Positions 1-36,485 of a DNA stretch of 36,485 bases are shown here, in pieces. This DNA is from a virus. Its lineage: Duplodnaviria > Caudoviricetes. Under the pieces are notes generated by a model that was not told the origin of the DNA, did not search any database, and worked only from the letters and a program-made list of their open reading frames with translations. The stretch covers positions 1-36,485 of the IMG/VR virus record IMGVR_UViG_3300037782_000006; one strand, 5' to 3'. Numbering within the stretch: position 1 is the first letter of the stretch; each line of letters opens with the position of its first letter. Made by a program: the position numbers and the translations under genes.

Positions 1-42
1 AGGTTAGCACCTCTAAGGTTGCCACCCACAAGGTCGGCATTT
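1..42. repeat. Terminal direct repeat (circular assembly overlap), left copy
   Basis: AGGTTAGCACCTCTAAGGTTGCCACCCACAAGGTCGGCATTT is identical to 36444..36485, and an ORF reads in frame across the junction. Confidence 0.95.
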
Positions 43-200
43 TTTAGGTTGGCACCGCTAAGATTAGCACCGCTAAGGTTTGTAAAGCTCAAATCAGCAC
101 CGCTTAGGTCGGCACCCATAAGATTTGCCCGTTTTCCACCATTACCATTCATCCAAAGCTGATGATTATCCAATATCTTTTTGAGTTCGTAGGCATTCAT
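1..200 (-). CDS. Pentapeptide repeat protein, 5' part (continues across the circular junction at 36443..36347; 98 aa total)
   Basis: Manual translation [57 protein letters not shown]...; A(N/D)Lxx repeats; ATG at 200 overlaps the TGA of the upstream gene; absent from the ORF track. Confidence 0.9.
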
Positions 201-625
201 CAGAATGGAAGGTTTGCCTTTTCGTTTTTGCGTACGATCTCAGCAGCGCGACGGTTGAGACGCTCGGCAAGTGACTTGGCCTTGTCTTGATCCATAGCTG
301 CCACCTTACGGCCTCCGATGGGGTCGATATATGCGACCTTTGCAACGGATTTGCCTTCGTACTCCTCGCTGACAACTTTGATCTGACAGGACTTGCCGAC
401 AAACTGTTCCAAGTTTGTAAAGTCCGCATCAAACTCAAAGACCTCAATAAGGTTTTCAATGGTCTTGTCCGCAGCTCGTTCCGTGAGCCATGCGTCAAAG
501 TAGGCATGGTCATTTGCTTCGGCGCAATAGAGCTTCAGCTTTAGCGACGGCGTGCCGTTGTTTTTAGATTCGGCGAGGATGGCATCCTCGACCGTTACGT
601 CATAGTATCCTGGTGTTGTGATCAT
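200..625 (-). CDS. DUF669-like putative single-stranded DNA-binding protein
   Basis: [36 protein letters not shown]-terminal LPF tail; next to the recombination exonuclease. Confidence 0.65.
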
Positions 626-1446
626 AATAATTTTGCGTATGAAGGTTGATATAGAGTTTCGACCAGCTCGGTTGAGTTGCGCCAGTCGTTCGATTCAAAG
701 CGTTGCTTGAGCTTGTTAATGGACCCAAAAACAGCAGCGCGTCCAACTTCCAGCCAGTTTGGGTCTGCTTTGAACATTTGCGCCTCGTAAGGCTGCTGCT
801 TTTCGACAGCAAACCAAAACCATGAGGCAAGTCGGTCGGTATTGTGTTCGTGGATAATCTGATACAGTGCGGCTTGCTCGATGTACCCGAAATTGCCGAT
901 GGACCGTTCGAAATTCGAGAATCCCGAACGCAAGTTGGCAGTGGTCTTAAAGTCGATGATAATGTGACCATCGCCAAATAAGTCCACTTGCTCACTGGTC
1001 GGCTCGGTTATGATCCAGTCATATTTGGCCTGCAGCGTAAATGTCTCCATGTCAACGCGCTCGACCATCTGAGCCTTTCCCGATTGCATCATGATGCGGT
1101 ACTGCTCGGTTTTGCGTACGGCATCGGCAATGGTATAGACCTCGTCGTAAGCGGTATCGGTCAACACGATCTTGTCTGCATTGGCTTCCACAGCCTCCTT
1201 GTGTCCTTTACTGGCAGCGGTCTTGAATCCGCTTGCAAGTACCTTGTCGGCCCATCCGTAAACGATTGCCTCGACAGCATGGCCGATTGCAAACGCTGGC
1301 AACGGTTCTGGGAACGGAATGTCCTTGGTTACGTACTGGCCACCGAAAAGCATCGGGTTAGCCATGAATGTTTTTAATGCAGTCGAGCCGATGCGTGGCT
1401 TTGTGTCTGACTGCGCGTGATATTCTGTGTCTGTTTCGTATTTCAT
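622..1446 (-). CDS. PD-(D/E)XK exonuclease VIII/RecE-like (DUF3799)
   Basis: EYHA, GSTALK, AFAIGHAVE, AKYD, IIDFKTT, FGYIEQAALY, FFAVEKQQPY-type motifs. Confidence 0.85.
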   Translation of the reverse strand: MKYETDTEYHAQSDTKPRIGSTALKTFMANPMLFGGQYVTKDIPFPEPLPAFAIGHAVEAIVYGWADKVLASGFKTAASKGHKEAVEANADKIVLTDTAYDEVYTIADAVRKTEQYRIMMQSGKAQMVERVDMETFTLQAKYDWIITEPTSEQVDLFGDGHIIIDFKTTANLRSGFSNFERSIGNFGYIEQAALYQIIHEHNTDRLASWFWFAVEKQQPYEAQMFKADPNWLEVGRAAVFGSINKLKQRFESNDWRNSTELVETLYQPSYAKLL

Positions 1447-1781
1447 TATTTCAGTTTTTGTTCTGGTTTACGGATGCGGATGGCCTCTTGTACCTTTCCG
1501 AAAGCTTTGACCTTTGCAGGGTAAAGCGTGATTTGCTTGCCGACCCACTGATCGGCGTCGTTGCCGTGAAGTTCCGCAATCGTGTCCGCATTGGTACGGT
1601 TGCAGACCATGCCTTTGCGAGCTTCTTTAAAGCGTAGGACGAACTTGGTTTCCTCGCTATTTGATTGCGGTACAAATATGGTTTCACGTCCGACGCTTTC
1701 GATGGTCAGGGTCTTATCCCCGTCCTCGAGGTCGTAGGCGCCAATGTAATCGGAATCAAAAAATTTTCGGTAATGGCTCAT
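1446..1781 (-). CDS. Phage protein, possible ssDNA-binding/annealing partner of the exonuclease
   Basis: DYIGAYDL..TLTI..V...K.MVCNRTN...W.GK.ITLY...AIRIR pattern; translationally coupled to the exonuclease. Confidence 0.55.
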   Translation of the reverse strand: MSHYRKFFDSDYIGAYDLEDGDKTLTIESVGRETIFVPQSNSEETKFVLRFKEARKGMVCNRTNADTIAELHGNDADQWVGKQITLYPAKVKAFGKVQEAIRIRKPEQKLK

Positions 1782-1975
1782 CGGTCTTTAGATGTGAGTT
1801 TAAATTCAGTTCCACAGTGGACTTCGACATCCGCCCAAGCGTTGTCATTTTCGTCGGGTCGCCAATAGACTTTGACCCAATACGGGCAGAGGCCCGTGTC
1901 TTCAACGAATTGATCGAGTAGGCTTTCAATCTGCTCCTCCAATTCTTGTTTTTTTCGGTGTATATCAGTTTTCAT
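1778..1975 (-). CDS. Hypothetical protein
   Basis: 65 aa ORF overlapping both neighbours in operon fashion. Confidence 0.6.
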   Translation of the reverse strand: MKTDIHRKKQELEEQIESLLDQFVEDTGLCPYWVKVYWRPDENDNAWADVEVHCGTEFKLTSKDR

Positions 1976-2264
1976 AAGACTTCAGTTTTTCGATTGGTGT
2001 TTGTCCCTCGTCGGATTCGATTTGTTGGTCATAGTCGGATTCCCGAGCAGGGAAACGGACGTCACCGTATTCTTTCCACTCGGTAATGACATAAAAGCCA
2101 TACCAGCCCTCCATGTCCACTGATGACTGACAGGTGATGTCTGTTTCGCCTATGGTAAATTCAGCAACAAGGATTCCGTAAAGATCTGGGCTGGTGCGCT
2201 GGTTGTAATTCTTGATGACGCCTGCGTTGCGCAGTTCGGTCAGTTGGTGATGTGATACTTTCAT
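1965..2264 (-). CDS. Hypothetical protein
   Basis: 99 aa ORF immediately downstream of the TIGR array, same strand. Confidence 0.65.
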   Translation of the reverse strand: MKVSHHQLTELRNAGVIKNYNQRTSPDLYGILVAEFTIGETDITCQSSVDMEGWYGFYVITEWKEYGDVRFPARESDYDQQIESDEGQTPIEKLKSYEN

Positions 2265-2291
2265 TGGTTCGATAGTGTTTAGTGTTAGTTG

Positions 2292-2903
2292 CGCTGCTTT
2301 GCGATGGGTGTCTAAAATTTTATGGCTCGCTTTGCCTTGTTGGGTGTCTTCGCTGGCATGGCTCGCTTCTGAGTCATGGGTGTCTTGAGGCTAATGGCTC
2401 GCTTCACACCTTTGGATGTCTTCGATTTGATGGCTCGCTTCTGAGTCATGGGTGTCTTGAGGGCAATGGCTCGTTTGGACAGCATGGGTGTCTTCTTATG
2501 CGTGGCTCGCTTGCTGACTGTGGGTGTCTTAGGCCGCGTGGCTCGCTTAGCATCAATGGGTGTCTTCGACTTAGTGGCTCGCTTGCGCGGGTTAGGTGTC
2601 TTAACCTTTGTGGCTCGCTTTCGCCCTTTGGATGTCTTCTACATTTTGGCTCGCTTAAACGAACTGGGTGTCTTTGTTTCCGTGGCTCGCTTGCGCGGGT
2701 TAGGTGTCTTAACCTTTGTGGCTCGCTTGTCATTTATGGGTGTCTTGAACGATGTGGCTCGCTTGCTAGCCGTGGGTGTCTTGTGCTCTCTGGCTCGCTT
2801 GGTGTAACTGGGTATCTTGCCCCTCATGGCTCGCTTTCCGCCTTGGGTTGTCTTTTAAATGGTGGCTCGCTTATTACTAATGGGTGTCTTCTTGCTTTTG
2901 GCT
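2292..2903 (-). ncRNA. TIGR (tandem interspaced guide RNA) array, 17 x 36-nt dual-spacer units
   Basis: Minus-strand unit AGCCA-N9-AGACACCCA-N9-AGCG; loop repeats at 2305+36n up to 2881; two alternating 9-nt repeats both ending CCA; begins with an AGCCA half-repeat and ends with an AGCG half-repeat; 12 nt downstream of a Nop-domain gene. Confidence 0.92.
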
Positions 2904-2915
2904 ACAAATTCCTTT

Positions 2916-3842
2916 CTACCAGTCCCAGCCCCGTGAACGTGGATCAACTGTTTTGTGGTTTCCGCCAAGCTGCGCCTCAGCATAGCATGGACCGTTATCA
3001 AGTCCTTCCAAGTCACGGGCAACATACCAGTAATCGGCGAGGAAATGCTTCATGACCGCGCGCAATGCAGCGCCATGAATGTGAGACTTCTTTGCATCCT
3101 TCCATGCCGATTCGACCAGCTTGCCCTGTGTGTTACGGGTTGCGACGACCTTCTCGCTGGCCTGCAACCGTTCCTTGACCGAATCGTAAACGAAGCGGTA
3201 CGGTCCACGTCCCTTCATCTGTGAATCTGCGAACGTGTACAGCTTAGTGCGTAAAGTCTTGTTGCCACCGCCAGCTTCGCCCTTGGTATAGCGCTCATGC
3301 GACGCCCGATGCAGTCCGCAGTAGGACCACAAGGACGATGCATGACGGGCCTTAGTGACGTCAATGTATGATCGCATATAGGCCACCGTGACAGGCCCGC
3401 AGGACTTTACGCCCATGGCCGCTTTTACCAATGGATCGACCTTAGCCATCCGCTTCATGAATCGGGTAAGCTCGTTGTCCATGTCGGCCATGTCGGTCTT
3501 AAACCGCTGAGCCGCTTCCTGCAAGTACGCCATCGTCGTGCCGCTCGGATCGTTGTCAGTGCGACGTTCAAACGCACGGATCTGATTCTGAATCTTGTTG
3601 TTCAAGTTCATGACCTGATTGCGCTGGTCAATGATTGCCTTGAGGTTTTCAAGGGTTGGCTCCCGCTCACGCCAAATTTCGTGATGCTTCATGTGGTCGA
3701 TCGGTGACAGTACTTCCATATTCCCGTCAACGTATTCGCCGCCTTCGTGCTTTGGCGTCGGGCGATGGATGTCGATGAGATATCCCGTATCAAATTCAAA
3801 TTCGGGACCAATTACTTGTGCTTTTAGGTTGTTCTTAGGCAT
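2916..3842 (-). CDS. tasH: TIGR-associated protein, TasH-type (HNH + coiled coil + Nop/IS110-like RNA-binding domain)
   Basis: N-terminal HNH-like DIHRPTP..GGEY..GN..L....H...H; coiled coil; GVKSCGPVTVA, SSLWSYCGL, GNKTLRT.LY, PYR..YD, HIHGAALR..MKHFL resemble the IS110/Nop C-domain; no DEDD RuvC domain; adjacent dual-repeat array. Confidence 0.88.
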   Translation of the reverse strand: MPKNNLKAQVIGPEFEFDTGYLIDIHRPTPKHEGGEYVDGNMEVLSPIDHMKHHEIWREREPTLENLKAIIDQRNQVMNLNNKIQNQIRAFERRTDNDPSGTTMAYLQEAAQRFKTDMADMDNELTRFMKRMAKVDPLVKAAMGVKSCGPVTVAYMRSYIDVTKARHASSLWSYCGLHRASHERYTKGEAGGGNKTLRTKLYTFADSQMKGRGPYRFVYDSVKERLQASEKVVATRNTQGKLVESAWKDAKKSHIHGAALRAVMKHFLADYWYVARDLEGLDNGPCYAEAQLGGNHKTVDPRSRGWDW

Positions 3843-3846
3843 TGTA

Positions 3847-3993
3847 TTACTTTCTCTTGTTGTTTTGTTTTAGGTTTTGTTCGTATCGCTTTTTTAACTG
3901 GGCATGCACCCAGTCAAGAAATTCTTTTTTCGGCGTCCGTGGCTGGTAGCCAGCGGCCCAAAAAGCTGCTTCACGGTGCGATAGGTGGCTCAT
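3847..3993 (-). CDS. Small basic hypothetical protein (48 aa)
   Basis: Manual translation MSHLSHREAAFWAAGYQPRTPKKEFLDWVHAQLKKRYEQNLKQNNKRK; ATGA overlap with the upstream ORF; ends 4 nt before tasH. Confidence 0.45.
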   Translation of the reverse strand: MSHLSHREAAFWAAGYQPRTPKKEFLDWVHAQLKKRYEQNLKQNNKRK

Positions 3994-4106
3994 AGCTCGA
4001 CCCTCAAGTTGAGCTTGCGCCCAGTGCTCTTGACGAACAGGCGCAAATAAATGCGACGGAGCAGACTGGGCCTGCGGTAGGTTTTGTTCTGAATTTGGTA
4101 ATCCAT
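3990..4106 (-). CDS. Small basic hypothetical protein (38 aa)
   Basis: Manual translation MDYQIQNKTYRRPSLLRRIYLRLFVKSTGRKLNLRVEL; tiles the gap between neighbours. Confidence 0.45.
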   Translation of the reverse strand: MDYQIQNKTYRRPSLLRRIYLRLFVKSTGRKLNLRVEL

Positions 4107-4111
4107 GGCTC

Positions 4112-4348
4112 TTAATTAAAAGGTCCCTGTGCTATAAACCAACCGCAGTGAAAGACATTGTCGCCTCTAACGTGAACATCAACGTTGTCGATCCCTTCGT
4201 AAGTGATCTCCAGAGTATCCAATATCAACGCCTCAATGTCTACGTAATTAGCATTGATAACCGTTCCGTTTTCGGCAGTAAGTTGCCAGTTTCCAACAAC
4301 TTGGCAATCGCCGATTTCTAATTTTGTTAGTTGTACCTTTAGGTTCAT
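4112..4348 (-). CDS. Hypothetical protein, first gene of putative early operon
   Basis: 78 aa ORF with GGAG Shine-Dalgarno at 4360..4357. Confidence 0.7.
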   Translation of the reverse strand: MNLKVQLTKLEIGDCQVVGNWQLTAENGTVINANYVDIEALILDTLEITYEGIDNVDVHVRGDNVFHCGWFIAQGPFN

Positions 4349-4391
4349 TTTATTATCTCCGTTAGTGATTAGTATTTAGTTTACGGGCATA

Positions 4392-4452
4392 CCTATACGG
4401 CCAGACCTGCGAACGGGTCAAGCGCAAACTTAAAAAAACTTAAAAACTTTTT
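4392..4452 (-). promoter_or_regulatory. Sigma70-like promoter with T-tract UP element
   Basis: TTGACC (4421..4416)-N18-TATAGG (4397..4392), preceded by T-tracts; intergenic. Confidence 0.6.
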
Positions 4453-4456
4453 CGAC

Positions 4457-5449
4457 CTAGAGCAATTTGCCCTTGTGGATACGGTAATTGCTGACCCTGT
4501 AATCATCCTCGCCCGTCGTGTCGACAACGGCAAATCCATGATTCCATTTGTTGAGCGGTGCATACCGTGGCCGCAACTGGCACAAGCATCCGACGCTCCA
4601 GGTCGTGACCAGCTTGCCCTTCAAGTCGCTTTCAGTGTGTTCTGAGGACTGGTGCAGGTGTCCCATCATTGAACTGACCTTGGACCGCATATAGAGGCCT
4701 CGGGCAGGATTGACAGGGTTGCTAATTGCAAACCGATACTCATGCCCATGTAGCACCGTCAGCCCGCCGATGCTGATCGGTTCCATGTCAGCGATCAGCT
4801 TAACGTTGTAATCCTTCAGCCGCATCAGCCTTTGAATCGTAAAGTCCTCAACCCCGTAAACCTCTGGCGCTTTCTGCCATATCCAACTTGCCCAGCGCTC
4901 CTCGTGGTTTCCGAGTTTCCACCAGATTTGACAGCCTGTAAATTCGCTTCTCAAGTATTCAAGCATCGCCCGCCCCATCTGCATCTCGCCTGCAAGATCG
5001 CGCTGGGTCGGATCGCTTACGTATCTGGAAACGCTGTAAAAGTCCATAAAGTCACCGTTGAGTAGAACGGCATCAACTCCAGCATCTTTGCCTGTCTCAA
5101 TTGCAATCTCAAGCGCCTTCTCGTCATGGTAAGGGACATGGACATCTGAAAGGATTAAAACTTTCCGTGCATTGAGCTTACGGATTTGCCAGTCCTTAAA
5201 TTCGGTTTTTGGTTTTGGCATTGGCATGGCTGCTGGCCTTTCTTCTAAGTGGTTTGCGATTGGTTTCATCCCTCGTCTTTTGGCTATTGTTTTGCTACCG
5301 CGTCGGTATCGGATGCGGTCGTAAGCTTGATTAAATGTGATATCGGTATGTTTGCTGACCTCACGTTCCAAAATCCTAGCCAGCGCCATGCTTGGCGTGT
5401 TCGGAAATTGCTGGCATAGCTCAGTCGCCTTTTCGGTTATCCAGTTCAT
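4457..5449 (-). CDS. Calcineurin-like metallophosphoesterase with N-terminal extension
   Basis: SDVHVP, NGDFMD, GNHEER, LHGHE, GHLHQ motifs. Confidence 0.9.
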   Translation of the reverse strand: MNWITEKATELCQQFPNTPSMALARILEREVSKHTDITFNQAYDRIRYRRGSKTIAKRRGMKPIANHLEERPAAMPMPKPKTEFKDWQIRKLNARKVLILSDVHVPYHDEKALEIAIETGKDAGVDAVLLNGDFMDFYSVSRYVSDPTQRDLAGEMQMGRAMLEYLRSEFTGCQIWWKLGNHEERWASWIWQKAPEVYGVEDFTIQRLMRLKDYNVKLIADMEPISIGGLTVLHGHEYRFAISNPVNPARGLYMRSKVSSMMGHLHQSSEHTESDLKGKLVTTWSVGCLCQLRPRYAPLNKWNHGFAVVDTTGEDDYRVSNYRIHKGKLL

Positions 5450-5451
5450 TA

Positions 5452-8400
5452 TCAGGTATTCGGTCGGATATAGAAATAATCTGGCTCTGACGCTGGCACT
5501 GGTGTACTTCCAATGTCGAACGTCGTATAAACTTCGCGGGAAACGGCGGGGAAGCCTCCAAAAAACCTTTCAAGCCATGCTCTGACCGTGTAAGTGGAGT
5601 TGCCAGTTAGTCGACCAATAAAGTAATTAGTTTTAGATTCTGGAACGCGATAAATTTCCGAAATGTTAGGTCCAATAACTTGAAGTATTACATTTCCACC
5701 GCTACCTGAGTCCGACCATGTAATGTTTACGGTAAATCCTGAGACATCCGTCTCCAATTCCTGCACCCGTCCCCATTCGGTAACACGTACGTCATCCCTT
5801 AACTTTGTTGAAATGTTTCCAGACGTATCCACTGAGTAAATTTCATAGTAATGAGTCCGCGCTGCATCGCTTTTTAATACTAACGCCTCAGTCCATTCTT
5901 GGGTTGCAGCCTGCCCCCTGTTTGTCCCTATTGGAACCTCAGCAATCGTTTGGTAACTGGGATAAGTACGAGCGTTGAAATAAACGACTGTAAAATTCAG
6001 CGTATCGCCTGCTGCATTCGCAAAAACAAAACCGTTGCAAGGACCTGCAACATAATCCCCATTTGCATCTGTCCCGCTGCTGGACTTTACTGTTAAGTCA
6101 ATAAATTGGCTGTATCCCTGATTGAGATTCGGTGTCGGAGTAGTAAACTCTGCGACCTCAGTGCATCTTTGTGTTCCATTCACTCCGTAAACAGTAGGAT
6201 CCTCCGATTGGCTTCCAGATGTCCGCGTGTAAACAAATTGAACGCGCAATGTATCGCCAGCGCCAAATGAGAACAACTTAATTTTACTATAAGTATAAGC
6301 TGGATTGATGAATTGCGTTTTCCTTACAGAAAATCCATCTGGAAAACTTATGCCATTGTCGAATAAGTCATATTCAAACCCAGAATAATTTTCCCATAGC
6401 TCTTGATATAAGCTCACTGAACGCCCGATGACGGTGTGGCTCAAATCCAAGTCTGCTGGAGTGGTCCACTGCAAATCAATGCGGTCCGCACCGTCAACGT
6501 ATGTCGCCGTAAAGTTTAGCGGTGGATTTGGCGCTGCCTCCTTACCGACGACGGTGTGGTCATCAATCGTTGCCCATTCGCCTTCCTTACCAAAAGCATT
6601 GCGGAAGCGTACACGAAAGTCGTATCTTTCGCCGTCAATTACGTCGGTCAAATACGCTTCCGTCGCCGATCCTATCACTTTAGGGTACTTAATCCATTCC
6701 GTTTCGCTGTTTAGTTTGTACTCAATGTCAACCTGACCCGAAGCTGCAACGTATTCGTCATCTGTTTCGTCCCAGCTCAGTTTGACGCGAGTAATGACCG
6801 TTCCGTCTTTCTGGATGTATAGCTGATCGGTGTCAGAGTCGGCTGTTAGGTTGTTAACGTCGCCGACATCGTACAAGCTCTGCACGGTTATACCTGGCGT
6901 TGTCTCTGGCTCAATCTCGCGGTCGTCCGTCCAGTCGTAAATGTTCGTTGCTGTTGCCCGCACGCCTAGCTCAATCGTAAACAGGCCGTCGTTTAGAATT
7001 GGCCGATAACTGACAACGCGAAACAACTTACCTTCCACCTCGTTAATCGTTACGCTTGAATCACTAGAACCAATGTCAATGGCTGGCCCGCCTCGATACT
7101 CACAAAGTCTAAAAACATTTACTGTCGTAGCATCTCGCACATAGTAAATTCGATTTGATTCTAGCCCGGTAGCTGATGCGGCCCCTGAAACGGTTACTGC
7201 CTTCCCGTTGTTTAAACCGTGATTTGTTAAGGTAAATATATTAGTTGTCGCATCTACAGTGCCTGACTTAGTGGCAACAACCTCATAAAATGACAGCTCT
7301 TGATTCAATATGCGGATCGTATCGCCAACGAATAGATCAGCAGGACAAGCAAACTCCGTCCCCGGCTTGCAAATCAACGTGCCGCTAATCTCTTGACGAG
7401 CTTGACGCAGGTTAATGATAGCCAATCTCCGCGCCATCGTTGCGTCGTTGACCATAGTAAAGACCATTTCCGAGCTATTGCGCTCGCCGTCCAGTGACAG
7501 GTAAATGTCATGCAATGCGGTGAGCCCGTCGTCATTAGTGCCTAATGTGATCGGACTGCCACCCTTTGAGCCTGAAACGCTAAACGCGTTAGTTGTCGCA
7601 GAAACGACCCAGTAATACCTACCTTCAGTTATGCCAGCAGGAAGTTGGTCATTGTCTATTGAGTTTGATGTATCATCCCAATAAACAAACTTCACCCTGT
7701 CGTTGACCTCAAGCCCGTGCGCTGTCGAATTAAAAGTTGAGCCAGTAGTTGATCCCCAGATCTTACGCAATGCCTCGACGCTTTGGACCTCGGACGGTTG
7801 CCAAGCTGTCTCTGATGACCGAATGACTGGCTTGATAGAATTGACTGCATCCTTTGCCGATTGGTTTAGCTGCCAAACTGGGAAGTCCACAAGTTCGGAT
7901 TCGGTCAGGGTATAGGCTTCGCTGATGTCGGAGCTGTTATATGCCCAGACATACCATTTTCCGCCGACCCATTCAATAACGCCTGCACAAGCGTCCAAAA
8001 GCGATTTGATGATTGCATGTGGCTCTTGCCCTGCGCTAACGATTCCGCCGCAAAAATAGCGTGGTTGAGTTGTTCCATCGGCATAAACGTCAACTGTCTC
8101 GTCGCATCTGTCAGCAGCTGCCTGCCATGCCGTGCTGTCAATGTCGGATGAATCTACGCCAAAACCGCCTCGCTCCTTGGACAGCGTCATATAGTCGTAC
8201 AGGCATTTGATCGGGTTGGTTGTGTAGCCTGCCGATTGGCCCAAAAAGCTGATCGTATTTTTGCCTGTTACGTCGAATGTAAATTGCGGAATACCTCTAA
8301 ATAGCTCGCTCTTGAAGTGCATCCGAATGTAGACGTAAGTCTTTTCTCGTCCGATGTGGTCCGTTGTCCATTTGTCGGCATCATTTTGTATCGTCGTTGC

Positions 8401-9012
8401 CTGAACTAGGTCCGCATCTGCCTGCGTTTGTGCCCCCGTGTAAACCTTCATCGCCATGTGCGCGTCGTACGGTGTGCCAGATGGCTGATAACGTGTGACG
8501 CCGTTGTCATCGGTTGGATCGTCGTTCGGGAGCACCTCGCCGTTGTCGACGTCTGTCAGCTCCGTGTAATTCAGGTTTGTGTTACCCAAATAAATTGCAT
8601 CGACGCTTTCGCATGGATGGCCAGCCAGCTCAATGACCATATGCAGGATCTGATTCTTTTTGGTCGTGTTGTTCGGTAATGTGTACCCTGTCGTTGCCTT
8701 TGCAAAAACAATGACCCCGCCTGTTTTGGTCTTTCCGTAGATTGTTCTGCTGGACGGCATTGGGTCCATCACATTTGAAAGCGATGACGGTGAACCTTCT
8801 CCGCCCATGTCGCCCATTGCAATCTTAGATGCCGCCGCTGATGCTGCCATGACCGCACCCGTTTTTAGTATAAACCCAGCAATGGCCGAGCTGCCAGCAG
8901 CATAGCCTGCAACGGTTGCGGATGAAGCCGTTACGCTAAGCGCTGCCGTTCCACCGAAAGCAGTTGCAGCACCTTGAACAAAACCGACGACAAACGGAAT
9001 TACCTGCGGCAT
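5452..9012 (-). CDS. Tail tip / host specificity protein (gpJ-like) with Fn3-like domains
   Basis: RTIYGKTKTGG, LAGHPCESVDAIY, GIPQFTFDV.G, TNPIKCLYDY, Fn3-like YDFRVRFRNAFG; MPQV start overlaps the upstream TAA. Confidence 0.85.
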   Translation of the reverse strand: MPQVIPFVVGFVQGAATAFGGTAALSVTASSATVAGYAAGSSAIAGFILKTGAVMAASAAASKIAMGDMGGEGSPSSLSNVMDPMPSSRTIYGKTKTGGVIVFAKATTGYTLPNNTTKKNQILHMVIELAGHPCESVDAIYLGNTNLNYTELTDVDNGEVLPNDDPTDDNGVTRYQPSGTPYDAHMAMKVYTGAQTQADADLVQATTIQNDADKWTTDHIGREKTYVYIRMHFKSELFRGIPQFTFDVTGKNTISFLGQSAGYTTNPIKCLYDYMTLSKERGGFGVDSSDIDSTAWQAAADRCDETVDVYADGTTQPRYFCGGIVSAGQEPHAIIKSLLDACAGVIEWVGGKWYVWAYNSSDISEAYTLTESELVDFPVWQLNQSAKDAVNSIKPVIRSSETAWQPSEVQSVEALRKIWGSTTGSTFNSTAHGLEVNDRVKFVYWDDTSNSIDNDQLPAGITEGRYYWVVSATTNAFSVSGSKGGSPITLGTNDDGLTALHDIYLSLDGERNSSEMVFTMVNDATMARRLAIINLRQARQEISGTLICKPGTEFACPADLFVGDTIRILNQELSFYEVVATKSGTVDATTNIFTLTNHGLNNGKAVTVSGAASATGLESNRIYYVRDATTVNVFRLCEYRGGPAIDIGSSDSSVTINEVEGKLFRVVSYRPILNDGLFTIELGVRATATNIYDWTDDREIEPETTPGITVQSLYDVGDVNNLTADSDTDQLYIQKDGTVITRVKLSWDETDDEYVAASGQVDIEYKLNSETEWIKYPKVIGSATEAYLTDVIDGERYDFRVRFRNAFGKEGEWATIDDHTVVGKEAAPNPPLNFTATYVDGADRIDLQWTTPADLDLSHTVIGRSVSLYQELWENYSGFEYDLFDNGISFPDGFSVRKTQFINPAYTYSKIKLFSFGAGDTLRVQFVYTRTSGSQSEDPTVYGVNGTQRCTEVAEFTTPTPNLNQGYSQFIDLTVKSSSGTDANGDYVAGPCNGFVFANAAGDTLNFTVVYFNARTYPSYQTIAEVPIGTNRGQAATQEWTEALVLKSDAARTHYYEIYSVDTSGNISTKLRDDVRVTEWGRVQELETDVSGFTVNITWSDSGSGGNVILQVIGPNISEIYRVPESKTNYFIGRLTGNSTYTVRAWLERFFGGFPAVSREVYTTFDIGSTPVPASEPDYFYIRPNT

Positions 9013-9467
9013 TACCCAACCCTCCAAGCTGTGACAGCCGTGACGCTGTCCTTCTTCATCTGTATCGGTCGCTCACCCATGACTAGATATGTTCGTCCGC
9101 AATCAACCATCAACGAATTGATAACGCCATTAGGACTGTTAAACAATCCAAGGACAACGTCGCCCTTGCTGGCCTCGTCTGGATGCAGGACTGGACCCAA
9201 TCGCTCCGTGCAGAACGCCTCAAACGCTCCAAACTCAGGCCCGTCGTACTTGATCATACCAATGGCCTTGTTCATTGCGTCAATCGCTCCGTCGCCGTCA
9301 TCATACGTTCCTCGAAGGTCGCTTGCTGGATCGTAGCCAGTCAACGCCTTGACGCAATCGGCGGCCATCAATCCGCAATCAAATTCACCCCAAACAAATG
9401 ACTGCTGTTGTGCCTCGGCCAGCCAGCGCTCGAAAAGTATTTCCCAGTTGTCAAAGCGTTTGTTCAT
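9012..9467 (-). CDS. Tail-associated NlpC/P60-like protein (DUF6950-like)
   Basis: FVWGEFDCGLMAADCVKALTG.DP...LRG.Y and GDVV motifs; position before the tail tip gene. Confidence 0.8.
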   Translation of the reverse strand: MNKRFDNWEILFERWLAEAQQQSFVWGEFDCGLMAADCVKALTGYDPASDLRGTYDDGDGAIDAMNKAIGMIKYDGPEFGAFEAFCTERLGPVLHPDEASKGDVVLGLFNSPNGVINSLMVDCGRTYLVMGERPIQMKKDSVTAVTAWRVG

Positions 9468-10081
9468 TATTCAATAACTCTCCCCCATCCAGGGCGCGTA
9501 CCTCCAGCATCAACTCCACCCGTACTTGAGCTCGCCGAAGTAAGCCCCCAAGGCAGTTCAGCAGTTGGCATAAATGGCACAAAATCATAGAATCGGTCCG
9601 TTGGGTAAATCCGTGAATGGCTGGCTGTGGTCATTGCGTAACGATTCGGACGGAATAGGTCAAGCAATCGGCTTTCAACGGTCAGGGTTAGCGTTCCGTC
9701 TGGATTGATTGACATCGTGTCCATCCTGCCCTCCTCAAGCAAATGAGACCTGTCAACGGTTCCGAATGCAGTCAAGGTGTTTAGATAAATTCGACAGGCT
9801 CGGCCTCGGTATTGGGTCGAAACAGCCGTTGTGTAATAGAGCCGATCTACGTTATTGACCGTGAATACGACCCGCCGCGCTTTCATGTCATTGTTTTCCT
9901 CCTCCATGCTAACGCCGCCGATCAGCCCGCCGCCTTGATATGTATTACCTCCGAAAGATATTGCACTTTCGCCAGTCCAAAAGCGCTCCGTGCCAGAATC
10001 AAAATCAAATTCAACAAACAGCCCCAAACGAACGACGGGCTGTTGCAAATCAATTCGCATGCCATTCGTCAGTCTGCCCAT
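9467..10081 (-). CDS. Minor tail protein (gpL-like hub)
   Basis: VEFDFDSGTERFWTG, TYQGGG, GRMDTM, VESRL, YPTDRFYDFV..M....LPWG. Confidence 0.75.
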   Translation of the reverse strand: MGRLTNGMRIDLQQPVVRLGLFVEFDFDSGTERFWTGESAISFGGNTYQGGGLIGGVSMEEENNDMKARRVVFTVNNVDRLYYTTAVSTQYRGRACRIYLNTLTAFGTVDRSHLLEEGRMDTMSINPDGTLTLTVESRLLDLFRPNRYAMTTASHSRIYPTDRFYDFVPFMPTAELPWGLTSASSSTGGVDAGGTRPGWGRVIE

Positions 10082-10437
10082 TATTTCGCCTCAATTGCAA
10101 CGAAACTGAATCCGTATGTCATCGCCGTGTTGATGTCGTAGTCAAAGTCAGATGAAGCCAAGCGCATGGATACGCTGCCGGGCGATGAGTTTGGGAAATA
10201 GTCGTCTAAATCAACGCTGAATGTATTAGTCACACCGTCGCAACTTTCAAGAAATGCTTCCATTATTGCGGCATCTGATTGGCTCAGTGGCGGATATTGA
10301 AACTCAACAACTCGCAAGCGTCCTACGAAGTCGTGAACCTGTTGCGTGAAATTAAACGGTGACATGGCCATCCGCGAGGAAGTCCTGCGAATTGCCCGCA
10401 CGCTGCTTGGAGTCAATGTTGTTGGAAAGTCTGCCAT
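10081..10437 (-). CDS. Distal tail protein-like
   Basis: SPFNFTQQV, PPL....A..MEAFL...DG; directly after the tape measure gene. Confidence 0.7.
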   Translation of the reverse strand: MADFPTTLTPSSVRAIRRTSSRMAMSPFNFTQQVHDFVGRLRVVEFQYPPLSQSDAAIMEAFLESCDGVTNTFSVDLDDYFPNSSPGSVSMRLASSDFDYDINTAMTYGFSFVAIEAK

Positions 10438-10438
10438 A

Positions 10439-12259
10439 TTAACGCCTCATGTAGCTAGGTGCGCGTGAGTAACGGTCTTGAACAGCTGCGACGCTGCGTT
10501 GCTCAATGCTTCCGTTTACCTGCATTACAAATTGCTCTAAGCGCTGTACGGCCTCAAGACTGGCTCCGCGCATATCGACGTTGAAAGTTGGTCCGCCTAG
10601 CTGATGGTTTGGAGTGACAAAACCATTGCCACCCATGGTTACGATCTCAGGACCACGCTCTCCGACAATGTAACTGCGTCCGCCTTTAACAGGTCCGCCG
10701 CCCGCTGCGGTGCCTGCAACTGGAGGCGGTGCAAAGTTTGCTGCGAATCCAGTAAAGCCTAAACCAGTAAACGCTTGAAATAGCATCGCACGGATCAGCA
10801 TCCGTTGCAGTTCGGCAAGGATAAACTGAGCCATATCACCGAAAGCTGTTTTGCCGTTTTGCGCTGCGTTTACAAGTCCGTTCTCGAGGCCAGTTGCGAA
10901 AATCTGTGACGCTTGGGTCATCATTGTGAAGTTTTGCGTAGCATTGTCCTTAAGTTCTTCGAGTGTGCTTTCAAGTTCTTCCTCGGCTCCTTTGGCGAGT
11001 CTTAATAACCTGATATACTCATCAGTTACCCCATTGACTGCTTTTACTGCTTCGGCTCGGTCCATATAGGCCGATGACAATTCCTTGAGGCTCTTTGCGT
11101 ATTGGTATGTCTGTCCAAGCAGTTTTTGCATTTCAGCCGTGCGTGACATTTGGCCCAAATCCGCAGGCGGTTCAGCGATGACAGGCATCTCTGGCAACAT
11201 ATTCGGTAGTGTACCCCTGACTCTATCTGCGGTCTGCAATAACTCCTCAAGCCGTTCAATGATTGGCTTAATTACATTAAGCTGATATTTTTCGCTTTCG
11301 TATGCTATATCTGGAAAAAGTTTTCTGACCTTATCCATTTCAGCCGAATCAATCATACTAAAGACGTTGCCCTCGTCGCGTGCCTTCTTGAGTGAATCCG
11401 TTACGCTCAATAGCGTGCTGGCCGTTTCTTTGATCTGGCTTTCAACTGCCTCTAATTCCTTAACGCTTTCGGCTGACTTTAGCGCATTTGAGAAATTCCT
11501 TACTAAGTCAAATGAATCCTCATTAAATGCCCCTGTCATCTCATTGCGTAGCTTGCGTAATCCGCCAACGAGTTTGCCCATCTGAATGGTCGCTGAAGTT
11601 GCAAATCTTTCTAGTTCGTTTTCCGCTAGTGCCAATTGAGAAATTGTGTCCTGATCTAAAACCTGACCCAATTCCCTAGCTCTGTCTGCATAGTCTCGGA
11701 GTCCCCTCTCTCCGTTTGATAGGATACTAACCAAGGCAGCACCTTCAGAATCAAATGCCTTGAAAGCCATCCGCAATCGTTCTTGCGGTGATTGTGCTGC
11801 TTTGACTGCATTCGCATAGTCCATCAAAACGGCCTCGGCGCTTCTGGTTGTTCCGTCTGATTCTTTAAGTGCGATATTATATTGATTGAGAACTGGCAGC
11901 AATTCGCCTGTTCCGTTTTGAGCCTCAGCAACCCGACGAGTAAATCGTTGCAATCCCATCTCGGCGGATTCTGTATTTACCCCGACCTCACGCGCTGCAA
12001 ATCCAAATTCCTGCAAGAAGTCAGTCGTTACGCCTAGCTTTTTGGATACGTCGTCAAGGCGTGATCCAAGGTCAATTGACCTTTTTGCAAGCATCGTAAA
12101 GCCTGCAGCACCTGCAACCGATCCGAAACCAGTCAGTCCTCCGAGTACGGTTCTAGTCGTCGCAGCAAAACCCTTTAGATTTCGTTCAACACGCTTAATC
12201 GTACGCGTCGCCTTGTCCTGCGCCGTGATCGGAATCTCAACTCTACTTGTGCGTGCCAT
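10439..12259 (-). CDS. Tail tape measure protein
   Basis: ITAQDKAT N-terminus, helical Ala/Leu-rich body, C-terminal AGGGPV..GRSYIVGERGPE. Confidence 0.92.
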   Translation of the reverse strand: MARTSRVEIPITAQDKATRTIKRVERNLKGFAATTRTVLGGLTGFGSVAGAAGFTMLAKRSIDLGSRLDDVSKKLGVTTDFLQEFGFAAREVGVNTESAEMGLQRFTRRVAEAQNGTGELLPVLNQYNIALKESDGTTRSAEAVLMDYANAVKAAQSPQERLRMAFKAFDSEGAALVSILSNGERGLRDYADRARELGQVLDQDTISQLALAENELERFATSATIQMGKLVGGLRKLRNEMTGAFNEDSFDLVRNFSNALKSAESVKELEAVESQIKETASTLLSVTDSLKKARDEGNVFSMIDSAEMDKVRKLFPDIAYESEKYQLNVIKPIIERLEELLQTADRVRGTLPNMLPEMPVIAEPPADLGQMSRTAEMQKLLGQTYQYAKSLKELSSAYMDRAEAVKAVNGVTDEYIRLLRLAKGAEEELESTLEELKDNATQNFTMMTQASQIFATGLENGLVNAAQNGKTAFGDMAQFILAELQRMLIRAMLFQAFTGLGFTGFAANFAPPPVAGTAAGGGPVKGGRSYIVGERGPEIVTMGGNGFVTPNHQLGGPTFNVDMRGASLEAVQRLEQFVMQVNGSIEQRSVAAVQDRYSRAPSYMRR

Positions 12260-12419
12260 GCTTCTCTTTTAACTTTTTATCGCGTCGCTCGAAATAGTCA
12301 AACCAGCCCTGAAGCTCCACGGTTGTCATATCGCGCATGAGGTTGCCTACGGTCATGCTGAGCATTTCGGCCAGCGCGTGGAGGTTGTAGGCCATGTTGT
12401 CCCCATCGCGGATCACTCC
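12243..12419 (-). CDS. Tail assembly chaperone frameshift extension (gpT-like)
   Basis: -1 frame after GGGGGAG reads ...HALAEMLSMTVGNLMRDMTTVELQGWFDYF...; typical gpT-like LA..L..TV......E...W..Y. Confidence 0.75.
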   Translation of the reverse strand, partial: GVIRDGDNMAYNLHALAEMLSMTVGNLMRDMTTVELQGWFDYFERRDKKLKEKHGTHK

Positions 12420-12745
12420 CCCACTTCGTCAACCGTAACCCCGTGCAGGATGCTGTTGGCAAGTCGGTCGAGGACTCGGTAATCCGCATTGCGTTTGAGC
12501 TTCATCTTGTCCTCAAGCGTGAATAGCTTGTTGCCGTCTGCATCCTCGGCCTTCATGCAGATGACGCTAACGACAAAATCCAAGCTCTCCTTTTTGAGTT
12601 CGGGCATGAGCTTGTTGCGCTCGTACAACGTAACAGGCGAGTAATATATGATTCCGTCAAACTCGTCATCTGCCCATTCGGGGACTTCGACTTTTAGTCG
12701 GCCTTGGTTGTCGTAGTGACTTAGTACCTTATCAATGAGCTTCAT
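12413..12745 (-). CDS. Tail assembly chaperone (gpG-like)
   Basis: VEVPEW and DADGNKLFT motifs; between tail tube and tape measure genes. Confidence 0.85.
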   Translation of the reverse strand: MKLIDKVLSHYDNQGRLKVEVPEWADDEFDGIIYYSPVTLYERNKLMPELKKESLDFVVSVICMKAEDADGNKLFTLEDKMKLKRNADYRVLDRLANSILHGVTVDEVGE

Positions 12746-12747
12746 AA

Positions 12748-13143
12748 TTAAACTGTGGCTTGGTTAAGCGCTCCGCTGCCTTGGAATGTAAAGGTGCGCG
12801 TGACGGTCGTATTGTCATAGCTTTGAGTCTGGCTGACTCCTGTCACGGATGCCGTGCCGCTGAGCTTGTAATCGCCGCTACCGTCGCCCTCTGGATATAA
12901 TTCCAGCGTGACCGATACGCCAATATCTAAAGCATCTTGACCTGAATCGGCATCGTCAAAACGGACTTCAATCGTTCCATCCCAAGTCTTAAGGCCAGCC
13001 AAATGCGTGCGCCATGAGCCCGCCGTACCCATAACCGTCGTATCAATCGGTTCCATGTTTTGATTGACGGTGAAGCTCATTACTTCTCCGACCGTATTGT
13101 TTCCCACTTTTACCTTTCCATCGTATCCACTTGTTGATGCCAT
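12748..13143 (-). CDS. Major tail tube protein
   Basis: SGYDGKVKVG, IDTTVMG..WRTHLAGLKTWDGTIE, LELYPEG, FTFQGSGAL. Confidence 0.85.
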   Translation of the reverse strand: MASTSGYDGKVKVGNNTVGEVMSFTVNQNMEPIDTTVMGTAGSWRTHLAGLKTWDGTIEVRFDDADSGQDALDIGVSVTLELYPEGDGSGDYKLSGTASVTGVSQTQSYDNTTVTRTFTFQGSGALNQATV

Positions 13144-13154
13144 TGTCTTATCTC

Positions 13155-13799
13155 CTATGCGTATGTTAAGCTTCGTGGACCGTCCCCCGTGATGGTGATG
13201 GTCCTGTTGATTGTTGAATTGTCAAAAGTCTGAGTTTGGCTAACTGCCGTAATTTTGCCAAATCCAACGGTAGCGGCGTTGTCAGTTTCGGCTTGATCGC
13301 TCGTTACTAAAACTGCAAAAATCTGTGTTCCAATTGGTATCTCCTGTTCAACGTCAGTGTCGTCCCATCGACATTCAATTGTTGCCGTCCAGTTTTTTAG
13401 TCCAGCTTTGTGCGTCCGCCATGCACTGCCCATTACGGTCGTGTCAATGGTTTCCATCTGTGTGTCAATTGTAAATGACATGACTTCAGCCATGCGACCA
13501 GCCGCTGCAGAATAAGCCATTGAAACACTTTGCGCAATAGCTCCAGAGTCGTCGCCCTCCTGTGCAAACGTAATTGTGTTTGTTGTCACGGCTGTGATCG
13601 TAAATTCTCCGTTTGGATTCGTGTTTGATCCAGTATCAAGCCCTTGAATTCCTACGACCGTAATAAAGTCATCAACTTCAATATCGTGTGATGTGCTCGT
13701 CGTTAAAACAACCTCATCGGATACTCGCTCAGCGCTTGTAACAGTGTATGCGCCATACCCTAAATGTACCACTCCATCGTTTCCGCTATAACTTGCCAT
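13155..13799 (-). CDS. Second tail tube paralog with inserted beta-domain
   Basis: Shares EVMSFT..Q.E.IDTTVMG..WRTH.AGLK.W..TIE.R.DD.D and VSQTQ..DN.T..RT with the neighbour, plus an insert of roughly 85 aa. Confidence 0.8.
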   Translation of the reverse strand: MASYSGNDGVVHLGYGAYTVTSAERVSDEVVLTTSTSHDIEVDDFITVVGIQGLDTGSNTNPNGEFTITAVTTNTITFAQEGDDSGAIAQSVSMAYSAAAGRMAEVMSFTIDTQMETIDTTVMGSAWRTHKAGLKNWTATIECRWDDTDVEQEIPIGTQIFAVLVTSDQAETDNAATVGFGKITAVSQTQTFDNSTINRTITITGDGPRSLTYA

Positions 13800-13802
13800 C
13801 GT

Positions 13803-14222
13803 CTAATCTCCCAATTCTGTTACGTGCTCACTCATGAGCGTTAAAGTTCCGCGTCCGTATTCGGCATCGGCCTCGGATGAAAATTGATATTCCAAGTTAA
13901 CAACCTTTAGCTCCTGCACGTTGCCCGAAAGCGTTCTGTCCATGATAGCTGCCATTACTTGCTCTGTCAATGTGTCCAGTTGCGTTTGGCTGCCTGCGTA
14001 AATGTTGATTGCCCAGTTGCAGGTGATGCGTACTGACCTCGGACTGCCTATTGTCTCGTATTCAAAGTCAGATGACAGAAAGCTAATGACGCAGAACGGT
14101 AAGCTGCCAGATGCGATCGAATCGCCTTCAAACTTGGCGCTGTCCGTGTTCGAGCTTGTGAAGCTGGCCGTGGACGTGACCAGATCGAAAAGCTCGCTGC
14201 GTATGGTGGCGGTGTTAAGCAT
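13803..14222 (-). CDS. Tail terminator/completion protein
   Basis: Start trimmed to MLNTATIRS; LPFCVI and LDTLTEQVMAAI; position before the tail tube genes. Confidence 0.65.
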   Translation of the reverse strand: MLNTATIRSELFDLVTSTASFTSSNTDSAKFEGDSIASGSLPFCVISFLSSDFEYETIGSPRSVRITCNWAINIYAGSQTQLDTLTEQVMAAIMDRTLSGNVQELKVVNLEYQFSSEADAEYGRGTLTLMSEHVTELGD

Positions 14223-14658
14223 TTGGTTTAGTGGGCCAAGTATATTCCCCAGTTTCTGTATCAACTGTTTCTGGTAGGTCACGCAGTTCCTGACGGTAGA
14301 CTGCCCATGCTGCCGAGTCCACAGGTGCATCTGATAACTGGCTAAAATCTGATTCTGCCAGCAGTTCGTTGCGCTTTGCTCGCAGTGCGGTTAGAACGGC
14401 TTGTAGGTCCAGCGGTGGAGTCCAGACCTTAGCAGCTTCAACGTCATCCTCGGTAAAGGTTACGCTGCCCTCGATTGGTTCGCCCTCTGGGTCGTCGTTT
14501 GGTGTGGTGTAGCTTACCGTCAGCGTTTCGGGGTCAAAGCCGAGAAACGTGGCATCCGCTGGAAATGTGCCGTCGGGATGTGGAGTTGCGTACATTCCAC
14601 CTTTGCCCTGTTTGCGGAAGTGGTAGCCTTGGAGATTGATGGTGCTAAGAATCTTCAT
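14215..14658 (-). CDS. Tail fibre assembly chaperone-like protein
   Basis: C-terminal LRAKRNELLAESDFSQLSDAP...WAVYRQELRDLP...WPTKP. Confidence 0.8.
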   Translation of the reverse strand: MKILSTINLQGYHFRKQGKGGMYATPHPDGTFPADATFLGFDPETLTVSYTTPNDDPEGEPIEGSVTFTEDDVEAAKVWTPPLDLQAVLTALRAKRNELLAESDFSQLSDAPVDSAAWAVYRQELRDLPETVDTETGEYTWPTKPNA

Positions 14659-14660
14659 TT

Positions 14661-17057
14661 TTAAATCTGTTTGTAGTCAGCACGGACATTAAGACTTGAA
14701 GGATCTGGAGTTGAATCAGTTACTTTCAAAAATAACCTATCTCTTGTTGAGGAATAAGTGACATTGCTCGGCGTTGCTGGTAGTAACTTCCATCCTGTGC
14801 TTGTTACTCCGCTAGGTGATGATATTAAAATATTCGATCCAGTAGTTCCATCATTTACATAAAATCCAGATCCACTAAAATTTGTCCCTCCTATGTTGTC
14901 TTCAATAACAAAAGCGCTCCAGATTGCATTGTCTGGAAGCATTTGCTGAGCAGACGTAACAATAAAAGCACCAGTTCCCCCGTTGTACGCATCCACGTTA
15001 AAGTCACGGATGTAGCCCTCCGTTTTCGGAACCAAATGCGTGACGCCGCTTGTGCTGGCCAGCGCATCGAAATGGTTGCTGCTGCGGTCGTGGAATTGGT
15101 AGCCGATGCCCTCATCCAATGGTAGGTCGGCTATGGCTCCGATAATCTCAGCCTTAAAGTTTCGGATTTCTATATTGCCAGATGTCATATTGGCAAAAAG
15201 GCCAGGATATATGTATGATGTGTTTAATGAACTATCTAAAGTTGTTTCTATTGTATAATTAGTCCAGTTTGCGCTTGTAGTCCCTAAAGTCTCGAATCCT
15301 AAACCAGCACCAGTACCATTTCCAGCAAAAGCTGTAACAATAACATCGCTTGCTGTTCCGTTTTTAATATCTACGCTAAAACGAACTTTTTGATTGGCTT
15401 TTAATTCAATCGGCGATGCTGTATAGTGAAGCTGTTGTGTTGACGTTGTGTATGTCCAAACATATTTATCTGTATCAAATGCAATAGTTGAATCAACTGT
15501 AAACCAGTCCGATGTATTGTCGGCTGACATATCGTCTTCGGCTGGCGTAGGATTCCCCCACCGATCTTCCACAGCAACCGTGCCGCTCTCGTACAGCTCG
15601 GCAACCTCGGCGGCGGATAAGGCTCGGTTGAAGTGACGGAAATTCTTAAATGCTGAATTCGCTCCTAATGCGCTACTTGAACCGTTTCCAAGATAAAATG
15701 AATTTCCAGAAGTTATTTGGGAAAGATTTATGGATGAAACGTTCTGCACTCCATAAAGTTTATTATCTAAGTAAAGAGTTAGCGTTTGGGCAGCGGTATC
15801 AGATACTAATGCTACAGAATGCCAAGATCCGAATAAATCGTTGGCTGTTGAAAGCGTTCCACCATAAATTGCATTGGTTGAACTATCTCTAAACCAAAAA
15901 GTAAATTGATTTAATACATTAAAAACAATCGCAACACTTTGGCTCCCAGTTCCATTTATCAATAAAAAGGAATTTGTGCCAGATGTTGGCATGGTTATCA
16001 ATTTAAAATCAAAAGAAAATGAAAAATCTTGAGTTGGTTCAAAATTAGAATCCTTCAAAATTTCAATTTTCCCAAGGTTCCCATCTGTAATACCCGCACC
16101 CGCTACGGCCTTCGTCACAACCTTGGCATCAACCTCGGCATCGCTGTATACCTCTAGGTTCGTTCGTGCCGCCGCTGCCGTACTTGCTCCCGTGCCGCCA
16201 TCAGCAATAGCCAAGTCCGTAATGCCCGTAACGCTGCCGCCCGTAATCGTGACCGAGTTGGCATTCTGACTGGCAATGGTCCCGGCATCGGAAATAGTCG
16301 AAAGCGTTTGCGTGCCTGTGTGATTGGCTCGGTTACGGTCGGCGCTGTGGTAATGAAGCGTTGAGTCGCCGCCGTCTGTCAGATCCGTTGCGTTTGTGTC
16401 CGATATATTATTGACCTCGGCACCCGCCTCGATGCCGCTCAGCTTGGACGTATTTGCAGCAACGTCAGTGTTGTTGCTTACCTCTGTGTCAAAGTCAGTA
16501 ATTTCCGATACCGTGTGCGTATGGCTGGTCGGCGTGCGTGCATCCGTCAAGCGTGAGTCATTACCAAGGACAACTTCACCAGCAGCAGCATCGCCAGCAG
16601 CAGGGACATCCTTAGTCGCTGCCGTGCCAGCATCGGATATGGTTGATAAGGTCTGCGTCCCAGTATGGTTTGCCCGTGACCGATCAGCTGAATGGTAATG
16701 CAGCGTACTGTCACCGCCATCAGTCAAATCCGTTGCGTTTGTGTCGCTGATGTTATTGACTTCAGCGCCTGCCTCGATGCCTGCAAGTTTGGACGTGTTC
16801 GCAGCTACGGTCGAGTTATTGGCAACCTCAGTGTCAAAGTCAGTTACTTCTGATGCTGTATGGGTGTGACTAGTCGGCGTCCGCGCATCGGTCAACCTGG
16901 TATCGTCGCCCTTTACAACTTCACCAGCAGCAGCATCACCCGTCGCAGCAACGTCCTTAGTCGCTGCCGTGCCTAGGTCCATGTTCGTCCGCATGGCTGG
17001 CTTGTCAGCCGATTGCATGAATGTGTCTAAGTCACTTGATACTGTAAAGTCTGCCAT
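14661..17057 (-). CDS. Fibre/spike protein with His-repeat shaft, LamG-like and carbohydrate-binding-like domains
   Basis: SHTH, RANHTGTQ, DLAIADGGTGAS fibre motifs; WHSVA..LYLD..FNRALSAAEVAELY LamG signature; followed by a fibre chaperone. Confidence 0.8.
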   Translation of the reverse strand: MADFTVSSDLDTFMQSADKPAMRTNMDLGTAATKDVAATGDAAAGEVVKGDDTRLTDARTPTSHTHTASEVTDFDTEVANNSTVAANTSKLAGIEAGAEVNNISDTNATDLTDGGDSTLHYHSADRSRANHTGTQTLSTISDAGTAATKDVPAAGDAAAGEVVLGNDSRLTDARTPTSHTHTVSEITDFDTEVSNNTDVAANTSKLSGIEAGAEVNNISDTNATDLTDGGDSTLHYHSADRNRANHTGTQTLSTISDAGTIASQNANSVTITGGSVTGITDLAIADGGTGASTAAAARTNLEVYSDAEVDAKVVTKAVAGAGITDGNLGKIEILKDSNFEPTQDFSFSFDFKLITMPTSGTNSFLLINGTGSQSVAIVFNVLNQFTFWFRDSSTNAIYGGTLSTANDLFGSWHSVALVSDTAAQTLTLYLDNKLYGVQNVSSINLSQITSGNSFYLGNGSSSALGANSAFKNFRHFNRALSAAEVAELYESGTVAVEDRWGNPTPAEDDMSADNTSDWFTVDSTIAFDTDKYVWTYTTSTQQLHYTASPIELKANQKVRFSVDIKNGTASDVIVTAFAGNGTGAGLGFETLGTTSANWTNYTIETTLDSSLNTSYIYPGLFANMTSGNIEIRNFKAEIIGAIADLPLDEGIGYQFHDRSSNHFDALASTSGVTHLVPKTEGYIRDFNVDAYNGGTGAFIVTSAQQMLPDNAIWSAFVIEDNIGGTNFSGSGFYVNDGTTGSNILISSPSGVTSTGWKLLPATPSNVTYSSTRDRLFLKVTDSTPDPSSLNVRADYKQI
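16284..16973 (-). repeat. Tandem duplication of 345 bp (115 aa) within the fibre gene
   Basis: CTTAGTCGCTGCCGTGCC at 16611 and 16956; two near-identical GTAATKDV...RANHTGTQTLSTISDA blocks. Confidence 0.9.
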
Positions 17058-17058
17058 T

Positions 17059-17439
17059 TTAACTTGCCCTCAAATAATAAGATTCTCCGTCTGGTTGAAA
17101 ATAAGCGCTCTCGCCGTCTGGTCGGTAAAAGTTGCTAATTAAATCTAAACGCAGGAACAGCTCTAAATCAGTTATTCCCGTTCCGTCGTCGCGTCTGTTC
17201 TTTACCTGGTAAGTTTCACCATCACAGACCAAAAGCGATCCTTCAACGACGCCCACAAGTTGAGCAGTTGGAGCTGTAAATACAGGCACATCCGCATCAA
17301 TTCCGATATCAAGCTCATTTACTTCTTTGTCTAAAATTCCGTTTACGTCGCCCAGGTCAGGACTGATAATGGACGCAGTTTTTCCAAAACTTCCAGTGTC
17401 GAAAAAGAATTCCAAATCACTTAACGTCTCGATCGCCAT
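17059..17439 (-). CDS. Head-tail joining protein (gpFII-like)
   Basis: DLEFFFDT..FG, VNGILD, G.TYQV....DDGTGIT.L.L. Confidence 0.75.
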   Translation of the reverse strand: MAIETLSDLEFFFDTGSFGKTASIISPDLGDVNGILDKEVNELDIGIDADVPVFTAPTAQLVGVVEGSLLVCDGETYQVKNRRDDGTGITDLELFLRLDLISNFYRPDGESAYFQPDGESYYLRAS

Positions 17440-17602
17440 TGTCTAACGCCTTTGCAATTTGAATTACTAAATAGACAGCCGTCAACAGAGCCACCGCTAA
17501 GCTCGCCCATTGATTGACCATTGCCAAATTCCAACTTGTCAACGCACCCAACATTCCAAGCCCTGTCTTTATGGTTGTTTCTATGAATAGATCCTCGTTC
17601 AT
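17417..17602 (-). CDS. Small membrane protein, holin-like (61 aa)
   Basis: Start trimmed to MNEDLF (ATGA overlap); hydrophobic WASLAVALLTAVYLVIQIA. Confidence 0.55.
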   Translation of the reverse strand: MNEDLFIETTIKTGLGMLGALTSWNLAMVNQWASLAVALLTAVYLVIQIAKALDNGDRDVK

Positions 17603-18075
17603 CGCTTTAATGTTGGGGTGAAATACGTTGCCAAAATCATGCTCATAAACGGAAGCATGGCCCAGACTATTGATCCCGTGCTCACAGACAGCCCTCCCAT
17701 ATCGCCCCGTCCTTGAAAATCGATGAGGCCCAGTATGGACATTGACCATCCGTCGCTTGTGTTTGGGATGCTGACGATGGTTGTTGGGAATAATGCCCAG
17801 ATGACGGCAATGGCGCAGAATGTCCAGCAGATCGAGAGTGCGAGCATCCGACGAGTCCAAGCACTAAACCCGCCGCCAGCATCGTCTTTAAGTATTTGCT
17901 CCCTTGCTTCATTCTGCTTTCCAAGTTCTGCTAACCGTATCTCAGCTTGTGCTGCTGCCTGTGCCTTCTTTGCATCCGCTCTGGCCTGAACCAGTGACAT
18001 AAGCACCGTGACCGCCGCACCCATTGCGCCGCCTCCCAGTGTCCCCGTAATGGTGGCTGCGAGCTCTGGCGTCAT
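17599..18075 (-). CDS. Membrane protein, possible holin
   Basis: Three hydrophobic segments; AWTRR before the second segment. Confidence 0.55.
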   Translation of the reverse strand: MTPELAATITGTLGGGAMGAAVTVLMSLVQARADAKKAQAAAQAEIRLAELGKQNEAREQILKDDAGGGFSAWTRRMLALSICWTFCAIAVIWALFPTTIVSIPNTSDGWSMSILGLIDFQGRGDMGGLSVSTGSIVWAMLPFMSMILATYFTPTLKR

Positions 18076-18080
18076 GGTAA

Positions 18081-18383
18081 TTACCTATGCCTTGATGCAA
18101 TGACCGTAATGGATTCGGAACCCTGCCCACCGCTGACAATCACTCGGATTGTGCCCGATGGCAAGTTGTCAAAGGTTGCAATCGGTGTGCTTACGCTGAT
18201 GCTCTTGCCCGTTGCAACTGGCGTCAGCGTTTGACCGCTTGGCGCATCAGGTGCAAACTGCAATGCAGCACTCGCGCTGTCCCACGTTCCCGATCCGTAA
18301 AGCACAAGGTTGCCACCATCCCAAGGCACGCCAGTGGTCGTCCCATTGGCTTGATCCTCGCAGACTAATACGTGCCTGGCCAT
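18081..18383 (-). CDS. Hypothetical virion-associated protein
   Basis: 100 aa beta-rich ORF in the head operon. Confidence 0.6.
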   Translation of the reverse strand: MARHVLVCEDQANGTTTGVPWDGGNLVLYGSGTWDSASAALQFAPDAPSGQTLTPVATGKSISVSTPIATFDNLPSGTIRVIVSGGQGSESITVIASRHR

Positions 18384-18385
18384 CG

Positions 18386-18604
18386 TTAGGCTCCTGTGTC
18401 CTCGTCAGCTAATCCAAGCGCAACCAAAGCCGCAACGATGCTGGCAATGTCTGCAGCTGCGTCCCCGCTCGTGTCGATTGTTGGCTTAACTACAGGTGCA
18501 GTACCGAAAAAGCCGAGCTTACCGCCCGATACGCCGACCTTAACTGGCTGGCTGCCTTGTCCGATCTGTACCCCTTCAACTGTCTTATCTAATCCTCTTG
18601 GCAT
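18386..18604 (-). CDS. Hypothetical, possible head decoration protein
   Basis: KLGFFGTAPVVKP...IVAALVALGL motif; near the capsid gene. Confidence 0.6.
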   Translation of the reverse strand: MPRGLDKTVEGVQIGQGSQPVKVGVSGGKLGFFGTAPVVKPTIDTSGDAAADIASIVAALVALGLADEDTGA

Positions 18605-18607
18605 CTT

Positions 18608-18925
18608 TTACCGTCTCCGTTTTGCCGCTTTTTTAGTCGGCTGTGATTGTGGTGGCTCTTCGCCTGTGTAGCTTTCGCTTTCGTCAATCTGCTCCTCAGC
18701 CAAAACCGTTTCCAGTTCGCTAAAGCTCTTGAGCAGTCGCTTTTTAAATTCCTTTTTCTTCACGTCTCCATAATCGGAAAAGTACCTCACCCACAAGTAA
18801 TCATGGTCAGCACTATTCGCGATAAGGGACTTGAATTTTTGCCGAACCTCGGGCGGACGCCCTTGATCCAGAATTACCGCTTCACCAGATTCTAATCCAG
18901 CAAGCAAAAATCCATGTGATCCCAT
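18608..18925 (-). CDS. Hypothetical protein
   Basis: 105 aa ORF after the capsid gene, with AGGAG RBS and basic C-terminal tail. Confidence 0.65.
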   Translation of the reverse strand: MGSHGFLLAGLESGEAVILDQGRPPEVRQKFKSLIANSADHDYLWVRYFSDYGDVKKKEFKKRLLKSFSELETVLAEEQIDESESYTGEEPPQSQPTKKAAKRRR

Positions 18926-18937
18926 GCCTAACTCCTA

Positions 18938-19843
18938 TTAGGCGCTAACAAGCCGCTTGATAGCAGCAACGTTGCCAGTGTTAAACCCGTACCAGCACTC
19001 GAGGATAGCCTTGCGAGCTCCAACGGCATCGTCGTAGAACTCACGATAACCAATTGTCAGGCCAGTTTCAGGGTGAGTGAATGAGCGGTAAATGCTTCCC
19101 GGACGTCCGCCGCCTGCTGGTGCGAGGTAACGGTTTACAATCGCCATTGCATTTGGACGAGCGGCAAAACCAACAAGGTTCTCACTGTTCGCAGGAATGG
19201 CAACGGTCTTGTGCATTGCAAAACCGGCAAGCTCAGGTACTTCGCCGCGTGCCAACAATGCAGATCCGTAAACGTCCGCACCCGTAACTGCATCCTTGAA
19301 CAGCGCATTGTAATATGCAGGCGTCAAGAGCAGGTTGCGGTTCATGTCTGGCCAGTTGGCCGAATCGCAGCTTGTTTGCAGGTCGATGACGTCGTCGTGG
19401 TCAAACGTGGAAGCAGCGCCAGTAAACGCAGCAGCTCCGTAGTTTGCATTGGTGACTTGGCTCAGAATGTCATTGGAAACTGCAATTGCCAAGTTTTGCC
19501 CCTTTTCCATGCCGACATTTTCAATCGACAAGAATCGGCTGCTGTCAGCGTCGTTGTCTGTGAGAAACCAAGAAATATATTTGTGCCTCGACAATGAAAC
19601 AGTCGTCTCATCTAGCGTTGTATCTTGGATGGCATAGGCGTTACCTGCAGTTTTATCAGCAGAGCCAGTGTCGTCGTCTGGATCGGTCGTAAGCGGTACG
19701 ACGATTGATTGATTGCGGTTGCCCAGCTCGCCAGAGAAGTCTGTCGAAAATGCGGACAACGGTTTGAGGACCTTCTGGAAAACGCGGATTGCGCTTTCTC
19801 CAATAACGGTCCCGTAAAGGTCTGAGAATCCAGTATTAGCCAT
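18938..19843 (-). CDS. Major capsid protein (HK97 fold)
   Basis: PLSAFSTDFS, SIVVP, RNLLLTPAYYNAL, GEVPELAGF, ECWYG; AGGAGA RBS; directly after the protease/scaffold. Confidence 0.85.
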   Translation of the reverse strand: MANTGFSDLYGTVIGESAIRVFQKVLKPLSAFSTDFSGELGNRNQSIVVPLTTDPDDDTGSADKTAGNAYAIQDTTLDETTVSLSRHKYISWFLTDNDADSSRFLSIENVGMEKGQNLAIAVSNDILSQVTNANYGAAAFTGAASTFDHDDVIDLQTSCDSANWPDMNRNLLLTPAYYNALFKDAVTGADVYGSALLARGEVPELAGFAMHKTVAIPANSENLVGFAARPNAMAIVNRYLAPAGGGRPGSIYRSFTHPETGLTIGYREFYDDAVGARKAILECWYGFNTGNVAAIKRLVSA

Positions 19844-19856
19844 TGTTCAAGTCTCC

Positions 19857-21074
19857 TTATTTAAGAAAGTTTTTGTTGTACTTCCCGTAGTAGTCAGACT
19901 TGGCCCGACCTTCGAGAGAAGCGTAAGTAGCGAGAAACTCATCGCGGCTGGATGGCTCGCGGTTAGCATCGATGTCAACGTCAAGGGTGTCAGCTTCCTG
20001 CGCTTCTTCCCATGTTGCGTATGCAGTCAGCAGTTGATCCTTGAACTGCTCAACGGTTGATTCATTGGCGATTGCTTCAACGGCCAAGTCGATTTGACCA
20101 TGAGCGTTACCGAGCGCGATAATAGCAGCAGCATCCTTGCGGACGTTTTCAACGGCCTTAACGCGTTCTTTTTCAGCAGCATTTAACTGCGCCTTGAGGT
20201 CATTGACCTCCTTTTTGGAGCTTTCGATGCTGGCTTTCGCGTCATTCAGCTTGGCCTGCATATCAAGCAGCTTGTCATTTGATTCCATGACTGATTTCTC
20301 CCTTTGTTGGTTTGATTGTGCAGGCTTCGACCTCAGTGCCGTTGCCTCAAAAATTCGTGCAGCGATCCGACCACGGAAGTCGCTTGCTTTTGCCTTTGGC
20401 TTTTCAGCCTTAAATATCCCGTCTGCAAATCCGTACTCCATTGACTCCTCGGCAGATAGCCAAGTCTCGTCAGCCATCATTTCGCGGACTTGCTCAATGG
20501 TCAGGTTGGTGTTCTGAACGTAGATTTCCTCAAGTATCGATTGAAATTTGCGCATATCGGATGCGGTCTTTTCCAAGTAATCCGCGTCGCCGCCTGCAAC
20601 CGTCCACGGATTGTGGATCATAAAAAAACCGTTGTCAGCAATGATAACGTCGTCACCTGCAAGCGCAATGACGCTGGCCATAGATGCGGCCAAGGTGTTG
20701 ACCTCAACCTTTACGTTGCCCTTGTGCTGTTTGAGCGCATTATAGATTGCCAAGCCTTCAAGGACATCGCCGCCGGGTGAGTTGATTGTAAGATTGATGT
20801 CGCCCAGTCCTTTGATTGATTTGGCAAATTCCTTAGAGCTGACCCCGAATCCACCGATCTCGTCGTAAATGGCAATCGTTGCAACTCCATCCGCAGCCTT
20901 GGAAACTGCATACCATCTAGCATTTCCTTGGCTTTCGCGCTCATCCCATTGCCGCTGACACACTGCAAACCTCTGCCCTGTTTCGGGAAAGTCGGTGACG
21001 GCAGTTTCGTCGGCCATGCAGCGGTCGACAAACTCCTGTCGAGTTTCAGATGTGGTTGGCGTCGGTAGTGGCAT
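19857..21074 (-). CDS. ClpP-type (S14) prohead protease with C-terminal scaffold
   Basis: IYDEIG, INSPGGDV.EG.AIYN, LAASMASVIA, FMIHNPW, ETWLSAEE..EYGFAD; coiled-coil C-terminus; start trimmed to MPLP. Confidence 0.92.
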   Translation of the reverse strand: MPLPTPTTSETRQEFVDRCMADETAVTDFPETGQRFAVCQRQWDERESQGNARWYAVSKAADGVATIAIYDEIGGFGVSSKEFAKSIKGLGDINLTINSPGGDVLEGLAIYNALKQHKGNVKVEVNTLAASMASVIALAGDDVIIADNGFFMIHNPWTVAGGDADYLEKTASDMRKFQSILEEIYVQNTNLTIEQVREMMADETWLSAEESMEYGFADGIFKAEKPKAKASDFRGRIAARIFEATALRSKPAQSNQQREKSVMESNDKLLDMQAKLNDAKASIESSKKEVNDLKAQLNAAEKERVKAVENVRKDAAAIIALGNAHGQIDLAVEAIANESTVEQFKDQLLTAYATWEEAQEADTLDVDIDANREPSSRDEFLATYASLEGRAKSDYYGKYNKNFLK

Positions 21075-21081
21075 TACTCGC

Positions 21082-21148
21082 CTTATATTGGCGAAATATA
21101 CCAAATGTCAACCTTTTAGGTTTTCATGCTGTTCACCTTTTAGGTTTT
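21082..21148 (-). promoter_or_regulatory. Sigma70-like promoter with two upstream 14-bp direct repeats
   Basis: TTGACA (21111..21106)-N18-TATAAG (21087..21082); ACCTTTTAGGTTTT at 21111 and 21135 on the + strand. Confidence 0.65.
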
Positions 21149-22676
21149 ACTGCTGCCCTGGTTCGGATAGGTACCGCTCACGCAATGCACGGTCGCGCTC
21201 AATCGTTTTCAGTATTTCCTCGTAATCATATCCACGTTCCTCCGCGACGATGCTTGGACTGGTAAGGTTATATTGCAGTTCAAGCTCAACAGCCTTCATT
21301 TCCTTTTCTGGATCAATCCAGCGCCATCCACGAGGTTGCCATTTCCGCATCCCTAATCTTGGAAGATCCTCGGTGCGATAGCGGCCAAACTCAGGACGCA
21401 ACAGCGCAATGGTCAACCATGCGTCAAAAATTGGGTCAATTACCAACTCAATCAAATCGTATTGCTGATCTCTCCATGCGTCCACGTCGTCCAGCTTGGC
21501 CTCGCGTGCAGTTGAATAGTTGACCTCGCTCAAGTCGTTGCTGAGCTTGAAATAGCTGATATTCAGCCCTGCACTGATCGAACGCAGGATGCTTGTCGTG
21601 TATTCCTCGTATCGTGCAGGTGGGTAGCCGGGATCAAATGGCGTGAACCTTTTTGTTCCGATGTCCTCAAACTGGCCTGCTGCGATGTCGATTAAATTTT
21701 CGCTGTAACTTTCGCCCGTTTCTGGATCGCTAAAGTTTTCCTCCGCGCCGCCTTGATATGGCATTGCATTGTTGTCCTCTAGGTCATCGTAGAAAAAGCC
21801 CATCTTAGAGCTGGCAATGCGTGCGCCTGTCAAAGTCGCTTCCTCGTACTGGTCTAGCATATGCAGGCGCTCCATCGGGCTGGCGATCAGCGTCACCCCT
21901 CGGCACTGGTTTGGCCGCTCTGGGACATAATAGTGCAGCATCCGATCCGCTTCCACTCGCCGATATGTGCTTGGACCCGTCAGCATTGAGAACGCTTTTG
22001 GCACCGTATATTCGCCGTTTTTGTCGGCAACGTAGTACGCAATCGGCAATCCGCTAGCATCGTATTCAATGCCCATCTTAATCCGCTTCTTTTCGTCATT
22101 GAATCCGACGGGCACCATCATCGGGTCAATCAAGCGCACTGAGAATCTGCTGTCGTTCCCGTAACCTGGAAGCAATTCGATAAATGCCTCACCGTCAACC
22201 ATGCGACGACGGACCAGTAATTTAAGCAAATTGCGCCAGCCGCCATACTTAAGGCGTAAGTCTTTACTCTTTCCGAATCGTTTCCATTCGGCCTCAATCA
22301 GGTTGCTCGCGATGTCATCTGGTCGTTGGCCTGTAAGCGTTGCCCGTGCGAGACTAGTAAGCTTGATCCCTTGCGGACCGATGACATTCTGGGTCGTCAA
22401 ATGGATTGCCCGACGCACTATGTCATTGTTACGCTCCAAATGCCGCGCCCGTGCCCGTAACCGTTCAGCAGCCGAATTGACGACCTGCATCGCGGTGTAG
22501 TCCGTTGTCGGCAAATCTTGAAGTATCCTGTCCTCGCGATTGGATTCGTATGCGTCCGTCAACCGTGCCGATGGAAGCGCGTGACCGTATCCGTCAGTCT
22601 TTCGGATCTGGTTTTTCTTTACGCGCAACTTAGTCTGAACGCGCTTTTTTGCTTGTGGTTTCGGTTCGGTTTCCAT
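21147..22676 (-). CDS. Portal protein, lambda family
   Basis: LRARARHLERNN, NVIGPQGI, DGEAF, ERPNQCRGV, DLSEVNYSTAR, WIDPEKE. Confidence 0.95.
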   Translation of the reverse strand: METEPKPQAKKRVQTKLRVKKNQIRKTDGYGHALPSARLTDAYESNREDRILQDLPTTDYTAMQVVNSAAERLRARARHLERNNDIVRRAIHLTTQNVIGPQGIKLTSLARATLTGQRPDDIASNLIEAEWKRFGKSKDLRLKYGGWRNLLKLLVRRRMVDGEAFIELLPGYGNDSRFSVRLIDPMMVPVGFNDEKKRIKMGIEYDASGLPIAYYVADKNGEYTVPKAFSMLTGPSTYRRVEADRMLHYYVPERPNQCRGVTLIASPMERLHMLDQYEEATLTGARIASSKMGFFYDDLEDNNAMPYQGGAEENFSDPETGESYSENLIDIAAGQFEDIGTKRFTPFDPGYPPARYEEYTTSILRSISAGLNISYFKLSNDLSEVNYSTAREAKLDDVDAWRDQQYDLIELVIDPIFDAWLTIALLRPEFGRYRTEDLPRLGMRKWQPRGWRWIDPEKEMKAVELELQYNLTSPSIVAEERGYDYEEILKTIERDRALRERYLSEPGQQ

Positions 22677-23209
22677 TATCTAAATCTCGCGTATGTGATT
22701 CTGTTGCTGGTCTTGCCCTTGCGACGACGCTCAGCATCTTCTAAGCTATTTACGCGCTTTCGCCAGTAGGTGACAATCTTCATCAGGTCCTCGACACTTG
22801 CGCGGGTAAGGCTCCTGTCTTTTATTGCATAGCTGGACGCTTTGCCGCTGACTCTTGCCTGTAATTCCGTTTCTGCGTCGTCTAAGTAGCTTCTGGCGTC
22901 AAGTAAATCGTTGCCCGTTGCGTTCTCGGCCAGAATCTCAATCGTGCCTGTGTCAACTTCGTATGTGTCGGTTCCGTCGCTGACCTTCAAGTACCATGCG
23001 TACGTACCAGCCGCCCACGTGATCGTTGTGCTTGGCTTCACGTCAACGGTAAAATCATTACCGCTGCCTGTGGTCGAAATGGTGATTGTTGATAATCCAG
23101 CAGCGTTGAGCACGTAGCTTGCGCTCCAGCTGTCATCGGCTGAGTAATCATCAATGCTGCGTACCCAATATGCAGTGGTGTTGATACGTAAATTTGTTGG
23201 CTCGGTCAT
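22676..23209 (-). CDS. Head completion/adaptor protein (gpW-like C-terminus with N-terminal beta-domain)
   Basis: SYAIKDRSLTR...DL, C-terminal YARF; between terminase and portal. Confidence 0.7.
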   Translation of the reverse strand: MTEPTNLRINTTAYWVRSIDDYSADDSWSASYVLNAAGLSTITISTTGSGNDFTVDVKPSTTITWAAGTYAWYLKVSDGTDTYEVDTGTIEILAENATGNDLLDARSYLDDAETELQARVSGKASSYAIKDRSLTRASVEDLMKIVTYWRKRVNSLEDAERRRKGKTSNRITYARFR

Positions 23210-23226
23210 TGAATGACCCTATGGGC

Positions 23227-25074
23227 TCAGCGTCGCCTTTTGTCAAACCCCTTTGCTCGGATTCTTAAACGGTTTGCCGATTTTGGCGTATTATTTGCCG
23301 TTTTTGGCGCATTTTCGGCATTTTCTTGCCGTTTTTCCGCAATTACTTCCCAGTCAGGGTTTAATATCCTCATCGCAGCATAGGCATAAGTGCGACAATC
23401 GAGCGGTTCGTTTCGATCATATCGTTTGTGCCATTCCAATCTCGGAAAGCCCTTCGTGCGAATAGTCACCAGTTTCTCGGCAGTTAATCCTTTATAGTAC
23501 GAATCTGGCCTGCCTTCTGGAAAGTGCATATACCCGGGTCCGTCTTCCTGCTTATTTAAGTAATCATAAACGATTCGCTTAATTCTGCTGACCCCAATCA
23601 TCCACGGACGAGTCTGGCCTGCCTTTGGTGCCCGCGTCGGTTGCTGGAATATCGGCGCATCAAACTTATTGGCCCCCTTAATCGGTATCCATCCAATCCG
23701 TCCACGGTTGCGTTTCATGCAGGCAAAGTAAACTTCCTCAGCAGTAAATCCGTCCCCGCTGTCAACGCAGACCGTGACAACTGGCAAGCTCACCTTGTCA
23801 TTTATCGTATACCGCTTGCCTAGATACTGGTCCAGCCGTTCCCAGACGTCAGCCTGCTTCGGGTCGCCTTTCATTGTCTTATAATCCAGCGACCAGCTTT
23901 CTTCGCCTAGTCCCCATCCGACCACTTCAATTTCAATCCGATCCCGCTGCACGTCAACGCCAGCGGTGACAACGAGCACGTCGTTTGGTATGCGCTCGGT
24001 CCAGTTCACAAGTTCCTCCGCTCGGCTTGCAATGATGGTTGCGTCAAACGCTTGTCCGATTTCCTCATAGGTCTGCCCTAGGCTCGTGTTTTTCCATGTC
24101 TTGATTGCCTCGCCGCCCTGCTTCTTGGCAACGATGAAGTCAGCAACAACCTTTGCCCATGTGCTCCACGGACTGTAAAGCTCGTTTATGTGGTAGCTTC
24201 TAACGCCCGCCGCTCCGTCATTCGTCGCCAGCCATTTACCCTTGGCCAGCATCTTTGGCTTGTGACTGTCTTTGATGTGCTCACCGCATTGACAGACGAT
24301 GACGGGCTCATCCTTTGTACCAGACTCGGAGTAATCGAGTCGTTCCCATTCAAGGAGTTGCTCATGTCCGCAATGCGGGCACGGGACAAAATAATAACGA
24401 TGGTCCCCGTTTTCAAAGCCCGCCTCGATCCGAGATGCGCCCTTGATTGTCGGCGTACTACACGCAAAAAAGACCCGATTCCAGTATGTCGTTGATCGCT
24501 TTTGCGCCAGTGCAACAGGATCGCCCTCGGCTCCAGCACTGGCTGGGTATCGGTCCACCTCATCGCAAAGAATGATCCGCTTCGGTCGGCTGGCCAGACC
24601 CGCTGGACTGTTCGCGCCTGCAATGTCAAGCGTTCCGCCTGCAAAGTTCTTGTGCATGATGGTATTGCCCGAATCCCGTGACTTATTCTCCGTTACCTTG
24701 GCCTGCAATGCTGGACTGTCCCGCAACATTGGTTGAAAGCGATCTTTGGACCAGCTCTGTCCCATCTCCACCGTCGGTTGCAGTACGAGTATCGGCCCGG
24801 GGTCCACGTCGATAAAATACCCGCAAAGGTTATTGAGTGCCTCCGTTGCCCCAACCTGTGCGCTTTTCATCCACCAGACCTCTTTGACTTCTGGGTCCAG
24901 AACCGCGTCCATCACCTCGCGCAAATACGGAGCCCGCGCTGTCCGCCATCGTCCTGGCTCTGCGCTTGAGCTTGGAAGCATCCGATAACGGTCAGCCCAT
25001 TCAGAAACCGTACCCGACCACTTAGGCGCCCAGTTCGGGATGACTTCAGTCAGTATCTCGTTTGATGTTCTCAT
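23227..25074 (-). CDS. Terminase large subunit, lambda GpA family
   Basis: KSAQVGATE (Walker A), ILCDEVDRY (Walker B), STPT, CPHCG, AGVDVQ, RNEPLDC. Confidence 0.97.
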   Translation of the reverse strand: MRTSNEILTEVIPNWAPKWSGTVSEWADRYRMLPSSSAEPGRWRTARAPYLREVMDAVLDPEVKEVWWMKSAQVGATEALNNLCGYFIDVDPGPILVLQPTVEMGQSWSKDRFQPMLRDSPALQAKVTENKSRDSGNTIMHKNFAGGTLDIAGANSPAGLASRPKRIILCDEVDRYPASAGAEGDPVALAQKRSTTYWNRVFFACSTPTIKGASRIEAGFENGDHRYYFVPCPHCGHEQLLEWERLDYSESGTKDEPVIVCQCGEHIKDSHKPKMLAKGKWLATNDGAAGVRSYHINELYSPWSTWAKVVADFIVAKKQGGEAIKTWKNTSLGQTYEEIGQAFDATIIASRAEELVNWTERIPNDVLVVTAGVDVQRDRIEIEVVGWGLGEESWSLDYKTMKGDPKQADVWERLDQYLGKRYTINDKVSLPVVTVCVDSGDGFTAEEVYFACMKRNRGRIGWIPIKGANKFDAPIFQQPTRAPKAGQTRPWMIGVSRIKRIVYDYLNKQEDGPGYMHFPEGRPDSYYKGLTAEKLVTIRTKGFPRLEWHKRYDRNEPLDCRTYAYAAMRILNPDWEVIAEKRQENAENAPKTANNTPKSANRLRIRAKGFDKRRR

Positions 25075-25540
25075 CTTTGGACAATTCGCCGAGGCAGTCG
25101 TTTATCTCCTCGTCAATCAGCGCCTTGACTGCTTTCGGACTTTCCTCTGCAACCAATAACGGCGCCAGCTTCGTGCTGATTCCTAAAAGCCTAGCCTTGC
25201 AGCGCAGGATAAAGCTGGACCATGTCTGCTTGACGTCCTCGGCCTCGACCAGTTCGCCGCGCCTGACCTTCAGATCCAATTCGTAACGGTCTGCAATGGC
25301 AGCGTCTTTGCGTGCCTTTTCGTGGTCGCTGTCGTAAACCTTGGACCCGTCCAGCCCCGTGATTGACCTACGCTCAAACTCAACGTAGGCGTCAACCACC
25401 TCACGCCAACTGTACTTGGCTCCGTGCTCGGTTTTGTTTATCAGCGCCAGCCGCTTACGTACGGTTTCGCGGTTGTATCCGAGTACCTCCGCCAGTTTAG
25501 TTGCAGTCAATCCAAAGTCAGCCATTTTTACGGTCCTCAA
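25046..25540 (-). CDS. Terminase small subunit (Nu1-like)
   Basis: N-terminal HTH (TATKLAEVLGYNRETVR), EKAR...ELDLKVRRGELV; start may be 25525. Confidence 0.85.
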   Translation of the reverse strand: MRTVKMADFGLTATKLAEVLGYNRETVRKRLALINKTEHGAKYSWREVVDAYVEFERRSITGLDGSKVYDSDHEKARKDAAIADRYELDLKVRRGELVEAEDVKQTWSSFILRCKARLLGISTKLAPLLVAEESPKAVKALIDEEINDCLGELSKDENIKRDTD

Positions 25541-25829
25541 TCATTGCCAAGCCCAGCGTGCAATACCCGATCAGGTCGCGGAGCGCATCGTCAACGCCCT
25601 CGCTCTTTACCTGCAACTTCCCATGTTTGGAAAACGCTTTGAGCCGCTGCATTTTGTCACCCATGCGGATAAATAAGCCGATCAACGGATCAACTCCAAA
25701 TTCAGCCGATTGCTTGAAGTTCGCAAACGGATCTGATTCCTCAGCGTAGTCTGCATTTTTGGCTGCGAGCAGTGCGCGGATGTCGGTATAAAGCTCATCT
25801 GTAAAGCGTTCGTATTCAGTGCGTGTCAT
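25518..25829 (-). CDS. DUF1599 / nucleotide-modification-associated-like protein
   Basis: LLAAKNADYA..DPFANF, RMGDKMQRL, E.VDDAL.DLIGY. Confidence 0.75.
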   Translation of the reverse strand: MTRTEYERFTDELYTDIRALLAAKNADYAEESDPFANFKQSAEFGVDPLIGLFIRMGDKMQRLKAFSKHGKLQVKSEGVDDALRDLIGYCTLGLAMIEDRKNG

Positions 25830-26019
25830 GGTTTGGTTTTATCTTTGGTTCTCGACCCAACATAGTAGCTGGCCATGCGGCCCCCAGTAACTAGCGTTTT
25901 TTTGCGACCGAGGGGCGGACCCCCGCCGTTTCGCCACGGAGGACCCGCCGCCGCTGTGTGGCTGGCGTTGACCGCGTCAGGGTGCGCGCCTGTGGACGGC
26001 GTCAGTGGGGTGCCCGCGC

Positions 26020-26808
26020 TCATATCCCGTCGCCTTTCCATATTAGGGTCAGCTCGGCGTCAACGCTGATGCTGCCCTCCTGTCCCGTGGACTTGGCGAG
26101 GAATCCTACGTCGCTCAGTGGTGGAAGATAGATGCCTCCCTTGAATGGTTGCGTGCTTGACCCTGCGATACCGTCCCATCGTTCGATGAGTCGCATGGCG
26201 TCGTACGGTGCGGCGAACGTATTGTTCTCCCGTTTGAACATCATGACAGTCATCGGCTTGTTGTTGTCGGCGTGGATGGATATGGATTCAACGATGGCAT
26301 CGTGACCAAGTGGCACGGTGTACGCTCCAATAGCTGCGACCGAGGACGGGAATAAGGCTGTTGAGTCAATAATTGCCCATGTGTTCGTACCGTCGCTGAC
26401 TGTGATTGTTCCTGCGTGGCTGGCTGCGCTCTGAGTGGCATATGTCCCTGATTCGCTCACAAGGGCCTCTGTAAGCCTCCAGAAAGCGTTTTCTGTCGAA
26501 ACTGGGGTTGTACCATTCATTGCCACCTGTTCGACGAGTACAGAGCCGTCTGCGGCCCTTCCTTTTAATATGACGCTCCTTGCGCCCGTACCATCTGCGG
26601 TGTCGTTAGCTGATGTGCTGACAACCTGCAACGTTACTGCGTTGTCTGGCAATGGCGTGCGGTACGATCCAGAGAACGAAATAACTTCGGGCTCGGTCGT
26701 GCTGACAGCTGGGTTGTAACCGAACAGCATGACCTTCGTATGTTTGGCCAGCTTCCCGCGTGCTGCCTCGAAATGGAATTCGCCTGGGACTAGATATTGT
26801 TTTTTCAT
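26020..26808 (-). CDS. Hypothetical, probably virion-associated beta-rich protein
   Basis: FGYNP.V, VSTSANDT..GTGARSV, AYTVP.G motifs; ATGA overlap with the upstream gene. Confidence 0.65.
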   Translation of the reverse strand: MKKQYLVPGEFHFEAARGKLAKHTKVMLFGYNPAVSTTEPEVISFSGSYRTPLPDNAVTLQVVSTSANDTADGTGARSVILKGRAADGSVLVEQVAMNGTTPVSTENAFWRLTEALVSESGTYATQSAASHAGTITVSDGTNTWAIIDSTALFPSSVAAIGAYTVPLGHDAIVESISIHADNNKPMTVMMFKRENNTFAAPYDAMRLIERWDGIAGSSTQPFKGGIYLPPLSDVGFLAKSTGQEGSISVDAELTLIWKGDGI

Positions 26809-27335
26809 CTTTTGATCGCTACGTTTATGAGCCGCAAAAACTCTTTCTCAAATGCTTCTCGCATCACTCCTTTAATTGACTTCATGATTCTCATCATACC
26901 GTTGGGGACGCTCATCGCCGTTATGCCCTTCGGCAATTCGCCTGGCTTCTTGCGCCTGTATGAATTCTTGTTTTTGCCTTCATCCTTCCATGCGTTGCTA
27001 ATGTGACGCGTCTTGCCTGCACTGGTCATCCTTACTGCGTTCTGACCTTTAAGCCATCGTGTGCCCTTGATCTTGTCAGCTGGTATTGGACGCCCGAAGC
27101 CAATCAATGCGCCTGCAAATGACGTTCCGTTTGCGCTGACGACCTTGATCGTTTCGCGGATTGTCTTTTGCTTGCGTGCTCCAATAAACAAAGCCAGTCG
27201 CTTGGTTGTGTACGTCCTTGAGCTACGCAACGAGTAATTGACTGCTCGGTAGGACGCCTTGTCAATGTCGCCGTTAATCTGCCCAAGCTTGCGCACGGCT
27301 GCCTTGACGTTGGGCTGTACGTTGACCGCTAGCAT
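26805..27335 (-). CDS. Tail completion protein, gpZ-like
   Basis: Basic protein with KASYRAVN and C-terminal MREAFEKEFLR; assignment by pattern only. Confidence 0.5.
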   Translation of the reverse strand: MLAVNVQPNVKAAVRKLGQINGDIDKASYRAVNYSLRSSRTYTTKRLALFIGARKQKTIRETIKVVSANGTSFAGALIGFGRPIPADKIKGTRWLKGQNAVRMTSAGKTRHISNAWKDEGKNKNSYRRKKPGELPKGITAMSVPNGMMRIMKSIKGVMREAFEKEFLRLINVAIKR

Positions 27336-27490
27336 ATCGGCTTAGCTCTCCCTCGGATGATTTGCATACCCATGTTGCTGACGGATCGGCCTTCAAGCTT
27401 GGCGCGTTCCCTTAACTTCTCCAGCTCGGTCTTTTCCATGACGATGCCGACAACCTGTTTTGTGTCCTTTAAGTTTCCTCGTGTTCCCAT
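27329..27490 (-). CDS. Ribbon-helix-helix DNA-binding protein (53 aa)
   Basis: Manual translation MGTRGNLKDTKQVVGIVMEKTELEKLRERAKLEGRSVSNMGMQIIRGRAKPIC; Arc/CopG-like pattern; below the ORF-track cutoff. Confidence 0.65.
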   Translation of the reverse strand: MGTRGNLKDTKQVVGIVMEKTELEKLRERAKLEGRSVSNMGMQIIRGRAKPIC

Positions 27491-27504
27491 GTCTGTCCTG
27501 TATG

Positions 27505-27972
27505 TCATTTTTTAGTTTTTTGCAAGCGTTTTGATTTGGTTGCCTGCTTACGCTTAGCCTGTGCGTGCGTTACGGTTTCATTCTTTTGGTCTGCATTTTT
27601 GCGCAGATTATATACGGCCATAAATTGTTGAGCGGTGCTATTACCTTGGTGCACTGCTTTTTCGGCCGTAATCACAATATCAGGTTCGTTCTTAGCCCAT
27701 GCCTGCGCTGCATTTTGACTAACTCCCCATTTCTTAAAGTCTGCAACAGTACAATCCTTGAATCCGTCCAGCAGGAAAAACTTGATCGCAATGGCGGATT
27801 TGATTGGTGGCTCCCAATTGTCGCGTTTCATGTCATGAGTCATTTTCTCGATCTGCTGACGGGTCAGTCCCGCCTGCGCGATCTGCTTGTCCTCATATTT
27901 TGCGATGATGTTATCAAGTAGCTTTGCGATGCTTCTTTTGCGTTCTGCTTCTGGTTGTTCAAATTCAATCAT
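27505..27972 (-). CDS. Hypothetical protein
   Basis: 155 aa ORF with GGAGG RBS and basic C-terminus. Confidence 0.65.
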   Translation of the reverse strand: MIEFEQPEAERKRSIAKLLDNIIAKYEDKQIAQAGLTRQQIEKMTHDMKRDNWEPPIKSAIAIKFFLLDGFKDCTVADFKKWGVSQNAAQAWAKNEPDIVITAEKAVHQGNSTAQQFMAVYNLRKNADQKNETVTHAQAKRKQATKSKRLQKTKK

Positions 27973-27993
27973 TTTTGCCTCCGTTTCAAATTT

Positions 27994-28239
27994 CAGTCCA
28001 GTCCAGTATTCCTTATAGTATTTCTGGATTACTGGACAAAGTCCCTTGGATGGGTCCTAAAACCCTCTAAAGAGGGGTTTTTAGGAACCTCCTCATCCAT
28101 CCTTGATTTAATTACTGGACAATTACTGGATTTCTGGACAACTCGCCGCCAGCCCTTTGTTTTAGCGGGTTTCATAGTCCAGAAATTCGAATTTCATTAC
28201 TGGACAAGGTGCTAATCAGCAGACCATTTCTGGACTGGA
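27994..28239. repeat. Iteron-like CTGGA repeats plus hairpin, candidate replication origin
   Basis: ATTACTGGACAA at 28028, 28111 and 28196, further T(A/T)CTGGA copies, inverted GTCCAG copies, imperfect palindrome 28056..28085. Confidence 0.55.
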
Positions 28240-30106
28240 TTATACCCTTGCTTTCGGCCTCGGATTTGAGCTCATAGAACTTGGACCGGGAAATGCCCTT
28301 TTCGGACTCCAAAAACGTCTGTAATTCCTTCGTTTTGATTCCCTTTTCAGGTATACCTTCAAGCAAATCTTCGGGTCCAAACTTGGACGGCCTGCCTGCT
28401 GCTTTCTTTAGTTTTACCTTCCCCTTGCGAACCAGTTTCCATGTCGGGTGCTGCCATGCGATTGCACGTGGTTCGGGCGGTGCAAAACTGCGAACGGTCA
28501 TTTCCATTGCAAACACTGGTATCTGTTCGTCGCTTTCCTCGGCCTCGGTCAGTACGATGAGCGCATCGGGATCGCGTGCAAATACCCCTGAGCCCGAAAA
28601 GCGGTCAATGGCGTCCTTGCCTGCTGCGTTGCCCTTGGCAAAGTGGTGCGTCATGGCCAGCGATGCGTTTGCTTCCCGTACGATGCTTTCCATCTCGGCG
28701 AGCACAACTGCAATCTCCTCGGCGCTGTTTTCGACCGCTCCACCTGCAATGCGGTAAAACGGGTCAAGAATGATGAGCCCGACGTCATACTTTCGGCAGT
28801 AATCAATCATCTGGCCCTTAATGCGTTGCAGGGTCACGGCATAGCCTCGGAGTGTCCACATATGCAGATCGGCAATGTCCCAGAATCCTGTTGCCTTGCT
28901 AACGCTTTCAACCCGGTTCAGTGCGTCGGCTGGCAACAGCTCAAGGTCAACGTAAAGGACTGGGTGCCTATGACATTGAAAGCCCAGCCAGTCGCCGCCG
29001 TTGGACATGGCCAGCGCCAAGTGATTAAGCAACCATGTCTTGCGGGCCTTTGACGGTGCGCCGATCAGCATCTTGCCGCCGCGATAGAGCAAACCGTCAA
29101 TGACAACTTCAGGCATGACCTTTTCCTCGTCCGTAAACGTGTTAAATGGCCTTGGCGGTGGTATGCCTGCCTCCATGCGTGTAAACGCCTCCTGTAAGCT
29201 CTCACGTGCCCTTTCGACCGTGTTTGTCGGCTTGTCACCGTACCCGCGGGCAGCTAAGTCCTTTGCCGCTGCTGCAAAGTCACCGCCGTGTTGAAGAATG
29301 GCAAAAACTGCAAACGGTGAGTAGGCCTTGCCCGCCTCGAGGGGATGAGCAGATGAGGAAAAGACGTAGAAGCGATTCGGTATCTTGTCCCATGTTGCGC
29401 TGATCCCGTTTCGCTTACCAGGTCGGCGCCAGTAATTGACGCTCTTTACCGTTTCCCAGTCGTGAGCCCGCAACAGGTCAAAAAATGCTGATGTGTCCCG
29501 ATCGTACGCATCCCCTGGACGTTCCCCATCCATGGACGGACGTGAAACAACTTCAACGGCCTGTATGCCTTCATCAAATGCTCTGGCGTTGGTCAGCAGT
29601 GCGTCAATGTCGCTTGCGTCTAAAGTCGGGATGTCGGTCAAATCGCCGTCAAGCTCGTATCCGTCTGACGGTGCAATAAGGACATACCCGCCTTTGCCTC
29701 GCGTTTCAATCAGAACCTCGCCGAGACTGTTCCGTGCCAGAATCGTATTGCCAACTGGATTTGACGTACGGAAGAAGTAATGCCGCCCGCCGCTGGGACT
29801 GGTCTGTATTGGAAGCTCGGCCAGAATGTCGCCCATACCCGTTGCATAGGCAAAGTTCTCAAACGCTTCCAGGTGCTCATCAGACCCGTCTGCCGGGATG
29901 TCCAAGTCCAGACATTGAACGGTCCCGCATACCAGTGCGATGCCGTGAGCGGATGCAAACCACTGGTCAATCTCGGCATCTGTTGGAACACGGTCTTGCA
30001 ATGGTTGCCATTTAATTGCTGGCCGTTTCGTGGTCAGGTCTGCAATCGGTACGGTGCTGATGCCAAGCTTGGCAAGGTTGCGTGCGGTATTCTTTAACGC
30101 ATCCAT
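28172..30106 (-). CDS. Bifunctional primase/polymerase fused to AAA_25 (RecA-like) helicase
   Basis: CLDLD, TSPSGGRHYFF, IETRGKGGYVLIAPS; Walker A GAPSKARKT; LYVDLE, IILDP, HHFAKG, SGSG. Confidence 0.9.
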   Translation of the reverse strand: MDALKNTARNLAKLGISTVPIADLTTKRPAIKWQPLQDRVPTDAEIDQWFASAHGIALVCGTVQCLDLDIPADGSDEHLEAFENFAYATGMGDILAELPIQTSPSGGRHYFFRTSNPVGNTILARNSLGEVLIETRGKGGYVLIAPSDGYELDGDLTDIPTLDASDIDALLTNARAFDEGIQAVEVVSRPSMDGERPGDAYDRDTSAFFDLLRAHDWETVKSVNYWRRPGKRNGISATWDKIPNRFYVFSSSAHPLEAGKAYSPFAVFAILQHGGDFAAAAKDLAARGYGDKPTNTVERARESLQEAFTRMEAGIPPPRPFNTFTDEEKVMPEVVIDGLLYRGGKMLIGAPSKARKTWLLNHLALAMSNGGDWLGFQCHRHPVLYVDLELLPADALNRVESVSKATGFWDIADLHMWTLRGYAVTLQRIKGQMIDYCRKYDVGLIILDPFYRIAGGAVENSAEEIAVVLAEMESIVREANASLAMTHHFAKGNAAGKDAIDRFSGSGVFARDPDALIVLTEAEESDEQIPVFAMEMTVRSFAPPEPRAIAWQHPTWKLVRKGKVKLKKAAGRPSKFGPEDLLEGIPEKGIKTKELQTFLESEKGISRSKFYELKSEAESKGIIQSRNGLLISTLSSNEIRISGL

Positions 30107-31452
30107 TCAGGTAAGCTCCCTTGTGTTTGCGGATTGTAATCGACCTTCACCTCGGACGTCTTGGCATTGCTAAAAATTGCGTGCTTCATGTGCTCTTTCA
30201 TAGTGTCGTGGTCAGTGCTCTTGCGCTCAATCGTTCGCCATACCTGAATCTCGGCGTCAGTAATAACGACATGGACATTGACAGGTTTCTTTTGACCGAA
30301 TCGCCATGACCGTCGGACGGCTTGGTAGAATTGCTCATATGAATAAGAAATGGACGCAAATGCTATGTCGTTGCAGTGTTGCCAATTCATCCCAAATCCG
30401 CATATGGAACTCTTACTAACGATAACCCTAGCCTTTCCGTGAGTAAATGCCATGAGCCTCTCCTCTTTTTGGTCTGGCGTATTTGAGCCCCTGACCTCAA
30501 CTGCATCGGGAATCATGCGTGCCAGCATCTCGCTTTCATCGTTGGATTCGCACCATACGATCCACGGCCGATCATTTGAATTGACCAGTCCAGCCACGAA
30601 GTCGCAGCGATCTTCAAGCGATTCACGACGTTTCCTGTGAAGCGATGTGGCATTGACCTCTGGCATATCAAACAGCAGACCCTCATCGAATGCGGTTTTT
30701 GTTTCGGTTTCGATCTTGTGCGTCTTAATATTAAGCGGTGGCAAATTGTAGCCATCGTCAGAATATCCCAAGTCGGATGGCCTTGACACACAGGCCGCCC
30801 AAGATGCCACCCATTCCCAAAAGCTCTGCACTGCGTGACCCTTCAATCTCCAGTCCGCAGTGTTGGCAGAATCGTGGACAAACCAACGAGTGAGCATTTC
30901 ATTTGTATTCATAATCCCGAGAAACTCAGAATGATTGCCAAGTTCCTTGTAATCGTTCGGCGCTGGTGTCGCAGTGCAAGCCAATCGGTAAGGCGTCCAT
31001 GCAAACAGATTGCAGAGCATATCCTTTGTCTTGCTGTTCATTCCTTTAAGAATTGAGCTTTCATCCAGTACAACGCCAGCAAATCTGCTTGTGTCAAAAT
31101 TCTCCACTCGCTCGTAATTTGTAATCGTAACCTTACCTTCAACGCTTCCATCCTTTGAGTATCTAATTGGCAGACCAATCAGCTTTTCAGCCTCCTCGAT
31201 TGTCTGGTATGCAACCGCAAGCGGTGCGATAATCAAAACATCTCCAGGAATATGACGTGCCCACTCAGTCTGAATAATGGTCTTGCCTAGTCCTGTATCA
31301 AGGAAAGCTGCTCCACGTCCAACCTGCAAAAGATATTGAAGGCAGCGACGTTGAAACGGGAAAAGCGATTCACTGATGGATTTTGGAAATATCGGATCGG
31401 CCTTAAAACCCAGATCCTTTTTGCGTGCCAGCAAATCAAAATAGTTGCTCAT
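30094..31452 (-). CDS. SNF2-like superfamily 2 helicase
   Basis: DTGLGKT, LDESSILK, TATPAPND, GFGMNWQ, QAVRRSWRFGQ; start trimmed to MSNYF. Confidence 0.9.
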   Translation of the reverse strand: MSNYFDLLARKKDLGFKADPIFPKSISESLFPFQRRCLQYLLQVGRGAAFLDTGLGKTIIQTEWARHIPGDVLIIAPLAVAYQTIEEAEKLIGLPIRYSKDGSVEGKVTITNYERVENFDTSRFAGVVLDESSILKGMNSKTKDMLCNLFAWTPYRLACTATPAPNDYKELGNHSEFLGIMNTNEMLTRWFVHDSANTADWRLKGHAVQSFWEWVASWAACVSRPSDLGYSDDGYNLPPLNIKTHKIETETKTAFDEGLLFDMPEVNATSLHRKRRESLEDRCDFVAGLVNSNDRPWIVWCESNDESEMLARMIPDAVEVRGSNTPDQKEERLMAFTHGKARVIVSKSSICGFGMNWQHCNDIAFASISYSYEQFYQAVRRSWRFGQKKPVNVHVVITDAEIQVWRTIERKSTDHDTMKEHMKHAIFSNAKTSEVKVDYNPQTQGSLPEWMR

Positions 31453-32305
31453 TGCTTGCCTCTGCATAGGTTAAATTATCACAAGCCTGTTTCCAATAGC
31501 TTTGCTTGAGTTCCGTTCCAATGAAGCGACGTCCATGCTTTACGGATTCATATCCTTCAGATCCTATCCCTGCAAACGGACTGAATACGACATCGCCTAT
31601 ATTCGACCACATGACAAGGCAGCGGTAAATCACATCAAGTTGAAGCGGACAGATATGGCGTTCGTCCTTTTCATCCCGTGCATGGCGTCCATTTAGTACG
31701 TTAGTTTGATTGATGTCCATCCATACGGGTGAGGCCCATTTCTGCCATTGATCGACGGGAAAGCTCTCATTGGTGTGTTGGACTGGATTGTCATTGTCAC
31801 CAGGTTTCACAAAGATAAGTAAGTAATCAGGGTTCCCCATGCGTGACCGTGTAGAATCCTTTTTGAGCTGCTTATGCAAAAGTCCAAGTGCCTTGGTTCG
31901 TTGCATTTCGACAACTGGATCTTTCCAAATCGTAATTCGGCAATGGAATATCCATCCCTCTTTATTATGCGCACGAATGATCTCCCCACTAAAGTCGCGC
32001 CTGCCAATGTAACCGTGCATGGCCTTTGATGATGGCAAATCCATGCAATGCACGCAGCTTATTCGACCTGGCTTCGTGATTCGGATGTTCTCCTTGATGA
32101 GATACTGATATTGTTCAAAGAATTCATCGTCGTCCTTACAGTTGCCCATATCTGCGACGCTGTCCGAATAGGTGTAAAGCGATGCAAACGGTGGCGAGTA
32201 TATGGACAAGTCAATGCAATTGTCTGGCAGTTGTTGAGAGATGGCGACGCAATCGCCATGATACATGGTCCAGTTGGACCCGTGTTTTTCGTTTAGACAT
32301 TTCAT
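31436..32305 (-). CDS. DNA amino-methyltransferase (N4-C/N6-A, beta class)
   Basis: Catalytic SPPF precedes HICPLQ and SAM-binding PFAGIGS. Confidence 0.9.
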   Translation of the reverse strand: MKCLNEKHGSNWTMYHGDCVAISQQLPDNCIDLSIYSPPFASLYTYSDSVADMGNCKDDDEFFEQYQYLIKENIRITKPGRISCVHCMDLPSSKAMHGYIGRRDFSGEIIRAHNKEGWIFHCRITIWKDPVVEMQRTKALGLLHKQLKKDSTRSRMGNPDYLLIFVKPGDNDNPVQHTNESFPVDQWQKWASPVWMDINQTNVLNGRHARDEKDERHICPLQLDVIYRCLVMWSNIGDVVFSPFAGIGSEGYESVKHGRRFIGTELKQSYWKQACDNLTYAEASNEQLF

Positions 32306-32309
32306 GTTT

Positions 32310-33410
32310 TTATTGTTGGTATTTCAGTTTCGTATAAATTGCCCGCCGCTTGTATGCCTGCGCTCTGAGCATCGGGTCAAACGTGTCCCGAAAGTCATAA
32401 ATAATCCCTCGCTCCTTGCCTGCATACGGACGCAGTACCCGACCCGTACGCTGCTCGAGCTTGGTTGCGGATCGGCCAGCATTGGCGATTATGAGGACTT
32501 CGGCGCAAGGTACGTCAAGCCCTTCGTCCGCCAAGGTTGTTGCAATTAGGATTGGTAGCTCACCAGACTTAAACAGCTCAATGACTCGTCGCCGTTTAGC
32601 TTTACCCATCTTTGAATGGCAGAGCTCCGAGTATAACAACTGATCGCGCAAATCTTTCCCGTACTCAATTTTTGAGACGAGTATGAGGACGGATTTGTCC
32701 CCTTCTCGCAATGCAGTGTCAATAATTGCCTGTGTGCGCTTGTGGTTCTCGCAAAGCCCGATTTTCGCCGCTGATTGCCAATGACATTTGCGCTCCTGCT
32801 CGACGGCTCCATCTCCGTAAAACAGGAATGGGTAACGTCGCTTTCGCTGCTCAAATAGGTCGTTTTTGTGTTCTATAATTCGCGCACAGACGTCCTCGTC
32901 GTACGCATCCAGCCATCGAACCTGAGCTTTAGTTAGGTGGCCGTCCTCAACGAGCCGGTCGCGTTTAATCTCGAACACGGGACCAAACATTTCGCGCAAA
33001 GCCTTATTGCGGTCCTCGTCGCGGTCAAATGGTGTCGCTGTAAAGCCCCATCGCCATTGCGTTGAAAGCTCAATCTGATCTGCCCAAGTTGGCGCTGGTG
33101 CGTGGTGACATTCGTCAACGATGAGTAGGTCGGCATTGATTGTGTCCAGCTTAGACGCAGCGCAACCGATTTGCAGGCTGGTCCGTGACCCAATGTCAAA
33201 CGTATCCATCGCTGCTTGGATCTGCTGGCATTGTTCGACGGTATTTGCCATGACGACAATGCGATCAATTCCAATTGCCTCATCAATTAGCCTGTCGGCT
33301 GCTGCTGCCATCATGACCGTCTTACCCGATCCTGCAGGCGCATGAACCATTCCGCGATAATTGTAAATGAGAAAGTCAACGGCTTGCTTTTGGTATTCGC
33401 GCAGGTTCAT
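32310..33410 (-). CDS. DEAH-type superfamily 2 helicase
   Basis: LREYQ, APAGSGKT, DECHH, TATP, EGLDVP, QRTGRVLR. Confidence 0.93.
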   Translation of the reverse strand: MNLREYQKQAVDFLIYNYRGMVHAPAGSGKTVMMAAAADRLIDEAIGIDRIVVMANTVEQCQQIQAAMDTFDIGSRTSLQIGCAASKLDTINADLLIVDECHHAPAPTWADQIELSTQWRWGFTATPFDRDEDRNKALREMFGPVFEIKRDRLVEDGHLTKAQVRWLDAYDEDVCARIIEHKNDLFEQRKRRYPFLFYGDGAVEQERKCHWQSAAKIGLCENHKRTQAIIDTALREGDKSVLILVSKIEYGKDLRDQLLYSELCHSKMGKAKRRRVIELFKSGELPILIATTLADEGLDVPCAEVLIIANAGRSATKLEQRTGRVLRPYAGKERGIIYDFRDTFDPMLRAQAYKRRAIYTKLKYQQ

Positions 33411-33685
33411 GCCTCCTCCTCAATTTTCCACGAATAGCAGAGCATAAAAGTTGCAACTTCCCATTCAATTTTCCTCGTGCTCCATTTGGTATGCTTGCGG
33501 ATATAAGCCTGCGCCCATCGCTTGAAGTCGTCGCTTTCTTCCTGCGTCCAAGTTTTGCGCGTGTACCATGCAACATCGTCCTCCTTTTGGTACTCAAGTA
33601 TAGCGTCCCAGTTGCGCCATTTAATGCCGACGCGGTTGCCCATCTCAATGAGCAAATCAGTTAGTAATTGTTGATCGTTGATCAT
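33407..33685 (-). CDS. Hypothetical protein
   Basis: 92 aa ORF coupled to both neighbours. Confidence 0.65.
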   Translation of the reverse strand: MINDQQLLTDLLIEMGNRVGIKWRNWDAILEYQKEDDVAWYTRKTWTQEESDDFKRWAQAYIRKHTKWSTRKIEWEVATFMLCYSWKIEEEA

Positions 33686-34014
33686 TAGTCGCGTACGTTA
33701 ACCAATTCTCCGGCAATGTAATCGTACTCCTTTTGAGTACCAAACTCCCAGACGCCGGGTTCAAGCTCAATGCTGCTGTGTCGTTCAGCGATGACGCATC
33801 GGATCTGAGTGGGAACCTCATTTTGCATGAAGGTTACGCCCTCGGCCTCATAGAAGGTAACGCCAGCGGGTGCGTCAACAACGTGGTGGTTGCCGGTCAC
33901 TTCTGAATCGGCAACGATCTTGTAAGAGCCTACCACCTTGGTGGGAAGCGCGTTAGCAGGGAGCGAGGATCGGAATGCGATGCACTCGCCGTGTAGTATG
34001 CATTTATTTTTCAT
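33685..34014 (-). CDS. His-rich small protein typical of DUF6745 partner genes
   Basis: HGE, SEVTGNHH, H..I.LEPG.W....QKEY......V.D pattern; start trimmed to MKNK. Confidence 0.7.
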   Translation of the reverse strand: MKNKCILHGECIAFRSSLPANALPTKVVGSYKIVADSEVTGNHHVVDAPAGVTFYEAEGVTFMQNEVPTQIRCVIAERHSSIELEPGVWEFGTQKEYDYIAGELVNVRD

Positions 34015-34273
34015 AGGTAAAATCATTCATAAAGTTTTCGACGGAATTGCGAACGGAATCCCGAACGGAAACCTTAAACGGAATCCCGAATGTTCTCATA
34101 GAATTATCAATGGAAACCCAAACTGTAACATAAGCAGAATCCCTAATAGCATCCCAAGGGGAATTATAAACGGAATTTCTAATACATTTTGACATATAGT
34201 TATATACGGAATCTTTAACGGAATCCCAAACGGAATCCCGAACTGAATCCCTAACTTTATCTTCAATACTCAT
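34004..34273 (-). CDS. SVxD-repeat mini-protein, copy 5 (89 aa, diverged)
   Basis: MSIEDKVRDSVRDSVWDSV...; overlaps copy 4 by ATGAGTATTGA. Confidence 0.6.
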   Translation of the reverse strand: MSIEDKVRDSVRDSVWDSVKDSVYNYMSKCIRNSVYNSPWDAIRDSAYVTVWVSIDNSMRTFGIPFKVSVRDSVRNSVENFMNDFTYEK

Positions 34274-34457
34274 AGTCTTTCATAAAGGTTTCAACGGCAT
34301 ACCGAACGGAATTATAAACGGAACCTCTAACGGAAACTCTAACGGAATCCCGAACGGGACCCCGAACGGAATCCCAAACAAAATTCCAAACGGAATCCCA
34401 AACTGAATCGTAAACGGAATCATAAACTGAATCCCTAACTCTATCTTCAATACTCAT
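34263..34457 (-). CDS. SVxD-repeat mini-protein, copy 4 (64 aa)
   Basis: MSIEDRVRDSVYDSVYDSVWDSV...FMKDYEY. Confidence 0.6.
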   Translation of the reverse strand: MSIEDRVRDSVYDSVYDSVWDSVWNFVWDSVRGPVRDSVRVSVRGSVYNSVRYAVETFMKDYEY

Positions 34458-34533
34458 AATCTTCCATAAAAGTTCTGACGGAAACCCCAACGGAACCCCT
34501 AACAGAGTCCCTAACTGTATCTTTAATACTCAT
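34447..34533 (-). CDS. SVxD-repeat mini-protein, copy 3 (28 aa)
   Basis: Manual translation MSIKDTVRDSVRGSVGVSVRTFMEDYEY. Confidence 0.5.
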   Translation of the reverse strand: MSIKDTVRDSVRGSVGVSVRTFMEDYEY

Positions 34534-34741
34534 AGTCGTTCATAAAGGATTTAACGGAATTATCAACGGAATTCCAAACGGACTTCCTGACAAAACCCCG
34601 AACGGAATACTCAACGGAACCCCCGGCGGAATCCCAAACGGAATCCCAAACGGAACCTCTAACGGAAACATAAACTGAATCACAAACGGAACCTCTAACG
34701 GAATCATAAACTGAATCCCTAACTTTATCTTCAATACTCAT
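34523..34741 (-). CDS. SVxD-repeat mini-protein, copy 2 (72 aa)
   Basis: MSIEDKVRDSVYDSVRGSV...FMNDYEY. Confidence 0.6.
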   Translation of the reverse strand: MSIEDKVRDSVYDSVRGSVCDSVYVSVRGSVWDSVWDSAGGSVEYSVRGFVRKSVWNSVDNSVKSFMNDYEY

Positions 34742-34877
34742 AATCTTCCATAAAGGTTTCGACAGAATTGCGAGCGGAATTCCAAACAGAATCCCAAACG
34801 GAATCGTAAACGGAATCCCAAGTGGAATGATAAACGGAACCCCAAGCGGACTCCCTGACTTTATCTTCAATGCTCAT
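34731..34877 (-). CDS. SVxD-repeat mini-protein, copy 1 (48 aa)
   Basis: Manual translation MSIEDKVRESAWGSVYHSTWDSVYDSVWDSVWNSARNSVETFMEDYEY; ATGA overlap with the upstream gene. Confidence 0.6.
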   Translation of the reverse strand: MSIEDKVRESAWGSVYHSTWDSVYDSVWDSVWNSARNSVETFMEDYEY

Positions 34878-35842
34878 GCCATTGCCTCGATGGTAAAGTC
34901 CCGACCACCGAAACGCTCCTTAATTGCATCTCGCAACGTCCTGCACTTGGGGCTAACCCCTTCAACGTGCCAGACACCAGTTGTCGGGTTTCTCATCTTC
35001 AGGAACGGTGCATAGTCATGACTCTGAAAAAGCGTTTCCATATCCCAAAGTTCATATTCAGATGAACTCCAAAACGGTTCATCGTAATTCTCGTGGGTAT
35101 CGATCTTTTTGCCGAGGCCCAAAAGGTTCTCAACTCCAAACTTGCGAATGAATTCTGCCCGAACGTCTGCATTCTTTTCGGCCATAAACTGCTCGGTGGT
35201 CAGCTTGTGGCTGTCCGTCATCACAAGATACTCTGGAACATTTACGCCGTTAAGGTAGTACAGCTTGAAGTTGCCGCGGCCAGCATATTCCAATGCCGGG
35301 GCACCATCCTTGTGCAGTACCCGGTTCTCGTTCAGGTGGATCACAGTTGGCTTCTGCGAAACAATAACACACTGGTCGATGGGATAAATCATGCCCAGTT
35401 CGCTGGTACGTTCCCAAATCTCATATTTGCGAGCCAGGGCAGGCGCAATGCTCAGTGCATCGTAACCAAACTGCTCAATGAAGTAATTATAGAACGAGAA
35501 CAACGAGGCAAAGAATGATCCAGTCTGGTAGGGCATTTGAGGCTTTGGCATATCGTACCCATCTGGGTTGCCGTCAAAGAATCGGTACATCTTTTCTGCT
35601 ACGTTGTACCATTTTGTATCCGCATCCAAGTCGAATAGACAGCAACACACCCATGCCTCGATGGGGTTGTCCACGATGAGGACGGGAACCTTTTCCTTGC
35701 ACAGGATCTGAGTTTGATAGTCGTTAATGATTTCAGCAGTGCGGTCATAGTTCAGCCGCTCCGTGCTGGTTCCAATGCCAATCCACTTTTCGACATAGGC
35801 AGGCATTACGTCTTTTTGTTTTTGTGTGAGTTCTTTGATCAT
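34874..35842 (-). CDS. DUF6745-like protein
   Basis: MIKELT..Q..........W..IG.ST, IVSQKP, LHKDGAPALEY, LYYLNGV.VP, EKNADVR, KMRNPTTG..H.EGV.P. Confidence 0.75.
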   Translation of the reverse strand: MIKELTQKQKDVMPAYVEKWIGIGTSTERLNYDRTAEIINDYQTQILCKEKVPVLIVDNPIEAWVCCCLFDLDADTKWYNVAEKMYRFFDGNPDGYDMPKPQMPYQTGSFFASLFSFYNYFIEQFGYDALSIAPALARKYEIWERTSELGMIYPIDQCVIVSQKPTVIHLNENRVLHKDGAPALEYAGRGNFKLYYLNGVNVPEYLVMTDSHKLTTEQFMAEKNADVRAEFIRKFGVENLLGLGKKIDTHENYDEPFWSSSEYELWDMETLFQSHDYAPFLKMRNPTTGVWHVEGVSPKCRTLRDAIKERFGGRDFTIEAMA

Positions 35843-35844
35843 AA

Positions 35845-36033
35845 TTAGTTTTTCCCTGGCAAAAGTTTAAGCAGTGACTTAGTCAGTTCGTTGACCAGTT
35901 GGCGCTGGATTGTCATTAGGTTTAGGTTTTCCTCAGCCAGCTCGTCCTTTTCAAATTCAAGTTGCTGGATCGTTTCGCGCATATCCTCAATGGTGGCTAA
36001 TGCGGATTCATAGACTTCTCTTGATACGGTCAT
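35845..36033 (-). CDS. Small coiled-coil hypothetical protein (62 aa)
   Basis: Start trimmed to MTVSRE (ATGA overlap with the resolvase stop); heptad pattern. Confidence 0.6.
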   Translation of the reverse strand: MTVSREVYESALATIEDMRETIQQLEFEKDELAEENLNLMTIQRQLVNELTKSLLKLLPGKN

Positions 36034-36347
36034 TTTTTTATTAAGTTTAGAAATTGATCTGCCTGCAATGTCACCAGCCATTGTCCCCGATTGCGCTTGT
36101 GAGCAACAACAGGGACTTGATGGCTGGCAGCATCGCGTTGAGCCTGAGCAATGGCGCTGTGGATATTGAGCGCCTCGACGCATTTCACCTCAAAGTGAAT
36201 CCAGTCAAGTTCGGGACATTTGACATCTGGCGAGTCTGGCCCGCCTGCACGTTGCTGACCTCGTTCGGCTTCGTAACCGAATGACCTCAACTTGTCCCGC
36301 CATGCACGTTCACCCCGTGCGCCTTTTGCTCGGCTATTGATTGGCAT
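36030..36347 (-). CDS. Holliday junction resolvase, Hjc-like PD-(D/E)XK
   Basis: NSRAKGARGER, PDV, HFEVK, QAQRDA, PVVAHKRN..W. Confidence 0.85.
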   Translation of the reverse strand: MPINSRAKGARGERAWRDKLRSFGYEAERGQQRAGGPDSPDVKCPELDWIHFEVKCVEALNIHSAIAQAQRDAASHQVPVVAHKRNRGQWLVTLQADQFLNLIKK

Positions 36348-36443
36348 TAGAATTTGGTATTTGAGTTGATTTCAACGCAGCTAAGATTAGCACCTCTCAA
36401 ATAGAGACCCGTAAGGTTGGCACCGCAAAGATTGGCACCGATA
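36347..36443 (-). CDS. Pentapeptide repeat protein, 3' part (continuation of 200..1)
   Basis: ...IGANLCGANLTGLYLRGANLSCVEINSNTKF*; TAA overlaps the ATG of the resolvase. Confidence 0.88.
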
Positions 36444-36485
36444 AGGTTAGCACCTCTAAGGTTGCCACCCACAAGGTCGGCATTT
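36444..36485. repeat. Terminal direct repeat (circular assembly overlap), right copy
   Basis: Identical to 1..42. Confidence 0.95.

What the first reader, a model, noticed from the sequence alone, without database searches (positions are those of the whole stretch)
2292..2903. Variant guide grammar: AG after each spacer and a near-invariant A at spacer position 9
Seen: both repeats begin AG (AGACACCCA, AGCGAGCCA) and end CCA. 32 of 34 spacers end in A; only the distal unit 2292..2327 (TAAAATTTT / TCGCAAAGC) does not. Known, from memory of the TasR-type arrays: spacers are flanked by a CCA box and a UG box. Inference: either the repeats are effectively 10 nt with 8-nt spacers (8+8 target, possibly with a 2-nt unpaired gap), or targets share a central AT dinucleotide (N8-AT-N8), which could reflect an acquisition motif. 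How TIGR spacers are acquired is unknown.
Basis: partly seen in the sequence, partly recalled or inferred. Interest (0 to 1): 0.7.

Follow-up and report, generated by a model that had tools for sequence, protein, structure and literature searches.

The report
Ordinary TIGR-TasH array, 8-base spacers
This phage's guide array has the same 10-base repeats and 8-base spacers as the published Salicola phage TIGR-TasH system, so the 'invariant A' is the first base of the repeat, and the guides likely aim at unbroken 16-base DNA sites, possibly in rival sister phages.

Summary
Observation confirmed: 17 units of 36 nt on the minus strand; base 9 is A in 32 of 34 spacers. It is not a new grammar. The adjacent gene is 51% identical to SpTasH of phage CGphi29, whose array has the same edge repeat and a loop repeat one base different. 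Published work gives that system 8-nt spacers, 8-bp heteroduplexes and a 16-bp target. Base 9 is A in 1229 of 1392 spacers from 69 related array clusters. A junction test on 596 natural spacer pairs fits contiguous 8+8 coding DNA (z 5.1, replicated in two sets), not a 2-nt gap or central AT (z 0.3, 0.7). I found no such test in the papers searched. One result goes against this: the window's own array and its sister strain score best with an AT centre (z 3.6, 25 units). However, their three best cross-strain matches (14/16) are all gap-free (p 0.036). No exact natural target was found. The scan has reported SpTasH-type loci on other DNA before. Verdict: new member of a known kind, with a small open chance of an 18-bp variant.

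The parts
2292..2903 (-). Dual-repeat TIGR array, 17 units of 36 nt: half edge (5) + spacer A (8) + loop repeat AAGACACCCA (10) + spacer B (8) + half edge (5); full edge repeat AAGCGAGCCA. Predicted guides run 2903-2868, then every 36 nt down to 2327-2292
   Evidence: Register and column counts; same layout as the synthetic SpTasH guides in Table S3 of PMC12045711. Processing is predicted, not shown
2899..2903 (-). 5'-truncated first edge repeat (AGCCA), matching the 5' end of a mature guide
   Evidence: PMC12045711 describes truncated end repeats
2292..2332 (-). Distal unit 17: loop begins T, terminal half edge begins C; the only two non-A bases at position 9
2916..3842 (-). TasH gene, 308 aa: HNH (H26, N41, H50, H54), coiled coil, Nop domain with beta-hairpin
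   Evidence: 51% identical to SpTasH over 288 columns; PDB match E 1e-92 to TasH entries 9w03, 9w04, 25qk and others; alignments
2513..2538 (-). Spacers of unit 11 (A 2538-2531, B 2520-2513): candidate guide against a sister-phage allele of the exonuclease gene
   Evidence: 14/16 gap-free match, spacer B 8/8, in L470, L265, L266; not significant alone (p 0.23)
1394..1409 (+). The window's own allele of that site, in exonuclease gene 622-1446 (minus strand); matches the unit-11 target at 11/16
   Evidence: alignment, counted by eye; gene family
4397..4412 (-). Site matched 14/16 without a gap by a guide of sister strain L265; lies between TTGACC and TATAGG boxes upstream of the operon; L265's own allele matches 10/16
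   Evidence: the boxes were read by eye, and the promoter scan did not list them
26370..26385 (-). Second site matched 14/16 without a gap by an L265 guide, in gene 26020-26808; both mismatches at third codon positions
   Evidence: no homologue examined carried the guide's amino acid

Best explanation
The array has two alternating 10-nt repeats that both begin with A and 8-nt spacers, next to a TasH gene; it is likely cut into 36-nt guides that would steer the TasH dimer to an unbroken 16-bp DNA site, and the constant A would stay unpaired as part of the repeat. Shown here: the register, the protein match, the same grammar in SpTIGR and across the clade, and a statistical fit of natural pairs to contiguous 8+8 coding DNA. 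Taken from SpTasH papers: processing in mid-edge, 8-bp heteroduplexes on opposite strands, HNH cleavage, no PAM. Inferred: base 9 is the position that is the last spacer base in 9-nt systems such as TaTasR (5+9+9+9+4 against 5+8+10+8+5, both 36 nt). It became a purine-biased repeat base when the duplex shortened to 8 bp, perhaps with the beta-hairpin as ruler. Also inferred: each pair was captured from one 16-bp stretch with the second half inverted, halves are later reshuffled at the repeats, and the targets include rival alleles in sister phages.
For: SpTIGR repeats AAGCGAGCCA/AAGACAACCA with 8-nt spacers; base 9 is A in 17 of 20 there. PMC12045711: 16-nt variable sequence for SpTIGR. bioRxiv 2026.08.11.744272: 8-bp duplex, 8-nt spacer A, substrates MM1-MM16. 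PMC13421893: the named bases A1, C5, A11, G12, G14, C16 and the duplex resuming at 17 fit SpTIGR unit 1 as a gap-free 16-mer (my mapping). Clade: A in 1229 of 1392, purine in 1334; as conserved as other repeat columns (0.88-0.89 against 0.77-1.00). Junction test, within-array shuffles: gap 0 z 2.75 (205 units), 3.84 (391 units), 5.09 (596); gap 1 -1.06, gap 2 0.34, AT 0.67, 9+9 0.47; three wrong geometries at gap 0 null. It holds for 9 of 9 Markov models (z 3.3-6.0), for reading frame alone (z 3.6) and without base 8 (z 2.8), and in 41 of 59 clusters. In 93 units with a non-A base 9, 8+8 fits (z 3.2) and 9+9 does not (z -1.8). The ten clusters nearest in the tree fit gap 0 (z 2.2). Cross-strain matches of 14/16 or better: 3 at gap 0 (0.76 expected, p 0.036), none at gaps 1-3, none at 16/18 or better with AT.
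Against: The window plus L265 (25 units) score z 3.0 at gap 2 and z 3.6 with an AT centre, the best of 16 centres, against z 1.1 at gap 0. These two rank first and second of 47 clusters for AT. Simulated gap-0 truth reached the observed AT score in at most 1 of 400 draws per setting; likelihood ratio about 3-9 for AT. One of my scans (unit 10) gave 114 of 120 hits at gap 2, 102 with centre CC. No exact natural target was found. The clade effect is about half the simulated full effect (0.11 against 0.20 bit). The TasA control of the test was unspecific. Nothing was tested at the bench for this protein.
Confidence: 0.84

Rival explanations
1. This lineage, unlike the rest of the clade, uses 18-bp targets with a fixed central AT: the repeat's A pairs as a ninth base on both strands, and capture selects or creates AT-centred sites.
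For: Window z 2.16-2.83 (13-16 units) and L265 z 2.95 (12 units, almost no shared spacers); ranks 2 and 1 of 47 clusters. Joint z 3.6, found with 5 of 5 training sets at p 0.03 or less. The protein has a 1-residue insertion at the coiled-coil tip seen among 63 aligned proteins only in L265 and L023. TaTasR tolerates 1-2 bp gaps (PMC12045711).
Against: Clade-wide AT z 0.67 where 8-9.5 is expected. Gap-0 effect in these 25 units (0.125) equals the clade mean (0.109). Per-cluster z is over-dispersed (sd 1.2) and other cluster pairs reach 3.6 against 3.2 here (548 pairs). All three cross-strain 14/16 matches are gap-free. L023, with the same insertion, shows no gap-2 signal (6 units; AT z -1.3). 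Hairpin, wedge and unwinding residues match SpTasH. Scans of units 6 and 10 gave one AT-centred hit each, in unrelated genes.
Confidence: 0.1
2. Targets are 8+8 with two unpaired central bases of any sequence, or a mixture of gap-free and 2-nt-gap targets in this lineage.
For: Window plus L265 gap 2 z 3.0-3.4; both gap-0 and gap-2 scores are raised there; unit 10 has 102 viral hits with centre CC.
Against: Clade gap 2 z 0.34 where 5-6 is expected. The CC hits come mostly from two abundant families that read DAGDL (translated by eye). Unit 6 hits are even across gaps, 13/12/11. No cross-strain match at gap 2.
Confidence: 0.05
3. Spacers are not captured from outside DNA but arise by duplication and drift inside the array, so no target geometry is encoded.
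For: Duplicated and near-duplicated units in the window; no exact target found.
Against: Drift would not give reading-frame agreement between the halves at one offset in two separate sets, nor junction dinucleotides that follow genome bias (r 0.70, p 0.003); pairs across the edge repeat show no signal at offset 0.
Confidence: 0.01

Closest known systems
SpTIGR-TasH of Salicola phage CGphi29 (NC_020844; PMC12045711, PMC13421893, bioRxiv 10.64898/2026.08.11.744272; PDB 9w03, 9w04)
   Same: Edge repeat identical; loop repeat differs at one base; 8-nt spacers; 36-nt unit; array just downstream of the gene; protein 51% identical with H54, H58, W249, H256, K211, T240, Q241 and Y289 equivalents kept.
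   Different: 17 units against about 11; no terminator found after the array; W203 is Y202; the processing histidine sits two residues further from the tyrosine; small insertions at the coiled-coil tip and linker; a residual statistical hint of AT-centred targets.
TaTIGR-TasR (Thermoproteota; PMC12045711, PDB 9mty)
   Same: 36-nt guide, CCA box C, guide starts AGCCA, target is spacer A followed by the reverse complement of spacer B (Table S3 oligos).
   Different: UG box D, 9-nt spacers, 18-bp target, RuvC.
Nuclease-less TasA clade of locus L037 and relatives
   Same: L037 has the same 9-nt repeat cores; relatives have AG or AA box D.
   Different: No HNH and no beta-hairpin (shown for L037 only); base 9 is A 229, G 114, T 95, C 20 of 458 in 17 clusters, so much freer; target geometry unresolved by my test.

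Membership tests
Dual-repeat TIGR-TasH | Alternating edge and loop repeats of 8-12 nt with two spacers per 36-nt unit | tested here: met
   17 units in unbroken register
Dual-repeat TIGR-TasH | Box C and box D shared by both repeats | tested here: met
   CCA in 30 of 33 full repeats, AG in 32 of 33
Dual-repeat TIGR-TasH | Array starts and ends with truncated edge repeats | tested here: met
   AGCCA at 2903-2899; degenerate half edge at 2296-2292
Dual-repeat TIGR-TasH | Terminator after the array (typical, not required) | tested here: not met
   No terminator-like site on the minus strand in 1900-4500; the array runs into the next gene
Dual-repeat TIGR-TasH | Adjacent Nop-domain Tas gene | tested here: met
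   weak PF02371 match as in SpTasH
Dual-repeat TIGR-TasH | N-terminal HNH with catalytic residues | tested here: met
   H50 and H54 align with SpTasH H54 and H58, N41 with N45. Pfam did not call HNH in either protein
Dual-repeat TIGR-TasH | Y/H processing pair at the C-terminus | tested here: inconclusive
   Y287 aligns with Y289; the histidine is 9 residues on, not 7; many clade members share this form
Dual-repeat TIGR-TasH | 8+8 contiguous target on opposite strands | tested here: inconclusive
   Met for the clade; mixed for this array
Dual-repeat TIGR-TasH | Processing into 36-nt RNAs and RNA-guided cleavage | not testable with these tools
   Needs bench work
TasR-type grammar (UG box D, 9-nt spacers) | UG after each spacer and a free ninth base | tested here: not met
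   AG, and A in 32 of 34; no RuvC

The most novel reading that the evidence does not exclude
This phage lineage has switched from the 16-bp target of its clade to an 18-bp target with a fixed central AT, the first sequence motif tied to TIGR spacer capture, and uses it against rival phages.
Probability: 0.1. Interest if true: 0.72.

Novelty: new member of a known kind. Interest (0 to 1): 0.33.

Why it matters
The grammar itself is published and needs no follow-up. Two by-products matter more. First, natural TasH spacer pairs carry the statistics of one contiguous 16-bp piece of coding DNA. That argues for capture from real genes, with the second half inverted and no fixed centre, on a question that bioRxiv 10.64898/2026.09.09.750476 calls unknown. 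The test is cheap and could be run on all catalogued guides, clade by clade. Second, three near-matches between sister phages give testable candidate targets. If the AT signal in this lineage were real, it would be a handle on the capture mechanism.

Tried and rejected
Exact or 1-mismatch targets of 215 TasH units in 1.96 million 19-mers of related phages, gaps 0-3: nothing above shuffles. 28 window and L265 units in 3.6 million letters: nothing above shuffles at 14/16 or better. Synonymous recoded sites in the window's own genes: 0 of 28 at gaps 0, 2 and AT, 1 at gap 1, as in shuffles. Guides against their own genomes, 202 units in 21 clusters: no enrichment at any gap. No target could be assigned. 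No homologue among the proteins examined carries the amino acids the two coding candidate guides spell. The frame-only control 'reverse A + 2 + B' scored z 3.9 because it is the same sum modulo 3; it is not an independent geometry. The TasA set gave z about 2 at several gaps and so failed as a positive control. No RNA holder listed. No Rfam match and no unusual fold of the array, z -0.34. A scan for relatives by primase gave one fragment. The whole contigs of L265, L266, L267 and L277 were not held. Five or so extra units visible only as contig loose ends were not added to the test.

Full report
Observation. The window is a 36,485-base virus record whose last bases repeat its first, with terminase, portal, head and tail genes. 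On the minus strand, 2903 to 2292 holds 17 units of 36 nt in an unbroken register. Base 9 after each CCA box is A in 32 of 34 cases, the exceptions being in the distal unit; P is 4e-16 against the A frequency of positions 1-8. Read as repeats, the edge is AAGCGAGCCA and the loop AAGACACCCA, with 8-nt spacers.

The protein. ORF 2916-3842 ends 12 bases before the array. It is 51% identical to SpTasH of Salicola phage CGphi29 and matches its solved structures at E 1e-92. The HNH histidines, the stacking and unwinding residues, the beta-hairpin and the processing tyrosine are aligned; the processing histidine is displaced by two residues.

The grammar is published. The CGphi29 array has the same edge repeat, a loop one base different, and 8-nt spacers; base 9 is A in 17 of 20. 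Faure et al. (PMC12045711; I read parts 1-3 of 12, the Discussion, searched passages, part 1 of Table S3 and search hits in Tables S1 and S3) give 16 variable bases for SpTIGR and list guides of layout 5+8+10+8+5. They also say box motifs diverge between arrays but covary between the two repeats. Guan et al. (bioRxiv 10.64898/2026.08.11.744272; parts 1-3 of 5 and passages) state an 8-bp heteroduplex and use mismatches 1-16. Zhou et al. (PMC13421893; parts 1-3 of 5, passages, supplement search) name target bases that I can map onto SpTIGR unit 1 only as a gap-free 16-mer. Yang et al. 2026, the first SpTasH structure paper, is not held; I saw it only as cited. The figure supplements, which may show this base directly, could not be read.

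Breadth. Arrays were parsed in 124 of 130 loci (171 arrays, 70 clusters). In the 69 clusters not beside the TasA gene, base 9 is A 1229, G 105, T 33, C 25; 55 of 69 clusters are at least 80% A and two are mostly G. Limits: the parser anchors on repeat positions 2-10 beginning with A, so it cannot find UG arrays; 17 loci were fetched by a pattern containing the A; a full-length Tas was extracted for 63 of the clusters. Non-A bases go with other repeat changes only weakly (odds 1.4, p 0.04) and are not confined to array ends. A TasA clade with the same kind of cores but, in L037, no HNH or hairpin has base 9 A in 229 of 458 spacers and C in 20. So the AG box and the fixed A are separable.

Target geometry from natural spacers. 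I trained Markov models on about 0.68 Mb of ORFs from the fetched phages and asked at which spacing spacer A and the reverse complement of spacer B look like one piece of DNA, against shuffles within each array. After dropping units that share a near-identical half, 596 remained. Gap 0 gave z 2.75 in the viral set (205 units), 3.84 in the later metagenome set (391) and 5.09 together. Gap 1 gave -1.06, gap 2 0.34, AT 0.67 and 9+9 0.47; three other geometries at gap 0 were null. Simulated truths give z about 8 for gap 0, 5-6 for gap 2 and 8-9.5 for AT, each at its own spacing. The signal holds in 9 of 9 models, with reading frame alone and without base 8, in 41 of 59 clusters, and in the 93 units whose base 9 is not A, where 9+9 fails. 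It is about half the simulated size, which fits drift and reshuffled halves. The model was trained on TIGR-bearing phages, not on the unknown targets, and the TasA control was unspecific. Four literature searches turned up no such test; Xu et al. (bioRxiv 10.64898/2026.09.09.750476; part 1 of 7 and passages) call capture unknown and most targets undetermined.

The result against my reading. The window and its sister strain L265 (Tas 97% identical, nearly all spacers different) do not show the clade pattern cleanly. On 25 units, gap 0 gives z 1.1, gap 2 z 3.0 and AT z 3.6, the best of 16 centres. They rank second and first of 47 clusters for AT. The hypothesis and the array were fixed in advance, so this is not a fishing result. 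But the gap-0 effect size there equals the clade's, per-cluster scores are over-dispersed, other pairs of clusters reach the same level, and the simulated likelihood ratio for AT over gap 0 is only about 3-9. The ten nearest clusters fit gap 0.

Candidate targets. Following two earlier scan notes on rival alleles, I compared sister phages. Unit 11 matches the exonuclease gene of L470, L265 and L266 at 14/16 without a gap, spacer B exactly, where the window's own allele matches 11/16; the two mismatches are transitions, one silent and one K/R. L265 guides match the window better at gap 0 than shuffled pairs (p about 0.01; gaps 1-3 null), with two 14/16 sites. At one of them L265's own allele matches 10/16. 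Both directions together: 3 hits at gap 0 against 0.76 expected (p 0.036), none at other spacings. This is weak, and no perfect allele was seen. Guides are not enriched for matches to their own genomes.

Mechanism and verdict. Most likely the array yields 36-nt guides cut in mid-edge; the dimer pairs 8 bases on each strand of a contiguous 16-bp site and cuts both; the A is the first, unpaired base of a 10-nt repeat (0.84). An AT-centred 18-bp target in this lineage keeps 0.10 and a free 2-nt gap 0.05. The finding as posed is already known, and the locus is a new member of a known kind. Interest 0.33 rests on the junction test, the candidate targets and the open AT signal.

Noticed in passing
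window 2292-2903; L265 2454-2940; runs X2-X5: Sister strains have almost wholly different spacers despite 97% identical Tas. Near-identical spacer A sequences recur with different spacer B (units 5 and 12 against L265; a joint at 2368/2737 in X2-X5), and blocks of units are reordered, which suggests recombination at the repeats.
   Followed up: partly
window 2337-2338 and 2823: Strain variants in spacers: two changes in unit 16 spacer B are both silent in one reading frame; one change in unit 3 spacer A. The unit-16 variant matches a family with a GASVP motif (10 of 79 viral hits); not shown to be a target.
   Followed up: partly
window 2845-2854: Loop repeat of unit 2 ends CCC instead of CCA, so box C is damaged and this guide may be inactive.
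   Followed up: no
L034/L039/L040 (G032): Four separate TIGR arrays within about 5 kb around one Tas gene, two of them away from it.
   Followed up: no
L036 (G033): Short array with the window's exact repeats in a 42.6-kb contig with no Tas match.
   Followed up: no
L339, L343: TasH arrays in which base 9 is mostly G (7 of 9, 20 of 28); L339 and L343 share similar proteins.
   Followed up: no
L434-L468: TasA clade with AA/AG box D where base 9 avoids C (20 of 458); target length unresolved.
   Followed up: partly
window 34041-34855: Long array of degenerate 12-nt repeats with a 260-nt duplication.
   Followed up: no
window 1-200 and 36407-36485: 15-nt periodic ORF reading as five-residue repeats that spans the join of the circular record; 'pentapeptide repeat' is my recalled label.
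   Followed up: no
window 16348-16973: 345-nt internal duplication in a tail gene.
   Followed up: no
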